64,000 nt of DNA, from the NCBI GenBank assembly GCA_034520945.1, contig JAXHNB010000005.1:448001-512000 (forward strand), in the 5' to 3' direction. The notes below the pieces were generated by a model. That model ran no database searches. It was given only the letters and a program-made list of their open reading frames with translations, and had not been told where the DNA came from. The position numbers were made by a program, and so were the translations under genes. Below, in pieces: positions 1 through 64,000 of the stretch. The DNA comes from Trueperaceae bacterium. Lineage in GTDB: Bacteria; Deinococcota; Deinococci; Deinococcales; Trueperaceae. Position 1 is the first letter of the stretch. Each line of letters opens with the position of its first letter.

Positions 1-213
1 TGGCAGCATCACCAGCGGGATGCCGATCGACTCCTCGACCGCGCGGGCGATGCGTTGTTCGCTGATCACCCCGATGTGGACCAGCACGTCCGCCAGCCGG
101 CCCCCCACGTCGGTGTGGCGTTGGATCGCCTCCTGCAACGCGTCGTCGGTGACGTAGCCGCGCTCCAGGAGGACCGCCCCCAGGCGCTTGTCACCGATGG
201 ACAGGACGGCCAT
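1..213 (-). CDS. Type IV pilus / T2SS assembly ATPase (PilB/GspE family), N-terminal part; runs off the window
   Basis: Manual translation MAVLSIGDKRLGAVLLERGYVTDDALQEAIQRHTDVGGRLADVLVHIGVISEQRIARA shows MshEN-like RLGxxL..G repeats; SD GGGGTGA upstream; overlaps the 3' end of the upstream gene. Confidence 0.75.
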   Translation of the reverse strand, partial: MAVLSIGDKRLGAVLLERGYVTDDALQEAIQRHTDVGGRLADVLVHIGVISEQRIARAVEESIGIPLVMLP

Positions 214-694
214 GTTCACCCCCCTTCAGCACGGCGCGCTCCAGCACCCGCAACGCCCGCGTGTGCGGCAGCCCGCCCTTTGTAAGCGGCGTGACCAGCA
301 CGGTCCCCAAGCCCGCGCTATGCGCCCCCAGTACGTCGGTGAACAGCTGGTCGCCCACCATCGCGACCTCGGCGGGGTCGCGTCCGAGCAGGTCCAGCCC
401 CCGCTGGTACGCGCGGCGCCGCGGCTTGCCGGCCAACGCCAACGCGGGCACGTCCAGCGCCTCCCTCGCCGCCGCCACGCGCGCCCGCGTGCCGTTGGAG
501 ACGATCGCCAGGGCGATCCCGGCCCGCCGCATGCCGTCCGTCCATGCCCGCACCTCTTCGGATGGGGTGGACGCGTCCGCGGCCTGCAGGGTCTCGTCCA
601 GATCGAGGAGCAGACCGCGCAGCCCATGCGCGCCCAGGACGGCCGGGGTGAGACAGCGGACGTGTTCGACGCGGATGTCGGGGCGTAGGCGCAC
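191..694 (-). CDS. YqeG-family HAD-IIIA phosphatase
   Basis: LLLDLDETL motif I, IVSNG, AGKP and MVGDQLFTDVLGA motifs; GTG start 6 nt after a TATGCT -10 box. Confidence 0.85.
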   Translation of the reverse strand: MRLRPDIRVEHVRCLTPAVLGAHGLRGLLLDLDETLQAADASTPSEEVRAWTDGMRRAGIALAIVSNGTRARVAAAREALDVPALALAGKPRRRAYQRGLDLLGRDPAEVAMVGDQLFTDVLGAHSAGLGTVLVTPLTKGGLPHTRALRVLERAVLKGGEHGRPVHR

Positions 695-781
695 CCAGGA
701 AGCATAGCAGTACGCCGTACGTTCGGCTGCCGAGGACCTCACGTTCGCGTTGCACGCCCGTCCCCGAGCGGCGTCATGCCT

Positions 782-1678
782 CTACCCTCCCTGCGTGCCC
801 GTCGGCGTGCGGGGGGCCCCAAGCGCCTCGCGCACCAACGGAACGAACGCCTCGGGGTCGTCCAGCCAGGGGTAGTGACCGCCCTCGACCATGCCGGTGG
901 TGGCGTGCGGGGCCCGCGCCAGACCGGCCTCCGCCTGTTCGGGGAACGAGGTGCCGTCCTGGGTGCCGAACAAGGCCACCAGGGGCGCCTGCACCTGGGC
1001 CAGGTCGTCCAGCACGGAGAGGCGCCAGACGTCTCCCGGTGCGTCGTGGCGTTGCGGGCCGAACTGCGCGACCGCGTCTGCGTGCTCCAGCCGCATGCGG
1101 CTGCTGGGGTCCGGAAACTCGAGCGCGTCCAGCAGCTGCTTTCCAGGCATCATCTCGTACGCCGTCTCGACGAGCTGGTCGGGGTCCAGCGCGTCCGGGT
1201 CCGCCAGCGCCTCTTCGCCCGGCAGCGCCTCGGCCGCCCGGCCGGCCATGCTTGCGGCACGGCGCTGCAGCGTGCGCGCCAAGAGCGGCATCGAGAACCA
1301 CGGATTGACGAGGACCAGCCGCTCGATGCGGTCTTGGTGCCGCACGGCGGCGCGGATCGCCACCAACGCACCGAACCCGTGCGCCAGCAGGGTGGCCCTC
1401 TCCAGGCGCGTGGCTCGCAGCAGGGTCGCGGCGTCGTCGGCGAGGTCGTCGAGCCCGAACGGCCCGCCGGCGTAGCTGCGGCCGCCGCCCCGCTGGTCGG
1501 CGTACAACATCCGGAAGTCCTCGAGCTCGTCGCCCATCAGGTCCCGGAAGCTGAACGACCCGTAGCCCGGACCGCCGTGAAGGTACAACACCACCGGCGC
1601 CTCCTGCGGCCCGGCCTGTTCGACGTAGAGGTCCGCGTCGCGGTCCTGAACCGTGATGGGCGCGTCGACCCAGCTCAC
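782..1678 (-). CDS. Alpha/beta hydrolase (proline iminopeptidase-like fold)
   Basis: YLHGGPG, YADQRGGGRS, nucleophile-elbow position reads AHGFGA, C-terminal GGHYPWLDDP; GTG start overlaps the upstream stop. Confidence 0.8.
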   Translation of the reverse strand: MSWVDAPITVQDRDADLYVEQAGPQEAPVVLYLHGGPGYGSFSFRDLMGDELEDFRMLYADQRGGGRSYAGGPFGLDDLADDAATLLRATRLERATLLAHGFGALVAIRAAVRHQDRIERLVLVNPWFSMPLLARTLQRRAASMAGRAAEALPGEEALADPDALDPDQLVETAYEMMPGKQLLDALEFPDPSSRMRLEHADAVAQFGPQRHDAPGDVWRLSVLDDLAQVQAPLVALFGTQDGTSFPEQAEAGLARAPHATTGMVEGGHYPWLDDPEAFVPLVREALGAPRTPTGTQGG

Positions 1679-1920
1679 CCGCGCGCCTCCCCGTTCGCCG
1701 CCGGTGCGTCCTCGAAGCGCCAGCGGCGGCAGTCTCGCAAGGTGTCCTCGTCGGCGGCGATGTCGCCCTCGATGAGCAACAGGTGCAGCGAGGCCTCCTC
1801 GCGGCTTCGCAGCAGGCGCGCGGGCACGCCGCGTTCCCGCAACCGCCGGCGCAGGGCCGCCAGGTGCGCGTGCGCGCCTGGCCCATTGCACTCGATGAAC
1901 GTAACCCCGTGGTGTTCCAT
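1675..1920 (-). CDS. Small hypothetical protein (81 aa)
   Basis: ATG 6 nt after TATGCT; stop overlaps the start of the hydrolase (GTGA coupling). Confidence 0.6.
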   Translation of the reverse strand: MEHHGVTFIECNGPGAHAHLAALRRRLRERGVPARLLRSREEASLHLLLIEGDIAADEDTLRDCRRWRFEDAPAANGEARG

Positions 1921-2016
1921 GCCCCGAGCATAGGAGCGTCCGCTGGCGCGCGTGGTAGCGTGAGGACGTGGGGGCGGCCCGGCGCCGCTTCCCGGCCCGG
2001 ACACGAGGAGGCGGAG

Positions 2017-2502
2017 ATGGACGAGTCCAGACGCGACCCGACCACCCCAGGTCCCCGCGAGCCCGAGCGGCGCGGGGCGTCCCGGCGCTCCCCGCACGGC
2101 CGGCCGCGCCGGCCCCGCCGGCGCACGCTCGGCGACCTGCGTCCGCTGGTGCGGGAAGGGCGGTACCGCATCGCCCGGCACGCCGCGCAGCACGCCGCGA
2201 CGGAGGGATTCACCGAACACGACATCGTCGCCACCGTCCTGCACGGCCGCGAAATGGTGCGCTACCTGGAGGACGAGCGTCTGCTGGTGCTCGGCTGGCT
2301 TCCCATCAGCGCCGACGTGAAGCTGCCGTTGCACGTGGTGTTGGAGTTCGCGCGGCCCCGTGCCGTGGACGTGGTGACGGCGTTCATCCCCGAAGAGCCG
2401 CACCGGGTACCTTCGCGGACGCGCCTGGCGGAGGTGCTTCGCTGGGACGCGCACGAGCCCCGCGCCGAACGCGAGGGAAAGGCTCACAAGGGGAGGCGGT
2501 AG
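2017..2502 (+). CDS. DUF4258-domain protein
   Basis: YRIARHAAQHAATEGFTEHDIVATVLHG...LPLHVVLEF...VVTAFIP pattern; SD GAGGAG upstream. Confidence 0.7.
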   Translation: MDESRRDPTTPGPREPERRGASRRSPHGRPRRPRRRTLGDLRPLVREGRYRIARHAAQHAATEGFTEHDIVATVLHGREMVRYLEDERLLVLGWLPISADVKLPLHVVLEFARPRAVDVVTAFIPEEPHRVPSRTRLAEVLRWDAHEPRAEREGKAHKGRR

Positions 2503-3245
2503 AAGCGGATCGCATTGTCGTCCAGCAGGGACGCCAGGGCGTCCGGGTCCTCGCCGCGCGCCTCGGCCAGGGCGCGGGCGGTGTACGCCACCCAGGCCGG
2601 GACGTTGCGGCGGCCGCGCTTCGGCTCCGGCGCCAGGAACGGCGCATCGGTCTCGACCAGCAGCCGCTCGCGCGGCACCTCCCGCGCCCGCTCACGCAGG
2701 TCGGCGGCGTTCTTGAACGTCAGGTTGCCGGCGAAGGACACCATCCAGCCCAGATCCAGCGCCGTGGCCATCAGCGCCGGGTCCCCCCCGAAGCAGTGCA
2801 GCACGCCGCGGGGGTGGCCCGCGTCGCGGATCGCCGCCTCCGCGGCCCGCGAGGCGTCGTCGGCACCTTGGGGGTCGCGGACGTGCAGGATCAGCGGCTT
2901 GTCGGACCGTCCCGCCAGCGCCGCGTGCCAGTCGAACGCCCGTCGCTGCACGTCCAGCGTGGTGTCCTGCCAGTGCGCGTCGAAGCCGGTCTCGCCGATG
3001 GCGACGACGCGTGGCTGCGACGACAGCGCCTCGATGCGTGCGCGCACGTCGGCGTCGTCGGCGAGGGGGGCGTCGTTGGGGTGGACGCCGACGGCTGCGA
3101 ACACGCGCGGGTGATCACGGGCGGTTTGGAGGGCCCCTTCGCTCCGTTCCGCGTCGGTGCCGATGGTGACCATGGCTCGGAGGTCGTTGTCCATCGCCGC
3201 CTCGGGGTCTGGTACGCGGTCGAGATGGCAATGCGTGTCGATCAT
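2484..3245 (-). CDS. tatD: TatD-family nuclease
   Basis: MIDTHCHLD, GVHP, AIGETGFD, LILHVRD, GVLHCF and LLVETDAPFLAP motifs. Confidence 0.92.
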   Translation of the reverse strand: MIDTHCHLDRVPDPEAAMDNDLRAMVTIGTDAERSEGALQTARDHPRVFAAVGVHPNDAPLADDADVRARIEALSSQPRVVAIGETGFDAHWQDTTLDVQRRAFDWHAALAGRSDKPLILHVRDPQGADDASRAAEAAIRDAGHPRGVLHCFGGDPALMATALDLGWMVSFAGNLTFKNAADLRERAREVPRERLLVETDAPFLAPEPKRGRRNVPAWVAYTARALAEARGEDPDALASLLDDNAIRFYRLPL

Positions 3246-3347
3246 CGTGCTAGGGTACGTTCTCTCGGGTGAGAGTTCTGTAAGAAGGGGGAACGTACGT
3301 TGTCCTCTGCGGCGCGTCCGCAGATCGCGAGGCCCACGTTGATGGCA

Positions 3348-3518
3348 ATGCAGTCCACACGTCACGAACCCGACCACGTCCAGCGGATGAGCACCGAGGA
3401 GCTCGCGAACACCATCGCGCGCTGCGAAGATGCCATCGCCGACGGCACGGCCGAGATCGAGGACTACGAGGCCTTCGTCCTGTGCCAGAAGGAGCTCGCG
3501 CGCCGTACCTGGGCCTGA
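3348..3518 (+). CDS. Small acidic helical hypothetical protein (about 56 aa; start uncertain)
   Basis: MQSTRHEPDHVQRMSTEELANTIARCEDAIADGTAEIEDYEAFVLCQKELARRTWA; genome-typical C/G-ending codons; fills the tatD-rlpA gap. Confidence 0.6.
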   Translation: MQSTRHEPDHVQRMSTEELANTIARCEDAIADGTAEIEDYEAFVLCQKELARRTWA

Positions 3519-3593
3519 GCGGCACGCGCGTCGCGGGCTTGGTGCAAGCGTGCGGGTGGCGCGGGCCGCCGGCGTCCGAGTATGGTGACGTTC

Positions 3594-4403
3594 ATGGCGT
3601 CCTACGTTCGTCCTCCCGTGGCCGGTTCGAATGCGCACGGCCTCGATGATCGATCCGCGGGGCCCGCCCCAGGGCGTCCCTTCGGCCGTCGCCCCCTCTT
3701 CTTCGTGGGGATGGCCGTGTTAGCCGCCGCCCTGGCGCTGAGCGCGTGCGCGCCCGCCTCGCGCACCGCCGCAGGTCCGCAGCCGCCCGCCTCCCCGGAC
3801 ACGGAGGTGGCCGCCACGCCCGAACCGACGGCCGCCACGCCCGAATCCGCGGCCGCCCCGACCCTGGCCCACGACTGGGTGGAGGAGGGGCAGGCGTCGT
3901 GGTACGGCCCGAACTTCGTGGGGCGGCCGACCGCCAACGGCGAGACGTTCGATCCACAGCGGCTGACCGCCGCGCACCCCAGCCTGCCGTTCGACACCCG
4001 CGTGCGGGTGACCCACCTCGCGACCGACCGGTCGGTGGTGGTGCGCATCAACGATCGTGGACCGTTCAAGCCGGGCCGCGTGATCGACCTGTCGCGTGCC
4101 GCGGCCGAGGCGATCGGCCTGATCTCCTCCGGCGTGGCCGCCGTCCGGATCGAGCCGGCCGAGGCGTCGGGCGGTCCGCGCACCGTCCGGGTCGACCCGC
4201 GCCTGGGCGGCTACGACGTGATCGTGCCCGGTCTCGATCCCGGGTCGTTGGTGGTGCTGCGCAACGAGGCGGGCGCCTCCGTGCTGGTGCGGGCGGTGCC
4301 TCTTACGCCGCAGACGGGCGCCGAGGGGGGCGGCGAGGCGGTGTTCGCCTCCTCGGGCCTGGCGTCGCGGCTGGGCGACGCCGCCACCGTGATGGCGGAC
4401 TGA
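3594..4403 (+). CDS. rlpA: RlpA-family septal ring lytic transglycosylase lipoprotein
   Basis: Lipobox LSAC; GQASWYG, TAAHPSLPF and VRINDRGPF..RVIDLSRAAA motifs; ATG 7 nt after TATGGT. Confidence 0.88.
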   Translation: MASYVRPPVAGSNAHGLDDRSAGPAPGRPFGRRPLFFVGMAVLAAALALSACAPASRTAAGPQPPASPDTEVAATPEPTAATPESAAAPTLAHDWVEEGQASWYGPNFVGRPTANGETFDPQRLTAAHPSLPFDTRVRVTHLATDRSVVVRINDRGPFKPGRVIDLSRAAAEAIGLISSGVAAVRIEPAEASGGPRTVRVDPRLGGYDVIVPGLDPGSLVVLRNEAGASVLVRAVPLTPQTGAEGGGEAVFASSGLASRLGDAATVMAD

Positions 4404-4411
4404 CGCGCGGC

Positions 4412-5190
4412 TCAGCGCTGGCAGGCCGCGCGGATCTCGGCGGCCAGCGCGCCGGCGTCACCTCCGTCCTGGATGGCGCGGATCAGGGCGCTGCCGACGA
4501 CCACGCCGTCGGCGAAGGCGGCTACTTGGCGCGCCGTCGCGCCGCTGGACACCCCGAAGCCGACCGCGACCGGAAGGTCGCTGGCCTGCCGCACGCGCGA
4601 CACCAGGTCCGCGACCTCGGCGCCCACCTGGTCGCGCGCGCCGGTGACGCCGGTGACGGAGACCGCGTACACGAATCCGCGGCAGGCCTCCGTGACGCGC
4701 GCGATCCGCGCCTGCGTGGAGGTCGGCGCGACCAGAAACACCGTGTCCAGGTCGTGCGCGCGGGCTTCGGGGATCAGCGTCTCGGCCTCGTCGGGCGGAA
4801 GGTCGGGCAGGATCAGCCCGTCGGCGCCGGCCGCCGCCAAGTCCCGCACGAACCCGCGTTCGCCGCCACCTTGGTAGCAGTAGATCGGGTTGTAGTAGCT
4901 CATCAGCACCAGCGGGGCGTCCGACTCGGCGCGCAGCGTCTCGATCCAAGAGAACACCTCCCGGGGGGTGGTGCCGTCCCGGAGCGCCGTCTCGCCGGCC
5001 TGCTGGATGGTGGGGCCGTCCCCCAACGGGTCGGAGTAGGGCAGGCCCACCTCGAGCACGTCGGCGTGACGCAGCAGCGTACGGGCGTGGTCCAGGTATT
5101 CGCGTCGGCTCGGGAAGCCGGCCGTGAGGTAGGGCACGAAGGCGGCGCGGTTCTCGGCGCGGGCGCGGGCGAAGGCGGAGGCGATGCGGC

Positions 5191-5194
<4 letters not shown>
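4412..5194 (-). CDS. trpA: Tryptophan synthase alpha subunit
   Basis: [54 protein letters not shown]. Confidence 0.96.
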
Positions 5195-6411
<1,217 letters not shown>

Positions 6412-6507
6412 GGGGCCTCCTCGGGACCGGCGGCCGGACGCGCGGATAGGCGCGGGCCGCGGCGAAGGCGGTTCGGGGTCAGAAGCAGGAATGCGGGCCG
6501 TGCCGGC

Positions 6508-6585
6508 CTAGGCGTGGCCACGCCGCCAACGCTGGTGGCGCCGCTTGAAGGCGCGGGGCGTGCGGACGCGCGGGCGGGGCCTCAT
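6508..6585 (-). CDS. Candidate trp leader peptide (25 aa, MRPRPRVRTPRAFKRRHQRWRRGHA)
   Basis: ATG 7 nt after a TAGACT -10 box (6593-6598); one Trp codon near the end; lies in the gluQ-trpB gap. Confidence 0.45.
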   Translation of the reverse strand: MRPRPRVRTPRAFKRRHQRWRRGHA

Positions 6586-6595
6586 GCCGGGGAGT

Positions 6596-7585
6596 CTACC
6601 GGGGCGTCCCGCCGCTGTCCAGGCGCCGCTCCGCACGGATCCAGGCCAGCGCGTCGGCGTCCAGGCGCGCGGGGTGGCGGGCCAGGCGCGTCACGTCGAA
6701 CGCGGCCACCAGCTCCCGCGCCGTCGCCTCGCGCGGCGCGTCCAGCAGGCCGAGGCCGTACGCCAGCCAGCCGACCACCCGCGCCGGCCGCACCCCCTCG
6801 TCGCGCAGCGCGCGCAGGGTCAGGTCGCCCCGTCGCTTGGCGAGGCGCTGCCCGCCGGCGTCCAGCAACAGCGGCAGGTGCAGGAAGCCGGGCGGCGCCA
6901 GGCCCAGGGCGTGGTACAGCGCGACCTGTCCGGCGGTGGCGTCCAGGAGGTCGTCGGCCCGCACCACCTCGCGGACGTTCATGGCGGCGTCGTCGACCAC
7001 CACCGCCAGCTGATAGGCCCAGGCGCCGTCGGCGCGGCGGAGCACCAGGTCCCCCGCGTCGCGGGCCACGTCCGCGCGCACCTCGCCCCGCAGGCCGTCG
7101 TGGAACGTCACCGGGCCGGGGGGGAGTCGCACGCGCGTGGCGGGCGTCTTGCCCTCGCGCTGCTTGCGGGCGGCCACACGGTCGTTCGCGACGCGTTGCT
7201 CGGGACCGTAGACCGGCGCGCGCCCGTGCGGGGCCGACGCCATCTCGCGCAGGTCCTTGCGGGACAGCCAACAGTCGAAGGTCAGGCCCTGCGCGCTCAG
7301 GGTGCTCAGGGCGCGCGCGTACGCCTCCCCCCGCTGCGACTGCTCGTAGGGGGCGTGCGGCCCGCCGACGTCCGGCCCCTCGTCCCAGTCGATGCCCAGC
7401 CAGCGCAGCTCCTCCAGGTTGCCCGTCACCGCTTCTTGTACGGTGCGCGGCCCGTCGAGGTCCTCCACCCGCATCACGAACGAGGCCCCGGCGGCGCGCG
7501 CCCGCCACCAGGCGGCCAGGGCCGTTCGGGCGTTGCCGAGGTGCAGCCAGCCGGTCGGAGAGGGGGCGTAGCGGCCGCGCGGCAT
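6596..7585 (-). CDS. gluQ: Glutamyl-queuosine tRNA(Asp) synthetase
   Basis: GRYAPSPTGWLHLGN, RVEDLDGPR, AYQLAVVVDD and RLAKR; no anticodon-binding domain (329 aa). Confidence 0.9.
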   Translation of the reverse strand: MPRGRYAPSPTGWLHLGNARTALAAWWRARAAGASFVMRVEDLDGPRTVQEAVTGNLEELRWLGIDWDEGPDVGGPHAPYEQSQRGEAYARALSTLSAQGLTFDCWLSRKDLREMASAPHGRAPVYGPEQRVANDRVAARKQREGKTPATRVRLPPGPVTFHDGLRGEVRADVARDAGDLVLRRADGAWAYQLAVVVDDAAMNVREVVRADDLLDATAGQVALYHALGLAPPGFLHLPLLLDAGGQRLAKRRGDLTLRALRDEGVRPARVVGWLAYGLGLLDAPREATARELVAAFDVTRLARHPARLDADALAWIRAERRLDSGGTPR

Positions 7586-8176
7586 TCAGCCCGCCCGGAC
7601 CTCGATGCGGCCGTCCGCTTCGTGCAACGCCTCCACGACCGCCAGCGCCAGCACCGGCACGCCGAGGTCGGCCAGGCGGGCACGGCCGTCCTCGAACGAC
7701 TTCTCGATCACCGCGCCAATGCCGACCAGCTGTGCGTCCGCGGCCATGATCAGCTCGACCAGCGCGCCGATGGTGTGCCCCCGGGCGAGGAAATCGTCGA
7801 TGATCAGCACCCGCGCGCCGTGCGGAAGCAGTTCGGGCGACACGATCAGCGGCGTGGTGCCCCCCTTGGTGCGGCTGGGCGCGCGGGCCTCCAGCACCGG
7901 GCCCGGTAGGGTCGCCGGGCGCGTCTTGCGGGCGTACACCACCGGCACGTCCAGCGCGACGGCGGTCGCGAAGGCGGGCCCGATCCCGGAGGTCTCGGCG
8001 GTGAGCACCACGCCTGGGCGCGTTGCGCCGGCCGCCGCGAAGCGGGCCTGGAAGGCGCGTCCCATCGCCAGCGTCAGGGCCGGCTCCAGGCGGTGGTTCA
8101 AGAAGCCGTCGACCTTCAGCAGGCCGCCGGGAAGGACGCGTCCCTCCCGGCGGATGCGGCGCACCAGCTCGTCCAC
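7586..8176 (-). CDS. xpt: Xanthine phosphoribosyltransferase
   Basis: LLKVDGFLNH, VLTAETSGI, VLIIDDFLARG PRPP motif, IEKSFEDGR. Confidence 0.9.
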   Translation of the reverse strand: MDELVRRIRREGRVLPGGLLKVDGFLNHRLEPALTLAMGRAFQARFAAAGATRPGVVLTAETSGIGPAFATAVALDVPVVYARKTRPATLPGPVLEARAPSRTKGGTTPLIVSPELLPHGARVLIIDDFLARGHTIGALVELIMAADAQLVGIGAVIEKSFEDGRARLADLGVPVLALAVVEALHEADGRIEVRAG

Positions 8177-8178
8177 GT

Positions 8179-10337
<2,159 letters not shown>

Positions 10338-10471
10338 CGTGAACCTCCCGGGCCGACGTTCGACCGCCTGAGGGTACCCCGGAGAACGGCACTGGGCAAT
10401 GCGCGTCGGAGGGGACGCCATCCATGCGGTGCGGTACGCCCTGCGTAGGCGGCCAGCGGTAGAGTCGCCGC

Positions 10472-10972
10472 ATGTATCGGACTGCGATCCTCACCGTCAG
10501 CGACAAGGGGGCGTCCGGCCAACGCGAGGACCGCTCGGTACAGGCGCTCCGCGACGTGCTGGCAGGTGGGCCGTTCGTCGAAGTGGACTACGAGCTCGTA
10601 CCAGACGAGCAGGCTCGCATACGCGCCAAGCTGCGGCTGTGGTCCGACGCCGACGACGTCGACCTGGTGCTCACCTGCGGAGGGACCGGCCTGTCGCTAC
10701 GCGATCGCACCCCCGAGGCGACGCGCGAAGTGATCGAGCGCGACGTCCCCGGGCTGCCGGAGTTGATGCGCTCCGTGGGCGCGCGATCGAACCCACTGGC
10801 CGTGCTGTCTCGGGGCCTGGTGGGCGTGCGGCGGGGGACGCTCATCGTGAACCTTCCCGGGAGCCCGCCGGGGGCGTCCGAGGCGCTCGGTGCGGCGCTA
10901 CCGGTGCTTCCGCACGCGTTGGACGTGCTGAAGGGCGAGGGCCACGCCGACCCCGGCGCCTGGCACGAGTGA
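10472..10972 (+). CDS. MogA/MoaB molybdopterin adenylyltransferase
   Basis: [32 protein letters not shown]. Confidence 0.92.
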
Positions 10973-10984
10973 GTCGGGACGGAC

Positions 10985-11464
10985 ATGATCTGGCTGGCGC
11001 TCACCGTGTTCGGTCTGTCGCTCGTGATCGCCCTGGCGGGCGTGATCGTGCCGTTGCTGCCGGGCGTGCCGCTGGCCGCGGCCGGCGCGATCCTGGCCGC
11101 CTGGATCCGCGGCTTCGAGGGGGTCGGTTGGACCCCCCTGGCGTGGGTGGTGGTGCTGGCGATCGTGGCGCAGCTGCTGGACATTGCGGCCGGTGCGTTC
11201 GGCGCGCGGGTGTACGGCGCGGGTCGGGCCGGCTTCTGGGGCGGGGTGATCGGCTCGCTTCTGGGGTTGCTATGGTTTCCGCCGTTCGGATTCCTGTTGG
11301 GGGCCCTGGTCGGGGCGGTGGGGGCCGAGCTGGCGACCGGGCGCCCGGCGCCGGAGGCATTCCGGGCCGGCATCGGCGCGTTCGCCGGCAGCGTCGGCGG
11401 CGTGGTCGCCAAGTTCCTGATCACGATCGCCATGGCGGTCGTGATGATCCCCGCGCTGCTGTGA
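10985..11464 (+). CDS. DUF456-family membrane protein
   Basis: GVIVPLLPG start, Gly-rich hydrophobic helices, GAVGAEL motif. Confidence 0.8.
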   Translation: MIWLALTVFGLSLVIALAGVIVPLLPGVPLAAAGAILAAWIRGFEGVGWTPLAWVVVLAIVAQLLDIAAGAFGARVYGAGRAGFWGGVIGSLLGLLWFPPFGFLLGALVGAVGAELATGRPAPEAFRAGIGAFAGSVGGVVAKFLITIAMAVVMIPALL

Positions 11465-11501
11465 ACGTTGCTAGCATGCGGGTTCTGAAAGCGAGGTGCG
11501 A

Positions 11502-12419
11502 ATGGACCCGATCCTGATCTCGATCGGCCCCCTGGCGATTCGGTGGTACGGCCTGCTGATCGCCCTCGGCGTGGTGGCCGGGTCGATATGGGCGCTGCGC
11601 GAGGCGCGCAGGCGCGAAATGAACACCGAGGCGCTATTGGACATGGCGCCGTGGCTGATGATCGCCGGGATCCTCGGCGCGCGGGCGGTCTTCGTGGCGA
11701 CCAGCCCGGGCCCGTTCTTCGGTCCCGGCGGCAACCCCTGGAGCGCCTTGGCGATCTGGCAGGGCGGCCTCAGCATTCACGGCGCCATCCTCGGCGTGAT
11801 GCTGGCGGTATTGCTGCTGGCGCGCCGGCGCGGCATGCGGCCGTGGGCGGTGATGGACGTGCTCACGCCGCTGGGCGCGTTCGGCATCATCGGTGGGCGC
11901 ATCGGCAACGTCATGAACGGCACCGACACCGGCGGGCGCCTGACCGAGCTGGGGATCGGCGTGACCTGGCCCGAACCCGGCACCGAGACGTTGGGGGCGT
12001 TCGGGCGGGTGGTGTTCGGCCCCGAGCTGTGGCAGTACGGCCCCCCGGCGTGCCAGACGGTGCCCGCCGGCGAGGCGTGCGTGGTGCACCTCACGCCGAT
12101 CTACGGCGCCGTGGTCGGCGTGCTGCTGATCCCGATCCTGGCGTGGGCGTTCCGGCGCAGCACCGCGCCCGGCTTCGTGTTCGCGCATCTCGCGGTGTGG
12201 TACTCGCTGCTTCGCAGCGTGTTGGAGGAGCCGTTCCGGGACAACCCGCTGGCGTGGCCCGTCTTCGAACACGCCACCGCGGGGATCGGCCTGTTCACCC
12301 TCACCCAACTGGTGTCCATCCCGATCGTGCTGATCGCGGTGTACGCGCTGTTCACCCTCGATCCCGATCGCGACGACCGCAAGGGCCGGCTGGCGCGACG
12401 GGCGGCCAACCGGCGGTGA
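11502..12419 (+). CDS. lgt: Prolipoprotein diacylglyceryl transferase
   Basis: GPLAIRWYGLL, GILGAR, IWQGGLSIHGA, GRIGN. Confidence 0.95.
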   Translation: MDPILISIGPLAIRWYGLLIALGVVAGSIWALREARRREMNTEALLDMAPWLMIAGILGARAVFVATSPGPFFGPGGNPWSALAIWQGGLSIHGAILGVMLAVLLLARRRGMRPWAVMDVLTPLGAFGIIGGRIGNVMNGTDTGGRLTELGIGVTWPEPGTETLGAFGRVVFGPELWQYGPPACQTVPAGEACVVHLTPIYGAVVGVLLIPILAWAFRRSTAPGFVFAHLAVWYSLLRSVLEEPFRDNPLAWPVFEHATAGIGLFTLTQLVSIPIVLIAVYALFTLDPDRDDRKGRLARRAANRR

Positions 12420-13396
12420 GCGACCGGCCCGCCGCCGTCGTGCTGGCGGCCGGACAGGGCCGGCGCATGCGCTCGTCGCTGCCCAAGGTGGTGCACGAGG
12501 TGGCCGGCCGGCCGATGGTGGCGCACGTGGTGCGGGCCGCCCGGACGCTCGGCGCCGACCCCGTCGTGGTGGTGGTCGGCGCGGGCGCCGACCGGGTGCG
12601 CGAGGCGCTGGCCGGCGAGGCGGTGGCGTTCGCCACCCAATCCCGCCCGCTCGGCACGGGGCACGCCTTCGCCAGCGCCCGGGAGGCGCTGGGCGCCTGG
12701 GCCGGCCCGGTGTTCTGCCTCAACGGCGACGGGCCGACGGTGACCGCCGCGTCGCTGGAGGCGATGCAACGCCTGCAGCAGGGCGGGCCACGCCCCGGCG
12801 AGGGCATGACCCTGATGACGGTCACCGCCGACGACCCCACCGGCTTGGGCCGGGTCGTCCGCGACGAGGCCGGGCGCGTGCGCGCGATCGTGGAGGAGAA
12901 GGACGCCAGTGACGCCACCCGCCGCATCCGCGAGATCAGCCCCGGCGTGTTCCTGTTCGACGCCACCGCCCTGCGACGCGCCGCGGCGCTGGGTCGCGAC
13001 AACGCGCAGGGGGAAGCGTACGTGACGGACCTCCCGGCCGCATACCTGGCCGACGGCGCGCCCGTGCGGGCGTACCACGCCGAGGATCCGCGCGAGGGGC
13101 TGGCCGCCAACGACCGGGCCCAGTTGGCGGTGCTCGAACGCGTCATGCGCGACCGGGTCCGCGCCCGCTGGCTGAATGAGGGGGTCACCATGGCGTCGCC
13201 CGAGACCACCTTCATCGACGACGGCGTGGTGCTGGCCCAGGACGTGGTGCTGGAACCGTTCGTGGTGCTGAAGGGCGGCACGCGCGTCGGGGACGGGGCG
13301 CGGATCGGGGCGGGGGCGCACCTGCAGGACTGCGAGGTCGCCGCGGGGGCGTGGGTCCCGCCGCACGCGCTGGCCAGCGAGGCCCGCTTCGGCTGA
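12416..13396 (+). CDS. glmU: GlmU-like UDP-GlcNAc pyrophosphorylase, C-terminally short (326 aa)
   Basis: VVLAAGQGRRMRSSLPKVVH, LGTGHA, IVEEKDA, NAQGEAYVTD; stops after only the first hexapeptide turns. Confidence 0.8.
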   Translation: MSDRPAAVVLAAGQGRRMRSSLPKVVHEVAGRPMVAHVVRAARTLGADPVVVVVGAGADRVREALAGEAVAFATQSRPLGTGHAFASAREALGAWAGPVFCLNGDGPTVTAASLEAMQRLQQGGPRPGEGMTLMTVTADDPTGLGRVVRDEAGRVRAIVEEKDASDATRRIREISPGVFLFDATALRRAAALGRDNAQGEAYVTDLPAAYLADGAPVRAYHAEDPREGLAANDRAQLAVLERVMRDRVRARWLNEGVTMASPETTFIDDGVVLAQDVVLEPFVVLKGGTRVGDGARIGAGAHLQDCEVAAGAWVPPHALASEARFG

Positions 13397-13402
13397 CGCG
13401 AT

Positions 13403-13494
13403 CCCCCGACACGCCCCCCGACACGGCCCTGGCGCGGTCGCCCGACGCCAGCGGCACGGCCTCGGCCCCGCGTCGGCCCCGCGTCGGCCCCGCG
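13403..13494. repeat. Short tandem repeats: CCCCCGACACG x2 and TCGGCCCCGCG x3
   Basis: Three exact 11-bp copies at 13462-13494; two copies of CCCCCGACACG within 13403-13425. Confidence 0.85.
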
Positions 13495-13498
13495 GCCG

Positions 13499-14968
13499 CT
13501 ACCCCCGCAGCCGGTAGCCCCCGTCGGCCGGTCCGTCCAGGATCTCGACCGTGAGGTCGCGCAGGCGCACCGCGGTGCTCTCGACGTACACGCCGAAGCG
13601 CCCCTCGCGCATGGTGTCGTCGACCAGGCTGAGAACCACCTCGCCGCCGAGGGACGCCTCCAGGTAGCCGCCGAACGCCACCACCTCCAGCTCCAGCGGT
13701 TCGGGACGCACCAGGTAGGCGGCCTCCTGCAAGGCCCGGTAGTCGAAGGCGGCGGCGCCCGGCTCGACATGCCCGCGGCGGGCGGTCCACACCCGCAGCG
13801 CGGCCAGCCCCTTGTCGGGCGACAGGCTCAGGTGGTAGCCCTCGCCCCCCTCGTTCACGCGCAGCAGCAGGCCCAGCTTGCCGGGGCCCTCGCGGGCCAG
13901 GCGCATCCGGACGCGCACGTCACGGTGCACCTCCGGCATCAGGAACAGTTCGGTGGCGTGCGGGCTGCGCAACACGGCCGTGCCCGCCCCGTCGGGACCC
14001 TCGGCGCGGGTGCCCGAAACGCCGCACAGCGGGGTGAACGCGCTCAGCTCCGCGCCGGGTACCGCCTGGCGCACCTTGGCGTCGAAGGCGGGGTGCGAGC
14101 GGACCCGCAGGCGCCCGTTCTCGGCCTCCACACGTTTGGGGGGCGCCATCAGGTGATGGCCGTCAGGGGAGGCGAAGAAGTTCCACAACGACCGTGCGCC
14201 GCCGTCCAACGAGGCGCTTATGCGCGCGGCGTAGTTGCCCTGCGGCAGGAGCACGTTGTCGCTGGGGGCTTCGAACGGGCCGTCCGGGCGCCCTGCGCGC
14301 CACAGGTGGACCTTTCGGTCCTCACGGATCGAGCCCAACAACCACCAGTGCCCGCCGTCCTCGAACAGCGACGGGACCTCGACGTCGTCGTAGCGGTTGG
14401 GGTGATGAAGGGGCGCCTTGGGCCGTGGGGCGGTCCGGCCGTCCCACGCCAGCCGGGCGACGCAGCCCCGCCGCAGCGGCGGTCCGTGCGCGACGCGGGC
14501 GCTGGCGAGGATCTCGGTGCCGTGCTCCGTCTGGATCAGGTACGGATCCCGGAAGCTGGTCCAGCCGCGCGGCTCCAGCTCGCACTCGTAGGCGGGATGA
14601 TCCAACGCGAGGGGAAACCCGCCACCCTCGACCTTGCGCCAGTGCATCAGGTCGTCGGACCGGGCCAGCCCGATCCGCTGGACGCGCCCCTCCTCGTCGC
14701 GGGCCAGGCCGGTGTACAGCATGCGGAAGCCGCCCGCCGGGTCGCGGCTGACGTGCATCGTCCACAGCATGTCGTCGTCGAACGCGCCGGGATCGCCGAC
14801 GAACAACGCGTTCGGGGCGCGGCGCCAACTCAGGCCGTCCTCGCTGATGGCGTGGGCGATCAGGTCGTGGTTGGGGAGAACCAGGTGGAACAGGTGGTAG
14901 GCGCCGTCGTGCGCGATGACGTCGACGTCGCCGATCTGGACGGGCCGGAACCCGCGAACCGGGTACAA
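13499..14968 (-). CDS. GH32/clan GH-J-like beta-fructosidase (five-bladed propeller plus beta-sandwich)
   Basis: IGDVDV..YHLFHL at the N-terminus, SFRDPY (RDP motif), DDVEVPSL; TTG start 2 nt after the SPS stop. Confidence 0.75.
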   Translation of the reverse strand: MYPVRGFRPVQIGDVDVIAHDGAYHLFHLVLPNHDLIAHAISEDGLSWRRAPNALFVGDPGAFDDDMLWTMHVSRDPAGGFRMLYTGLARDEEGRVQRIGLARSDDLMHWRKVEGGGFPLALDHPAYECELEPRGWTSFRDPYLIQTEHGTEILASARVAHGPPLRRGCVARLAWDGRTAPRPKAPLHHPNRYDDVEVPSLFEDGGHWWLLGSIREDRKVHLWRAGRPDGPFEAPSDNVLLPQGNYAARISASLDGGARSLWNFFASPDGHHLMAPPKRVEAENGRLRVRSHPAFDAKVRQAVPGAELSAFTPLCGVSGTRAEGPDGAGTAVLRSPHATELFLMPEVHRDVRVRMRLAREGPGKLGLLLRVNEGGEGYHLSLSPDKGLAALRVWTARRGHVEPGAAAFDYRALQEAAYLVRPEPLELEVVAFGGYLEASLGGEVVLSLVDDTMREGRFGVYVESTAVRLRDLTVEILDGPADGGYRLRG

Positions 14969-14970
14969 CG

Positions 14971-17187
14971 TCAGTCCACCAACCCATACGCGCGGAGTCC
15001 CGCCAGGACGCCGCGCGCGTGCGGTTCGTCCACGAACCGTATGCCGCGCCTGCCGCGGAGAGGCTCGAGCTCGGAGGCGTGGTTGCCGACCACGATGCCG
15101 CGGAAGCGGCTGCGCAGCATTTCGGCGTCGTTGCCGCTGTCGCCGGCCACGCAGACGCGCTTGGGGTCCAGGCCCCACTTGGTCGCCACGTAGCGGACGG
15201 CCTTGCCCTTGCCGGCGCGGTGCGGCAGCACGTCCAGGTAGCGGCCGTGCGACCACACCAACGTGTAGCGCAGGTCCCGCGCGTCCAGCGCCTCGCAGAT
15301 CTCGGTCAGGCGCGCCTCGTCCTCCAGGTAGAAGCTGAGCTTGACGGCGGTCTGCGCCTCCTCGCCCTGGGGTTCCAGGCCGAGCTCGAGCAGCGTGTCG
15401 CGGACCGCGTCGCGTTGCCAGCGGGCCTGGAGGTGGCGCTCGAAGCCACGGTCCAGGATGCGGGAGGGCCCGTAGCGGATCTCGCTGCCGACGTCGCAGA
15501 TGATCACCTGCGGGTCGGGAAGGCCGTAGCTGTCGATGGCCTCCTCGACCAGCGCCAGGCTGCGGCCCGACGCCACGCCGAAGCCGATGTCGTTGCGGCG
15601 CAAGGCGTCCGCCAGCGCCTCCAGCGCTTCGGGGTCCGGCTCGTCCTGCACCAGCGTGCCGTCGATGTCGCTGATCAACATGCTGCGCAGCCCCTGCAGG
15701 TCGCGCCCGACGGTGCTGCGCCAGGGGTCGCTGGCCAGGTCGTCGGCCGGCGTCTCCAGCAGCGGCCATACGGCGGTGAGGTACGTCTCCGCGTGAGCCG
15801 TCCAGGAGTAGTGCCTCCGCACCCCTTCGATGCCGGCGTGGCTGTAGGTGTCCCACAGTTCCTCATCGACCAGGATGCGCTTGAGCGCGGCCTGCATCTC
15901 CTGGGGCTCGCGGGTGTCGACCAGCTCGCCGGAGCCGCAGGTGCCGATGATCTCCTTGGGGCCGCCGTGGTCGGTGGACACGACCGGCAGTCCCGACGAG
16001 GACGCCTCGATCAGGGTGATGCCGAAGTTCTCGACCAGCGCCGGGTTGATGAACACGCCGCGGCTGGAGGCCGCCAGGCGGTACAGCACCGGGATGTCGG
16101 TGCCCGGGTCGTGCTTCTTGGGCAGCGCCAGCTTGCCGTACAGGTCGTAGCGGTCCATGCTGAGGAGGAGGTCGGTGAGCACCTCGCGCTCGTTGTCGTC
16201 CATCTCCTCGATGTCCTTGCGCACGCCGGCGAACACCGCCAGGTTGGCGATCGACTGCAGCTCCTTGTCTTCTCCGTAGGCGGTGATCAGTCCGTCGATG
16301 TTCTTGCGCCGGTCGGGCCGGCTGACGGCCAGCACGAGGGGCTTGTCGGGATCGTTCAGGAACCGTTCCAGCTCGCGCCACATCCGCACGCGCGCCTCGA
16401 CGATGTCGTCGCCCGCGTCGAAGCTGCGGTCCTGATCGTAGTACCAGGGGTAGAAGCGCTCCACGTCGATGCCGGGCGGCAGCACCTGGTAGCTGGCGCT
16501 GCGGTGGCCTTCGTACAGCTGGTAGCCGTACTCGACCTCGTGCTGCGTGCTGGCGATGACCACGTCGGCCTTCCGCAGCAGCTCCTCTTCGACCTCGATG
16601 CGGTGCGAGATCTTGTAGCGCGACTCCAGCGCCTCCTCGTCCACGCCGGCGTTGCGGAGCACCTCGACCTTGTTGCGGCCCAGGGAGTGGCCGGTGAACA
16701 CCAACGGCAGGGCCAGCGCGCTGGCGATCTCCAGCGCGACGTAGCCGGCGTCGGCGTAGTGGCCGTGGACCAGGTCGGGGCGCACGCCGTGTTCGCGGTT
16801 CCAGCGCAGGACGCCCTGCACGAACGCGTCGAGCGAGGGCCACAACAGCTCCTTGCGGCGGTAGCGGGTGCCGCCCGCGCGGATGCGGACGATTCGGGCG
16901 CTCTCGCCGATCGGTTCCTCCTCGTGGGCGTAGTCGTCCGAGACGCGGTCGTCGTCGATCAGGCGCGTGAACAGCACCACGTCGCGTACGTCCTCGCGTC
17001 GCCCGAGGGCCCGGGCCAGCTCGACGACGTACTTGGTTTGCCCGCCGGTGTCGGCGTCGCGGCCGAGTTCCAGGTCGTGTCCACGGATCAGGCCGTGGAC
17101 GCTGAACATGTGAACGATCAGGGGGCGGCCGGCGGTCCCGCCGCTGCGTTCCGTCGGGGTCGTCGAAGTGTCGTCTTCTGGGCTCAT
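14971..17187 (-). CDS. sps: Bifunctional sucrose-phosphate synthase (GT4) / sucrose-phosphate phosphatase-like HAD-IIB
   Basis: [69 protein letters not shown]-terminal ISDIDGTL and AGDSGND. Confidence 0.88.
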
Positions 17188-17290
17188 CGCACGCTCCCTC
17201 GCATCCCATGGTAGCGGAGTGCGCCGTGACGCACGTCCCGTGGGGGCACGCGCCGTCGCGGGCGCGGTGCTATCCTGGCGCGCGGGAGGC

Positions 17291-18445
17291 ATGATGTCGT
17301 ATTTCGACAAACCCCCGGCGGTGCTGGCGCTCGAGGACGGGACCCTCTACTACGGGTACGCCTTCGGGCATCCGGGCGAAACCGTCGGCGAGATCGTGTT
17401 CAACACCTCGATGACCGGGTACCAGGAGATCCTGACCGATCCCAGCTACCACGGTCAGATCGTGACCATGACGTACCCGCACATCGGCAACTACGGCGTG
17501 TCGGTGTACGACATGGAGTCGAACCGTCCGTTCGCGCGCGGCTTCATCGTGCGCGAGTTCTCGCGCGCCGCCAGCAACCACCGGGCCAACCAGGACCTGC
17601 AGAGCTTCATGGAGCAGCACCGCATCGTCGGCATCGAGGGGATCGATACCCGCGCCCTCACCCGGCGCCTGCGGACCGGCGGCGTGGTGAAGGGCGTGAT
17701 CCGGCACGGGGCGCGCGACGAGGCGCTGGAGGCCGAGCTGGTCGCCCGCGCCCGCGCCCACGAGGACATCGACGGGCGCGACATGACCCCCGAGGTGACC
17801 ACCCCGCTTCCCTACGCGCGGCCCACCTTTCGGGCGTCGCCGCGGGTGGTGGTGATCGACTTCGGGATCAAACATTCGATCGTGTACAAGCTGGAGTTGG
17901 CCGGCGCCGAGGTGATCGTGGTCCCGGCACAGACGACGCCGGCGCAGATCATGGCGCTGGACCCCTACGGCCTGGTGCTCAGCAACGGCCCCGGCGACCC
18001 GGACGGCCCCAAGTACGCCCACGACACGGTCTGGCAGCTGCTGGGTTTGTTGCCGACCTACGGCATCTGCATGGGGCACCAACTGCTCGGCCTGGCGGTC
18101 GGGGGGCGCACCTTCAAGCTCACGCACGGCCACCACGGCGCCAACACCCCCGTCAAGAACGTCGTCACCGGCGAGGTCGAGATCACCAGCCAGAACCACA
18201 ACTACGCCGTCGACGTACGCTCCATCCCCGGCGGGCAGTTCCGCGCCACGCACGTCAACCTGAACGACGGCACCCTGGAGGGGATGGCCCACGAGCGCTA
18301 CCCCGTGTTCAGCGTGCAGTACCACCCCGAGGCCAGCCCCGGCCCCCACGACGCGAACTACCTGTTCCGCCGCTTCATCGAGGAGGTCGGGGCGTTCGAG
18401 GGCGCGTCGGCGCTGCCGGCGGCGCGGGCGGTGCCCTACACCTGA
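17291..18445 (+). CDS. carA: Carbamoyl-phosphate synthase small subunit
   Basis: [49 protein letters not shown]. Confidence 0.97.
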
Positions 18446-18481
18446 GCGGTGCTCGGCGGTTCGCGTCGCGGCGGAGCGCCC

Positions 18482-18904
18482 TCAGTTCACCGTCCGGCCG
18501 ACCGACGCCGACCAGCCGCGCCGCCGCCACAGGTAGAGCCCGAGCCCCAGCGGCCCGGCCACCCAGGTGAGGATCAGTTCGGTGCGGGGTAGGCGGCCGT
18601 AGAAGCGGGCGTCGCGGAAGAGCCACACCCCGGCGAACAGGTCCAGCGTCACCATGTGCGCCCAGGCGGTCAGGAAGCCGAGCGGCCGCCCCATCGCGTC
18701 GGCCAACGCATGGGGGTCCAGCGACGGCGGCGCGGCGCCCGCCACCAGGGTCGCGGCCAGGAGCCCGGCGTAGGCGCCGGCCAGCCCTACGAACGGCCAC
18801 GGCGACGTCACCAGCGTGCGCGTGCTGGGCGTGCGCGGGAACAAAAGCATCGACAACCACCACGGCAGCGTCGCGACCGAGATCAGCGAGAACGTGACCG
18901 CCAC
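18482..18904 (-). CDS. ABA4-like / DUF4281 membrane protein
   Basis: LPWWLSMLLFP, AWAHMVTLDLFAGVW and GPLGLGLYL patterns. Confidence 0.75.
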   Translation of the reverse strand: MAVTFSLISVATLPWWLSMLLFPRTPSTRTLVTSPWPFVGLAGAYAGLLAATLVAGAAPPSLDPHALADAMGRPLGFLTAWAHMVTLDLFAGVWLFRDARFYGRLPRTELILTWVAGPLGLGLYLWRRRGWSASVGRTVN

Positions 18905-18907
18905 GCC

Positions 18908-19384
18908 TCAGCCCTCGCCGTCGTTCACGGCGCCCGCGTCGCCGGCGTGCGTGTCCAGGTGCAGGGTGACGGGGCCGTCATTGACGAGCGCCACCTGCAT
19001 GCCGGCACGGAACGTGCCGGTCTGGCACGGCACGCCGGCGCGAGACAGCGCGGCGGTGAACGCTTCGTACAGGCCGTCGGCCGTCTCGGGCGGGGCAGCG
19101 CCCAGGAAGCTGGGGCGGTTGCCGCGGCGCGTGTCGGCGTACAGCGTGAACTGGCTGACCACCAGGACGCTGCCACGTACGTCGGTGACGCTGCGGTTCA
19201 TCTTGCCCGCCTCGTCCTCGAAGATGCGCAGGCGCGCCACCTTCCGCGCCAGCGCCTCGGCGTGGGCGGTGTCGTCGCCCTGGCCGACGCCGAGCAGCAC
19301 CAACAGGCCGCGATGAATCGCACCCACGCTGTGGTCGTCCACCCGCACCTCGGCGTGGGCGACGCGTTGCACCACCGCCCTCAC
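18908..19384 (-). CDS. dtd: D-aminoacyl-tRNA deacylase
   Basis: [27 protein letters not shown]. Confidence 0.96.
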
Positions 19385-19418
19385 GGCGCGGCCGGCGCAG
19401 CGATCCGGCGCGGTCCCA

Positions 19419-20033
19419 TCAGAACAGCCCCTGTTGGCGCGCCGTGTCGATCACGACCGGCCCGGACTTGCTCGGCAACGCGTCCAGCGTCTGCCGGAGC
19501 CGCTTCATCGCCTCCCACATCTGCCACTTGGGCGCCCCGCGTTCGCGGCTGGGGTTGCGGAGCAGGTAGGCAGGGTGATACAGCGGCATCACGCGAATCC
19601 CCTGCTTTGATTGCCACGTGCCGTGCAGCGTGGTGATGCCGTCCTTGGTGTCCAAGAACCACTGCGTGGACACGTTGCCGAGCGTGGCGATGACCTGTGG
19701 GCGGATCAGCCGGATCTGGTGCAGGAGGACCGGCGCGCTGGCGGCCAACTCCTCGGGTCGGGGGTTGCGGTTCCCGGGCGGCCGGTACTTGACGATGTTG
19801 GTGATGTACACCTCGTCCCGGCTCAGGTCGACGCTCTCCAGGATCTTGTCCAGCAGCTGGCCCGCGCGACCCACGAACGGGCGGCCGCTGAGGTCCTCCT
19901 CCTCGCCGGGCGCCTCCCCGATCAGCATCAATGCGGCGTCCTCGTCCCCTTCGCCGAAGACGAGGGTGCTGGAGAGCTCGTGCAGGGCGTCGGGGCGCTC
20001 CGCGGCGCTGCGTTCGAGGTCGCGCAGGGTCAT
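19419..20033 (-). CDS. Uracil-DNA glycosylase, family 4-like
   Basis: [41 protein letters not shown]; no Fe-S cysteines seen. Confidence 0.92.
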
Positions 20034-20078
20034 GGCGTGGTTGTACCACGGTCCGCACGCGGCCTTCCTGCCGCTCCG

Positions 20079-20450
20079 TCAGGGGGCCGAGGGGGGCCGC
20101 TGGCTGCGCACTTCTCGGCGCACCTTCGGCTCCAGTCCGATCATCAAAAAGAAGTTCTCGAGGGCGTTCTCGCGGCCCTTCACGGCGGCATGCGCGTCGG
20201 CGGGACTGCCGGTGACGAAGGGGAGCTCCTTGTAGATCGCCAAGGCGGCGTGGGCGACCTCTTCGGGCGTACCGTGCGTCGCCATCTCGGTCAGTTCCGC
20301 ATACACTTCGCGGCGGGCCTCGGCGTGCCGGCGGAACGCGTCGGGGTGCTCGGCATCGTCAGCGCGCAACAGGTCCTGCTTGGCGAGGCGGCGGTAGTGC
20401 TTGAGTCCACGCAGGATCTCGTCGGAACTGAGGACCACGTTCACGTCCAT
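20079..20450 (-). CDS. Hypothetical helical protein (123 aa)
   Basis: SD GGAG before ATG; genome-typical codons; co-oriented with neighbours. Confidence 0.7.
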   Translation of the reverse strand: MDVNVVLSSDEILRGLKHYRRLAKQDLLRADDAEHPDAFRRHAEARREVYAELTEMATHGTPEEVAHAALAIYKELPFVTGSPADAHAAVKGRENALENFFLMIGLEPKVRREVRSQRPPSAP

Positions 20451-20545
20451 GGAGACTCCTTCCGGTCGGACGCCCAGGGCGTCGGTGCAGGCGCCTGCCT
20501 CAGCGTAGCGCGCCGGAATGAGCCGGATGTGGACCTCCCGTCGCC

Positions 20546-20773
20546 TCAGGCGCGGAGCGGCTTCTTCCGCAGCGGCGGCGCGTCGGACTCGTCCTGCAGC
20601 AGCACGTCCCCGGCGTCGCGTTCCAGCGCGGCCAGGTCGGCCTCGTCGCTGCGGTAGCCGCAGTGCCGGCACTCCAACTCGTCGAAGCCCTCGGCGAAGT
20701 GCCAGCTGACCGTCGCTTCGCTGCCGCACTCGGGGCAGGGAACCCCATCGAAGCTACCTTCCGCGTCGAACAT
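20546..20773 (-). CDS. Small zinc-ribbon protein (75 aa)
   Basis: CPECG...CRHCG; SD GAGGGAGG upstream. Confidence 0.75.
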   Translation of the reverse strand: MFDAEGSFDGVPCPECGSEATVSWHFAEGFDELECRHCGYRSDEADLAALERDAGDVLLQDESDAPPLRKKPLRA

Positions 20774-20873
20774 CGCGTGCCTCCCTCATGGCCGGAGCGT
20801 ATCCGAGGCGGCGGGCGGGGGGCGTTGGACGCAGGACCGGCGCCGGTGGGCCCGACGGGGGCGCCGGCGGCCC

Positions 20874-22493
20874 TCAGCCGCGCTGCCGGGTCGCCTCGGC
20901 GCGGGCCAGCAGATCGCGCGCCGTTCCCACCGCGGGCGCCTCCTCGTGCCCGGCCAGCATCCGCGCCAGCTCCCGTTCGCGGGCGTCTCCCTCCAGGGGG
21001 GCGACGGTCGACACGGTGCGCCCCGCGCGCGTCTCCTTGTCGACCCGGTGGTGGCCGTCGGCGAACGCCGCCACCTGCGCGAGGTGCGTCACCACCAGCA
21101 CCTGGTGACGTTGCGCCAGGGCCGCCAGCATCTCGCCGACCGCCAGGGCGGCCCGCCCGCCCACGCCGGCGTCGACCTCGTCGAGCACCAGGGTGGGCCG
21201 GTCGCTGCCCGTGACCAACCACAACGCCAGCATCAGGCGCGACAGCTCGCCGCCGGAGGCGGCCTGCGCCAGCGGCGCCGCCTGCTCGCCGCGATTGGCG
21301 GCAAACGACAACCACACGCGCTCACGGCCGTGCGGCCCCGGGTCGGCCTCCTCCAGCACCACCTCGACACGTGCCGCGTCCAGCGCCAGCCGGGCCAGCA
21401 ACGGGGCCACCCCCCGCTCCAACCGGTCGGCGGCCGCGCGGCGGGCCGTGCTCAGGCGGGCGCCATGCTCGGCCAGGCGCGCGTCCAGGGCGTCCACCTC
21501 GTCGGCCAGCTCCTGTACGCGGTCTTCGCTGCGGTCCAGCGCCTCCAGCTCGTCGGCCAGCGCGGTGCGGTGGGCCAGGATCGCGGCGGTCCCCTCGCCG
21601 TATTTGGCCGACAGGCGCTGGATTCGCGCCAGCCGCCCCTCCACCTCGTCGAGGCGCGCGGGGTCCTCCCTCAGCGGGTCCAGCACGTCCTGAAGCTCGT
21701 CGCTCACCGCCTGCGCGCCGCGCAGGGCGTCGTCCAGGTCGCGCGCCAGCGGTGCCAGCCGCGCATCGTAGCGGGCGGCACCGTCCAGTTCGCGCACGGC
21801 GCGCGCCAAGCGTGCCACCGCGCCCTCGTCCTCCTCCAACGCCGTCAACGCGGCCGCGGCGGCCTGCGCGATGTGGTCGACGTGCCGCAGGCGAGCCGCC
21901 TCGGCGGCCAGCTCCTCCTCCTCGCCGGCGCTCAAGCCCGCGGCGTCGATCTCGTCGATGCGGGCCCGTAGGGTCTCGGCACGTTCGGTGCGGGCGCGGG
22001 CCTCGCCCTGGAGCCGCTGCAGCTCGTGGGCGCGGGCGCGGCGTTCCGCGTACGCCTCGCGGTAGGCGCGCAGCGCAGCCGCGCCGTCCTCGTCCAGGAG
22101 GCGGTCGAGGGCTTCGCGTTGCCGCGCGGGCGTGAGGAGGGCCTGGTGCGCGTGCTGCGCGAACACGGCCAGCCGGGCCCCCACCGCGTCGGCCAGCTCG
22201 GCGACGGTGACCAGCTCGCCGTCGAGGCGGGCGTGGTTCCGCCCCTCGCGCACCAGGGTGCGCGAGGCCGAGGCGAGGCCGGGCCCGGCGAACTCGGCCT
22301 GGACGCGCGCGAGATCGGTCCCGCTGCGGACCAGTTCGGGGTCGGCACGCCCGCCGGCCAGCAGGGCCAGGGCGTCCACCAGGAGGGACTTGCCGGTCCC
22401 GGTCTCGCCGGTGAGGACCTGCAGGCCGGGCCCCAGCTCCAGGCGGACGTGTTCGGCCAACACGAAGTCCTGGAGTTCGAGTACCTGCAGCAC
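20874..22493 (-). CDS. recN: DNA repair protein RecN
   Basis: LTGETGTGKS Walker A, coiled coil, ASGGELSRLML, LVLDEVDAGVGG, VTHLAQVA. Confidence 0.95.
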   Translation of the reverse strand: MLQVLELQDFVLAEHVRLELGPGLQVLTGETGTGKSLLVDALALLAGGRADPELVRSGTDLARVQAEFAGPGLASASRTLVREGRNHARLDGELVTVAELADAVGARLAVFAQHAHQALLTPARQREALDRLLDEDGAAALRAYREAYAERRARAHELQRLQGEARARTERAETLRARIDEIDAAGLSAGEEEELAAEAARLRHVDHIAQAAAAALTALEEDEGAVARLARAVRELDGAARYDARLAPLARDLDDALRGAQAVSDELQDVLDPLREDPARLDEVEGRLARIQRLSAKYGEGTAAILAHRTALADELEALDRSEDRVQELADEVDALDARLAEHGARLSTARRAAADRLERGVAPLLARLALDAARVEVVLEEADPGPHGRERVWLSFAANRGEQAAPLAQAASGGELSRLMLALWLVTGSDRPTLVLDEVDAGVGGRAALAVGEMLAALAQRHQVLVVTHLAQVAAFADGHHRVDKETRAGRTVSTVAPLEGDARERELARMLAGHEEAPAVGTARDLLARAEATRQRG

Positions 22494-22551
22494 GCTGGAA
22501 TGGTAGCGCGAATGGCGCCGCGGCTCGGGGCCGCCGGCGTCGCGCGCGGCG

Positions 22552-23553
22552 TCATGCCAGGTCGTGGCGGCCGAGCTCCCGTTCGATCGCCGCGACCAAC
22601 TGGGCTTCGGCCGCCGCCAGGTCCGGGCCTGAGAACTTGGCACCGGCGGCGGCCACGTGGCCGCCGCCGCCCAGCTCCATGCAGATGGCCTGCGCGGAGA
22701 CGGGCGCGCGGGCCCGCACGCTCACCTTGACGGCGTCCTCCTTCTGCTTCAGCAGCGCCGCGACGTAGGCGCCCTCGGCGTACCGGATCAGGCCGACGAA
22801 GTCGTCGCCGTCGTCGACGGCGCCGAGGCCCTCCTTCATCGACTCGGTGAGGTGCGCCAGGGCCGCGCGACCGTGCAGCGGAAAGCGCACCGTCCCCATC
22901 ACCGCGGCCAACAACCGGAAGTAGCCCTGCGGGCGCCACTGCAACCGGTCGGCCAGGGCGGGGTAGTCCACGCCGTGCTCGATCAGCTCGCCGGCCGCGC
23001 TCAGCACCGCCCGGTCGGTGTTCGCGAATCGGAACGTGCCCGTGTCGGTGAGGATGCCCGTCAGGCAGGGCGTCGCCATCGGCTCCGTCCACGCGACGGG
23101 CAGGGCGTCGATCACGTCCTTCACGATCAGCGCGGTGGCCGCGGCGCGGGGCTCGACCAGCGCCAGGTCGCCGAAGCGTTCGTTGGTGCCGTGGTGGTCC
23201 AGGTTCACCGTGAACGCCGCCTGCTCCAGCGGCGCGCCCCAGGCGCGGTGACGATCGGCGACGTCCAGCACGCACGCCAACGTGCCCTGCGGCAGCGCGT
23301 CCAGGGCGCCGCGGGTCTCGCCTGGCTGGGTCAAGAACGTCAGGTAGGCGGGCGGCTCGATCGCCAGCACGGTCTGTTTGCCCAAGGCGTCCAGCGCGCG
23401 CTTCATGGCCAGGGTGCTGCCCAGCGCGTCGCCGTCCGGATCGACGTGGGCGATCAGGACCACCGGACCGTCCCAACCCGCCAACGTGGTGGCCACGTCG
23501 GCGATCTTGCCGCCGTAGTCCCGCTCGCCTGAATTGTCGACCGCGTGTTCCAT
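22552..23553 (-). CDS. nrnA: DHH/DHHA1 phosphoesterase (NrnA-like nanoRNase/pAp phosphatase)
   Basis: HVDPDGDALGS, NLDHH, TDTGTF, GGGHVAAAG. Confidence 0.88.
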   Translation of the reverse strand: MEHAVDNSGERDYGGKIADVATTLAGWDGPVVLIAHVDPDGDALGSTLAMKRALDALGKQTVLAIEPPAYLTFLTQPGETRGALDALPQGTLACVLDVADRHRAWGAPLEQAAFTVNLDHHGTNERFGDLALVEPRAAATALIVKDVIDALPVAWTEPMATPCLTGILTDTGTFRFANTDRAVLSAAGELIEHGVDYPALADRLQWRPQGYFRLLAAVMGTVRFPLHGRAALAHLTESMKEGLGAVDDGDDFVGLIRYAEGAYVAALLKQKEDAVKVSVRARAPVSAQAICMELGGGGHVAAAGAKFSGPDLAAAEAQLVAAIERELGRHDLA

Positions 23554-23648
23554 GCGCGAGATGATACCTGCCGCCTCCGCTTGCCGCCGCACGCGGCCGT
23601 GCGATGCAGCGCACGGACGTGGGCGCCTCGTCGTCGCATACTACGGGC

Positions 23649-24956
23649 ATGGACGACGAGCGAGGAACGCCGCGAGACCCTTCCCGCCCACTGGACGGGG
23701 ACCGGCCCGACGCGGAGTCGGCGTACCCGGTGCCCGCGCCGGTGGAGGAGCCCCCGCGACGGAGGGGCGTTCGGGGGGTCACGGTGGCGCTCATGGCGCT
23801 GCTGCTGCTGGTGGCCACGGTGGTGCCGCGCATGGTGCCCGAGCCCGCGCCGCAGCAGGCCCAGGTTCAGGCGTCGCCGCCCGCGCCGGTGGCGCCCGAA
23901 GGGGCGCTCGCCAAGGCGTACGAATTGGCCCGTCCCGCCACCGTGCGGGTCGAGGCCCGCTGCGCCGGGATGTTCCGCGGCGGTCCGATCGGGGTGGGGA
24001 CGGGGTTCTTCGTCTCGCCCGAGGGGGATCTGCTCACCGCGTACCACGTGATCGACGCCAGCGGCGTGGACGCGTGCCCGGTGCAGCACGTCGCCGTCAC
24101 CGAGGACGGGCGCGAGCTGAACCTCACCTTGACCGGGTTCGACGCCTACTTCGACGTGGCCTGGATGCAGGCCGCCACCGAAGGCGAGGTGCCCTACCTG
24201 ACGCTGGCGGGCGACACGCCGCGGGCCGGCACCGAGGTGGTGGCGATCGGCAACAGCCGCGGCGACTTCCTGGCGCCGCGCGCGGGTCGCATCACCCGCC
24301 TCGGCGTGCAGGCCGGCCGGGCCAACTTCGCCAGCGACACCATCGAGCTGACCGCCGCCGTGGCGCCGGGCGACTCCGGCGGTCCGGTCGTCGACGCGGC
24401 CGGTCGCGCCGTGGGCGTCGTCAGCTACATCAGCTTCGCGCCGGGCTCGTTGGACACCGAACGCTACGTGCCGCCGTTCCTCCGCGGCCTGAACCTGCCC
24501 GGCTCGTTCGCGTCGTACGCCGTGCCCGTACGCGCGAACGGGGAGCTGGTGCGGGCGCTCCGCGCCGGCGAGCAGCGCGACGTGCCCGTGATCGGGTTCT
24601 CGTGGCGGCCAGGGTTCGACTACGCCCCGGAGCGCAGCGACTGGTCGTTCGGCCCCCGGCCCGGCCCGGTGGTGGTCTCCGTCGCGCCCGGCGGGCCCGC
24701 CGACGAGGCCGGCCTGCGGTCGTACCGTGAGGAGCCGATCCGCGACAGTGAAGGTCGCGTGATCGAGGTCGAGCGAAGCGGGGACGTGATCACCGCCGTC
24801 GACGGCGAGCCGACCCCCACCTTCGATGCGCTCCTGTCGGTGGTGCGCGCCAAGCGCATCGGCGAGAGCGTGACGCTGAGCGTCCAGCGCGGCCGGGCGA
24901 CGCTGCGCCTGGAGTTGACGCTGGGCGCGCGGCGGGACGTGTTCGCCGGCCCGTGA
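23649..24956 (+). CDS. Membrane-anchored S1C (HtrA-like) serine protease with PDZ domain
   Basis: N-terminal TM helix, GTGFF, LTAYHVI, PGDSGGP, GDVITAVDG. Confidence 0.9.
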   Translation: MDDERGTPRDPSRPLDGDRPDAESAYPVPAPVEEPPRRRGVRGVTVALMALLLLVATVVPRMVPEPAPQQAQVQASPPAPVAPEGALAKAYELARPATVRVEARCAGMFRGGPIGVGTGFFVSPEGDLLTAYHVIDASGVDACPVQHVAVTEDGRELNLTLTGFDAYFDVAWMQAATEGEVPYLTLAGDTPRAGTEVVAIGNSRGDFLAPRAGRITRLGVQAGRANFASDTIELTAAVAPGDSGGPVVDAAGRAVGVVSYISFAPGSLDTERYVPPFLRGLNLPGSFASYAVPVRANGELVRALRAGEQRDVPVIGFSWRPGFDYAPERSDWSFGPRPGPVVVSVAPGGPADEAGLRSYREEPIRDSEGRVIEVERSGDVITAVDGEPTPTFDALLSVVRAKRIGESVTLSVQRGRATLRLELTLGARRDVFAGP

Positions 24957-25058
24957 GGGCCGGCCGGTCGGGCTTCTGCAGGCAGGCACCGGACCTTCGA
25001 CGACCAAAACGACGTCCGCCCCGGACACCCCGGGGCGGACGCGCGTGCAGCGTCTGCG

Positions 25059-25135
25059 TGGTGGGCGATGGTGGACTCGAACCACCGACCTCGTCGTTAT
25101 CAGCGACGCGCTCTAACCGACTGAGCTAATCGCCC
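25059..25135 (-). tRNA. tRNA-Ile (anticodon GAT), encoded CCA
   Basis: Reverse complement GGGCGATTAGCTCAGTCGGTTAGAGCG-CGTCG-CTGATAA-CGACG-AGGTCGGTGGTTCGAGTCCACCATCGCCCACCA folds as a 77-nt cloverleaf. Confidence 0.97.
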
Positions 25136-25244
25136 GTGCAGCGCCGAAGAGCGTATCACCCGGCCCCACGGCGGTCAACTGGCGGGGCGGCTGCCCGCCG
25201 GCCCGCCTACGCCGGAGGGCGGGCGGCGCGTGTACCATTTCGGC

Positions 25245-26270
25245 ATGGTCCGTACCGTTCGACTCGCCAAGCCTCGGGGGTTCTGCGCCGGCGTGGTGAT
25301 GGCCATCGACGCCGTGGAGGAGGCCGCCCGCCACAATCGCGAGAACGGCCGGGGCGCGCTGCCGGTCTACCACTCCATCGTGCACAACGACACCGTCGTG
25401 TCGCGGCTCGAAGAACGGCACGGCGTCCACTTCGTGGAGGACCTGGACGACCTCGAGTCCGTGCGGGCCCGGACCGAGGCGAAGGGGGGCACGCTGGACG
25501 ACACGGTGGTGTTCAGCGCGCACGGCGTGTCGCCGGCGGTCCGGCAGCAGGCGCGCGATCTTGGCCTGTCCACCATCGACGCGACCTGCCCCTTGGTGAC
25601 GAAGGTGCACACCGAGGCCGGGCGCTACGCGCGCGAGGGGTACGACATCCTGCTGATCGGCGACTCCATCCGCCACCAGGAGGTCATCGGCACCCGGGGC
25701 GAGGCGCCCGAGGCCACCACGGTCGTCGCCGTCGTCGGCCAGGAGGGCGCCGATCCGTCCTTGGCGGATCCGCGGACGGTCCAGGTTCGCGATCCCGACC
25801 GTGTGGCGGTGTTGACGCAGACCACACTGTCGGTGGACGACACCATGCGAACCATCGCCCTGTTGCGCGAGCGCTTCGAGAACCTGGTGGTGCCCGCCCG
25901 TGACGACCTGTGCTACGCCACCAAGAACCGGCAGGACGCGGTCCGCACCATCGCAAACTCCGTCGACGCGTTCGTGATCGTGTCCAGCACCGAGAGCAGC
26001 AACGGCATGCGCCTCACCGAGTTGGCGCAGCGCCTGAGCGGCCGCGCGATCCGGGTGGCGGACGCCAGCGAGCTGGACCCCGCCTGGTTCGACGAGGTGA
26101 GCACGGTCGGGGTGTCGTCGGCGGCGTCCACCCCCGACGACCTGGTCCAGGACGTCGTCGCCTGGTTCCGCGCCCGCAATCCCGACCTCGAGTTGGTGGA
26201 GGAGGGGGCGTGGGAGGACATCGCCTTCCGCAAGCCAAAGCGCGTGCCGCCGGAGGGCACGACGCCGTGA
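25245..26270 (+). CDS. ispH: 4-hydroxy-3-methylbut-2-enyl diphosphate reductase
   Basis: [41 protein letters not shown]. Confidence 0.97.
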
Positions 26271-27412
26271 GCACGGCGGCCCCCTCCGGGCGCCGCGCGG
26301 GCAGCCCCCGCTTGTCGGTCGCGCCGATGATGGGGTGGACCGACCGGGCGTATCGCCGCATGATGCGCCGCATCACGCGCCGGACGCTGCTGTACACCGA
26401 AATGATCACCACGGGGGCGTTGTTGCACGGCGACGCCGAGCGGTTCCTGGCGCATCACCCCGAAGAGCGGCCGTTGGCGCTGCAACTCGGCGGCGACGAC
26501 CCAGGCGCGCTGGCGGCGTGCGCCAGGCTGGCGCAGTCCGCCGGCTTCACCGAGGTGAACCTCAACGTCGGCTGCCCCTCGGACCGCGTCCAGGAGGGAC
26601 GCTTCGGGGCGTGCCTGATGGCGGAGCCGGCGCGCGTGGCGGACTGCGTCGCCGCCATGCGCGAGGCCAGCGATGTCGCCGTCACCGTCAAGCACCGCAT
26701 CGGGATCGACGACCTGGACGCGTACGAGGACATGCGGCGCTTCGTGGACGTGGTGGCGGCGGCGGGCGCGGACCGCTTCACGGTGCACGCGCGCAAGGCG
26801 TGGCTGCGGGGCCTAAGCCCCAAGCAGAACCGGACGGTTCCGCCGCTGCGGTACGACGACGTCCGTCGTTTGGCCGCCGAGCGGCCCGACGAGGTGATCG
26901 AGCTCAACGGCGGGGTCCGCGACCTGGACACCGTCCTGGCCGAGCTGCGTCATGTCCCCTCCGTGATGGTGGGGCGGGCGGCGTTCGAGGCGCCGATGCG
27001 CTGGGCGGAGGCGGACGTCCGCGTGTTCGGCGAGCCGGGCCCCGCCCCGAGCCTGCGCCAGGTCGTGGACGCCATGCACGAGGTGATCGAGGACGGCCTG
27101 GCGCGCGGGGTGCGTCTGGCCACCATGGTGAAGCCGCTCATCCCGCTGGTGCGAGGCGTGCCCGGCGCGCGCGCCTGGCGCCGCACGCTCACCGAGGAGG
27201 GCGTGCGTCCCGCGGCCGGGCCGGAGGTGCTGCAGGCCGCCGCGCGACACCTGCCCGGCCACGTCTTGAACGCACCCGGCGGTCCGGACGCGGTTCAGGG
27301 GGCGTCCGGCACCGTCTCCAGCCGCACCGCGCAGCCGGTCCGGACGCCCCACCGGGAGGCGGCGTCGCCGTCACGCAGGCCGATCTCTAGCGTTCCGAGC
27401 GACCCCAGGTAG
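26267..27412 (+). CDS. dusA: tRNA dihydrouridine synthase DusA
   Basis: [43 protein letters not shown]. Confidence 0.92.
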
Positions 27413-28164
27413 GCGACCGGCTGGCCTGCGCCCACCGCCGAGAACCCGTCGCTCAGCCCGTGCACGATGTGGCCTTCCACGTCGATGCGCACCGTCTCGG
27501 GCGCGCCGGGCATATGGCGCGGCCGCAGGTCGGTGACGAGGTTGCCGAACCGGTCGATCCACTGCACCGTGCCGCGCCAAGCGTCGCCCTCGCGGCGGGG
27601 CGGGTCGGGCGTGGGCGCGTGGAGCGCCTCCGGCGAGGTCGCCTCGCCCAGGGTGGCGGGATCGTCGCCTCGCGCCAGTCGTGCCGCGGCGGGGGCGAAC
27701 ACGTCGCGTCCGTCGAAGGTGGTGCCGGGTCCGTCGGGGCCGAGCCCCGACTTGGGCAAAACCCGGGCCGCCAGGGGGCGCCAGCCGGCGGGGTCGGTGG
27801 CGTCGTTCGGCGCCCCGCCGTCGCGGAGGTCGGGGGGACCGCGCAGGAGCGGGGCCAACAGGCCGTTGTCGGGGGCGACCGCCCACAGGCGCGCCCCGTC
27901 GGGCCGGCGGGCGCGCACCGCGACGGCGCGGCGCGCGCCGCCCACGCCGGGATCGACGACCGCGCACACCACGGCGCCGTCCGGGAGGTAGGGGAGGGCG
28001 GCGGCCAGCTGCCAGCGGGCGGCGCCGACGTCCTGGGGCGGAAGGTCGTGCACCAGGTCGTGGACGGGCGACGCCGGGGACAGGGTGGCGATGACGGCGC
28101 GCATGACCCCCACGAACGCGTCGCGCGTCCCGAAGTCGCTGAGCAGGAAGATGGGGGCGCTCAC
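27295..28164 (-). CDS. DUF62 SAM hydrolase / SAM-dependent halogenase-superfamily protein
   Basis: [54 protein letters not shown]. Confidence 0.9.
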   Translation of the reverse strand: MSAPIFLLSDFGTRDAFVGVMRAVIATLSPASPVHDLVHDLPPQDVGAARWQLAAALPYLPDGAVVCAVVDPGVGGARRAVAVRARRPDGARLWAVAPDNGLLAPLLRGPPDLRDGGAPNDATDPAGWRPLAARVLPKSGLGPDGPGTTFDGRDVFAPAAARLARGDDPATLGEATSPEALHAPTPDPPRREGDAWRGTVQWIDRFGNLVTDLRPRHMPGAPETVRIDVEGHIVHGLSDGFSAVGAGQPVAYLGSLGTLEIGLRDGDAASRWGVRTGCAVRLETVPDAP

Positions 28165-28202
28165 GGCGGCCGGTCGCCGGGTGCTCTGCTATGCTCGCGC
28201 GC

Positions 28203-28580
28203 ATGGAGCGATGGCTGCGAGGGATCCGCGGGGCGATCACGGTCGAGCGCGACGAGCCCGAACAGGTGCTGGCGGCGACGCGCGAGTTGCTTCGCGAGAT
28301 GCTCCGCGCCAACGAGGTGCGGGACTTCGACGAGATCGCGGCGATCTTCTTCACCACCACCCCCGACCTGGTCTCTACCTATCCGGCGGAGGCGGCGCGA
28401 AACGTCGGCATGGACATGGTGCCGTTGATCTGCAACCAGGAGATCCCGGTGGCGGGCCGTCTGCCGCGGGTGGTGCGCGTGATGATGCAGGTGAACACCA
28501 CGCGGGGGCAGCGCGAGATGCAGCACATCTACCTCCGCGACGCCGTGAAGCTACGCCCCGACCTGACCAGCGCCCAGTAG
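28203..28580 (+). CDS. aroH: Chorismate mutase, AroH class
   Basis: RGIRGAITV, FTTTPDL, YPAEAAR, HIYLRDAVKLRPDL. Confidence 0.93.
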   Translation: MERWLRGIRGAITVERDEPEQVLAATRELLREMLRANEVRDFDEIAAIFFTTTPDLVSTYPAEAARNVGMDMVPLICNQEIPVAGRLPRVVRVMMQVNTTRGQREMQHIYLRDAVKLRPDLTSAQ

Positions 28581-28610
28581 CGCCGCTGGGCCCCGACGCG
28601 CCCAGCGGCG
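28581..28610. terminator. GC-rich hairpin between convergent genes (no U-tract)
   Basis: CGCCGCTGGGC (28581-28591) pairs with GCCCAGCGGCG (28600-28610). Confidence 0.5.
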
Positions 28611-28648
28611 GCACCGAGGCGGGCGCGCCGTGCGCTGGGCCGCCGGGC

Positions 28649-28930
28649 TCACGACCACTCGGCCACCGGCACCAGGTCCCCGCCGTCCACCGTGGCCAAC
28701 GTGACCTTGTGGCTGCGGTTGGTGGTGACCTCCAGCACGGCCTGATCGAACGTTTCGGGTCCCACCAGCGTCTTGCGCACGAAGTACCCGCCGGACATGG
28801 CGCTCATCTCGCTGGTCTTGGAGAGACGCACCGCGATGATCTCACCGTGCTTCTCGGTGCGCACCCGCGCCAGCAGCGCGTCGCCGACGTCCTTGAAGCG
28901 GGGATCCTGGCGACGGAAGAGGCCGAACAT
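28649..28930 (-). CDS. Hypothetical protein (93 aa)
   Basis: ATG 6 nt after TAGGAT; genome-typical codons. Confidence 0.7.
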   Translation of the reverse strand: MFGLFRRQDPRFKDVGDALLARVRTEKHGEIIAVRLSKTSEMSAMSGGYFVRKTLVGPETFDQAVLEVTTNRSHKVTLATVDGGDLVPVAEWS

Positions 28931-29055
28931 GGGGGTATCCTATCCCAGCCGTGCGCGGCGGGGTCCGGCCGGGCCGCGCCTCCCGCACGCCCGAAAGGAG
29001 CATGCATGCCGCCTCCCTTCACCCCGCGCGCCCACGCCGGCGGGACGTCACGGCC

Positions 29056-30384
29056 GTGAGCGACGCGTGGTTCGCTGGTGACGACGCGCGTCGGGCGTTG
29101 CTGACCCGCGCGTTCGAGGCGGCGGTGGCGGCGTCCGATCCGGTGACGGTGCTCCAGGACGCCTGGCCGCCTCCGCCGGCGGGCACGGTGCGCGTGCTGG
29201 CGCTGGGCAAGGCCGCCGCCACAATGGCGGCCGCGGCCGAGGCGCACTACGGCGCGCGCGGGGTGCGCGTCGACGGGCTGGCCGTGGTGCCCTACGGGCA
29301 CGGTGCGCCGACCCGCTGGGTGGAGGTGCGGGAGGCCGGGCATCCCGAGCCGGACGCCGCGGGCGAGGCCGCGGGGCGTGCCCTGCTGCGCCGCGCCGAG
29401 GGGGCCGGCGCCCGCGATCTGGTGCTGGTGCTGGTCTCCGGCGGTGGGAGTGCGCTCACCACCGTGCCGGACGGCGTGGACGCGCAGGAATGGGCCGAGG
29501 CGCATCGGGCCCTGCTGGCGTCCGGCGCCGACGTGCGCGAGATCAACGCCGTGCGCCGGCGGCTGGACGGGGTCAAGGGCGGCCGCCTGGCCGTCGCCGC
29601 CCACCCCGCCGAGGTGGTGGCGCTGGTGGTGTCGGACGTGGTGGGGGACGACCCGCGGCACGTCGCCTCGGGTCCGACGGTGGCGGACGAGGCCGGTCCC
29701 GAGGCGGCGCTGGCGGTGCTGGATCGCTACCGGATCGACGCCCCTGGGGCGCGTCAGGCGTTGCAGGCCGAGCGGGCGGGGCGCCGTCCCGGGCCGCCCC
29801 GCCCCGGTGATCCTCGGCTGGCGCGATGTCGGACGAGGGTGGTGGCGTCGGCGGCCGGGGCGTTGACGGCGGCGGCCGCGACCTTCACCGACGCCGGCCT
29901 GGCGGCGCGGGTGGTGACGGCCGAGGTGACCGGCGACGCGCGCCGCGCCGGGCGGGTCCACGCCCGCTTGGCGCGCCGCACGTCCCGGCGCCTGCGCGGC
30001 GCCGAGCAGGGGTGCGTGCTGCTCAGCGGGGGCGAGACGACGGTGCGGGTGCGGGGCGCCGGGCGCGGCGGCCGGAACTCGACCTTCGCGCTGGCGCTGG
30101 CGCTGGCGCTGCGGGATGACCTGCCGGTATGGGCGCTGGCGGCGGACAGCGACGGGGTGGACGGTGTCGGCGGGCACGCGGGCGCGTTCGTACGCCCCGG
30201 CATGTTCGCGGGGACGGCGCGGGCACGGGCCGAGGCCGCCGACGCGCGCGACGATTCCTACGTCGCCTTCGAGCAGGTCGGCGCCCTGTTCCGGACCGGA
30301 CCGACCCGGACCAACGTGAACGACCTGCGCTTCGTGTGGGTCGATCCACCGCCCGCGGGCGACGGCCGGCGGGCGCGCGGCTGA
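29056..30384 (+). CDS. Glycerate 2-kinase (DUF4147 + MOFRL; TtuD/GckA type)
   Basis: ALGKAA, AGHPEPD, LVSGGGSAL, SDVVGDD, SGGETTV, GPTRTNVNDL. Confidence 0.9.
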   Translation: MSDAWFAGDDARRALLTRAFEAAVAASDPVTVLQDAWPPPPAGTVRVLALGKAAATMAAAAEAHYGARGVRVDGLAVVPYGHGAPTRWVEVREAGHPEPDAAGEAAGRALLRRAEGAGARDLVLVLVSGGGSALTTVPDGVDAQEWAEAHRALLASGADVREINAVRRRLDGVKGGRLAVAAHPAEVVALVVSDVVGDDPRHVASGPTVADEAGPEAALAVLDRYRIDAPGARQALQAERAGRRPGPPRPGDPRLARCRTRVVASAAGALTAAAATFTDAGLAARVVTAEVTGDARRAGRVHARLARRTSRRLRGAEQGCVLLSGGETTVRVRGAGRGGRNSTFALALALALRDDLPVWALAADSDGVDGVGGHAGAFVRPGMFAGTARARAEAADARDDSYVAFEQVGALFRTGPTRTNVNDLRFVWVDPPPAGDGRRARG

Positions 30385-31391
30385 TGGCCCACCTGCTGCC
30401 CACGGGCGAGGCGGGGATCGCCGAGGCGGCGGCGCGCCTGCGGGCCGGCCGGCTGGTGGCGTTTCCGACCGAGACCGTGTACGGGCTCGGGGCGCGCGCC
30501 AGTGATCCAGGCGCGGTCGCCGCCGTGTTTCGGGCCAAGGGACGGCCGGCGGAGCACCCGCTGATCGTGCACCTGGCACGCCCGGTGGAGGTCGACGACT
30601 GGGCCGATCCCGTCCCCTTCGGCGCGCGCGTGCTGGCGGAGCGCTTCTGGCCGGGACCGCTGACGCTGGTGCTGGCGCGCGCCGCCCACGTGCCGGACGT
30701 CATCACCGGCGGGCAGCCCACCATCGCGCTGCGGCTGCCGGCGCACCCGGTGGCGGCCGCGCTGCTGGCGCGCGTCGGCGGCGGTGTCGCCGCGCCGTCG
30801 GCCAACCGCTTCGGCCGCGTCAGCCCCACCCGCGCGGCGCACGTGCTGGACGAGTTCCCGGACGCCGACATCGGCGTGCTGGACGGCGGCGATTGCGAGG
30901 TGGGCCTGGAGTCGACGATCCTTGACCTCTCTGGCCCCCACCCGCGGGTGCTGCGGCCCGGGGCGGTGGACGCGGCGTCGCTGGCCGCGGCGCTGGGACG
31001 GTCCGTGCCCGTCGCCGGCGCGGCGTCCGACCGCCCGCGCGCCCCGGGCGGCCTGCCCAGCCACTACGCGCCCGGTACGCCGACGCGCCTGGGCGTGCCG
31101 GCCGAGCTCGGCCGCGCCGGCGCGGTGCCGCACGGCGCCGCGCTGCTGCTGCACCAGGCCGAGGCGCCCGCCGGCCACCGAGGGCCGGTGCGGCAGCTCC
31201 CGCCGGCGCCCGAGGGGTACGCGCGGGGCCTGTACGCCGCCCTGCGCGAGCTCGACGCCGCGGGGGCCGAGCTGTTGTGGGTGGAACGCCCCCCCGAGGG
31301 GTCCGCCTGGGCCGCCGTCCACGACCGGTTGCAGCGCGCGTGCGCCCCGGTGGGCCGCGACCGCCCGGGCCCGGAGGAGGAACGGGGGTAG
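30384..31391 (+). CDS. sua5: L-threonylcarbamoyladenylate synthase (Sua5/TsaC2)
   Basis: VAFPTETVYGLGA, KGRPAEHPLIVH, FWPGPLT, AAPSAN, GLESTI, SHYAP. Confidence 0.94.
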   Translation: MAHLLPTGEAGIAEAAARLRAGRLVAFPTETVYGLGARASDPGAVAAVFRAKGRPAEHPLIVHLARPVEVDDWADPVPFGARVLAERFWPGPLTLVLARAAHVPDVITGGQPTIALRLPAHPVAAALLARVGGGVAAPSANRFGRVSPTRAAHVLDEFPDADIGVLDGGDCEVGLESTILDLSGPHPRVLRPGAVDAASLAAALGRSVPVAGAASDRPRAPGGLPSHYAPGTPTRLGVPAELGRAGAVPHGAALLLHQAEAPAGHRGPVRQLPPAPEGYARGLYAALRELDAAGAELLWVERPPEGSAWAAVHDRLQRACAPVGRDRPGPEEERG

Positions 31392-31441
31392 CGGGCCGGG
31401 GTCGCCGGAGCGGCCCGCGACGCTGCGGTACCCTTTGCGCC

Positions 31442-33403
31442 ATGCAGAACGTCCTGCACCTCACCCCGGAGGCGGCAGGCCTCTTCCTCGAGGCGCGCGC
31501 GGCCGCCTCCGGTCCGCTGTCGCGCCTCCCGGAACGGGACCGGCAGATCTTCTTGTTGCGGCTCGAACGCTGGTTCCAGAACCTGGTGGACGGGCTGACG
31601 CCGGTGTACGGGCAGCGGTCCGACTTTCGGACCTTCCTGGTGGGGTTGTGCCGCGAGCTCGCCGAGGGGTACGCCGCGCGGCCGGAGACGCTGAAGGAGC
31701 TGGACCTGGAGCGCGACCTGACGCCGGACTGGTTCCAGCGCGAGTCGATGCTGGGCTACGTGTTCTACGTCGATCGCTTCGCGGGGACGTTGGCGGGGCT
31801 GAAGGAGGCGCGGACGCAGGCGTACCTGGCCGAGGTGGGGGCGACCTATCTGCACCTGATGTCGGTGCTGCAGGCGCGGGAGGGCGAGAACGACGGCGGC
31901 TACGCGATCCGCGACTACCGCGAGGTCGACCCGGCGCTCGGCACCCGGGCCGACCTGCAGGAGCTGTGCACCGTGCTTCGCGAGAAGGGCGTCAGCGTGT
32001 GCATCGACGTGGTGCTGAACCACTGCGCCGATCAGCACGCCTGGGCGCAGCGCGCCACCGCCGGCGAGAAGCGCTACCAGGACTACTTCTACACCTTCGA
32101 GGACCGCACCATGCCGGACGCGTACGAGCGCACGCTGCCCGAGGTGTTCCCGGACATGGCGCCCGGAAACTTCACCTACCAGCCCGACATGGGGCGCTGG
32201 GTGTGGACGACGTTCCACACCTACCAGTGGGACCTGAACTGGTCCAACCCGCACGTGTTCTCCGAGATCGTGCGGGCGATGGTGGACCTCGCCAACCTGG
32301 GGGTGGAGGTGTTCCGCTTGGACGCCGTCGCGTTCATGTGGAAGCGCCTGGGCACCAACGGCCAGAATCAGCCCGAGGTGCACGACCTGCTGCAGGGTCT
32401 GCGCGCGTGCAGCAAGATCGCCACCCCGGCGGTCGCGCACAAGGCGGAGGCGATCGTCAGCCCCGACGACCTGATCCACTACTTCGGCACCGGTCGGCGC
32501 TACGGCAAGGTGAGCAACATCGCCTACCACAACACGTTGATGGTGCAGTTCTGGTCGTCCTTGGCCAGCCGCGACACGCGCCTGATGACGCGCACGCTGC
32601 AGGAGTTCCCTCGGACGCCCACCTCGATCGCGTGGGGCACGTACCTGCGCGGCCACGACGACGTGGGCTGGGCCATCACCGACGAGGACGCGGCCGCGGT
32701 CGGGCTGGACGGCGCCACGCACCGCGCGTTCCTGTCGGACTTCTACGCCGGCGCGTTTCCGGGCAGTCACGCCCGCGGGCGGGTGTTCGCCTTCAACCCG
32801 AAGACGCACGACCGGCGGATCTCCGGGATGCTGGCCAGCCTGGCGGGCTTGGAGCAGGCGCTGGACGAGGGGGACGAGCGCCGCGTGGCCCTCAGCATCG
32901 AGCGGATCCTGCTGGGGCACGCGCTGATCTTCGGCTTCGGGGGGATCCCGCTGCTGTACATGGGGGACGAGCTGGGCATGCGCAACGACTACGGCTATGA
33001 GCGCCGCAATGATCACGTGGGCGACAACCGTTGGCTGCACCGGCCGTTCATGGACTGGGACGCGGCCGAACGGCGGCGGGACGCCGATGCGGTGGAGGGC
33101 CGAATCTTCCAGGGCCTGCGGCGGCTGGTGCGCGCCCGGGCGCGCACCCCGCACCTGCACGCGGCGTACGGCACGGAGGTCTTGGACGTCGGCCATCCGA
33201 GCCTGTTCGTATTCGTTCGCCCGCATCCGTTGGGCCAGCTGCTGGCGGTGATGAACATGACCGAGCGGGCGCAGTCCATGCCCGCGGGCGTGCTGTTCGA
33301 TCACGGCATCGAGCAGCCGTTCGACCAGATCGAGCAGGCCTTCGTCGACGTCTCCAGCGGCCACCTCGCCCTGACCCCGTACCAGCGCTACTGGCTGATC
33401 TAG
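31442..33403 (+). CDS. Amylosucrase (GH13_4)
   Basis: DGGYAIRDYR, DVVLNH, QWDLNWSNP, FRLDAVAFMWK, KAEAIV, YLRGHDDVGW, RISGMLASLAG, DNRWLHRP. Confidence 0.88.
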   Translation: MQNVLHLTPEAAGLFLEARAAASGPLSRLPERDRQIFLLRLERWFQNLVDGLTPVYGQRSDFRTFLVGLCRELAEGYAARPETLKELDLERDLTPDWFQRESMLGYVFYVDRFAGTLAGLKEARTQAYLAEVGATYLHLMSVLQAREGENDGGYAIRDYREVDPALGTRADLQELCTVLREKGVSVCIDVVLNHCADQHAWAQRATAGEKRYQDYFYTFEDRTMPDAYERTLPEVFPDMAPGNFTYQPDMGRWVWTTFHTYQWDLNWSNPHVFSEIVRAMVDLANLGVEVFRLDAVAFMWKRLGTNGQNQPEVHDLLQGLRACSKIATPAVAHKAEAIVSPDDLIHYFGTGRRYGKVSNIAYHNTLMVQFWSSLASRDTRLMTRTLQEFPRTPTSIAWGTYLRGHDDVGWAITDEDAAAVGLDGATHRAFLSDFYAGAFPGSHARGRVFAFNPKTHDRRISGMLASLAGLEQALDEGDERRVALSIERILLGHALIFGFGGIPLLYMGDELGMRNDYGYERRNDHVGDNRWLHRPFMDWDAAERRRDADAVEGRIFQGLRRLVRARARTPHLHAAYGTEVLDVGHPSLFVFVRPHPLGQLLAVMNMTERAQSMPAGVLFDHGIEQPFDQIEQAFVDVSSGHLALTPYQRYWLI

Positions 33404-33447
33404 GCGCCGGTCCTGGGGTCGTGCGGCGCGTCCCGGCGCGCCGGGGC

Positions 33448-33477
33448 TTGCGCGGGAGCGGGTGCACCCGCTATACT
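33448..33477 (+). promoter_or_regulatory. SigmaA-type promoter of the str operon
   Basis: TTGCGC (33448-33453), 18-nt spacer, TATACT (33472-33477). Confidence 0.7.
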
Positions 33478-33483
33478 GGCAAA

Positions 33484-33728
33484 GTTTGCGTCCCCCTGGC
33501 TCGCAGCGACGGGTCCGGGGGCTGGCCTGTCGTGAGCGTTCGCGATCAATGACGGGTCGCTTGCACCCAGGTGCGGGGACGCGTACCCCTTCAGCGCGAG
33601 GGACGCCGTTCCGGGGACGCCCCGGACCCCGCGCGCCGCCTCGACCGTCCGGAGACCGTTAGGCCCGTACACGTACACGCGCCGACCCATGCACGGGCCG
33701 GTGACGCCAGGAACGAGGAGTGATCACG
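33484..33728 (+). ncRNA. Candidate structured 5' leader of rpsL
   Basis: About 245 nt between promoter and rpsL with several inverted repeats: GCGTCCCC/GGGGACGC, CCGGGG/CCCCGG, GGCCCGT/ACGGGCC. Confidence 0.45.
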
Positions 33729-34118
<390 letters not shown>

Positions 34119-34129
34119 GGAGGGGGGAC

Positions 34130-34600
34130 ATGGGACGCAGAAGAAGAGCCGAAATCCGCAAGCTGGAACCGGACCTGGTCTATGCCGACACCACGGTCAC
34201 CGCCTTCGTGAACAAGATGATGCGCGCCGGCAAGAAGAACCTGGCCAGCCGCATCTTCTACGGGGCCTGTCGCTTGATCCAGGAGCGCAGCGGCCAGGAG
34301 CCGCTCAAGGTCTTCCGGCAGGCGGCCGACAACGTGCGGCCGAAGACCGAGGTCAAGAGCCGACGCGTCGGCGGGGCCACCTACCAGGTGCCGGTCGAGG
34401 TCAATGCGCGCCGCGCCCACTCGTTGAGCCTGCGCTGGTTGGTGGCCGCATCCGATTCGCGTCCCGAACGCACCGCCGTCGAGCGCGTGGCGGGCGAACT
34501 GTTGGACGCCTCGCAGGGACGCGGCGGCGCCGCGAAGAAGAAGGAGGACGTCGAGCGCATGGCGGAGGCCAACAGGGCCTACGCGCACTACCGCTGGTAG
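34130..34600 (+). CDS. rpsG: 30S ribosomal protein S7
   Basis: [28 protein letters not shown]. Confidence 0.98.
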
Positions 34601-34616
34601 GCGCCGACACATTCAG

Positions 34617-36686
34617 ATGGCTACTTCCACCACGATCGACCTACGCTGGGTACGCAACATCGGGATCGCTGCGCACATCGATGCCGGCAAGACCACGTTG
34701 ACGGAGCGGATCCTGTTCTACGCCGGCCGCATCCACAAGATGGGCGAGACGCACGAGGGCGGCTCGCAGATGGACTGGATGGAGCAGGAGAAGGAGCGCG
34801 GCATCACCATCACCTCGGCTGTGACGCAGTGCGCCTGGAACGACCACCGCATCAACATCATCGACACCCCGGGCCACGTCGACTTCACGATCGAGGTCGA
34901 GCGCTCGATGCGCGTGTTGGATGCTGCGGTGGCTGTGTTCGACGCTTCGCAGGGGGTCGAGCCGCAGTCGGAGACGGTCTGGCGCCAGGCCGACCGGTAC
35001 CACGTGCCGCGGCTGGCGTTCGCCAACAAGATGGACAAGACCGGGGCCGACTTCCAGTTGGTGCTCGACTCGATGGACGAGCGCCTGGGGGCCAACGCGG
35101 TGCCGATCCAGTGGCCGATGGGGGCGGAGGACAAGTTCCTCGGCGTGATCGACCTGGTCGAGATGAAGGCGTACACCTTCATGGACGACATGGGCAAGGA
35201 CATCCGCATCTCCGACGTTCCCGAGGAGTACGCCGAGACGGCCAAGGCGAAGCGCAACCTGATGGTCGAGCGGCTGGCCGACGTGGACGACGAGGTGGCG
35301 ATGGCGTACCTCGAGGGCGAGGAGGTCGACGTCGACACCGTGAAGAACGCCATCCGGAAGGGCGTCATCGCGCTCGAGGTGTTTCCCGTGATGTGCGGCT
35401 CCGCGCTCAAGAACAAGGGCGTGCAGCGCGTCCTGGACGCGGTGACCTACTACCTGCCCAGCCCGTTGGACGTCCCGCCGATTCACGGCCTGCTGCCCGA
35501 CGGCAGCGAGGAGAGCCGGCCGGCCGACCGGGACGCGCCGACCGCGGCGCTGGCGTTCAAGATCGCGACCGACCCCTACGTGGGGCGCCTCACCTTCGTC
35601 CGGGTGTACTCGGGCGTGCTGGAGGCGGGCTCGTACGTGTACAACGTGTCGAAGGGCAAGCGCGAGCGCATCGGGCGCCTGCTGAAGATGCACGCCAACA
35701 GCCGTGAGGAGGTCGACCGCATCGAGGCGGGCGATCTCGGCGCCGTGATCGGGCTGAAGGACACCACCACCGGCGATACCTTGGCCGATCCCGACCACAT
35801 GATCGAGCTGGAGTCGATCGAGATCCCCGAGCCCGTGATCACGGTCGCGATCGAGCCGGTGTCGAAGGCGGACCAGGACAAGCTGAGCAACGGCATCGCC
35901 AAGCTGGCGGAGGAGGATCCGACCTTCCGCGTCGAGACCGACCCCGAAACCGCCCAGACCAAGATCTCGGGCATGGGCGAGTTGCACCTCGACATCATCG
36001 TCGACCGCCTGCGGCGGGAGTTCAAGGTGGCCGCCAACGTCGGCGCGCCGCAGGTCGCCTACCGCGAGACCATCACGCGGCCCGTGGACGTGGAGGGCAA
36101 GTTCGTCCGGCAGACCGGCGGGCGTGGGCAGTACGGTCACGTCAAGATCAAGGCGGCGCCGCGCGACCGCGGCGAGGGGTTCGAGTTCGAGAACGCCGTC
36201 GTGGGCGGGACCATCCCCAAGGACTACATTCCCGCGGTGCAGAAGGGCGTCGAGGAGGCCATGCAGAACGGGCCGCTCCTCGGCTTCCCGATCGTGGACG
36301 TGAAGGTGACGCTGTACGAGGGCTCCTACCACGAGGTGGACAGCTCCGAGATGGCGTTCAAGATCGCCGCGTCGATGGCCATTCGGAACGTGATGGCCCA
36401 GGGCGGCGCCGTCCTCCTCGAACCCGTGATGCGGGTCGAGGTCGTCACGCCCGAACAGCACATGGGCGATGTGATCGGCAATCTGAACTCGCGCCGCGGC
36501 CAGATCCAAGGCATGGAGCCGCGCGGCAAGTACCAGGTCGTCACCGCGCACGTTCCGCTGGCCGAGATGTTCGGCTACGCGACCGACCTTCGCAGCCTGA
36601 CGCAGGGCCGCGCCACCTTCACGATGTTCCTCGATCACTACGCGGAAGTGCCGAAGAGCATCCAGGAACAACTCACCAAGAAGTAA
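34617..36686 (+). CDS. fusA: Elongation factor G
   Basis: [44 protein letters not shown]. Confidence 0.99.
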
Positions 36687-36700
36687 GGAGCTGAGGAGTC

Positions 36701-37918
36701 ATGGCGAAAGCGACGTTTGAGCGTTCGAAGCCGCATGTGAATGTGGGGACGATTGGGCATGTGGATCATGGGAAGACGACGTTGACGGCTGCGATTACGT
36801 TTGCGGCTGCGGCGGCGGATCCGTCTGCTGAGACGATGTCGTATGAGCAGATCGATAAGGCGCCGGAGGAGAAGGCGCGGGGGATTACGATTAATACGGC
36901 GCATGTGGAGTATCAGACGGGGGCGCGTCATTATTCGCATGTGGATTGTCCGGGGCATGCGGATTATGTGAAGAACATGATTACGGGGGCGGCGCAGATG
37001 GATGGTGCGGTGTTGGTGGTGTCGGCGGCGGATGGGCCGATGCCGCAGACGCGTGAGCATATTTTGTTGGCGCGTCAGGTGGGGGTGCCGTATGTGGTGG
37101 TGTTTTTGAACAAGGTGGACATGGTGGATGATGAGGAGTTGTTGGAGTTGGTGGAGATGGAGGTGCGGGAGCTTTTGTCGAGTTATGAGTTTCCCGGCGA
37201 TGATGTGCCGGTGGTGTCGGGGTCGGCGTTGAAGGCGTTGGAGGCGTTGGTGGCGAATCCGAATGTGCAGCGGGGTGAGGATTCGTGGGTGGATCAGGTT
37301 TGGTCGTTGATGGATGCGTTGGATGGGTATGTGCCGACGCCTGAGCGTGATGTGGATAAGCCGTTTTTGATGCCTGTGGAGGATGTGTTCACGATTACGG
37401 GTCGTGGGACGGTGGCGACGGGTCGTGTTGAGCGGGGTGTGGTGAAGACGGGGGATGAGGTCGAGATCGTGGGGTTGTCGGCGACGCGGAAGTCTGTGGT
37501 GACGGGTGTGGAGATGCATCGGAAGACGCTTCAGTCGGGGATGGCTGGGGATAATGTGGGGGTTTTGTTGCGGGGGGTTGCGCGTGATGAGGTGGCGCGG
37601 GGTCAGGTGTTGGCGAAGCCTGGGTCGATTACGCCGCATACGAAGTTTCGGGGGTCGGTGTATGTGTTGCGGAAGGATGAGGGGGGTCGGCATAGTGCGT
37701 TTTTTGCGGGGTATCGGCCTCAGTTTTACTTTCGTACGACGGATGTGACGGGGGTGTGTACGTTGCCGGGGGATGTGGAGATGGTGATGCCGGGGGATAA
37801 TGTGGAGTTGTCGGTGTCGTTGATTAAGCCGATTGCGATGGAGGAGGGGTTGCGGTTTGCGATTCGTGAGGGGGGTCGTACGGTGGGTGCGGGTGTCGTG
37901 ACGGGGATCGAGGAGTAA
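36701..37918 (+). CDS. tuf: Elongation factor Tu (extreme G/T-ending codon usage)
   Basis: [54 protein letters not shown]. Confidence 0.99.
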
Positions 37919-37921
37919 GCC

Positions 37922-38242
37922 GTGGCGACCCCGAAGATTCGCATCAAACTGAAGGCGTTCGACCACCGCAGCCTCGACAGCTCCGCCACCCGGATCGTCG
38001 ACACCGTTCGCCGCACCGGCGCCGACGTGGCGGGACCGGTGCCGCTGCCGACGCGTGTGCGCCGGTTCTGCGTCCTTCGTAGTCCGTTCACGGACAAGGA
38101 CAGCCGCGAGCACTTCGAGATCCGTACCCACAACCGGTTGATCGACATCAAGTCGCCCACCAAGGGCACGATCGACAGCCTCATGCACCTCGACCTCCCG
38201 ACAGGGGTGGACATCGAGATCAAGACGGTCGGAGGCCGCTAG
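37922..38242 (+). CDS. rpsJ: 30S ribosomal protein S10
   Basis: [25 protein letters not shown]. Confidence 0.98.
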
Positions 38243-38865
38243 TGAAAGGAATCCTCGGCACCAAGGTGGGCATGACCCAGGTCTGGCGCGGTGAACGGTT
38301 GATTCCCGTCACCGTCGTCCTGGCCGGTCCGTGCCCCGTGGTGCAGCGAAAGACCGCGGCCCACGACGGCTACGACGCCGTCCAACTGGGCTGGGACGAG
38401 GTTCGAGAATCGTCGGTGAACAGGCCGACGAAGGGGCACTTCGACGCGCACGGGGCGCCGCCGCAGCGGCACCTCGTCGAGTTCCGCGACTACGCGCCCG
38501 AGGACGACTCGGTCACGGTCGAGGTCTTCGACGGCGTTCAGGTGGTCGACGTCATCGGCACCACCAAGGGACGTGGCACCGCCGGCGTCATAAAGCGCTG
38601 GAACTTCTCGGGCATGCCCGCCACCCACGGCACCAAGAAGAAGCACCGCCACCCGGGCTCGATCGGGACCGGCCAGACGCCGGGCCGCGTGTACAAGGGC
38701 CGCAAGATGGCGGGCCGCTACGGGGCGAAACCGGTCACCACGATCGGGCTCGAGGTGTTCGAAGTGCGCAAGGACGACAACCTGCTGTTGCTGAAGGGCG
38801 CCGTGCCGGGTCCCAAGGGCGGCATGGTGGTCGTCAAGCAATCGCAACGGAAGAAGGTGAGCTGA
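38242..38865 (+). CDS. rplC: 50S ribosomal protein L3
   Basis: [27 protein letters not shown]. Confidence 0.98.
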
Positions 38866-39458
38866 TGCCGGTCACGCTGGACGTCGTCGGCAGCGGCCGC
38901 ACCGTGACGTTGGACCTGCCCGAGCCTCAGGAGTCGGTGCTGCACGAAGTCGTCGCCTGGCAGTTGGCCAAGAGGCGCCGGGGCACCGCCGCCACCAAGT
39001 CGCGGGGCAAGGTCGCGGGCTCCACGGCGAAGATCTACCCGCAGAAGGGGACCGGCCGCGCCCGACACGGCAGCCGCAAGGCGCCGATCTTCGTGGGCGG
39101 CGGGATCACCTTCGGCCCCGCGCCTCGTTCGTACGGCTACACGCTGCCGCGCCGCGTCCGCAAGCTCGGACTGCACATGGCGCTGGCGGCCCGGGCCCAA
39201 GAGGGCAAGCTGACCCTGGTCGAGTCGTTCGACGTGAACGGCAAGACCAAGGAGTTCGTCGCCTGGGCACGGGCCAACGGGTTCGACGGCAGCGAGCACG
39301 TGCTGCTGGTCACCGACGACGAACTGGCGCGCCGCGCCGCCCGCAACCTGCCGTGGGTGCACGTGCTGCCGGGTCGCGGCCTGAACGTGTACGACATCCT
39401 GCGTCACGAGGCGCTCATCGCCGACGCCGCGCTGTTCGACGGGGAGGACGCGGAATGA
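38865..39458 (+). CDS. rplD: 50S ribosomal protein L4
   Basis: [25 protein letters not shown]. Confidence 0.97.
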
Positions 39459-39742
39459 ATGTTCACGACGTGATCCGGCGACCCGTGCTGAGCGAGAAGG
39501 CCGTCTCGGAGATCGAAGCCGGCAAGTACGCCTTCTTCGTGCACCCAGGCGCCAACCGTACCCAGATCAAGGACGCCGTCGAGACCGTGTTCGAGGTCGA
39601 CGTCGTCAAGATCAACCTTTTGAACGTGCCCGGCAAGCTCAAGCGCATGGGGCGGTACCAGGGGCGTAGCCCGAACCGGAAGAAAGCCGTCGTCACCCTC
39701 GCTGCGGGACAGAAGATCCAGCAGCTCGAGGGCCTGACCTAA
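39455..39742 (+). CDS. rplW: 50S ribosomal protein L23
   Basis: PVLSEKA, IKDAVE, KKAVVTL. Confidence 0.96.
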
Positions 39743-39752
39743 GGGAGGGGCC

Positions 39753-40589
39753 ATGGCCACCAAGAAGTACAGACCGTATACGCCCTCCCGACGCTTCATG
39801 ACCACCTCCGACTTCGCGGAGGTCACGCATGCGAAGCCGGAGAAGTCGCTGCTGACCCGCATGAAGCGGACGGGGGGCCGCAACAATCGGGGCCGGATCA
39901 CCTCGCGCTTCCGGGGGGGCGGGCACAAGCGTCGCTACCGGATCATCGACTTCCGGCGCCGCGACAAGGAGAGCGTGCCGGCCAAGGTCGCGCGCATCGA
40001 GTACGACCCCAACCGCACCGCCCGCATCGCGCTGCTGCACTACGTCGACGGCGAGAAGCGCTACGTGTTGGCCCCCGAGCGGATCCGCGTCGGGAGCTCC
40101 ATCGTGGCCGGTCCGGACGCCGAACCGGTCGTCGGCAACGCGCTGCCGCTGCGCTTCATCCCGGTCGGGGTGGTCGTGCACGCGGTCGAGCTGGTGCCCG
40201 GCAAGGGCGCACAGTTGGCCCGCAGCGCCGGCACCAGGATCCAGATCCAGGGGCGGGACGGCGCCTACGTCACCTTGCGCCTCCCGTCGGGAGAATTGCG
40301 CCGCGTGCACGGCGAGTGTTACGCCACGGTAGGCACAGTCAGCAATGCCGAGCACAAGAACTTGGTGCTGGGCAAGGCCGGCCGCCAGCGCTGGATGGGG
40401 CGCAAGCCGCACCAGCGCGGGCGCGCGATGAACCCGGTCGATCATCCGCACGGCGGGGGCGAGGGTCGCTCCAGCGGCGGACGCCCGCCGGTCAGCCCCT
40501 GGGGCCAGCAATCCAAGGGTCTCAAGACGCGTGATCGGCGCAAGACCTCGAGCCGCTTCATCGTGCGGCGTCGGAAGGGAAGGAAGTAA
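39753..40589 (+). CDS. rplB: 50S ribosomal protein L2
   Basis: [35 protein letters not shown]. Confidence 0.99.
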
Positions 40590-40852
40590 TGGCGCGCAGC
40601 ATGAAGAAGGGGCCGTTCGTCGACGAGCACCTGCTCACCAAGATCGACGCGGCCAACGAGGCGGGCGACCGCCGCGTGATCCGCACCTGGAGCCGCCGCA
40701 GCACGGTGGTGCCCGAGATGGTGGGCCTCACGCTCGGCGTCTACAACGGGCGGCAGCACGTGCCGGTGTTCGTGCAGGAGAACATGGTGGGGCACAAGCT
40801 CGGTGAGTTCGCCCCCACCCGGACCTTCCGCACGCACGGACGGAGGGAGTGA
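40589..40852 (+). CDS. rpsS: 30S ribosomal protein S19
   Basis: [27 protein letters not shown]. Confidence 0.98.
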
Positions 40853-40853
40853 G

Positions 40854-41195
40854 GTGCGGGCCTCCGCCACCCTCCGCATGCACCGTGCGTCGCCGCGCAA
40901 GGCGCGGCTGGTCATCGACCTGATCCGCGGCAAGGACGTCAGCGAGGCGGAGTCGATCCTGCGCTTCACCGACAAGCGTGCCGCCGCGCCCGTGCTGAAA
41001 CTGCTGACCAGCGCGAAGGCCAACGCCGTCAACAACCACGACATGTTCGAGGACGCCCTCTACGTGTCCGAGGTGCAGGTGGGCGACGGTCCGACGCTCA
41101 AGCGCTTTTTGCCGCGCGCCCGCGGCCGCGCCGATCTTATGCGCAAGCGCACGAGCCACGTCACCATCACCCTGGAGGAACGCAGTGGGCAATAA
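40854..41195 (+). CDS. rplV: 50S ribosomal protein L22
   Basis: [28 protein letters not shown]. Confidence 0.97.
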
Positions 41196-41943
41196 AATCA
41201 ATCCGCTCGGTTTCCGCCTCGGCGTCAACAAGGTCGCTTCGGCCCGTTGGTACGCCGGCAAGGCCGACTACCCCCGCCTGTTGGCGGAGGACGAGACGAT
41301 CCGCCGGCTGATCCACAAGAGCGTGGGACACGCCGGCATCGCACGGGTCGACATCGAACGCGCCGCGCACAACCTGAACGTCACCGTGTTCACGGCCAAG
41401 CCCGGCGTGGTGATCGGCCGGGGCGGCGAGGCGATCAAGGCGTTGCGGGCGGAGCTGGACAAGCAGATCGACGGCACCGTCGCCGTGAACGTCCAGGAGG
41501 TGCCGAACGCCAACACCAACGGCATGTTGGTGGCGCAGCGCATCCGCGATCAGCTGGAGCGCCGCTTCGCGTTCCGTCGCGCCATGAAGCAGGCGGTGCA
41601 GCGCACCATGGAGTCGGGCGCCAAGGGCGTCAAGATCCGCTGCTCCGGTCGTCTGGGCGGCACCGAGCAGGCCCGGCCCGAGTGGTACAGTGACGGCCGC
41701 GTTCCGCTGCAGACGCTGCGAGCGGATATCGACTACGGCACCGCGGAGGCGCGGACCGCCTACGGCGTGGTCGGGGTCAAGGCCTGGGTGTTCCACGGCG
41801 AGATCGTCGGGGACAAGCAACGCGAGGCCGCCGTGCTGCCCCGTACCCGCCGCGACGACGACGACAAGAAGAAGCGCCGCCGTCCCACGCGTCGCCGCGA
41901 CGCGCCGGGCGGACGCCGCACCCGCGTGAGGAAGGACGACTGA
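41185..41943 (+). CDS. rpsC: 30S ribosomal protein S3
   Basis: [36 protein letters not shown]; basic C-terminal tail. Confidence 0.98.
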
Positions 41944-41946
41944 GCG

Positions 41947-42372
41947 ATGCTGCTCCCCAAGCGCGTCAAATACCGCAAGCAGTTCCGCGGTCGCATGAAG
42001 GGCGACACCAAGGGCGGCGACTACGTCGCGTTCGGCGATTACGCCCTGGTCGCGACCGAGCCCGCTTGGATCAAGTCCAACCAGATCGAGGCGTGCCGCA
42101 TCACCATGAGCCGCTACTTCAAGCGCGGCGGCAAGATCTACATCCGCATCTTCCCCGACAAGCCCGTCACCAAGAAGCCGCAGGAAGTGCGCATGGGCAA
42201 GGGCAAGGGCGCGGTCGAGTTCTGGGTCGCGGTGGTGAAGCCCGGCCGCATTTTGTTCGAGGTCGCCAACGTGACCGAGGCGCAGGCGCAAGAGGCGTTC
42301 CGCCTCGCGACCAACAAGCTGCCGATCGCCACCAAGATGGTTTCGCGGGAGATCTACGATGAAGCCCAATGA
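41947..42372 (+). CDS. rplP: 50S ribosomal protein L16
   Basis: [19 protein letters not shown]. Confidence 0.98.
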
Positions 42373-42550
42373 GATTCGCAACCTGACGGCGGAGGAGATC
42401 GCGGCCGCCGTGGACGAGCGCCGGGAGGAACTGCTGGATTTGCGCTTCCAGGCCGCGGTCGGGCAGGCGTCGGATCCCCGCCGGATCCGGACCACCAAGC
42501 GAGAGATCGCGCGGCTTCTCACCATCCACCATGAAAAGGAGGCGTCGTGA
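42359..42550 (+). CDS. rpmC: 50S ribosomal protein L29
   Basis: [18 protein letters not shown]; position in the S10 operon. Confidence 0.95.
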
Positions 42551-42792
42551 AGAGGGTCCTGCAAGGCCGCGTCGTGAGCGACAAGGCCGAAAAGACCGTG
42601 ACCGTGTCGGTCGAGCGGCGCTTCAAGCACCCGCTCTACGAGAAGGTCGTCAGTCGCAGTCAGAAGTATCTCGCGCACGACGAGGAGAACGCCTACGGCG
42701 TCGGTGACACGGTCGAGATCGTGTCCACCCGCCCGGTGAGCAAGCGCAAGCGCTTCCGTGTGAGCAGGCTTCTCGAAAAAGCGCGTAGTTAG
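42547..42792 (+). CDS. rpsQ: 30S ribosomal protein S17
   Basis: [25 protein letters not shown]. Confidence 0.97.
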
Positions 42793-42806
42793 GCCTCGGA
42801 GGCATC

Positions 42807-43175
42807 GTGATTCAACAGGAGAGTTATCTCGACGTCGCCGACAACTCCGGCGCAAGGCGGATCCAGTGCATCCGCGTGCTGGGGACGGGACGTCAGTTCG
42901 TGGGCGGGGTGGGCGACATCATCGTCGCCTCGGTCAAGGACGCGATCCCGAAGGGCCAGGTCAAGAAGGGCGAAGTGGTCCGCGCGGTGATCGTCCGTAC
43001 CGCCAAGGAGATCAACCGCAAGGACGGGTCGTCGATCCGTTTCGACGGCAACGCCGCCGTGCTCGTGACGCCCGAGAACGAACCGCGCGGCACGCGCGTG
43101 TTCGGCCCGGTCGCGCGCGAGCTGCGCGAGAAGCGCTTCATGCGCATCGTTTCGCTCGCCCCGGAGGTGCTGTGA
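42807..43175 (+). CDS. rplN: 50S ribosomal protein L14
   Basis: [26 protein letters not shown]. Confidence 0.98.
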
Positions 43176-43501
43176 TGCCCAGGCGACTCAGGCTCAAGAA
43201 GGGCGATCAGGTCCGCGTCATCGCCGGCAAGAACAAGGGCCTCGAGGGCGAGATCATCGACGTCCAACACCACACCAGTCGCGTGGTGGTCGAGAACGTG
43301 AACATCGTCAAGCGCGCCCAACGCCCCACCCAGGAGAACCCCCGGGGCGGCTTCGACGAGCGGGAGGCCGCGATCCACGCCAGCAACGTGCAGGTGCTCG
43401 ACCCGAACACCAGCGAGCCGACCCGTGTCGGCAGCAAGATCGACGAGAACGGCCGCAAGGTGCGCGTCGCCGTGAAGAGCGGAGTGACCCTCGATGAGTG
43501 A
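43175..43501 (+). CDS. rplX: 50S ribosomal protein L24
   Basis: [24 protein letters not shown]. Confidence 0.97.
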
Positions 43502-44063
43502 GGAGCGGACAGTGCAAGCCAAGGTCGAGATCCCCCTGCGGCGCCGCTACGCCGAGATCCGCGACACGCTGCGCGAGCGTCACGGCTACCAGAACCCCAT
43601 GGCCATCCCCACCGTGAGCAAGGTGGTGCTGAACATGGGCATCGGGGACGCCCGGGACGACCGCAAGGCCTTGGAGAAGGCGCAGAACGAGTTGGCGCAG
43701 GTCGCGCTGCAGCGGCCCGTCGTCACCAAGGCGAAGAAGTCGGTGTCCAACTTCAAGATCCGCGCCGGCATGCCGGTGGGGTTGAAGGTCACGCTGCGCG
43801 GTGAGCGCATGTGGGCCTTCCTGGACAAGATGATCAACGTGGCGCTCCCGCGCGTGCGCGACTTCCGCGGCATCAGCGCCAACGCGTTCGACGGGCGCGG
43901 CAACTACAGCATGGGCGTCCGCGAACAGCTGGTGTTCCCCGAGCTGGACTACGACTCCGTCGGTGCCGTGCGCGGCATGGACGTGACCATCACCACCACC
44001 GCCGAGACCGACGAGGAGGCGCGCACCCTGCTCGAGCTCCTCGGCATGCCGTTCAGGAAGTAA
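43494..44063 (+). CDS. rplE: 50S ribosomal protein L5 (start may be GTG 43512)
   Basis: [32 protein letters not shown]. Confidence 0.97.
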
Positions 44064-44073
44064 GGAGACACGC

Positions 44074-44259
44074 GTGGCAACCAAAGCGAAGATCGCCTCC
44101 GCCAAGCGCACGCCCAAGTTCTCCGTCCGGGCCGTGAACCGGTGCAATCGGTGCGGACGCTCGCGCGGCTACCTGCGGGACTTCGGTCTGTGCCGGATCT
44201 GCATGCGGGAGATGGCCCACAAGGGGTACCTGCCGGGCGTCACCAAAGCGAGTTGGTAA
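44074..44259 (+). CDS. rpsN: 30S ribosomal protein S14, short Zn-binding type
   Basis: 61 aa; CNRC...[12 protein letters not shown]. Confidence 0.97.
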
Positions 44260-44335
44260 CGACAACACAGACATCGTGTTTCAGGGGCGCAGGCCGGCGG
44301 AATGGCCGCCGGAACCACCCCCACGGAGGTACAAG

Positions 44336-44731
44336 GTGCACTCTGATCCCATTGCCGACATGCTGAACCGGATCCGCAACGCCGTGGCCGTCGGCCACGC
44401 GCACGTGGACGTCCCCGCCAGCAAGTTCAAGCGCGCCCTCGCCGAGCTGCTGGTCCGCGAGGGCTACCTGAAGGACGCCCGGACCGTCGAGGTCGGCGGG
44501 CACCCCGTGCTCCGCATCGGCCTCAAGTACGGTCCGCGCCGCAAGCCCATCATTCACCAGTTGAGCCGGTTGTCGACGCCCGGCCGCCGCGCGTACACCA
44601 AGTCCAAGCACGTCCCCACGGTGCGGGGCGGCCTCGGGGTCGCCATCGTGTCGACCTCGCAGGGGTTGATGCCCGACCGCGAGGCGCGCCGCGCCGGCAT
44701 GGGCGGCGAACTCGTCTGCGAGGTGTGGTGA
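44336..44731 (+). CDS. rpsH: 30S ribosomal protein S8
   Basis: DPIADMLNRIRNA, STPGRRAY, STSQG, GGELVCEVW; SD GGAGGT. Confidence 0.97.
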   Translation: MHSDPIADMLNRIRNAVAVGHAHVDVPASKFKRALAELLVREGYLKDARTVEVGGHPVLRIGLKYGPRRKPIIHQLSRLSTPGRRAYTKSKHVPTVRGGLGVAIVSTSQGLMPDREARRAGMGGELVCEVW

Positions 44732-45273
44732 TGTCTCGGATCGGGCGTTGGCCGATTCCGGTCCCCTCGGGGGTCCAGGTGTCCGTGAAGGGCACCAATG
44801 TGCACGTCGAGGGCCCCAAGGGCCAACTCGACGTCGACATCAGTCCCCGCATCCGCGTCGAAGCGGACGAGGACGGCACGCTGACCTTCCACCGTCCCAG
44901 CGACCACCGCGACGACCGTGCGCAGCACGGCCTGGCGCGGAGCCTGGTCGCCAACGCCATCAAAGGCGTGAACGAAGGGTTCGTGAAGCGCCTGGAGATC
45001 CAGGGGGTCGGCTACCGCTGCCAGATGAAGGGCGCGGCCCTGGAACTGGCCGTCGGGTACTCGCACCCCGCCCGCATCGAACCGCCCGAGGGCGTCAGCA
45101 TCGACGCGCCACAACCGACGCGGATCGAGATCCGCGGCATCGACAAGCAGGCCGTCGGTCAGGTCGCCGCCGACATCCGCGCCGTCCGTCCGCCCGACGC
45201 CTATCACGGCAAGGGCGTGCGCTACGAGGGCGAACGCGTGCGACTCAAGGCCGGCAAGGCCGCGTCCCGTTGA
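44731..45273 (+). CDS. rplF: 50S ribosomal protein L6
   Basis: [23 protein letters not shown]. Confidence 0.97.
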
Positions 45274-45293
45274 GCCGGAAGGGGTAGGCAGAG

Positions 45294-45641
45294 ATGAACG
45301 AACGTACCGCCAGACAGCGTCGCACCCTCCGGACCCGGCGCAGGATCCGCCGCCCGGTCGAGACCGGCCGGCTGCGGTTGTCGGTGTTCCGGAGCGCGCG
45401 CTACATCTACGCCCAGGTCATCGACGACCGCACGGGCACCACGGTCGCCCAGGCCAACAGCAAGGGCCTGGACGTGGAAGGCGACAAGACGACCCAAGCG
45501 AGCGCGGTCGGCAAAACGTTGGCCGAGCGCGCCCAGGAGGCCGGCGTACGCCGCGTCGTGTTCGATCGCGGTCCGTACCGGTTCCATGGCCGCGTCAAGG
45601 CGCTGGCCGACGGCGCCCGCGAGGGAGGACTCGAGTTCTGA
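45294..45641 (+). CDS. rplR: 50S ribosomal protein L18
   Basis: [31 protein letters not shown]. Confidence 0.97.
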
Positions 45642-46114
45642 TGGCTGAACAAGACTTCGAAGACAAGGTCATTTTCATCCGCCGCACCGCCAAGACCTAC
45701 AAGGGCGGCAGGCGGTTCCGCTTCGGCGCCATGGTGGTGATCGGGGACCGGCAGGGACGCGTCGGCGTCGGCCTGGGCAAAGCCAAGGAGGTTCCGATCG
45801 CGGTCCAGAAGGGCCAGTACTTCGCGCGCCGCAACCTGATCGAAGTGCCGATCGAGGAGCCCGGCACCATCCCGCACGAGGTGCTCGGCGCGCACGGCAC
45901 CAGCCGCGTGATGCTGAAGCCCGCGGGCGCCGGCACCGGCGTGATCGCCGGCAGCGTGCCGCGCGCGATCGTGGAGCTGGCCGGCTACAGCAATCTGCTG
46001 ACCAAGGAGTTGGGCTCCCGCAACCAGACCAACGTCGCCTACGCCGTGGTGGACGGGCTGAAGCAGCTGACCACCTACGCCGAGTTGAAGGCCGAGCGAG
46101 AGCGGGCGGAGTGA
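45641..46114 (+). CDS. rpsE: 30S ribosomal protein S5
   Basis: [22 protein letters not shown]. Confidence 0.98.
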
Positions 46115-46290
46115 TGCGCCTCACCCTCACGCGCAGCCTGATCGGGGTGCCCCGCGACCAACGCGCCACCGTGCGCGCGCTCGGGCTCCGCAAGACCGGC
46201 GACAGCCGCGAGGTGACCGACACGCCTGACGTCCAGGGGATGGTGCGCAAGGTCGCCTACCTGCTGGAGATCGAGGAGGACGTGAAGTGA
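46114..46290 (+). CDS. rpmD: 50S ribosomal protein L30 (not in the ORF track)
   Basis: Manual translation [58 protein letters not shown]. Confidence 0.95.
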   Translation: MRLTLTRSLIGVPRDQRATVRALGLRKTGDSREVTDTPDVQGMVRKVAYLLEIEEDVK

Positions 46291-46748
46291 AGCTGAACGA
46301 ACTCGGACCCCCCCGCGGCAGCAAGCCGCGCCGCAGGCGGGTGGGACGTGGCATCGGAAGCGGGCACGGCAAGACGGCCGGCCGCGGCCACAACGGCCAG
46401 AAGTCGCGCAGCGGCTTCAGCCAGAGCGGCGGTTGGGAAGGTGGCCGCTCCACCCTGATCATGCGCCTGCCCAAGCGTGGCTTCAACCGCGTGAAGGAGC
46501 CCGTGCAGATCGTGAACGTGGAGGACCTGAACCGCTTCGACGACGGCGCCACCGTCGATGCCGCCCTGCTGGCCCAAAGCGGCCTGGTGCGCCACGCGGA
46601 GCGGCCCATCAAGCTGCTCGGCGACGGCACGCTGGAGCGGCGCCTCACCGTCTCGCTGGACGCGGTCAGCCGTAGCGCGGCCGCCGCGGTGAGCGATGCG
46701 GGCGGGACGGTCCGCGGCGGCGCGGGCGAAGAAGAGGCGTTGGGCTGA
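46287..46748 (+). CDS. rplO: 50S ribosomal protein L15
   Basis: RVGRGIGSGHGKTAGRGHNGQKSRSG, RLPKRGF. Confidence 0.98.
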   Translation: MKLNELGPPRGSKPRRRRVGRGIGSGHGKTAGRGHNGQKSRSGFSQSGGWEGGRSTLIMRLPKRGFNRVKEPVQIVNVEDLNRFDDGATVDAALLAQSGLVRHAERPIKLLGDGTLERRLTVSLDAVSRSAAAAVSDAGGTVRGGAGEEEALG

Positions 46749-48067
46749 TGCTGGCAGCCTTCCGCAACGCCGCGGCCATTCCGGCCCTGCGCGCCAAGCT
46801 GCTGGTCGTCATCGGCCTTCTGGCCGTGTACCGGTTGCTGGTGTTCATCCCCACGCCGGGGATCGACATCGACCGGCTGCGGGAGGGGAACTTCGGTCAG
46901 GGGGACATCTTCACCCTGCTCAACTTCATTTCGGGCGGCAACTTCGAGGTGTTCTCGATCGCGGCGCTCGGCGTCATCCCCTACATCACCGCCAGCATCA
47001 TCGTGCAGCTGCTCCAATCCACCTGGCCCCCGCTCGAGAAGCTGGCCAAGGAGGGCGAAGAGGGCCGCCGCAAGATCACCCAGTACACCCGCTACGGCGC
47101 GATCGGCCTCGGCGCCATCCAGGCCGTGTTCCTCGCCATCGCCCTGCTCGGGCCGTCCGGCGCCCTCAAGGTCGGCTGGAGCAACGGCCCGTTCTTCTGG
47201 TTCATCGTGCTGGTCACGCAGGTCGCCGGCATCTCGCTGGTGATGTGGCTGGGCGAGAAGATCAGCGAGCACGGGATCGGGAACGGCATCTCGCTGATCA
47301 TCTACGCCGGCATCGTCGCGGCCTTCCCCAGCGCCATCGCGCAGCAGTTCGCGCTGATCGGACGAGGGGAGGGCAACCTGTTCGGGTTGCTGTTCTTCTT
47401 CGCCTTCCTGATCATCGCCCTGGCGGGGATGGTGCTGGTGCAACAGGCCGAGAGGCGCATCCCGGTGCAGTACGCCCGCAAGGTCGTGGGGCGCCGCGTG
47501 ATGGGCGGGCAGTCGACCTACATCCCGTTGCGGATGAACGCGGCCGGCGTGATTCCGATCATCTTCGCCGTGTCGATCATCATCCTGCCGCAGACGATCA
47601 TCGGCGCCTTTCCCGACCTCGGCTGGCTGCAGGCGATCGGCGCGTGGTTCAACCCCGCCCAGTGGCAGGGGTTGATCACCTCGACCGTGATGATCGTGGC
47701 GTTCACCTACTTCTACACCCAGATCAGCTTCGATCCCCGCCGCATCAGCGAGAACCTGCGCGAGTACGGCGGCTTCGTGCCGGGCGTCCGGCCCGGCCAA
47801 CCGACCACGGAGCACCTCACCCGCATCACCAGCCGCATCACGCTGTGGGGGGCGCTGTTCCTCGGCGCCGTCAACGCGTTGCCGCAGACGTTGGCGTGGC
47901 TGACCGGCACCGGGCAGTTGTCGTTCGTGTTCAGCGGCATCGGCCTGCTGATCATGGTCAGCGTGGCGCTCGACACGCTCCGGCAGCTCGAGTCGCAGCT
48001 GATGATGCGTCACTACGAAGGGTTCGTCTCCAAGGGTCGAATCCGCGGTCGCGGGCGGCGCTTCTGA
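46748..48067 (+). CDS. secY: Preprotein translocase subunit SecY
   Basis: ALGVIPYITASII, GIGNGISLII, AGVIPIIFA, PGVRPG. Confidence 0.99.
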   Translation: MLAAFRNAAAIPALRAKLLVVIGLLAVYRLLVFIPTPGIDIDRLREGNFGQGDIFTLLNFISGGNFEVFSIAALGVIPYITASIIVQLLQSTWPPLEKLAKEGEEGRRKITQYTRYGAIGLGAIQAVFLAIALLGPSGALKVGWSNGPFFWFIVLVTQVAGISLVMWLGEKISEHGIGNGISLIIYAGIVAAFPSAIAQQFALIGRGEGNLFGLLFFFAFLIIALAGMVLVQQAERRIPVQYARKVVGRRVMGGQSTYIPLRMNAAGVIPIIFAVSIIILPQTIIGAFPDLGWLQAIGAWFNPAQWQGLITSTVMIVAFTYFYTQISFDPRRISENLREYGGFVPGVRPGQPTTEHLTRITSRITLWGALFLGAVNALPQTLAWLTGTGQLSFVFSGIGLLIMVSVALDTLRQLESQLMMRHYEGFVSKGRIRGRGRRF

Positions 48068-48633
48068 TGGCGTCCCAGGTCGTGCTGCTGATGGGGCCCC
48101 CCGGCGCGGGCAAGGGGACGCAGGCCAGCGCCCTGGCCGAGGTCGAGGGTTTGCGCAAGCTGTCCACCGGCGACATGTTGCGCGATCACGTCTCCCGCGG
48201 GACCGAGCTGGGGGCAAAGGCCAAGGCGATCATGGAGGCCGGCGAGCTGGTGCCGGACGACCTGATCACCGCGATGGTCCGGGACGAGCTCGCGGGAATG
48301 GACGAGGTCCGCGTGCTGTTCGACGGCTTTCCCCGCACGCCGGGCCAGGCCGAGGCGCTGGACGAACTGCTGGGGAAGGCCGGCGCGTCGCTCGACGCCG
48401 CCGTATTGCTGGAGGTGTCGGACGAGGAGCTGGTGCGACGGCTCACGCTCCGCGGCGAGCAGGAAGGCCGGAGCGACGACGACGAGGCCACCGTCCGCAG
48501 GCGGATGAAGGTGTATCGCGACACCACCGCGCCGCTGCTGGCGTTCTACGAGGCGCGCGGCACGCTGCACCGCGTGGACGGGACCGGCTCGGTCAGTGAG
48601 GTCACCGAACGGATCCGCGGGGTGCTGGCTTGA
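48067..48633 (+). CDS. adk: Adenylate kinase (short-LID type)
   Basis: GPPGAGKGTQA, STGDMLR, DGFPRT, GRSDD. Confidence 0.97.
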   Translation: MASQVVLLMGPPGAGKGTQASALAEVEGLRKLSTGDMLRDHVSRGTELGAKAKAIMEAGELVPDDLITAMVRDELAGMDEVRVLFDGFPRTPGQAEALDELLGKAGASLDAAVLLEVSDEELVRRLTLRGEQEGRSDDDEATVRRRMKVYRDTTAPLLAFYEARGTLHRVDGTGSVSEVTERIRGVLA

Positions 48634-49415
48634 ACCTCAAACGCCCAAGCGAAATCGACGCCATGCGCGCTGCCGCCAAGATCAACCGGGCGGCCCTCGA
48701 GGCCGTCGAGACGCGGATCGCCCCCGGCGTGTCCACGATGGAGTTGAACGACGTGGCCGAAGCGGCTATTCTAGAGGGCGGCGGTACGCCTGCCTTCAAG
48801 GGGTACCGCGGCTTCCCCGCGACGCTGTGCACCTCGGTGGGGGAGGTCGTCGTCCACGGCATTCCGGACGATCGACCGCTCCAGGAGGGGGACATCGTGT
48901 CGGTCGACGTGGGGACGTTCTACCGGGGCTACGCCGCCGACATGGCGCGCACGTACGCGATCGGCACGGTCTCGGACGAGGTCCAGCAGTTGCTGGACGT
49001 GACGGAGCGGTCCCTCTACGCCGGCATCGCGCGCGCCCGCCCCGGGGAGCGCCTCGGCGACGTCTCCGCGGCCATTCAGGACGTCGTCGAGTCGGCGGGG
49101 ATGTGGGTCATCCGCGAGTTCGTGGGACACGGAATCGGCCGTGAATTCCACGAACAACCGGACGTCCCCAACTTCGGGCGAGCCGGTACCGGGCCGGTGA
49201 TGCGCCCTGGGCTGGTCCTGGCGATCGAGCCGATGGTGTCGCTTTCGCGGGCCGCGGTGGTGGTCGCGGACGACGGCTGGACCGCGTCGACCGAGACGGG
49301 CGTGCCAGCCGCACACTTCGAGCACACCGTGGCCGTCACCGACGACGGGCCACGCATCTTGACCCAGGCCGATTCGCGCTCAGGGGTCGCGCAGGGAGGA
49401 ACGCATGGCGCGTAG
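48630..49415 (+). CDS. map: Methionine aminopeptidase type I
   Basis: VVHGIP, DVG...ADMART, GHGIG, AIEPM, AHFEHTV. Confidence 0.97.
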
Positions 49416-49701
49416 ACGAGGAGGCGGACGGGGGCGTCGCAAGAGCGGCGGCCGCGGCCGAGCCGAGAACCGCCAGAAAGGGAACGAGACCACCCAGGAC
49501 TCGATCCGGACCGAAGGCGTCGTCCTCGAGGCGCGTCCCAACACGACCTTCCTGGTGCAGCTCGACGCGGGCCCCGACATCCTCGCTCACGTCGGCGGCA
49601 AGATGCGCCGCCACTACATCCGTATTCTCCCCGGTGACCGTGTCGTGGTCGAAATCAGCACCTACGATCCGGAAAAGGGCCGGATCGTGTACAGAAAGTA
49701 G
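49405..49701 (+). CDS. infA: Translation initiation factor IF-1 with N-terminal Arg/Gly-rich extension
   Basis: [41 protein letters not shown] before ATG 49405. Confidence 0.95.
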
Positions 49702-49709
49702 GAGCCGCC

Positions 49710-49826
49710 ATGAAAGTACGCGCCAGCGTGAAACCAATGTGTGCGAGCTGCAAAGTGATCCGGCGGGCCGGGCGGGTCTACGTGATCTGCTCCTCGAACC
49801 CGAAGCACAAGCAGAGGCAGGGGTAG
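49710..49826 (+). CDS. rpmJ: 50S ribosomal protein L36 (not in the ORF track)
   Basis: Manual translation [38 protein letters not shown]. Confidence 0.97.
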
Positions 49827-49829
49827 CGA

Positions 49830-50210
49830 ATGGCACGAATCGCAGGCATCGATCTTCCGCGGGAGAAGCGCGTCGAGTTCGCGCTCCCCTACATCTACGG
49901 CATCGGCGTGTCGCGTGCGCGTGCCATCCTCGACAGCGCGGAGGTCGATCCCGACACGCGCGTCAAGGACCTCGCCGAATCCGAAGTCGCCCGCTTGCGC
50001 GAGGTCGTCGACGCCCAGTACAAGGTCGAGGGCGATCTGCGTCGCGAGGTGCAGCTCAACATCAAGCGGCTGATGGACATCGGCAGCTACCGCGGGCTTC
50101 GTCACCGCCGGGGGCTCCCCGTCCGTGGCCAGTCCACCAAGACCAACGCGCGCACCCGGAAGGGGCCGCGCCGCACCGTCGCCGGCAAGAAGAAGGCGCC
50201 GAGGAAGTAG
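49830..50210 (+). CDS. rpsM: 30S ribosomal protein S13
   Basis: [21 protein letters not shown]. Confidence 0.98.
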
Positions 50211-50223
50211 GGGAGGCCGACTC

Positions 50224-50622
50224 GTGGCGAAGCAACAGACCAAGAGCGCGAAGCCGCGCCGGCGCACCAGGCGTACGCTGGCGGAGGGCAAGGCGTTCAT
50301 TCACGCCAGCTACAACAACACCATCATCACCATCACCGATCCCGAAGGGAACACGGTCGCATGGTCGTCGTCGGGGTCGATCGGGTACAAGGGGTCGAAG
50401 AAGGGCACGCCGTACGCGGCCCAGTTGGCCGCGGCGGACGCCACCCGCAAGGCGCAGAACATGGGCCTGGCGACCCTGGACATCGTGATCCGCGGCACCG
50501 GCTCGGGTCGCGAGCAGGCGATCCGCTCGATCCAGGCGACCGGCGTCACCGTCCGCACGATCATCGACGACACCCCCACGCCGCACAACGGCTGCCGACT
50601 TCGCAAGCGGCGCCGGCAGTAG
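50224..50622 (+). CDS. rpsK: 30S ribosomal protein S11
   Basis: HASYNNT, KGTPYAAQ, TPTPHNGC. Confidence 0.98.
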   Translation: MAKQQTKSAKPRRRTRRTLAEGKAFIHASYNNTIITITDPEGNTVAWSSSGSIGYKGSKKGTPYAAQLAAADATRKAQNMGLATLDIVIRGTGSGREQAIRSIQATGVTVRTIIDDTPTPHNGCRLRKRRRQ

Positions 50623-50634
50623 GGCAGGAGGATC

Positions 50635-51252
50635 ATGGGCCGATACACAGGACCGATCGTCAAGATCTGCCGCCGCGAAGGGGTGAACCTCGTCGAGACC
50701 CCCAAGGCGCAGAAGTACATGGAACGCCGGCCGTACCCCCCCGGCGAGCACGGCCAGCGCCGTCGCCGCCGCATCAGCGACTACGGGGTGCGCCTGCGCG
50801 AGAAGCAGAAGCTTCGCTTCTTGTACAACCTCTCCGAGAAGCAGTTCGCCAACCTGTTCGTCGAGGCGTCGAAGAAGAAGGGCGCGACGGGAACCGTGTT
50901 CCTGCAACTCCTCGAACGACGGCTGGACAACGTGGTGTACCGGATGGGCATCGCGCACACCCGGCGGCAGGCACGCCAGTTCGTGGCGCACCGCCACATC
51001 GCCGTGAACGGCCGGCGCATCGACGTGCCGTCCTACCGCGTGCAGCCGGGCGACGAGATCGCCGTGGTGGAGCGCTCCAAGAAGAATCCGCACGTCAAAC
51101 AGAACGTCGAGGACCGCCAGCGCGGCAAGACCGTGCCGTGGTTGGACTTCGACCCGGAGAGCCTGAAGGGCGTGTTCCGGCACGTCCCCTCGCGCGAGGA
51201 CATCGTCGTCCCCGTCAACGAGCTGCAGGTCATCGAGTACTACTCGCGTTGA
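50635..51252 (+). CDS. rpsD: 30S ribosomal protein S4
   Basis: [23 protein letters not shown]. Confidence 0.98.
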
Positions 51253-51269
51253 GCCGCTAGGAGACAAGC

Positions 51270-52208
51270 GTGCAGATCATCCCCGAATTCAAGGCCAAGG
51301 CCACGGAGTCGTACGGCGAGTTCGTGGTGGAGCCGTTGCAGCGCGGCTTCGGCGTCACCCTGGGGAACCCCCTACGGCGCATCCTCCTCTCCTCGATCCC
51401 CGGCACGGCGGTCACCAGCGTGTACATCGAGGACGTGCTCCACGAGTTCTCCACCATCGACGGCATCAAAGAGGACGTCATGCAGATCGTCCTCAACCTG
51501 AAACAACTCGTGGTCAAGCTGTTCGATGACGAGCCGGTCACCCTCACCCTCCGCAGCGAGGGGGCGGGCACCGTCACCGCCGGCGACCTGGACGTCCCCA
51601 TGGGCGCCGAGGTCGTCAATCCCGACCTGTACATCGCCACGCTGGGCGAGAAGGCCAAGCTGGTGATGGAGGTCCGCGTCGATCCCGGCGTGGGCTACGT
51701 GCCCTCCGAGCTGCTGCACGGCCACAAGGACCGCATCAACTCGATCCCCGTCGACGCCGTGTTCACGCCCGTGCGCCGCGTCGCCTACCGCGTGGAGGAC
51801 ACGCGCGTGGGGCAGAAGACCGACCTCGACCGGTTGGTGATCCGGGTGTGGACCGACGGCAGCGTCGCGCCTCGCGACGCGTTGGACCAATCGGTCGAGA
51901 TCCTGCGCGGTCAGCTGAACGTGTTCGGGGGCGACGGCGTGCAGGTCGAAGAGGACGTGCCGGTCGTGACCATTCCCACCCCCGCCGGCGAGCCGGTCCC
52001 CGAGGACGAGCCGCCCCGGCTGAACCTCGAGAGCCTCGAGCTGTCCAATCGTGTGCTGCACTCGCTGCAGGAAGAGGGCATCGACTCCGTCAACGCCCTG
52101 ATGGCGCTGTCGGAACGCGACCTCAAACGCGTCAGCGGCATCGGCGAAAAGTCGCTCGAAGAGATCCGCGAACGGCTGTCCGCCCGCGGCATGAAACTGA
52201 AGGAGTGA
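51270..52208 (+). CDS. rpoA: RNA polymerase alpha subunit
   Basis: [36 protein letters not shown], alpha-[13 protein letters not shown]. Confidence 0.98.
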
Positions 52209-52212
52209 GATC

Positions 52213-52575
52213 GTGCGTCACCAGACCGCCGGACGGAAGCTGAACCGGACCAGCAGTCACCGCGTCGCCCTGGCCCGCAGCCAGGCGACCGCGCTGTTGC
52301 GCCACGGCCGCATCAAGACCACCTTGAGCAAGGCGAAGAACCTGGCGCCCTACGTCGAGAAGCTCATCACCACCGCCCGCGGCGGCGACCTGCACGCGCG
52401 GCGCCTGGTCGCGCGCGAAATCCACGACCGCGAGGTGCTGAGCAAGCTGATGAGCGAGATCGGCCCGCGCTACCAGGACCGCAAGGGCGGCTACACCCGC
52501 ATCTACCGCCTGCAGCCGCGCCGCGGCGACGCCGTGCAGGAGGCGCTGATCGAGCTGGTGAACGACGAGGCCTGA
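52213..52575 (+). CDS. rplQ: 50S ribosomal protein L17
   Basis: MRH...RKLNR, IKTT, GGYTRI, RRGDA. Confidence 0.98.
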
Positions 52576-52595
52576 GCGGGGTCGGTCCGCTCAGG
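52571..52595. terminator. Hairpin joining the convergent rplQ and deoB stop codons
   Basis: CCTGAGCGG (52571-52579) pairs with CCGCTCAGG (52587-52595); no U-tract. Confidence 0.4.
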
Positions 52596-53754
52596 CGTGG
52601 GCCCGCAGCGCGGCCGCGAAGCTGGCGCCCGGCCCGTCCCAGCGCACGGCGCACGCCTCGGCGATCGTCGCCCCCAGGTCGGCGAACGAAGCCCGCGTGC
52701 CCAGGTCGCGGCCGGCAGCGCCGTCCGCGTCCGCCAACAGCAGCCCGTACTCCCTCGTGTGGTCGGTGCCGGCCCAGGTGGGGTCGTTGCCGTGGTCGCT
52801 GGTGAGGATGAGCGCGTCGCCCGCCGCCCGCGCCGCCAGAAGCTCCGGCAGGCGCGCGTCGAAGGCGGCCAGCGCCGCCGCGTAGCCGTCCGGGTCCCGC
52901 CGGTGCCCGTAACGGGCGTCGAAATCCACCAGGTTCGTGAACACCAACCCGTCCGGTCGCGCCCGCATCGCCTCCAGCGTGGCGTCCACGCCGGCGTCGT
53001 TGTCGGGCGTGCTCACCGTGCGGGTGATCCCGGAGCCGGCGAAGATGTCGGCGATCTTGCCGATCGCCACCACCTCGCGCCCCGCGCCCGCCAGCGCGTT
53101 CAGCACCGTCCGCGGCGGCGTCAGCGAGTAGTCGTGCCGCGCGCCGTTCAGGCGCTCGTACGCGCCCGGCTCGCCCCGAAACGGCCGCGCGATCACCCGG
53201 GCGACCGCGTTCGGCCCGCGTAGCAGCTCGCGCGCCGCCTCGCACCAGGCGTACAGCGTGTCCAGCGGCACCACGTCCACGTGCGCCGCGACCTGGAACA
53301 CGCTGTCGGCGCTGGTGTACACGATCGGCGCGCCCGTGCGGGCGTGCTCCGGACCGAGCTCTTCGATGATCTCGGTGCCGCTGGCGGGCCGGTTCCCCAG
53401 GTGCGGCCGGCCGGTCGCGGCGTCGAACGCCTCCATGACGGCGTCCGGAAACCGCTGGAAGGTCCGGAACGGCTGGTCCAGCACCACCCCCATGAACTCC
53501 CAATGCCCCGTGGTGGTGTCCTTGCCGGGCGAGCGTTCCCGCATCCGCCCGTACGCCCCGCCGGGCCGCGCGACCGCGGGCACGCTGTGCACGCCCGGCA
53601 CGCACCCCAGGCCCAGGGCGGCCAGGTTCGGCAGCGTCACGCCGGTGCGCGCCAGCGTGTGGTCGAGGGTGTGGGCGCCGGCGTCATTGAACACGTCCGC
53701 GTCCGGTAACGCCCCCACCCCGACCGAATCGAGCACGATCACCGTCAACGTCAT
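52591..53754 (-). CDS. deoB: Phosphopentomutase
   Basis: [55 protein letters not shown]. Confidence 0.96.
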
Positions 53755-53791
53755 GGCGGCAGCATACCGGCGGAGTTGCGATACTGCCCAG

Positions 53792-55501
53792 GTGCCCGCC
53801 TCGCCCACGATTCCCGAGCAGATCGCCACCACCCTCCGCTCGCTGGCGCCGCGCGCCAGCGCGGTGGTGGTGGCGGTGTCGGGCGGATCCGACTCCGTCG
53901 CGGTTCTGCGCGCCCTGCACCGGGCCCACGCGGCCGGCGACGCGCCGGCCCTGGTGGCGGCGCACCTCGATCACGGCCTGCGGCCGGCCTCGTCCAGTGA
54001 CGCCGCCTGGGTGCAGGCGTTGTGCGACGCCCTGGCGGTGCCGCTGGCGCGGGAGGCCGTGCGTGTCGGCGAGATCGCGCGGCGCGAAGGCGGCAACGTA
54101 GAAGAGGTCGCCCGAACGCTCCGCTACGCCTTCCTGACGCGCACCGCCAAGGCGCACGGGGCGGACGCGATCGTGACCGGACACACCCGCGACGACGCGG
54201 CCGAGACGGTGCTCCTGCAGCTGCTGCGCGGCAGCGCCCACCCGCGCGGCATCCGGGCGGTGCGCGGTCGGGTGGTGCGGCCGGCCCTGCAGCTGTCCAA
54301 GCGGGACCTGCGTCAGTTTTTGGACGGCTTGGGCCAGTCGTGGCGGGAGGACGCCAGCAACTGGGACGTGTCGGGCGGTGAGCGGGCGTGGATCCGGCAC
54401 GACGTGGTGCCGCGGCTGGAGACGCGCCGACCCGGCGCGGCGGCCCGTCTGGCGCGCTTCGGGCTGCTGCAGCGCGACCAGGCGGAGTTCCTGCGTGCCG
54501 AGGCGGAACGCCGCTTCGGGGCGCGCGGCCCGCTGCCGCGCCGGGCCCTGGCGCTCGCCCCGCGGGCGCTGGCGCGGGAGGCCCTGGCCGGCCGCGTCCG
54601 GGCCGCCGGCGGCACGCTGGACGGGCTGCACCTGGACGCGTTGCTGGACGCCCTGCCGGGCGAGGGCGCGACCCGCCGGGACGTGCCGGGCGGCGTGCGG
54701 GTGCGCATCCTCGGGGGCCGCGTCGAGGTGCTGGCGCGCGGGGCGATGGGCGCCCCCGCCGCGCCCGCGTTCCGGCGCGTCGCCGACCCGGGGGCGCTGC
54801 CGGCGGGCGTGCCGGCCGGCGTGCTGGCGGAGGGTCCCCTCACCCTGCGGGGCTGGCGGCCGGGTGACCGGATCCGGTTGGCGGCCGGCACGCGCACGGT
54901 GGCCGACCTGCTGGGGGAACGCGGCGTGCCCCGCGAGGACCGGCCCGCCGTGCGGGTGCTGGCCCGCGACGACGCGGTGGTCTGGGTCGAGGGGATCGCG
55001 GTGGCCGCGCCCTGGCCGGCCGCCGCGTACGACGCGGACGAACCGTTCATGCGGCGCGCCCTGGCGTGGGCCGACCGCGCCGCGGCGGCCGGGGAGCTGC
55101 CGGTCGGGGCGGTGGTCGTGCGGGACGGCGAGGTCCTGGGGGAAGGGGCCAACGCGCGCGAGGGGAACGCCGACCCCCTCGGCCACGCCGAGACGCTGGC
55201 CATGCGCGCCGCGGCCGCCACCGACGGCGACTGGCGCCTGGCCGGCGCCACGCTGTACGTCACCCTGGAACCGTGTCCCATGTGCGCCGGCGCGATCTTG
55301 CAGTCGCAGCTGGCGCGGGTGGTGTGGGGCGCCGACAACCGGCGCGACGGTGCGTTCGGCAGCGTCGTCGACCTCGGGGCTGGCCCCTGGAAGCGCGTGC
55401 CGGCCCTTCGGGGCGGCGTTCTGGCGCGCGAAGCGGCGCACCGCCTGGCGCGGTTCTTCGCCGCGCGACGCGTCGCGGGGGCGCCGAGCGAGGGGGCGTG
55501 A
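53792..55501 (+). CDS. tilS: TilS (tRNA-Ile lysidine synthetase) fused to a C-terminal TadA-like deaminase
   Basis: [24 protein letters not shown]; then [13 protein letters not shown] and [14 protein letters not shown] in the same frame with no stop. Confidence 0.9.
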
Positions 55502-55607
55502 ACGCCCCGCCCGCGGGGAGGGCGAAACGCCCTGGACGGTCCGAGCCCGTCCCGAACGGGCTTCCTGGCGATCGGGCCGTGCGGGCCGCGCATGTATGAT
55601 GGTCGGA

Positions 55608-57395
<1,788 letters not shown>

Positions 57396-57399
57396 CCCG

Positions 57400-58470
57400 G
57401 TGCAGGGGCGTCGCCGCGCCGGCCTGAACCTGCAGCTGGGGATGCGCACCCAGTTGGCCTGGGTGATCGCGTTGTTGTCGTTGCTGCCGAACCTGGTGAT
57501 GGCGGCGCTGGTGCTGCTGCCGGCCGTGCGCGAGTCGGGCGGCCTGGCGGCGCGCGTGACGGGGTCGCTGCTGGTGTGGCTGGTGGCGGTGGTGGCGTTC
57601 TCCGCCGCGATCGGGTACCTGCTGGCGCGCGTGCTGCTGGCGCCGCTGACGCGGGTGACGCGGGACGCGGAGGCGCTGCCGCGCACGGCGCCCCGCCTGG
57701 CCCGAGCCCGCCTGGCGGTGTCGGAGGACGACCCGCCCGAGGTCGCGTCGTTGCGGCACGCCATCAACGGGTTGCTGGCGCAGGTACAGACCGAGCAGCG
57801 GCGCCGCAGCGCCTTCACCGCGACCCTGATGCACGACATGAAGACGCCGCTTTTGGCGCAGGCCAACGCGCTGCGCGTGCTGCGCGAAGGCCCCGAGGGC
57901 CTGCCGGACGCGGAACGCGCCCGACTGCTGGCCGCGGCGGAGGGGGAGACCGACGCGTTGCTGGCGCTGGTGCAGCAGCTCGTGGACGCCCACCGCTTCG
58001 AGCAGGGCGAGGTGCGGGTGCAGCGCCGCCGGGTGGCGTTGCGGTCGTTGGTGGACGACGCGGTGGCGCGGGTGGCGCACCAGGCGCGAGAGCGCGAGGT
58101 GCGGATCACCGTGCACGGCGACGCGCAGGTCGACGTCGATCCCGACCTGGCGGCGCGGATGGTGGCCAACCTGCTGCAGAACGCGGTGCGCTACGCCACC
58201 CGGTCGGTGCGCGTCGAGATCCGGCCCGGCATGCTCCGCGTGCAGGACGACGGGCCCGGCCTTCCCGCGCCGCTGGAGGAGCTGGCGCGCCCCTTCAACG
58301 ACCAACCGGCCCTGATCGACGGGCAACGCTACCGTTCGGGCATGGGCGGGCTCGGCCTGTACGTGGCGCGCAGCATCCTGCAGGCGCACGGCGGCAGGTT
58401 GGTGTCCGAAGCGCACGGGCCGGGCGGCACGGTGCTGCTGGCCTACTTCGGGGATGGGAGCCGCGCGTGA
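57400..58470 (+). CDS. Sensor histidine kinase (2 TM, HAMP, HisKA, HATPase)
   Basis: MHDMKTPL H-box, NLLQNAVRY, DDGPG, GLGLY; start may be ATG 57442. Confidence 0.9.
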   Translation: MQGRRRAGLNLQLGMRTQLAWVIALLSLLPNLVMAALVLLPAVRESGGLAARVTGSLLVWLVAVVAFSAAIGYLLARVLLAPLTRVTRDAEALPRTAPRLARARLAVSEDDPPEVASLRHAINGLLAQVQTEQRRRSAFTATLMHDMKTPLLAQANALRVLREGPEGLPDAERARLLAAAEGETDALLALVQQLVDAHRFEQGEVRVQRRRVALRSLVDDAVARVAHQAREREVRITVHGDAQVDVDPDLAARMVANLLQNAVRYATRSVRVEIRPGMLRVQDDGPGLPAPLEELARPFNDQPALIDGQRYRSGMGGLGLYVARSILQAHGGRLVSEAHGPGGTVLLAYFGDGSRA

Positions 58471-59051
58471 CGCGCATCCTGATCGCCGACGACCACCCGC
58501 TGTTCCGGATCGGGCTGGCGCACGCGCTCCGCGCCCGCGGGTTCGAGGTCGTCGGCGAGGCGGAGAACGGCCGCCACGCCGTCGAGCTGTGCCGCACCCA
58601 CCGCCCCGAGCTGGTGGTGCTGGACGTCCGGATGCCGACCATGGACGGGGTCGAGGCGTGCCGGGCCCTGCGGGCGTTCCCGGATCCGCCCTGCGTGGTG
58701 ATGCTGACCACCTTCGACGAGCCGGCCATCAAGGCCGCCGCCCGCGATGCCGGCGCGGTGGCGTACCTGTCCAAGGAGACCGAACCGGCGCGCTTGGCGG
58801 AGACGCTGCAGCGCATCGCCAACGATCCCACCGGGAACTGGATGCCGGACGTCTCGGTGCCCCGCCTCACCGTCCGCGAGCGTGAGGCGTTGACGCTGCT
58901 GGCGGACGGGCTGTCCAACAAGGAGATCGCCGGTCGCATGGGGATCGGGCCGGACACGGCCAAGGACTACCTGGCGTCGGTGTACCGCAAGCTCGAGGTG
59001 CGCGACCGCGTCAGCGCGGTACGGGAGGCGGAGCGGCTGGGGTTCGTGTAG
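58467..59051 (+). CDS. NarL/LuxR-family response regulator
   Basis: ILIADDHP, LDVRMP, LTVREREAL...GLSNKEIA. Confidence 0.93.
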   Translation: MTRILIADDHPLFRIGLAHALRARGFEVVGEAENGRHAVELCRTHRPELVVLDVRMPTMDGVEACRALRAFPDPPCVVMLTTFDEPAIKAAARDAGAVAYLSKETEPARLAETLQRIANDPTGNWMPDVSVPRLTVREREALTLLADGLSNKEIAGRMGIGPDTAKDYLASVYRKLEVRDRVSAVREAERLGFV

Positions 59052-59158
59052 GGGGCCGCCCGGCCGGCGCCTGGCTCCGGCCGGTTCGCGCGCTGCGCCC
59101 CCTCGGCCGTGCGCCATGCAGGGCGCACGTGCGCCATCGCACGCCGCTAGCGTGCGGC

Positions 59159-59626
59159 ATGACCCGAAGACGTGGCGTCACGCTGTTGGAGATGCTGGTG
59201 GTGCTGGGCGTCCTGGCCGTCCTGGTCGCGCTGACCTGGCCGGCGTGGCGGCCGTCCTCCGCCCGGCGCGCTGCCCAGACCTACCTCGCGGCGCAGCACG
59301 CCGCGCGTCTGCGGGCCCTGACGGGCCGCGCGGTGGCCCTGCGCTGGGAGGGGCCGGCGGAGGCGTTCGTGGTGCGCGACGGGCGCGCCGAGGACGGGGC
59401 CGAGGGCGCCTGCGCGGCGCCGGTGCTGCGCCGCCACCGGCCGGAGGGCGGCGTGGCGGTCACCCGCGTCCTGCGCGACGGCGTGGCGTGGCTGCCCGAC
59501 GGGGCCGGCCGCAGCTGCGACGGCGGCGGCGTGTACGGCGGCCGCGTCCGCTTCGAGGCTGGGGACGAGGCGTGGGACGTCGTGGTGGCCAGTAGCGGTC
59601 GCCTGCGCCTGGAGCGCGCCCGATGA
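59159..59626 (+). CDS. Minor pilin/pseudopilin (FimT/GspH-like)
   Basis: Class III signal RRG|VTLLEMLVVL. Confidence 0.8.
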   Translation: MTRRRGVTLLEMLVVLGVLAVLVALTWPAWRPSSARRAAQTYLAAQHAARLRALTGRAVALRWEGPAEAFVVRDGRAEDGAEGACAAPVLRRHRPEGGVAVTRVLRDGVAWLPDGAGRSCDGGGVYGGRVRFEAGDEAWDVVVASSGRLRLERAR

Positions 59627-60000
59627 CGCGCCCGGGCGGCATGACCCTGATCGAGGTGCTGGTCGCCCTGGCGGTGTTCACCATCTTCGCCGCGGCGGCG
59701 GTGGCGGCGCTGGCGACGGGGCTGCGCGCCAGCGCCGAGGCCGGCCGCCTGCACCGCGCCACGGCGCTGCTGGAGCCCTACGCCGTGCCGGCCCGCGCCG
59801 GCGCGGCGCCGCCGGCGGCCTGCACGGCCGCCCCCGCGCAGGGCGGGCCCTGCACGGCCCGCCGCGAGACCTGCCACCTGAGCGCCGACGGGCTGGTGTG
59901 CGACGGCTCGGGCGGGCTGCGCCTCACCGTGGTCCGGGTCGCGACCCCCGAGGATGGCCGCCCCCACGACGTCCGCTCCTGGAGCCGGGTGTCGCCGTGA
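59623..60000 (+). CDS. Minor pilin (PilV/GspI-like)
   Basis: GG|MTLIEVLVAL; four Cys in the C-terminal part. Confidence 0.8.
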   Translation: MTRPGGMTLIEVLVALAVFTIFAAAAVAALATGLRASAEAGRLHRATALLEPYAVPARAGAAPPAACTAAPAQGGPCTARRETCHLSADGLVCDGSGGLRLTVVRVATPEDGRPHDVRSWSRVSP

Positions 60001-60611
60001 CCGCGCCGCGCCACCCCCGTCGCCGGGGCGGATTCACGCTGCTGGAGGTGCTGGTGGCGCTGGCGTTGGCCGCGGTGGTGGCCGCATCGTTGGCGGCGTT
60101 GCTGGTCCGGGTGGGCCGCACCACCGCCGACGTCGGGGTGCGGACCGACCGGGCCCAGCGCGCCGGGCTGGCCGCCGCCCTGCTGCGCGGCGAGGTCGAG
60201 CGGGCCGGCCGCGGCCAGGAGGCGCCGGGGCTGACGCTGACGCTTCAGGACGGCGCGCCCCGCGGCGACCGGGTCACCGTCCGCTACCTGGCCGAAGCGC
60301 ACCGGGTGGCGCCGGCCGAGGTGGACGCGACCTTCTTCGCGGCGACCGATTCGGCCGGCCGGCCCAACCTGTACCGAAAGCCGCCGGACGGCGTGCGGCA
60401 ACCGTGGCTGCTCGGGGTGGAGGGCGTGCACGTCGTCGGGGCGGTGAGCGTAGACGGTCGGACGCGGACGCGGGCGGCGCTGAGTGACGGGATGGAACTG
60501 CGCGCGCTCGACCTACGCGTCGCGCTGTATGACGGGGAGGCGGTGCGGCTGATGGCCGCCACTCGCCGTGCGGGGCCGGTCGCGGTGGACCGCCCCGGGG
60601 GCACGCCGTGA
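59997..60611 (+). CDS. Minor pilin (PilW/GspJ-like)
   Basis: RRGG|FTLLEVLVAL. Confidence 0.8.
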   Translation: MTAPRHPRRRGGFTLLEVLVALALAAVVAASLAALLVRVGRTTADVGVRTDRAQRAGLAAALLRGEVERAGRGQEAPGLTLTLQDGAPRGDRVTVRYLAEAHRVAPAEVDATFFAATDSAGRPNLYRKPPDGVRQPWLLGVEGVHVVGAVSVDGRTRTRAALSDGMELRALDLRVALYDGEAVRLMAATRRAGPVAVDRPGGTP

Positions 60612-60973
60612 GGGGCCGGCGCGGCGTGGTGCTGGCCGCGGTGCTGTTGGCCGGCACCGCGCTGGTGACGGCCGCGTCGTTGGCGGCGCTGCTGGGGTGG
60701 ATGCAGCTCGAGGGCGCGCGCTACGCCCGCCAGCGGCAGGTGGCGCACGCCGCGGCACGCTCCGGGATCACGTTGCTGGACGCCGTCCTGGCGGCCGAGG
60801 TGGCGGGCGGCGGGGGCGTCCCCGAAGGGCCGCCCGAGCTGCCGGCGGGCAGCGGGTTCACGCTGCGGGTGGTGGGGTATCGCCCGCTCGAAGGCGACGC
60901 CGTCGAGGTGGAGGTCGAGGCGCGCGTGCCGGGGGCGTCCGCGACGGCCGGGGCGCGGCTGGCCTACCCGTAA
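60608..60973 (+). CDS. Minor pilin (PilX/GspK-like)
   Basis: RRG|VVLAAVLL without Glu5; fourth gene of the pilin run. Confidence 0.65.
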   Translation: MRGRRGVVLAAVLLAGTALVTAASLAALLGWMQLEGARYARQRQVAHAAARSGITLLDAVLAAEVAGGGGVPEGPPELPAGSGFTLRVVGYRPLEGDAVEVEVEARVPGASATAGARLAYP

Positions 60974-60991
60974 GGGGGTATCCTGCCGTGC

Positions 60992-61516
60992 GTGTCCGTT
61001 CGCGCTCGACTGTGCGCCGCCTTGCTGGCGGCCGGTCGTCCCCTCCGCACCGGCGACCTGGCCCGGGCGTTGAGTCTCGCCCCCGACGCCGTCGAGGAGG
61101 CGACGCAGGACCTGCAGGCCAGCCTGAACCGCGAGGGGCTCGGCCTTCAGGTCGAAGCGGTCGCCGGCGGCTACCGGCTGGTGGTCCACCCGGATGTCCT
61201 GCCGGACCTGCAGGAGCTGCTGGCGCCCCCGGCCCTGCCGCCGCTATCCGCAGCCGCGATCGAGACGCTGGCGATCGTTGCCTACCACCAACCGGTCACG
61301 CGCGGCGAGCTGGAGACGTGGCGCGGCGCCTCGTGCCACTCCACGCTGGACACCCTGCAGGAACGCGAGCTGATCAAGGTGGTCGGCAGGCGCGACGTGA
61401 TCGGCCGGCCGCTGTTGTACGGCACCACGGAGAAGTTCCTGATCGAGTTGGGCTTGCGGTCGCTGGACGACCTCCCGCCCCTCGAGGAGGCGGGCGACGG
61501 CTTCCTGCGCGGGTGA
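60992..61516 (+). CDS. scpB: SMC-Scp complex subunit ScpB
   Basis: VAGGYRL, LSAAAIETLAIVAYHQPVTR, GRPLLYGTTEKFL. Confidence 0.94.
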   Translation: MSVRARLCAALLAAGRPLRTGDLARALSLAPDAVEEATQDLQASLNREGLGLQVEAVAGGYRLVVHPDVLPDLQELLAPPALPPLSAAAIETLAIVAYHQPVTRGELETWRGASCHSTLDTLQERELIKVVGRRDVIGRPLLYGTTEKFLIELGLRSLDDLPPLEEAGDGFLRG

Positions 61517-61544
61517 GCGGCGCGCGCGCCGCACGGGGGCGTGC

Positions 61545-61973
61545 TCAGCGCCGCGCCAGCGCCTCGATCGCGGCGCGGTACCCCTCGAACCCCAGGCCGG
61601 CGATGGTGCCGAGGCACGCCGGCGCCACCAGGCTCTCGCGGCGGAACGGCTCGCGGGCGTGCACGTTGGAGAGGTGCACCTCCACCACCGGCACCTCGAT
61701 CGCCGCGACGGCGTCCCGCAACGCCACCGAGGAATGCGTGTACCCGCCCGGGTTCAGCACCACGCCGTGCATCCCGTCGCGCGGCGCGTCCTGGATCCAG
61801 TCGATCAGTTCGCCCTCGTGGTTGGACTGCCGGCAGGTCACGCCTGCCCCGACGCCCTCGCCCCAGCGCCGGCAGGCCGCCTCCAGGTCGGGCAGGCCGG
61901 CGCGTCCGTACACATCGGGCTCGCGCGTGCCCAGCAGGTTCAGGTTGGGGCCGTTCAGGACCAGGATGTTCAT
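61545..61973 (-). CDS. aroQ: Type II 3-dehydroquinate dehydratase
   Basis: LNGPNLNLLGTREPDVYG, QSNHEG, NPGGYTHSS, EVHLSN. Confidence 0.96.
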   Translation of the reverse strand: MNILVLNGPNLNLLGTREPDVYGRAGLPDLEAACRRWGEGVGAGVTCRQSNHEGELIDWIQDAPRDGMHGVVLNPGGYTHSSVALRDAVAAIEVPVVEVHLSNVHAREPFRRESLVAPACLGTIAGLGFEGYRAAIEALARR

Positions 61974-63118
61974 GCCTCTCCCTTCGCGGCGGGCAATTCG
62001 GCCGCCGCCCGCTCGGCCTGCACCGGGTCGGCTAAGAACGCCTCCCACGCCGCCCGCTCGGCGTCCTCCGGCACGCCGTGCTGCAGCGTGGGCCGCCCCG
62101 GCGCCCGCATCAGCACCCAGTGCCGCCGCCCGCCGCGGGTCTTCTTGTCCCGCCCCAGGAACGGCGCCAGCTCGTCCCACGACGCGGCCGGCGGCGGGGC
62201 GGGCGCCACCGTGCGGATCAAGCGCCGCACCAACGCCTGCGCCTCCTCCGCGTCGTCCACGTCCAGCACCCGCGGCGACAGGTAGGCGGCGTACAACAAC
62301 CCCCACGCCACCGCGTCGCCGTGCGCCAGGCGGTGCCCGGAGGCGGCTTCCAGCGCGTGCCCGAGCGTGTGCCCCAGGTTCAGGTGCGCGCGCGCGCCGT
62401 CCTCCCGCGCGTCGCCCGCCACCACCGCCGCCTTGACGCGCCCTGAGGCCGCCAGCCAGCGCGTCAGGGCGGCGTCATCGGCGTCCGGCGCCAACGCGCC
62501 CGACACCACCGCCTCCGCCAGCGCCGGGTCGGCCAGCAGGCCGTGCTTGAACACCTCCACCGTGCCCTGCATGAACACGCGCGGAGGCAGGCTCCGCAGG
62601 GTGCGTACGTCCATCAGCACTGCGCGGGGCTGCCAGAACGCGCCGACGAGGTTCTTGCCTTCCGGCAGGTTCACGGCGGTCTTGCCGCCGATCGCCGCGT
62701 CCGCCATCGCCAGCACCGTGGTCGGCACGTGCACCACGGCGATGCCGCGCATGTAGGCGGCCGCCACGTACCCCGCCAGATCGCACGTCACCCCCCCGCC
62801 CAGCGCCACCACCGCGTCGTCCCGGGCGAAGCCGGCGCGGGCCAGGCGGCCCAACAGCTCGGCCCACACCTCGATGCGTTTGGCGTCCTCACCGGACGGG
62901 ACGCGGAGGCGGAGCACCTGACGCCCGTCCGCCGCCAGGGCGTCCGCCGCCTCGTCCCCGTAGCGGGCGCCTGCGTTCTCGTCCGCGATCAGCGCCACCC
63001 GCCCGCCCGGCGTCAGCGACGCCAGTCCGGAGAGCACGCCCGGGCCGACCCGCACGGGGTAGGGGGGCGTCACCGCCACCTCGAACCGTTCCGGCGCGAC
63101 CGGGCCGGCCTGCCTCAC
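61970..63118 (-). CDS. aroB: 3-dehydroquinate synthase
   Basis: ALGGGVTCD, YMRGI, DAAIGGKT, KNLVGAFWQP, LNLGHTLGHALE. Confidence 0.95.
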   Translation of the reverse strand: MRQAGPVAPERFEVAVTPPYPVRVGPGVLSGLASLTPGGRVALIADENAGARYGDEAADALAADGRQVLRLRVPSGEDAKRIEVWAELLGRLARAGFARDDAVVALGGGVTCDLAGYVAAAYMRGIAVVHVPTTVLAMADAAIGGKTAVNLPEGKNLVGAFWQPRAVLMDVRTLRSLPPRVFMQGTVEVFKHGLLADPALAEAVVSGALAPDADDAALTRWLAASGRVKAAVVAGDAREDGARAHLNLGHTLGHALEAASGHRLAHGDAVAWGLLYAAYLSPRVLDVDDAEEAQALVRRLIRTVAPAPPPAASWDELAPFLGRDKKTRGGRRHWVLMRAPGRPTLQHGVPEDAERAAWEAFLADPVQAERAAAELPAAKGEA

Positions 63119-63735
63119 GCCATGGCCTTGCCGTCGTCGCGCCCCGAGCCGGGATCGCGCCCGGCGTCGTCCTGCACGGCGGCCCAGGCGGTGAGGGCGC
63201 GGACGATCTCCTCGACGACGTCCTGGGAGTTCCGCCCGTCGCCGGACACCGTGATGGTGGCCGCCTCCTCGTAGGCGGACGCGCGTTCGGCCATCAACTG
63301 TCGGATGCGTTCGGTCGGGTCGCCGAGCTCCAGCAACGGTCGCTTGTGGCGGCGGGTGCGCTTGTAGATCGTCTCGGGGCTGGCCCGGAGTCGCACCACC
63401 GGCCCGCGGCTGCGCAGCAGGCGTCGGTTCTCCTCGCGCACCACCGTCCCGCCGCCGGTGCTGATCACCACCTCGTCCAGGCGCAGGCAGCGGCGCACCA
63501 CCTCGGTCTCGTAGTCCCGGAACACCGGCTCGCCGTACAACTCGAGGATCTCGGGAATGCGCAGGCAACTCACCCGCTCGATCACGCGATCGGTGTCGAT
63601 GAAGGTCAGGCTGAGGCGCCGCGACAACTCCCAACCGATGCGGCTCTTGCCCGTCCCCATGAACCCGACCAGCGCCACCCAGGTGACCGGCCGATCCGGC
63701 GGGACGAAGTACCGGCGCGCGCGCGGCGTCCGCAT
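63115..63735 (-). CDS. aroK: Shikimate kinase
   Basis: VGFMGTGKS, FIDTD, GEPVFRDYE, STGGG, RPLL. Confidence 0.95.
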   Translation of the reverse strand: MRTPRARRYFVPPDRPVTWVALVGFMGTGKSRIGWELSRRLSLTFIDTDRVIERVSCLRIPEILELYGEPVFRDYETEVVRRCLRLDEVVISTGGGTVVREENRRLLRSRGPVVRLRASPETIYKRTRRHKRPLLELGDPTERIRQLMAERASAYEEAATITVSGDGRNSQDVVEEIVRALTAWAAVQDDAGRDPGSGRDDGKAMA

Positions 63736-63739
63736 GACG

Positions 63740-64000
63740 TCAGTACCCCGCCACGTACGCCCGGTGGACCTCCAGCCGCTCGGTGATCTCGCGCACGGTG
63801 TCGCGGCCGAACTTCTCGCCCAGCGCGTCGGCCAGCACCAGCGCGGTCATCGCCAGCAGCACCACCGACGCGGCCGGCACCGCGGTGGTGTCGCTGCGCT
63901 CGCGGGCCGCGTCGGCCGGATCGCCGGTCGCCACGTCCACGGTGGGGAGCGGCCGCATCAGCGTCGCGATCGGCTTCATGGCGGTGCGCACCACCAGCTC
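63740..64000 (-). CDS. aroC: Chorismate synthase, C-terminal part (start outside the window)
   Basis: AMKPIATL, ERSDTTAVPAA; upstream of aroK-aroB-aroQ. Confidence 0.9.
   Translation of the reverse strand, partial: ELVVRTAMKPIATLMRPLPTVDVATGDPADAARERSDTTAVPAASVVLLAMTALVLADALGEKFGRDTVREITERLEVHRAYVAGY

Follow-up and report, generated by a model that had tools for sequence, protein, structure and literature searches.

Duplicated tuf genes nearly devoid of C- and A-ending codons, and a milder skew in duplicated recA, in a Trueperaceae bacterium

The tuf gene encodes EF-Tu, the most abundant protein of the cell; it is the textbook gene for translational codon selection and serves both as a phylogenetic marker and as a standard for "optimal" codons. 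GC-biased gene conversion (gBGC), a recombination-linked drive that acts site by site, mimics selection and can override codon preferences, favouring G and C alike and on both strands, and strand mutational asymmetry produces a G+T excess on the leading strand as well as transcription-associated C>T changes on the non-template strand. RecA was reportedly found by Tracy and Kowalczykowski in 1996 and 1997 to prefer GT-rich DNA and Chi-like sequences, and codon-biased translation in mycobacteria is said to be a concept set out by Chionh and co-workers in 2016. Concerted evolution of tufA and tufB by gene conversion, with Salmonella and E. coli as the model, has been described for six phyla including Deinococcus-Thermus, the available sections of these accounts treating the identity of the copies and not a strand-specific purge of synonymous C and A (PMC6053082, PMC5485169). 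In the accessible part of Kim et al. 2013 (PMC3763553), filaments of E. coli RecA were most stable in vitro on TGG repeats and least stable on CCA repeats, and in that of Nadiras et al. 2018 (PMC6144790), Rho termination was absent in vitro from 28 of 32 bubble-free regions of E. coli and Salmonella. No link between RecA sequence preference and the codon usage of paralogs was found in the available portions of the literature examined, and no description or explanation of the tuf pattern reported here was found in the literature searched.

Table 1. Features of the tuf locus (positions are those of the window unless a contig is named)
Feature	Position	Strand	Basis or remark
fusA, upstream co-oriented unskewed control	34617..36686	+	C3 344, G3 310, T3 26, A3 10 of 690
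516-aa antisense ORF across tuf	36638..38188	-	ORF list; not taken as a gene
Identity tract with tuf copy B	36698..37921	+	1224 bp, 4 mismatches, all third positions
tuf copy A (EF-Tu, 405 aa), skewed CDS	36701..37918	+	Third-position counts
rpsJ, unskewed control	37922..38242	+	Begins 3 nt past the tuf stop; C3 59 of 107
tuf copy B	G000:C5:293240-294457 (this genome, outside the window, 191 kb away)		99.67% identical, equally skewed

In the window, that is, the whole stretch of 64,000 nt analysed, the third positions of tuf copy A (Table 1) comprised A 2, C 12, G 277 and T 115 in 406 codons with the stop included, the two A-ending codons being AAA at codon 3 and the TAA stop; a hand count in the earlier note of about 12 C-ending codons and 1 A-ending codon was right. 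Leu was encoded by 24 TTG and 2 CTT codons with no CTG or CTC, as had also been noted. The K3 of tuf (G3 plus T3) was 0.968 versus 0.468±0.062 (mean and sd of 2221 filtered ORFs of at least 150 aa), placing it about 8 sd out, with the next ORF at 0.769. When all six frames were considered, C3<0.12 together with A3<0.08 was shared by only 4 of 16,624 ORFs of at least 70 aa, namely the tuf pair plus two ORFs of only 99 and 81 aa, which are unlikely to be genes. In the two-fold pyrimidine boxes, T:C was 66:5 in tuf versus 11:177 in fusA, rpsJ and the next gene (log-odds shift 5.36, Fisher p 1.6e-43), and Gly GGC occurred once versus 62 times in the same three genes. These differences indicate that tuf lacks the usual codon bias of highly expressed genes and, as claimed earlier, runs against the C-ending preference expected of such genes. 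In the four-fold boxes G 181, T 36 and C 4 were counted, the share of T being uneven among the boxes (p 6.6e-5), with peaks in Gly and Arg, for which C is most preferred in the neighbours. GC content was 58.9% in tuf versus about 72% in the window and 71% in the genome; GC3 fell from about 0.89 to 0.71, with G and T up and C down, and the keto fraction was 0.69 compared with 0.51 genome-wide. Amino-acid-changing positions were also shifted in tuf, losing A and not C, whereas those of the adjacent fusA were not, and over 9 genomes fusA K1+K2 was unrelated to tuf K3 (rho -0.08).

The skew was sharply bounded, as the earlier note had stated. Between 36620 and 36680, C minus G in 78-nt windows fell from -1 to -21, and between 37880 and 37940 it rose from -15 to +16; the skew and the identity between the copies alike stopped no more than 3 nt from each end of each CDS. 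The adjoining fusA and rpsJ were normal and C-rich, each containing 78-nt windows with C>G, and the gene after rpsJ was normal as well (C3 102 of 208). The untranslated leader of copy B, 117 nt long, contained 45 C and 37 G. Replication strand and transcription of the operon are therefore no explanation, in keeping with what had been proposed from the normal fusA and rpsJ. GC skew, examined for the direction of replication, was slightly positive along the + strand in each of the three large contigs and, having no turning point, was uninformative.

A second, near-identical and equally skewed tuf, expected if the gene is duplicated and homogenised, was present in the genome, and its skew ended where identity ended. 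The two copies matched in a self-BLAST at contig coordinates 484698-485921 and 293237-294460, differed at CDS positions 492, 495, 498 and 666, and encoded identical, intact EF-Tu proteins. Copy A lies in the order fusA-tuf-rpsJ, and copy B follows tRNA-Thr(TGT), Tyr(GTA), Gly(CCC) and Thr(GGT). Two tuf matches were found in nearly all well-assembled genomes of the phylum sample, and full copies within a genome differed at 0 to 4 sites in 8 genomes; within the present genome identity was 99.67%, compared with 86-90% to genomes of the same genus. The two classical contexts, the near-identity confined to the CDS and the greater similarity within than between genomes are those of tufA/tufB concerted evolution.

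Among relatives, tuf C3 was 0.8-6% within the same genus and 16% to 71% in other genera of the order that were sampled, with 0.16-0.19 in genus g12 (genomes of 2.1-2.5 Mb, same order) and 0.71 in genus g11. The lowest values, 0.8-1.5%, were observed in G003, G001 and G159, the last being a complete single-contig genome of another genus, the tuf copies of which were 99.9% identical with a K3 of 0.985. The G/T-ending codon pattern is real and inherited. No extreme case was present in an arbitrary sample of 80 tuf genes from other phyla (maximum K3 0.755); C3/(C3+G3) was below 0.35 in 8 of the 80 loci, one of which belonged to an AT-rich genome.

Duplicated recA showed a milder form of the skew. 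In the present genome a 975-bp core was shared by two recA copies at 99.3% identity, with C3/G3/T3/A3 of 78/211/32/4 and a K3 of 0.75 (0.65-0.71 over the called ORFs); the skew faded toward the 3' end, and the unshared CDS tails were unskewed (C:G 11:9 and 15:17). In G159 the recA copies shared 1014 bp at 98.9%, with C3 0.11, G3 0.67 and T3 0.22, and this genome is thus an independent replicate of both the tuf and the recA cases. Across 16 genomes, tuf K3 and recA K3 rose and fell together (rho 0.79). The milder skew in duplicated recA, its replication in G159 and its co-variation with tuf are new here. Mobile or imported DNA aside, the tuf and recA pairs were the only cellular genes in the extreme K3 tail of the 2221 ORFs. 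Three ftsH paralogs that were only 70-73% identical to one another had K3 of 0.40-0.48; an SBF transporter pair reached only 0.55 at 97.7% identity, and near-identical duplications of 17-25 kb had keto fractions of about 0.5.

The earlier note had linked the process to repeated, homogenised sequence, and this held in part. The skewed core of the duplicated recA supports it, but homogenised copies occurred without skew, so that duplication with homogenisation is not sufficient. In G013 the tuf copies had 0 differences and the recA core was 100% identical, yet K3 was 0.43 and 0.49, respectively, and the recA core of G107 was 99.2% identical, yet its C3 was 0.64, and tuf there was only mildly skewed. 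Elsewhere in family f1, G157 belonged with the present genome and G159 among the skewed, and G079 and G166 with G013 among the unskewed. Near-identical tuf copies lacking the skew were likewise found in G020, G027 and genus g11; in genus g10, tuf K3 was ordinary in all 16 genomes sampled, the copies being compared in G027 only. Most of the sampled genomes with homogenised tuf copies lacked the purge of C and A.

The explanation placed first, though held tentatively, is a bias, asymmetric between the strands, that accompanies gene conversion between paralogs. Synonymous sites in segments that conversion keeps identical, the whole CDS of tuf and the core of recA, would be slowly rewritten in favour of G on the non-template strand, or of T where G is not synonymous. 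The two copies evolve in concert, and each conversion event may be biased, site by site, toward variants that enrich the sense strand in G/T. This bias could arise if recombination acts on the sense strand, whether displaced or invading, and RecA-type filaments are most stable on TGG/GTG/GGT-like and least on CCA-like DNA, or else from damage to the sense strand associated with conversion. Purifying selection holds the EF-Tu protein, so that change is limited to synonymous sites and a small number of conservative A-to-G replacements. The choice of G over T in the four-fold boxes may be due to the GC pressure of the genome and the retention of T in Gly and Arg to residual selection at the tRNA level, and a lineage-specific factor would set the strength of the skew, since the skew of tuf follows that of recA from genome to genome.

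Several observations bear on a bias of conversion between paralogs. The force per site, with its log-odds shift and C3 down to 0.8-1.5%, is very strong and fits a per-site drive better than a diffuse property of the transcript, and the confinement of the skew to the recA core, together with the ordinary composition of the less similar ftsH paralogs, may be counted for a link to conversion, as may the co-variation of tuf with recA and the spread of the shift to amino-acid-changing positions of tuf but not of fusA. It would resemble gBGC in being a per-site drive tied to recombination, but in tuf C falls while G and T rise, and GC3 falls with it. The sense strand of tuf had the highest density of TGG/GTG/GGT among the 2221 ORFs (0.135) and nearly the lowest of CCA/CAC/ACC (0.001), so that its complement is CCA-like, as the RecA preference for GT-rich DNA would have it, although the enrichment followed from base composition alone (z -0.5 for TGG versus shuffles of its own codons). 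Against a drive by conversion, the copies of G018 were 99.8% identical over the whole CDS but purged only in the 3' 45%, so that the tracts of identity and of skew did not coincide. A process limited by conversion should reach the edges of the tract least, and the first 45 codons of tuf were without any C3, with no weakening at the edge of homology, which counts against it. The G/T-rich strand was the sense strand in every case (tuf, recA and the RT gene of a group II intron), which fits selection on RNA too. The differences between copies, few and mixed, gave no direction of change; when polarised, they were 3 of 3 toward C in the present genome, and C>T 3, G>T 3, T>G 2, G>C 2 and A>T 1 in G005. 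The lack of marked skew in the SBF pair and in the 17-25-kb duplications also speaks against it, although these may simply be young. A wider form of this reading is possible but rather unlikely: that prokaryotes have an as yet undescribed strand-specific biased gene conversion which, in paralog segments evolving in concert, prefers G/T-rich alleles on one strand, usually the non-template strand, perhaps through RecA-family filaments on TGG-like DNA, and with a strength set by lineage rewrites every free codon position.

The main rival to biased conversion, possible but rather unlikely, is selection on the transcript, whereby tuf and recA mRNA would be kept C-poor and G-rich so as to offer no Rho loading site and to fold less in a genome of 71% GC, while the antisense RNA would become an ideal Rho substrate. 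The skew of the sense strand in all three genes is in its favour, and the replacement of C by T in boxes read by the same tRNA points to pressure on the nucleotide and not on the tRNA. Like the Rho-refractory regions described by others, tuf was rich in G, GG, TGG and GGT and contained no 78-nt window with C>G (maximum C-G of -9 over 1218 nt), a property found in only 6 of the 2221 ORFs; G-rich motifs anticorrelated with Rho termination in the accessible part of Nadiras et al. 2018 (PMC6144790). Rho was present in this genome and in 30 of 31 genomes searched. Compared with genome-typical recodings, the predicted folding of tuf was weaker (-35.5 versus -46.0±1.3 kcal/mol per 120 nt) and YC dinucleotides were fewer (64 versus about 150), and the weakening of the recA skew along the gene is as expected if sites near the 3' end can no longer cause premature termination. 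However, neither the operon partners fusA and rpsJ nor other genes of high expression were affected, so that the operon neighbours of tuf go unprotected, and the leader of copy B itself has C>G. Furthermore, a C3 of 1% exceeds what a window-based property should need, and the refractory regions known are not, as tuf is, a gene recoded to 3% C3. Nor did tuf avoid structure beyond its composition, since folding energy (z -1.6), YC (64 versus 62.2±2.2), G-runs and TGG density did not differ from shuffles of its own codons; no G-quadruplex motifs were found in it. The architecture of Rho showed no relation to the skew, a charged N-terminal extension being present in the unskewed G013 and G017 and a canonical length in the moderately skewed G024 and G025. 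That tuf is purged in the 3' and not the 5' part in G018, and that its amino-acid-changing positions lose A and not C, also argue against selection on the transcript.

Deamination of the non-template strand, associated with transcription or R-loops in a highly transcribed gene and with the second copy irrelevant, appears improbable. The earlier note had read C>T plus A>G on one strand as the signature of such a process, and the strand is indeed enriched in T at two-fold sites and depleted of A; a G-rich non-template strand would favour R-loops. This reading did not withstand the four-fold boxes, in which C was replaced by G and not T (181:36), C-to-T replacement being seen in the two-fold boxes. 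At all four boundaries the skew also ends no more than 3 nt from the CDS, even though transcription covers the leader, fusA and rpsJ as well, and RNase HI and UDG showed no relation to it, each being present in 5 of 5 genomes, skewed and unskewed alike. As in strand mutational asymmetry, G+T is in excess on the non-template, presumably leading, strand, but the excess in tuf is far larger and confined to the CDS. Fungal RIP causes C>T on both strands and inactivates genes, whereas in tuf only one strand is affected and the protein is intact.

Quite improbable is an origin in translation, in which G- and U-ending codons would tie tuf and recA to wobble-modified or C34 tRNAs and so adjust their translation to particular states. 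In its favour, only codons, and only those of certain genes, are affected, most G-ending codons in use are served by C34 tRNA genes, and the uneven share of T among the four-fold boxes suggests that selection at the tRNA level is present. Against it, a single tRNA reads both T and C in two-fold boxes, where T nonetheless prevails, the codons of fusA and of the ribosomal protein genes are the opposite ones, and the shift reaches first positions, as in Leu, and amino-acid-changing sites. Tgt was present in all 5 genomes tested, skewed or not, and showed no relation to the skew.

Very improbable is a route through RNA, in which tuf mRNA is reverse-transcribed, for example by the RT of a group II intron, and recombined back with C>U and A>I changes. 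The genome possesses such an intron, with an RT plus maturase ORF and Rfam RF00029 just downstream, and its RT gene had the second-highest K3 of the 2221 ORFs (0.769, T3 0.26). The maturase domain, however, showed no relation to the skew, occurring in only 7 of 46 genomes of the family and not being found in G159; the leader and the co-transcribed genes are unskewed, and the preference for G in the four-fold boxes is not that of C>U. This route, raised earlier as RNA- or cDNA-templated repair, is not required in its group II RT version, which is largely refuted.

Foreign origin of the CDS, chimeric assembly or binning contamination, to which the low GC of tuf and the 5.13% estimated contamination of this metagenome-type assembly might point, is already refuted as far as present data go, given that both copies lie in the expected contexts with native operon genes beside copy A, that the junctions are bridged by contigs of three other studies (X5 record 18, X6 record 26 and X3 record 15, the last spanning tuf-rpsJ), that EF-Tu identity, unlike that of a horizontally acquired island, declines with kinship (92% in the same genus, 85-89% in the same family, 79-84% in the same order) while genomes of the same genus share the skew, so that the earlier view of tuf as native to the lineage stands, and that no donor is in sight, with K3 above 0.76 in 0 of the 80 tuf genes from other phyla.

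The codons of tuf are here the opposite of those of its operon neighbours, and the force per site (log-odds about 5) is above that of typical codon selection. If a drive linked to conversion is responsible, bacterial paralogs would be subject to a new evolutionary force, one that could mislead codon-adaptation indices, composition-based detection of horizontal transfer and trees based on tuf or recA, and that would offer a handle on strand choice in recombination. If selection on the transcript is responsible, it would show that codon choice in high-GC genomes can be governed chiefly by avoidance of Rho or of RNA structure. In both cases the question can be put to the test, because tuf and recA behave in a coupled manner across genomes.

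Some candidates were set aside. A cytochrome c tandem repeat seemed to be a case on the antisense strand, but the unrepeated part of the gene was already C3-rich (113 C and 50 G in 184 codons), so that the contrast was one of degree only. The apparently single tuf of G001 was judged to represent two copies, collapsed or mis-joined, as the terminal ~80 nt of tuf, with rpsJ behind them, stand at the start of contig C12 and the complete copy lies in a hybrid fusA-tuf-rpmG context. A tuf "pseudogene" in G005, which shares 98.7% identity with its paralog and carries a frameshift that is compensated (CDS positions 778-981), was either too young or an assembly error, and a third copy in G015, on a 1193-nt contig and without the N-terminal insertion of the lineage, was probably bin contamination. 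The long antisense ORF across tuf is probably a by-product of the codon skew and not a gene, because its first codon base pairs with the third base of tuf codons, where the lack of A leaves no T-starting (stop) codons.

The tuf gene of the window, encoding an EF-Tu of 405 aa, was nearly purged of C- and A-ending codons, as the earlier note had described: the third positions of its 406 codons comprised A 2, C 12, G 277 and T 115, the two A residues being those of the stop codon and of AAA at codon 3, and Leu was encoded by TTG (24) and CTT (2). The same-strand neighbors fusA, rpsJ and the next gene had C at 344/690, 59/107 and 102/208 third positions (C3), respectively, a composition ordinary for this window of about 72% GC and, for fusA and rpsJ, the C-rich usage already noted. 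In two-fold pyrimidine boxes, where a single tRNA reads both codons, T:C was 66:5 in tuf versus 11:177 in the three neighbors combined, a log-odds shift of 5.36. The excess of G/T-ending codons was bounded by the CDS ends, as had been claimed, with C minus G in 78-nt windows dropping abruptly at the start (-1 to -21) and rising abruptly at the stop (-15 to +16). A 516-aa antisense ORF spans tuf (window 36638-38188, minus strand), because without third-position A in tuf the antisense frame aligned to it contains no codon that begins with T.

A genome-wide survey of third positions, which the earlier note had suggested, set tuf apart. In the assembly (3.47 Mb, 10 contigs), where the window corresponds to G000:C5:448001-512000, the G3 + T3 fraction (K3) averaged 0.468 (sd 0.062) over the 2221 ORFs that had 150 aa or more and passed a simple coding filter, while tuf had 0.968 and the next ORF 0.769; C3 below 0.12 together with A3 below 0.08 occurred in 4 of 16,624 six-frame ORFs (at least 70 aa), namely both copies of tuf plus two short, probably spurious ORFs. 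The tuf skew is unique in this genome. The anticipated second tuf (copy B) shared 99.67% DNA identity with the window copy (copy A) and encoded an identical protein, all four differences lying at third positions. Identity extended from 3 nt before ATG to 3 nt past the stop, and the skew stopped where identity stopped. Copy A was flanked by fusA and rpsJ, and copy B was preceded by tRNA genes for Thr, Tyr, Gly and Thr and by an unskewed leader of 117 nt (C 45, G 37).

Coordinates of the features discussed (G000, the genome containing the window; C plus a number before a colon, its contigs; L031, an extracted locus)
Feature	Location	Strand	Remarks
tuf copy A (EF-Tu, 405 aa)	window 36701-37918	+	between fusA and rpsJ
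tuf copy B	G000:C5:293240-294457	same as copy A	191 kb from copy A
recA gene 1	G000:C6:599146-600498	-	core C6:599212-600186
recA gene 2	G000:C2:418150-419628	+	core C2:418546-419520
Rho (594 aa)	G000:C6:924921-926702		charged N-terminal extension of ~170 aa with RGRPRK-like motifs
Group II intron RT + maturase ORF	G000:C5:835810-837240; L031:2265-2346		Rfam RF00029 match after the ORF
COX4-like/cytochrome c fusion gene	G000:C2:316278-317820	-	three tandem 543-bp units, 99% identical
Large duplications	C1:274916-315488; C2:47290-81254; C10:2862-28492 vs C5:869904-895528; contig C3 vs C2:154478-160149		

An assembly artefact was rejected, since contigs from three other studies bridge both junctions, fusA-tuf in runs X5 (record 18) and X6 (record 26) and tuf-rpsJ in run X3 (record 15). 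In run X1, possibly that of the source sample, contigs break off once they are 17-27 nt into tuf, and one free end continues into the flank of copy B, which is what a true repeat predicts. Foreign origin was likewise rejected, in line with the native descent previously proposed: protein identity to relatives drops as kinship drops, and no donor is visible, because K3 did not exceed 0.755 among 80 arbitrarily chosen tuf loci of other phyla; a mild form, C3/(C3+G3) below 0.35, was present in 8 of the 80.

Among relatives, tuf C3 was 0.8-6.4% within the genus (G001, G003, G004, G005). Extreme skew also occurred in other genera of the family (K3 0.985 in G159, a complete genome, and 0.946 in G157), along with intermediate skew (G018, G015, G080, G107, G012) and, in lower-GC genera, ordinary codons (G013, G017, G079, G166, G169). 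Elsewhere in the order, C3 was 0.16-0.21 in genera g12 and g14 and 0.71 in g11, and K3 was 0.30-0.55 in the large genus g10 (16 newly sampled genomes). The pressure on tuf reaches the protein: G+T at codon positions 1 and 2 (K1+K2) climbed with K3 (rho 1.0, 9 genomes), and with Leu, Arg and Ser removed the correlations of K1 and K2 with K3 were 0.88 and 0.82 (15 related genomes), the amino acid replacements (I>V, T>A, N>D, S>G) removing A rather than C. Both GC content and thermophily may play a part, but they are argued not to account for everything by the adjacent fusA, which showed no such rise (rho -0.08; K3 0.36-0.53 in the 9 genomes). In G005, the second tuf (L030, G005:C13:518418-519632) has its frame shifted between CDS positions 778 and 981, with three in-frame stops and otherwise 98.7% identity to its paralog; either the gene broke recently or the consensus is wrong. 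In G001, the assembly runs from fusA-tuf (L009, G001:C1) into the terminator and rpmG that belong to the other locus, and G001:C12 (L107) opens with the final ~80 nt of tuf, rpsJ coming next; a mis-join across the repeat is likely, a caution for tuf copy counts in draft genomes.

The main new result is that a duplicated recA core is skewed like tuf and that the two skews rise and fall together across genomes. Ranked by G/T skew, the ORFs next below tuf were the group II intron RT, type I restriction island genes, IS elements and two recA genes, which share a 975-bp core of 99.28% identity between unrelated N- and C-terminal parts. Third positions of the core were C 78, G 211, T 32 and A 4, and C:G in the unshared C-terminal CDS tails was 11:9 and 15:17; the skew began about 7 codons within the core and faded about 25 codons short of its end. 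Homogenised cores were also found in G005 (984 bp, 98.6%), G013 (972 bp, 100%), G159 (1014 bp, 98.9%) and G107 (994 bp, 99.2%), and the homogenised core is old and family-wide. Within the genus, recA K3 was 0.68-0.82 (7/7 matches, 6 other genomes), and in other families 0.32-0.56. In the complete genome G159, recA was strongly skewed along with tuf (recA C3 0.11, G3 0.67 and T3 0.22), and the complete genome G107, with mild tuf skew only, had C-rich recA (C3 0.64). The Spearman correlation between tuf and recA K3 was 0.79 (16 genomes; 0.86 within the family), a descriptive value only because the genomes are related.

The recoding of duplicated tuf is gene-specific as well as real and inherited, and no description of the G/T-ending pattern was found in the full-text literature searched, with subscription journals largely outside. 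Concerted evolution of tuf is established, Deinococcus-Thermus included (PMC6053082). Two readings of the pattern are left. The first, tentative and held at less than even chance, is a drive tied to gene conversion: the skewed cellular genes are those evolving in concert, the skew of recA lies within the shared core, and the per-site force is very large and near completion. The tuf sense strand is also the most TGG/GTG/GGT-like ORF of the genome (0.135; CCA-type 0.001), and published single-molecule work (PMC3763553) reports that RecA filaments are at their most stable on TGG repeats and at their least stable on CCA repeats. The earlier idea of a process tied to repeated sequence gains from recA but is countered by homogenised pairs without skew (G013, G107, G020, G027), which exclude duplication plus homogenisation as a sufficient cause. 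Also against such a drive, the tuf copies of G018 share 99.8% identity along the entire CDS yet are purged only in the 3' 45%, tuf shows no edge effect, the sense strand is chosen every time, and polarised between-copy differences are few and mixed in direction.

The second reading, held somewhat less likely than the drive, is selection for a C-poor, G-rich transcript. In its favor, tuf fits the published criterion for regions without Rho termination in vitro (PMC6144790), and its folding is ~10 kcal/mol per 120 nt less stable than that of genome-typical recodings. Against it, the operon neighbors of tuf are unaffected, the copy B leader has C>G, tuf is optimised in nothing beyond base composition, and the purge goes further than a window property would call for. 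The charged N-terminal extension of Rho does not track the skew; its matches were limited to the family (f1), which it marks as a whole, Rho in other families of the order being ~420-450 aa. The remaining weight is divided among minor alternatives and causes yet to be conceived. RNase HI, UDG and Tgt, each in 5/5 genomes tested, do not track the skew. As to the proposed RNA/cDNA-templated route, the skew does not depend on a group II intron RT, which was present in 7/46 family genomes and not found in G159. Classical translational selection was rejected since the neighbors of tuf favor opposite codons, but some influence at the tRNA level persists: T is unevenly distributed among four-fold boxes (p 6.6e-5), with its largest share in Gly and Arg, the boxes in which the neighbors most favor C. 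The pattern is not the plain C>T plus A>G deamination signature that had been suggested, because, where G and T are both synonymous, C was replaced by G (four-fold boxes G 181, T 36, C 4, A 0).

Among other multicopy sequences, examined as had been proposed, near-identical 17-25 kb duplications, which may be assembly redundancy, had a keto fraction of ~0.5, other dispersed repeats were mostly transposase genes lacking consistent skew, and an SBF transporter pair (97.7% identical) had K3 0.55. Three ftsH paralogs of just 70-73% mutual identity had ordinary K3 (0.40-0.48). The duplications of 6-25 kb (98.7-99.5% identity, two in tandem; estimated contamination of the assembly 5.13%) may reflect strain variants left uncollapsed or redundancy in the assembly. 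The coding strand of the cytochrome c fusion gene, each tandem unit of which comprises an acidic linker and a cytochrome c domain, was extremely C/A-rich, a mirror image of tuf (domain C3 74, G3 9, A3 12, T3 1; 96 codons); the case is suggestive at most, because the unrepeated part was C3-rich too (113 C, 50 G of 184). The frame changes between units 1 and 2, either genuinely or through a fault of assembly.

In K3 the group II intron RT gene ranked second genome-wide (0.769; T3 0.26), and a truncated RT fragment (G000:C5:576316-576945) lay amid dense IS21, IS110 and DUF1670 genes. Two type I restriction-modification islands (G000:C5:20062-27717 and G000:C6:959450-968142) had opposite third-position biases, one being G3-rich on the coding strand (K3 0.64-0.73) and the other C3/A3-rich (K3 0.18-0.32). 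GC skew was weakly positive on the plus strand throughout the three large contigs, C5, C2 and C6, with no turning point, and the cumulative curve climbed from end to end.
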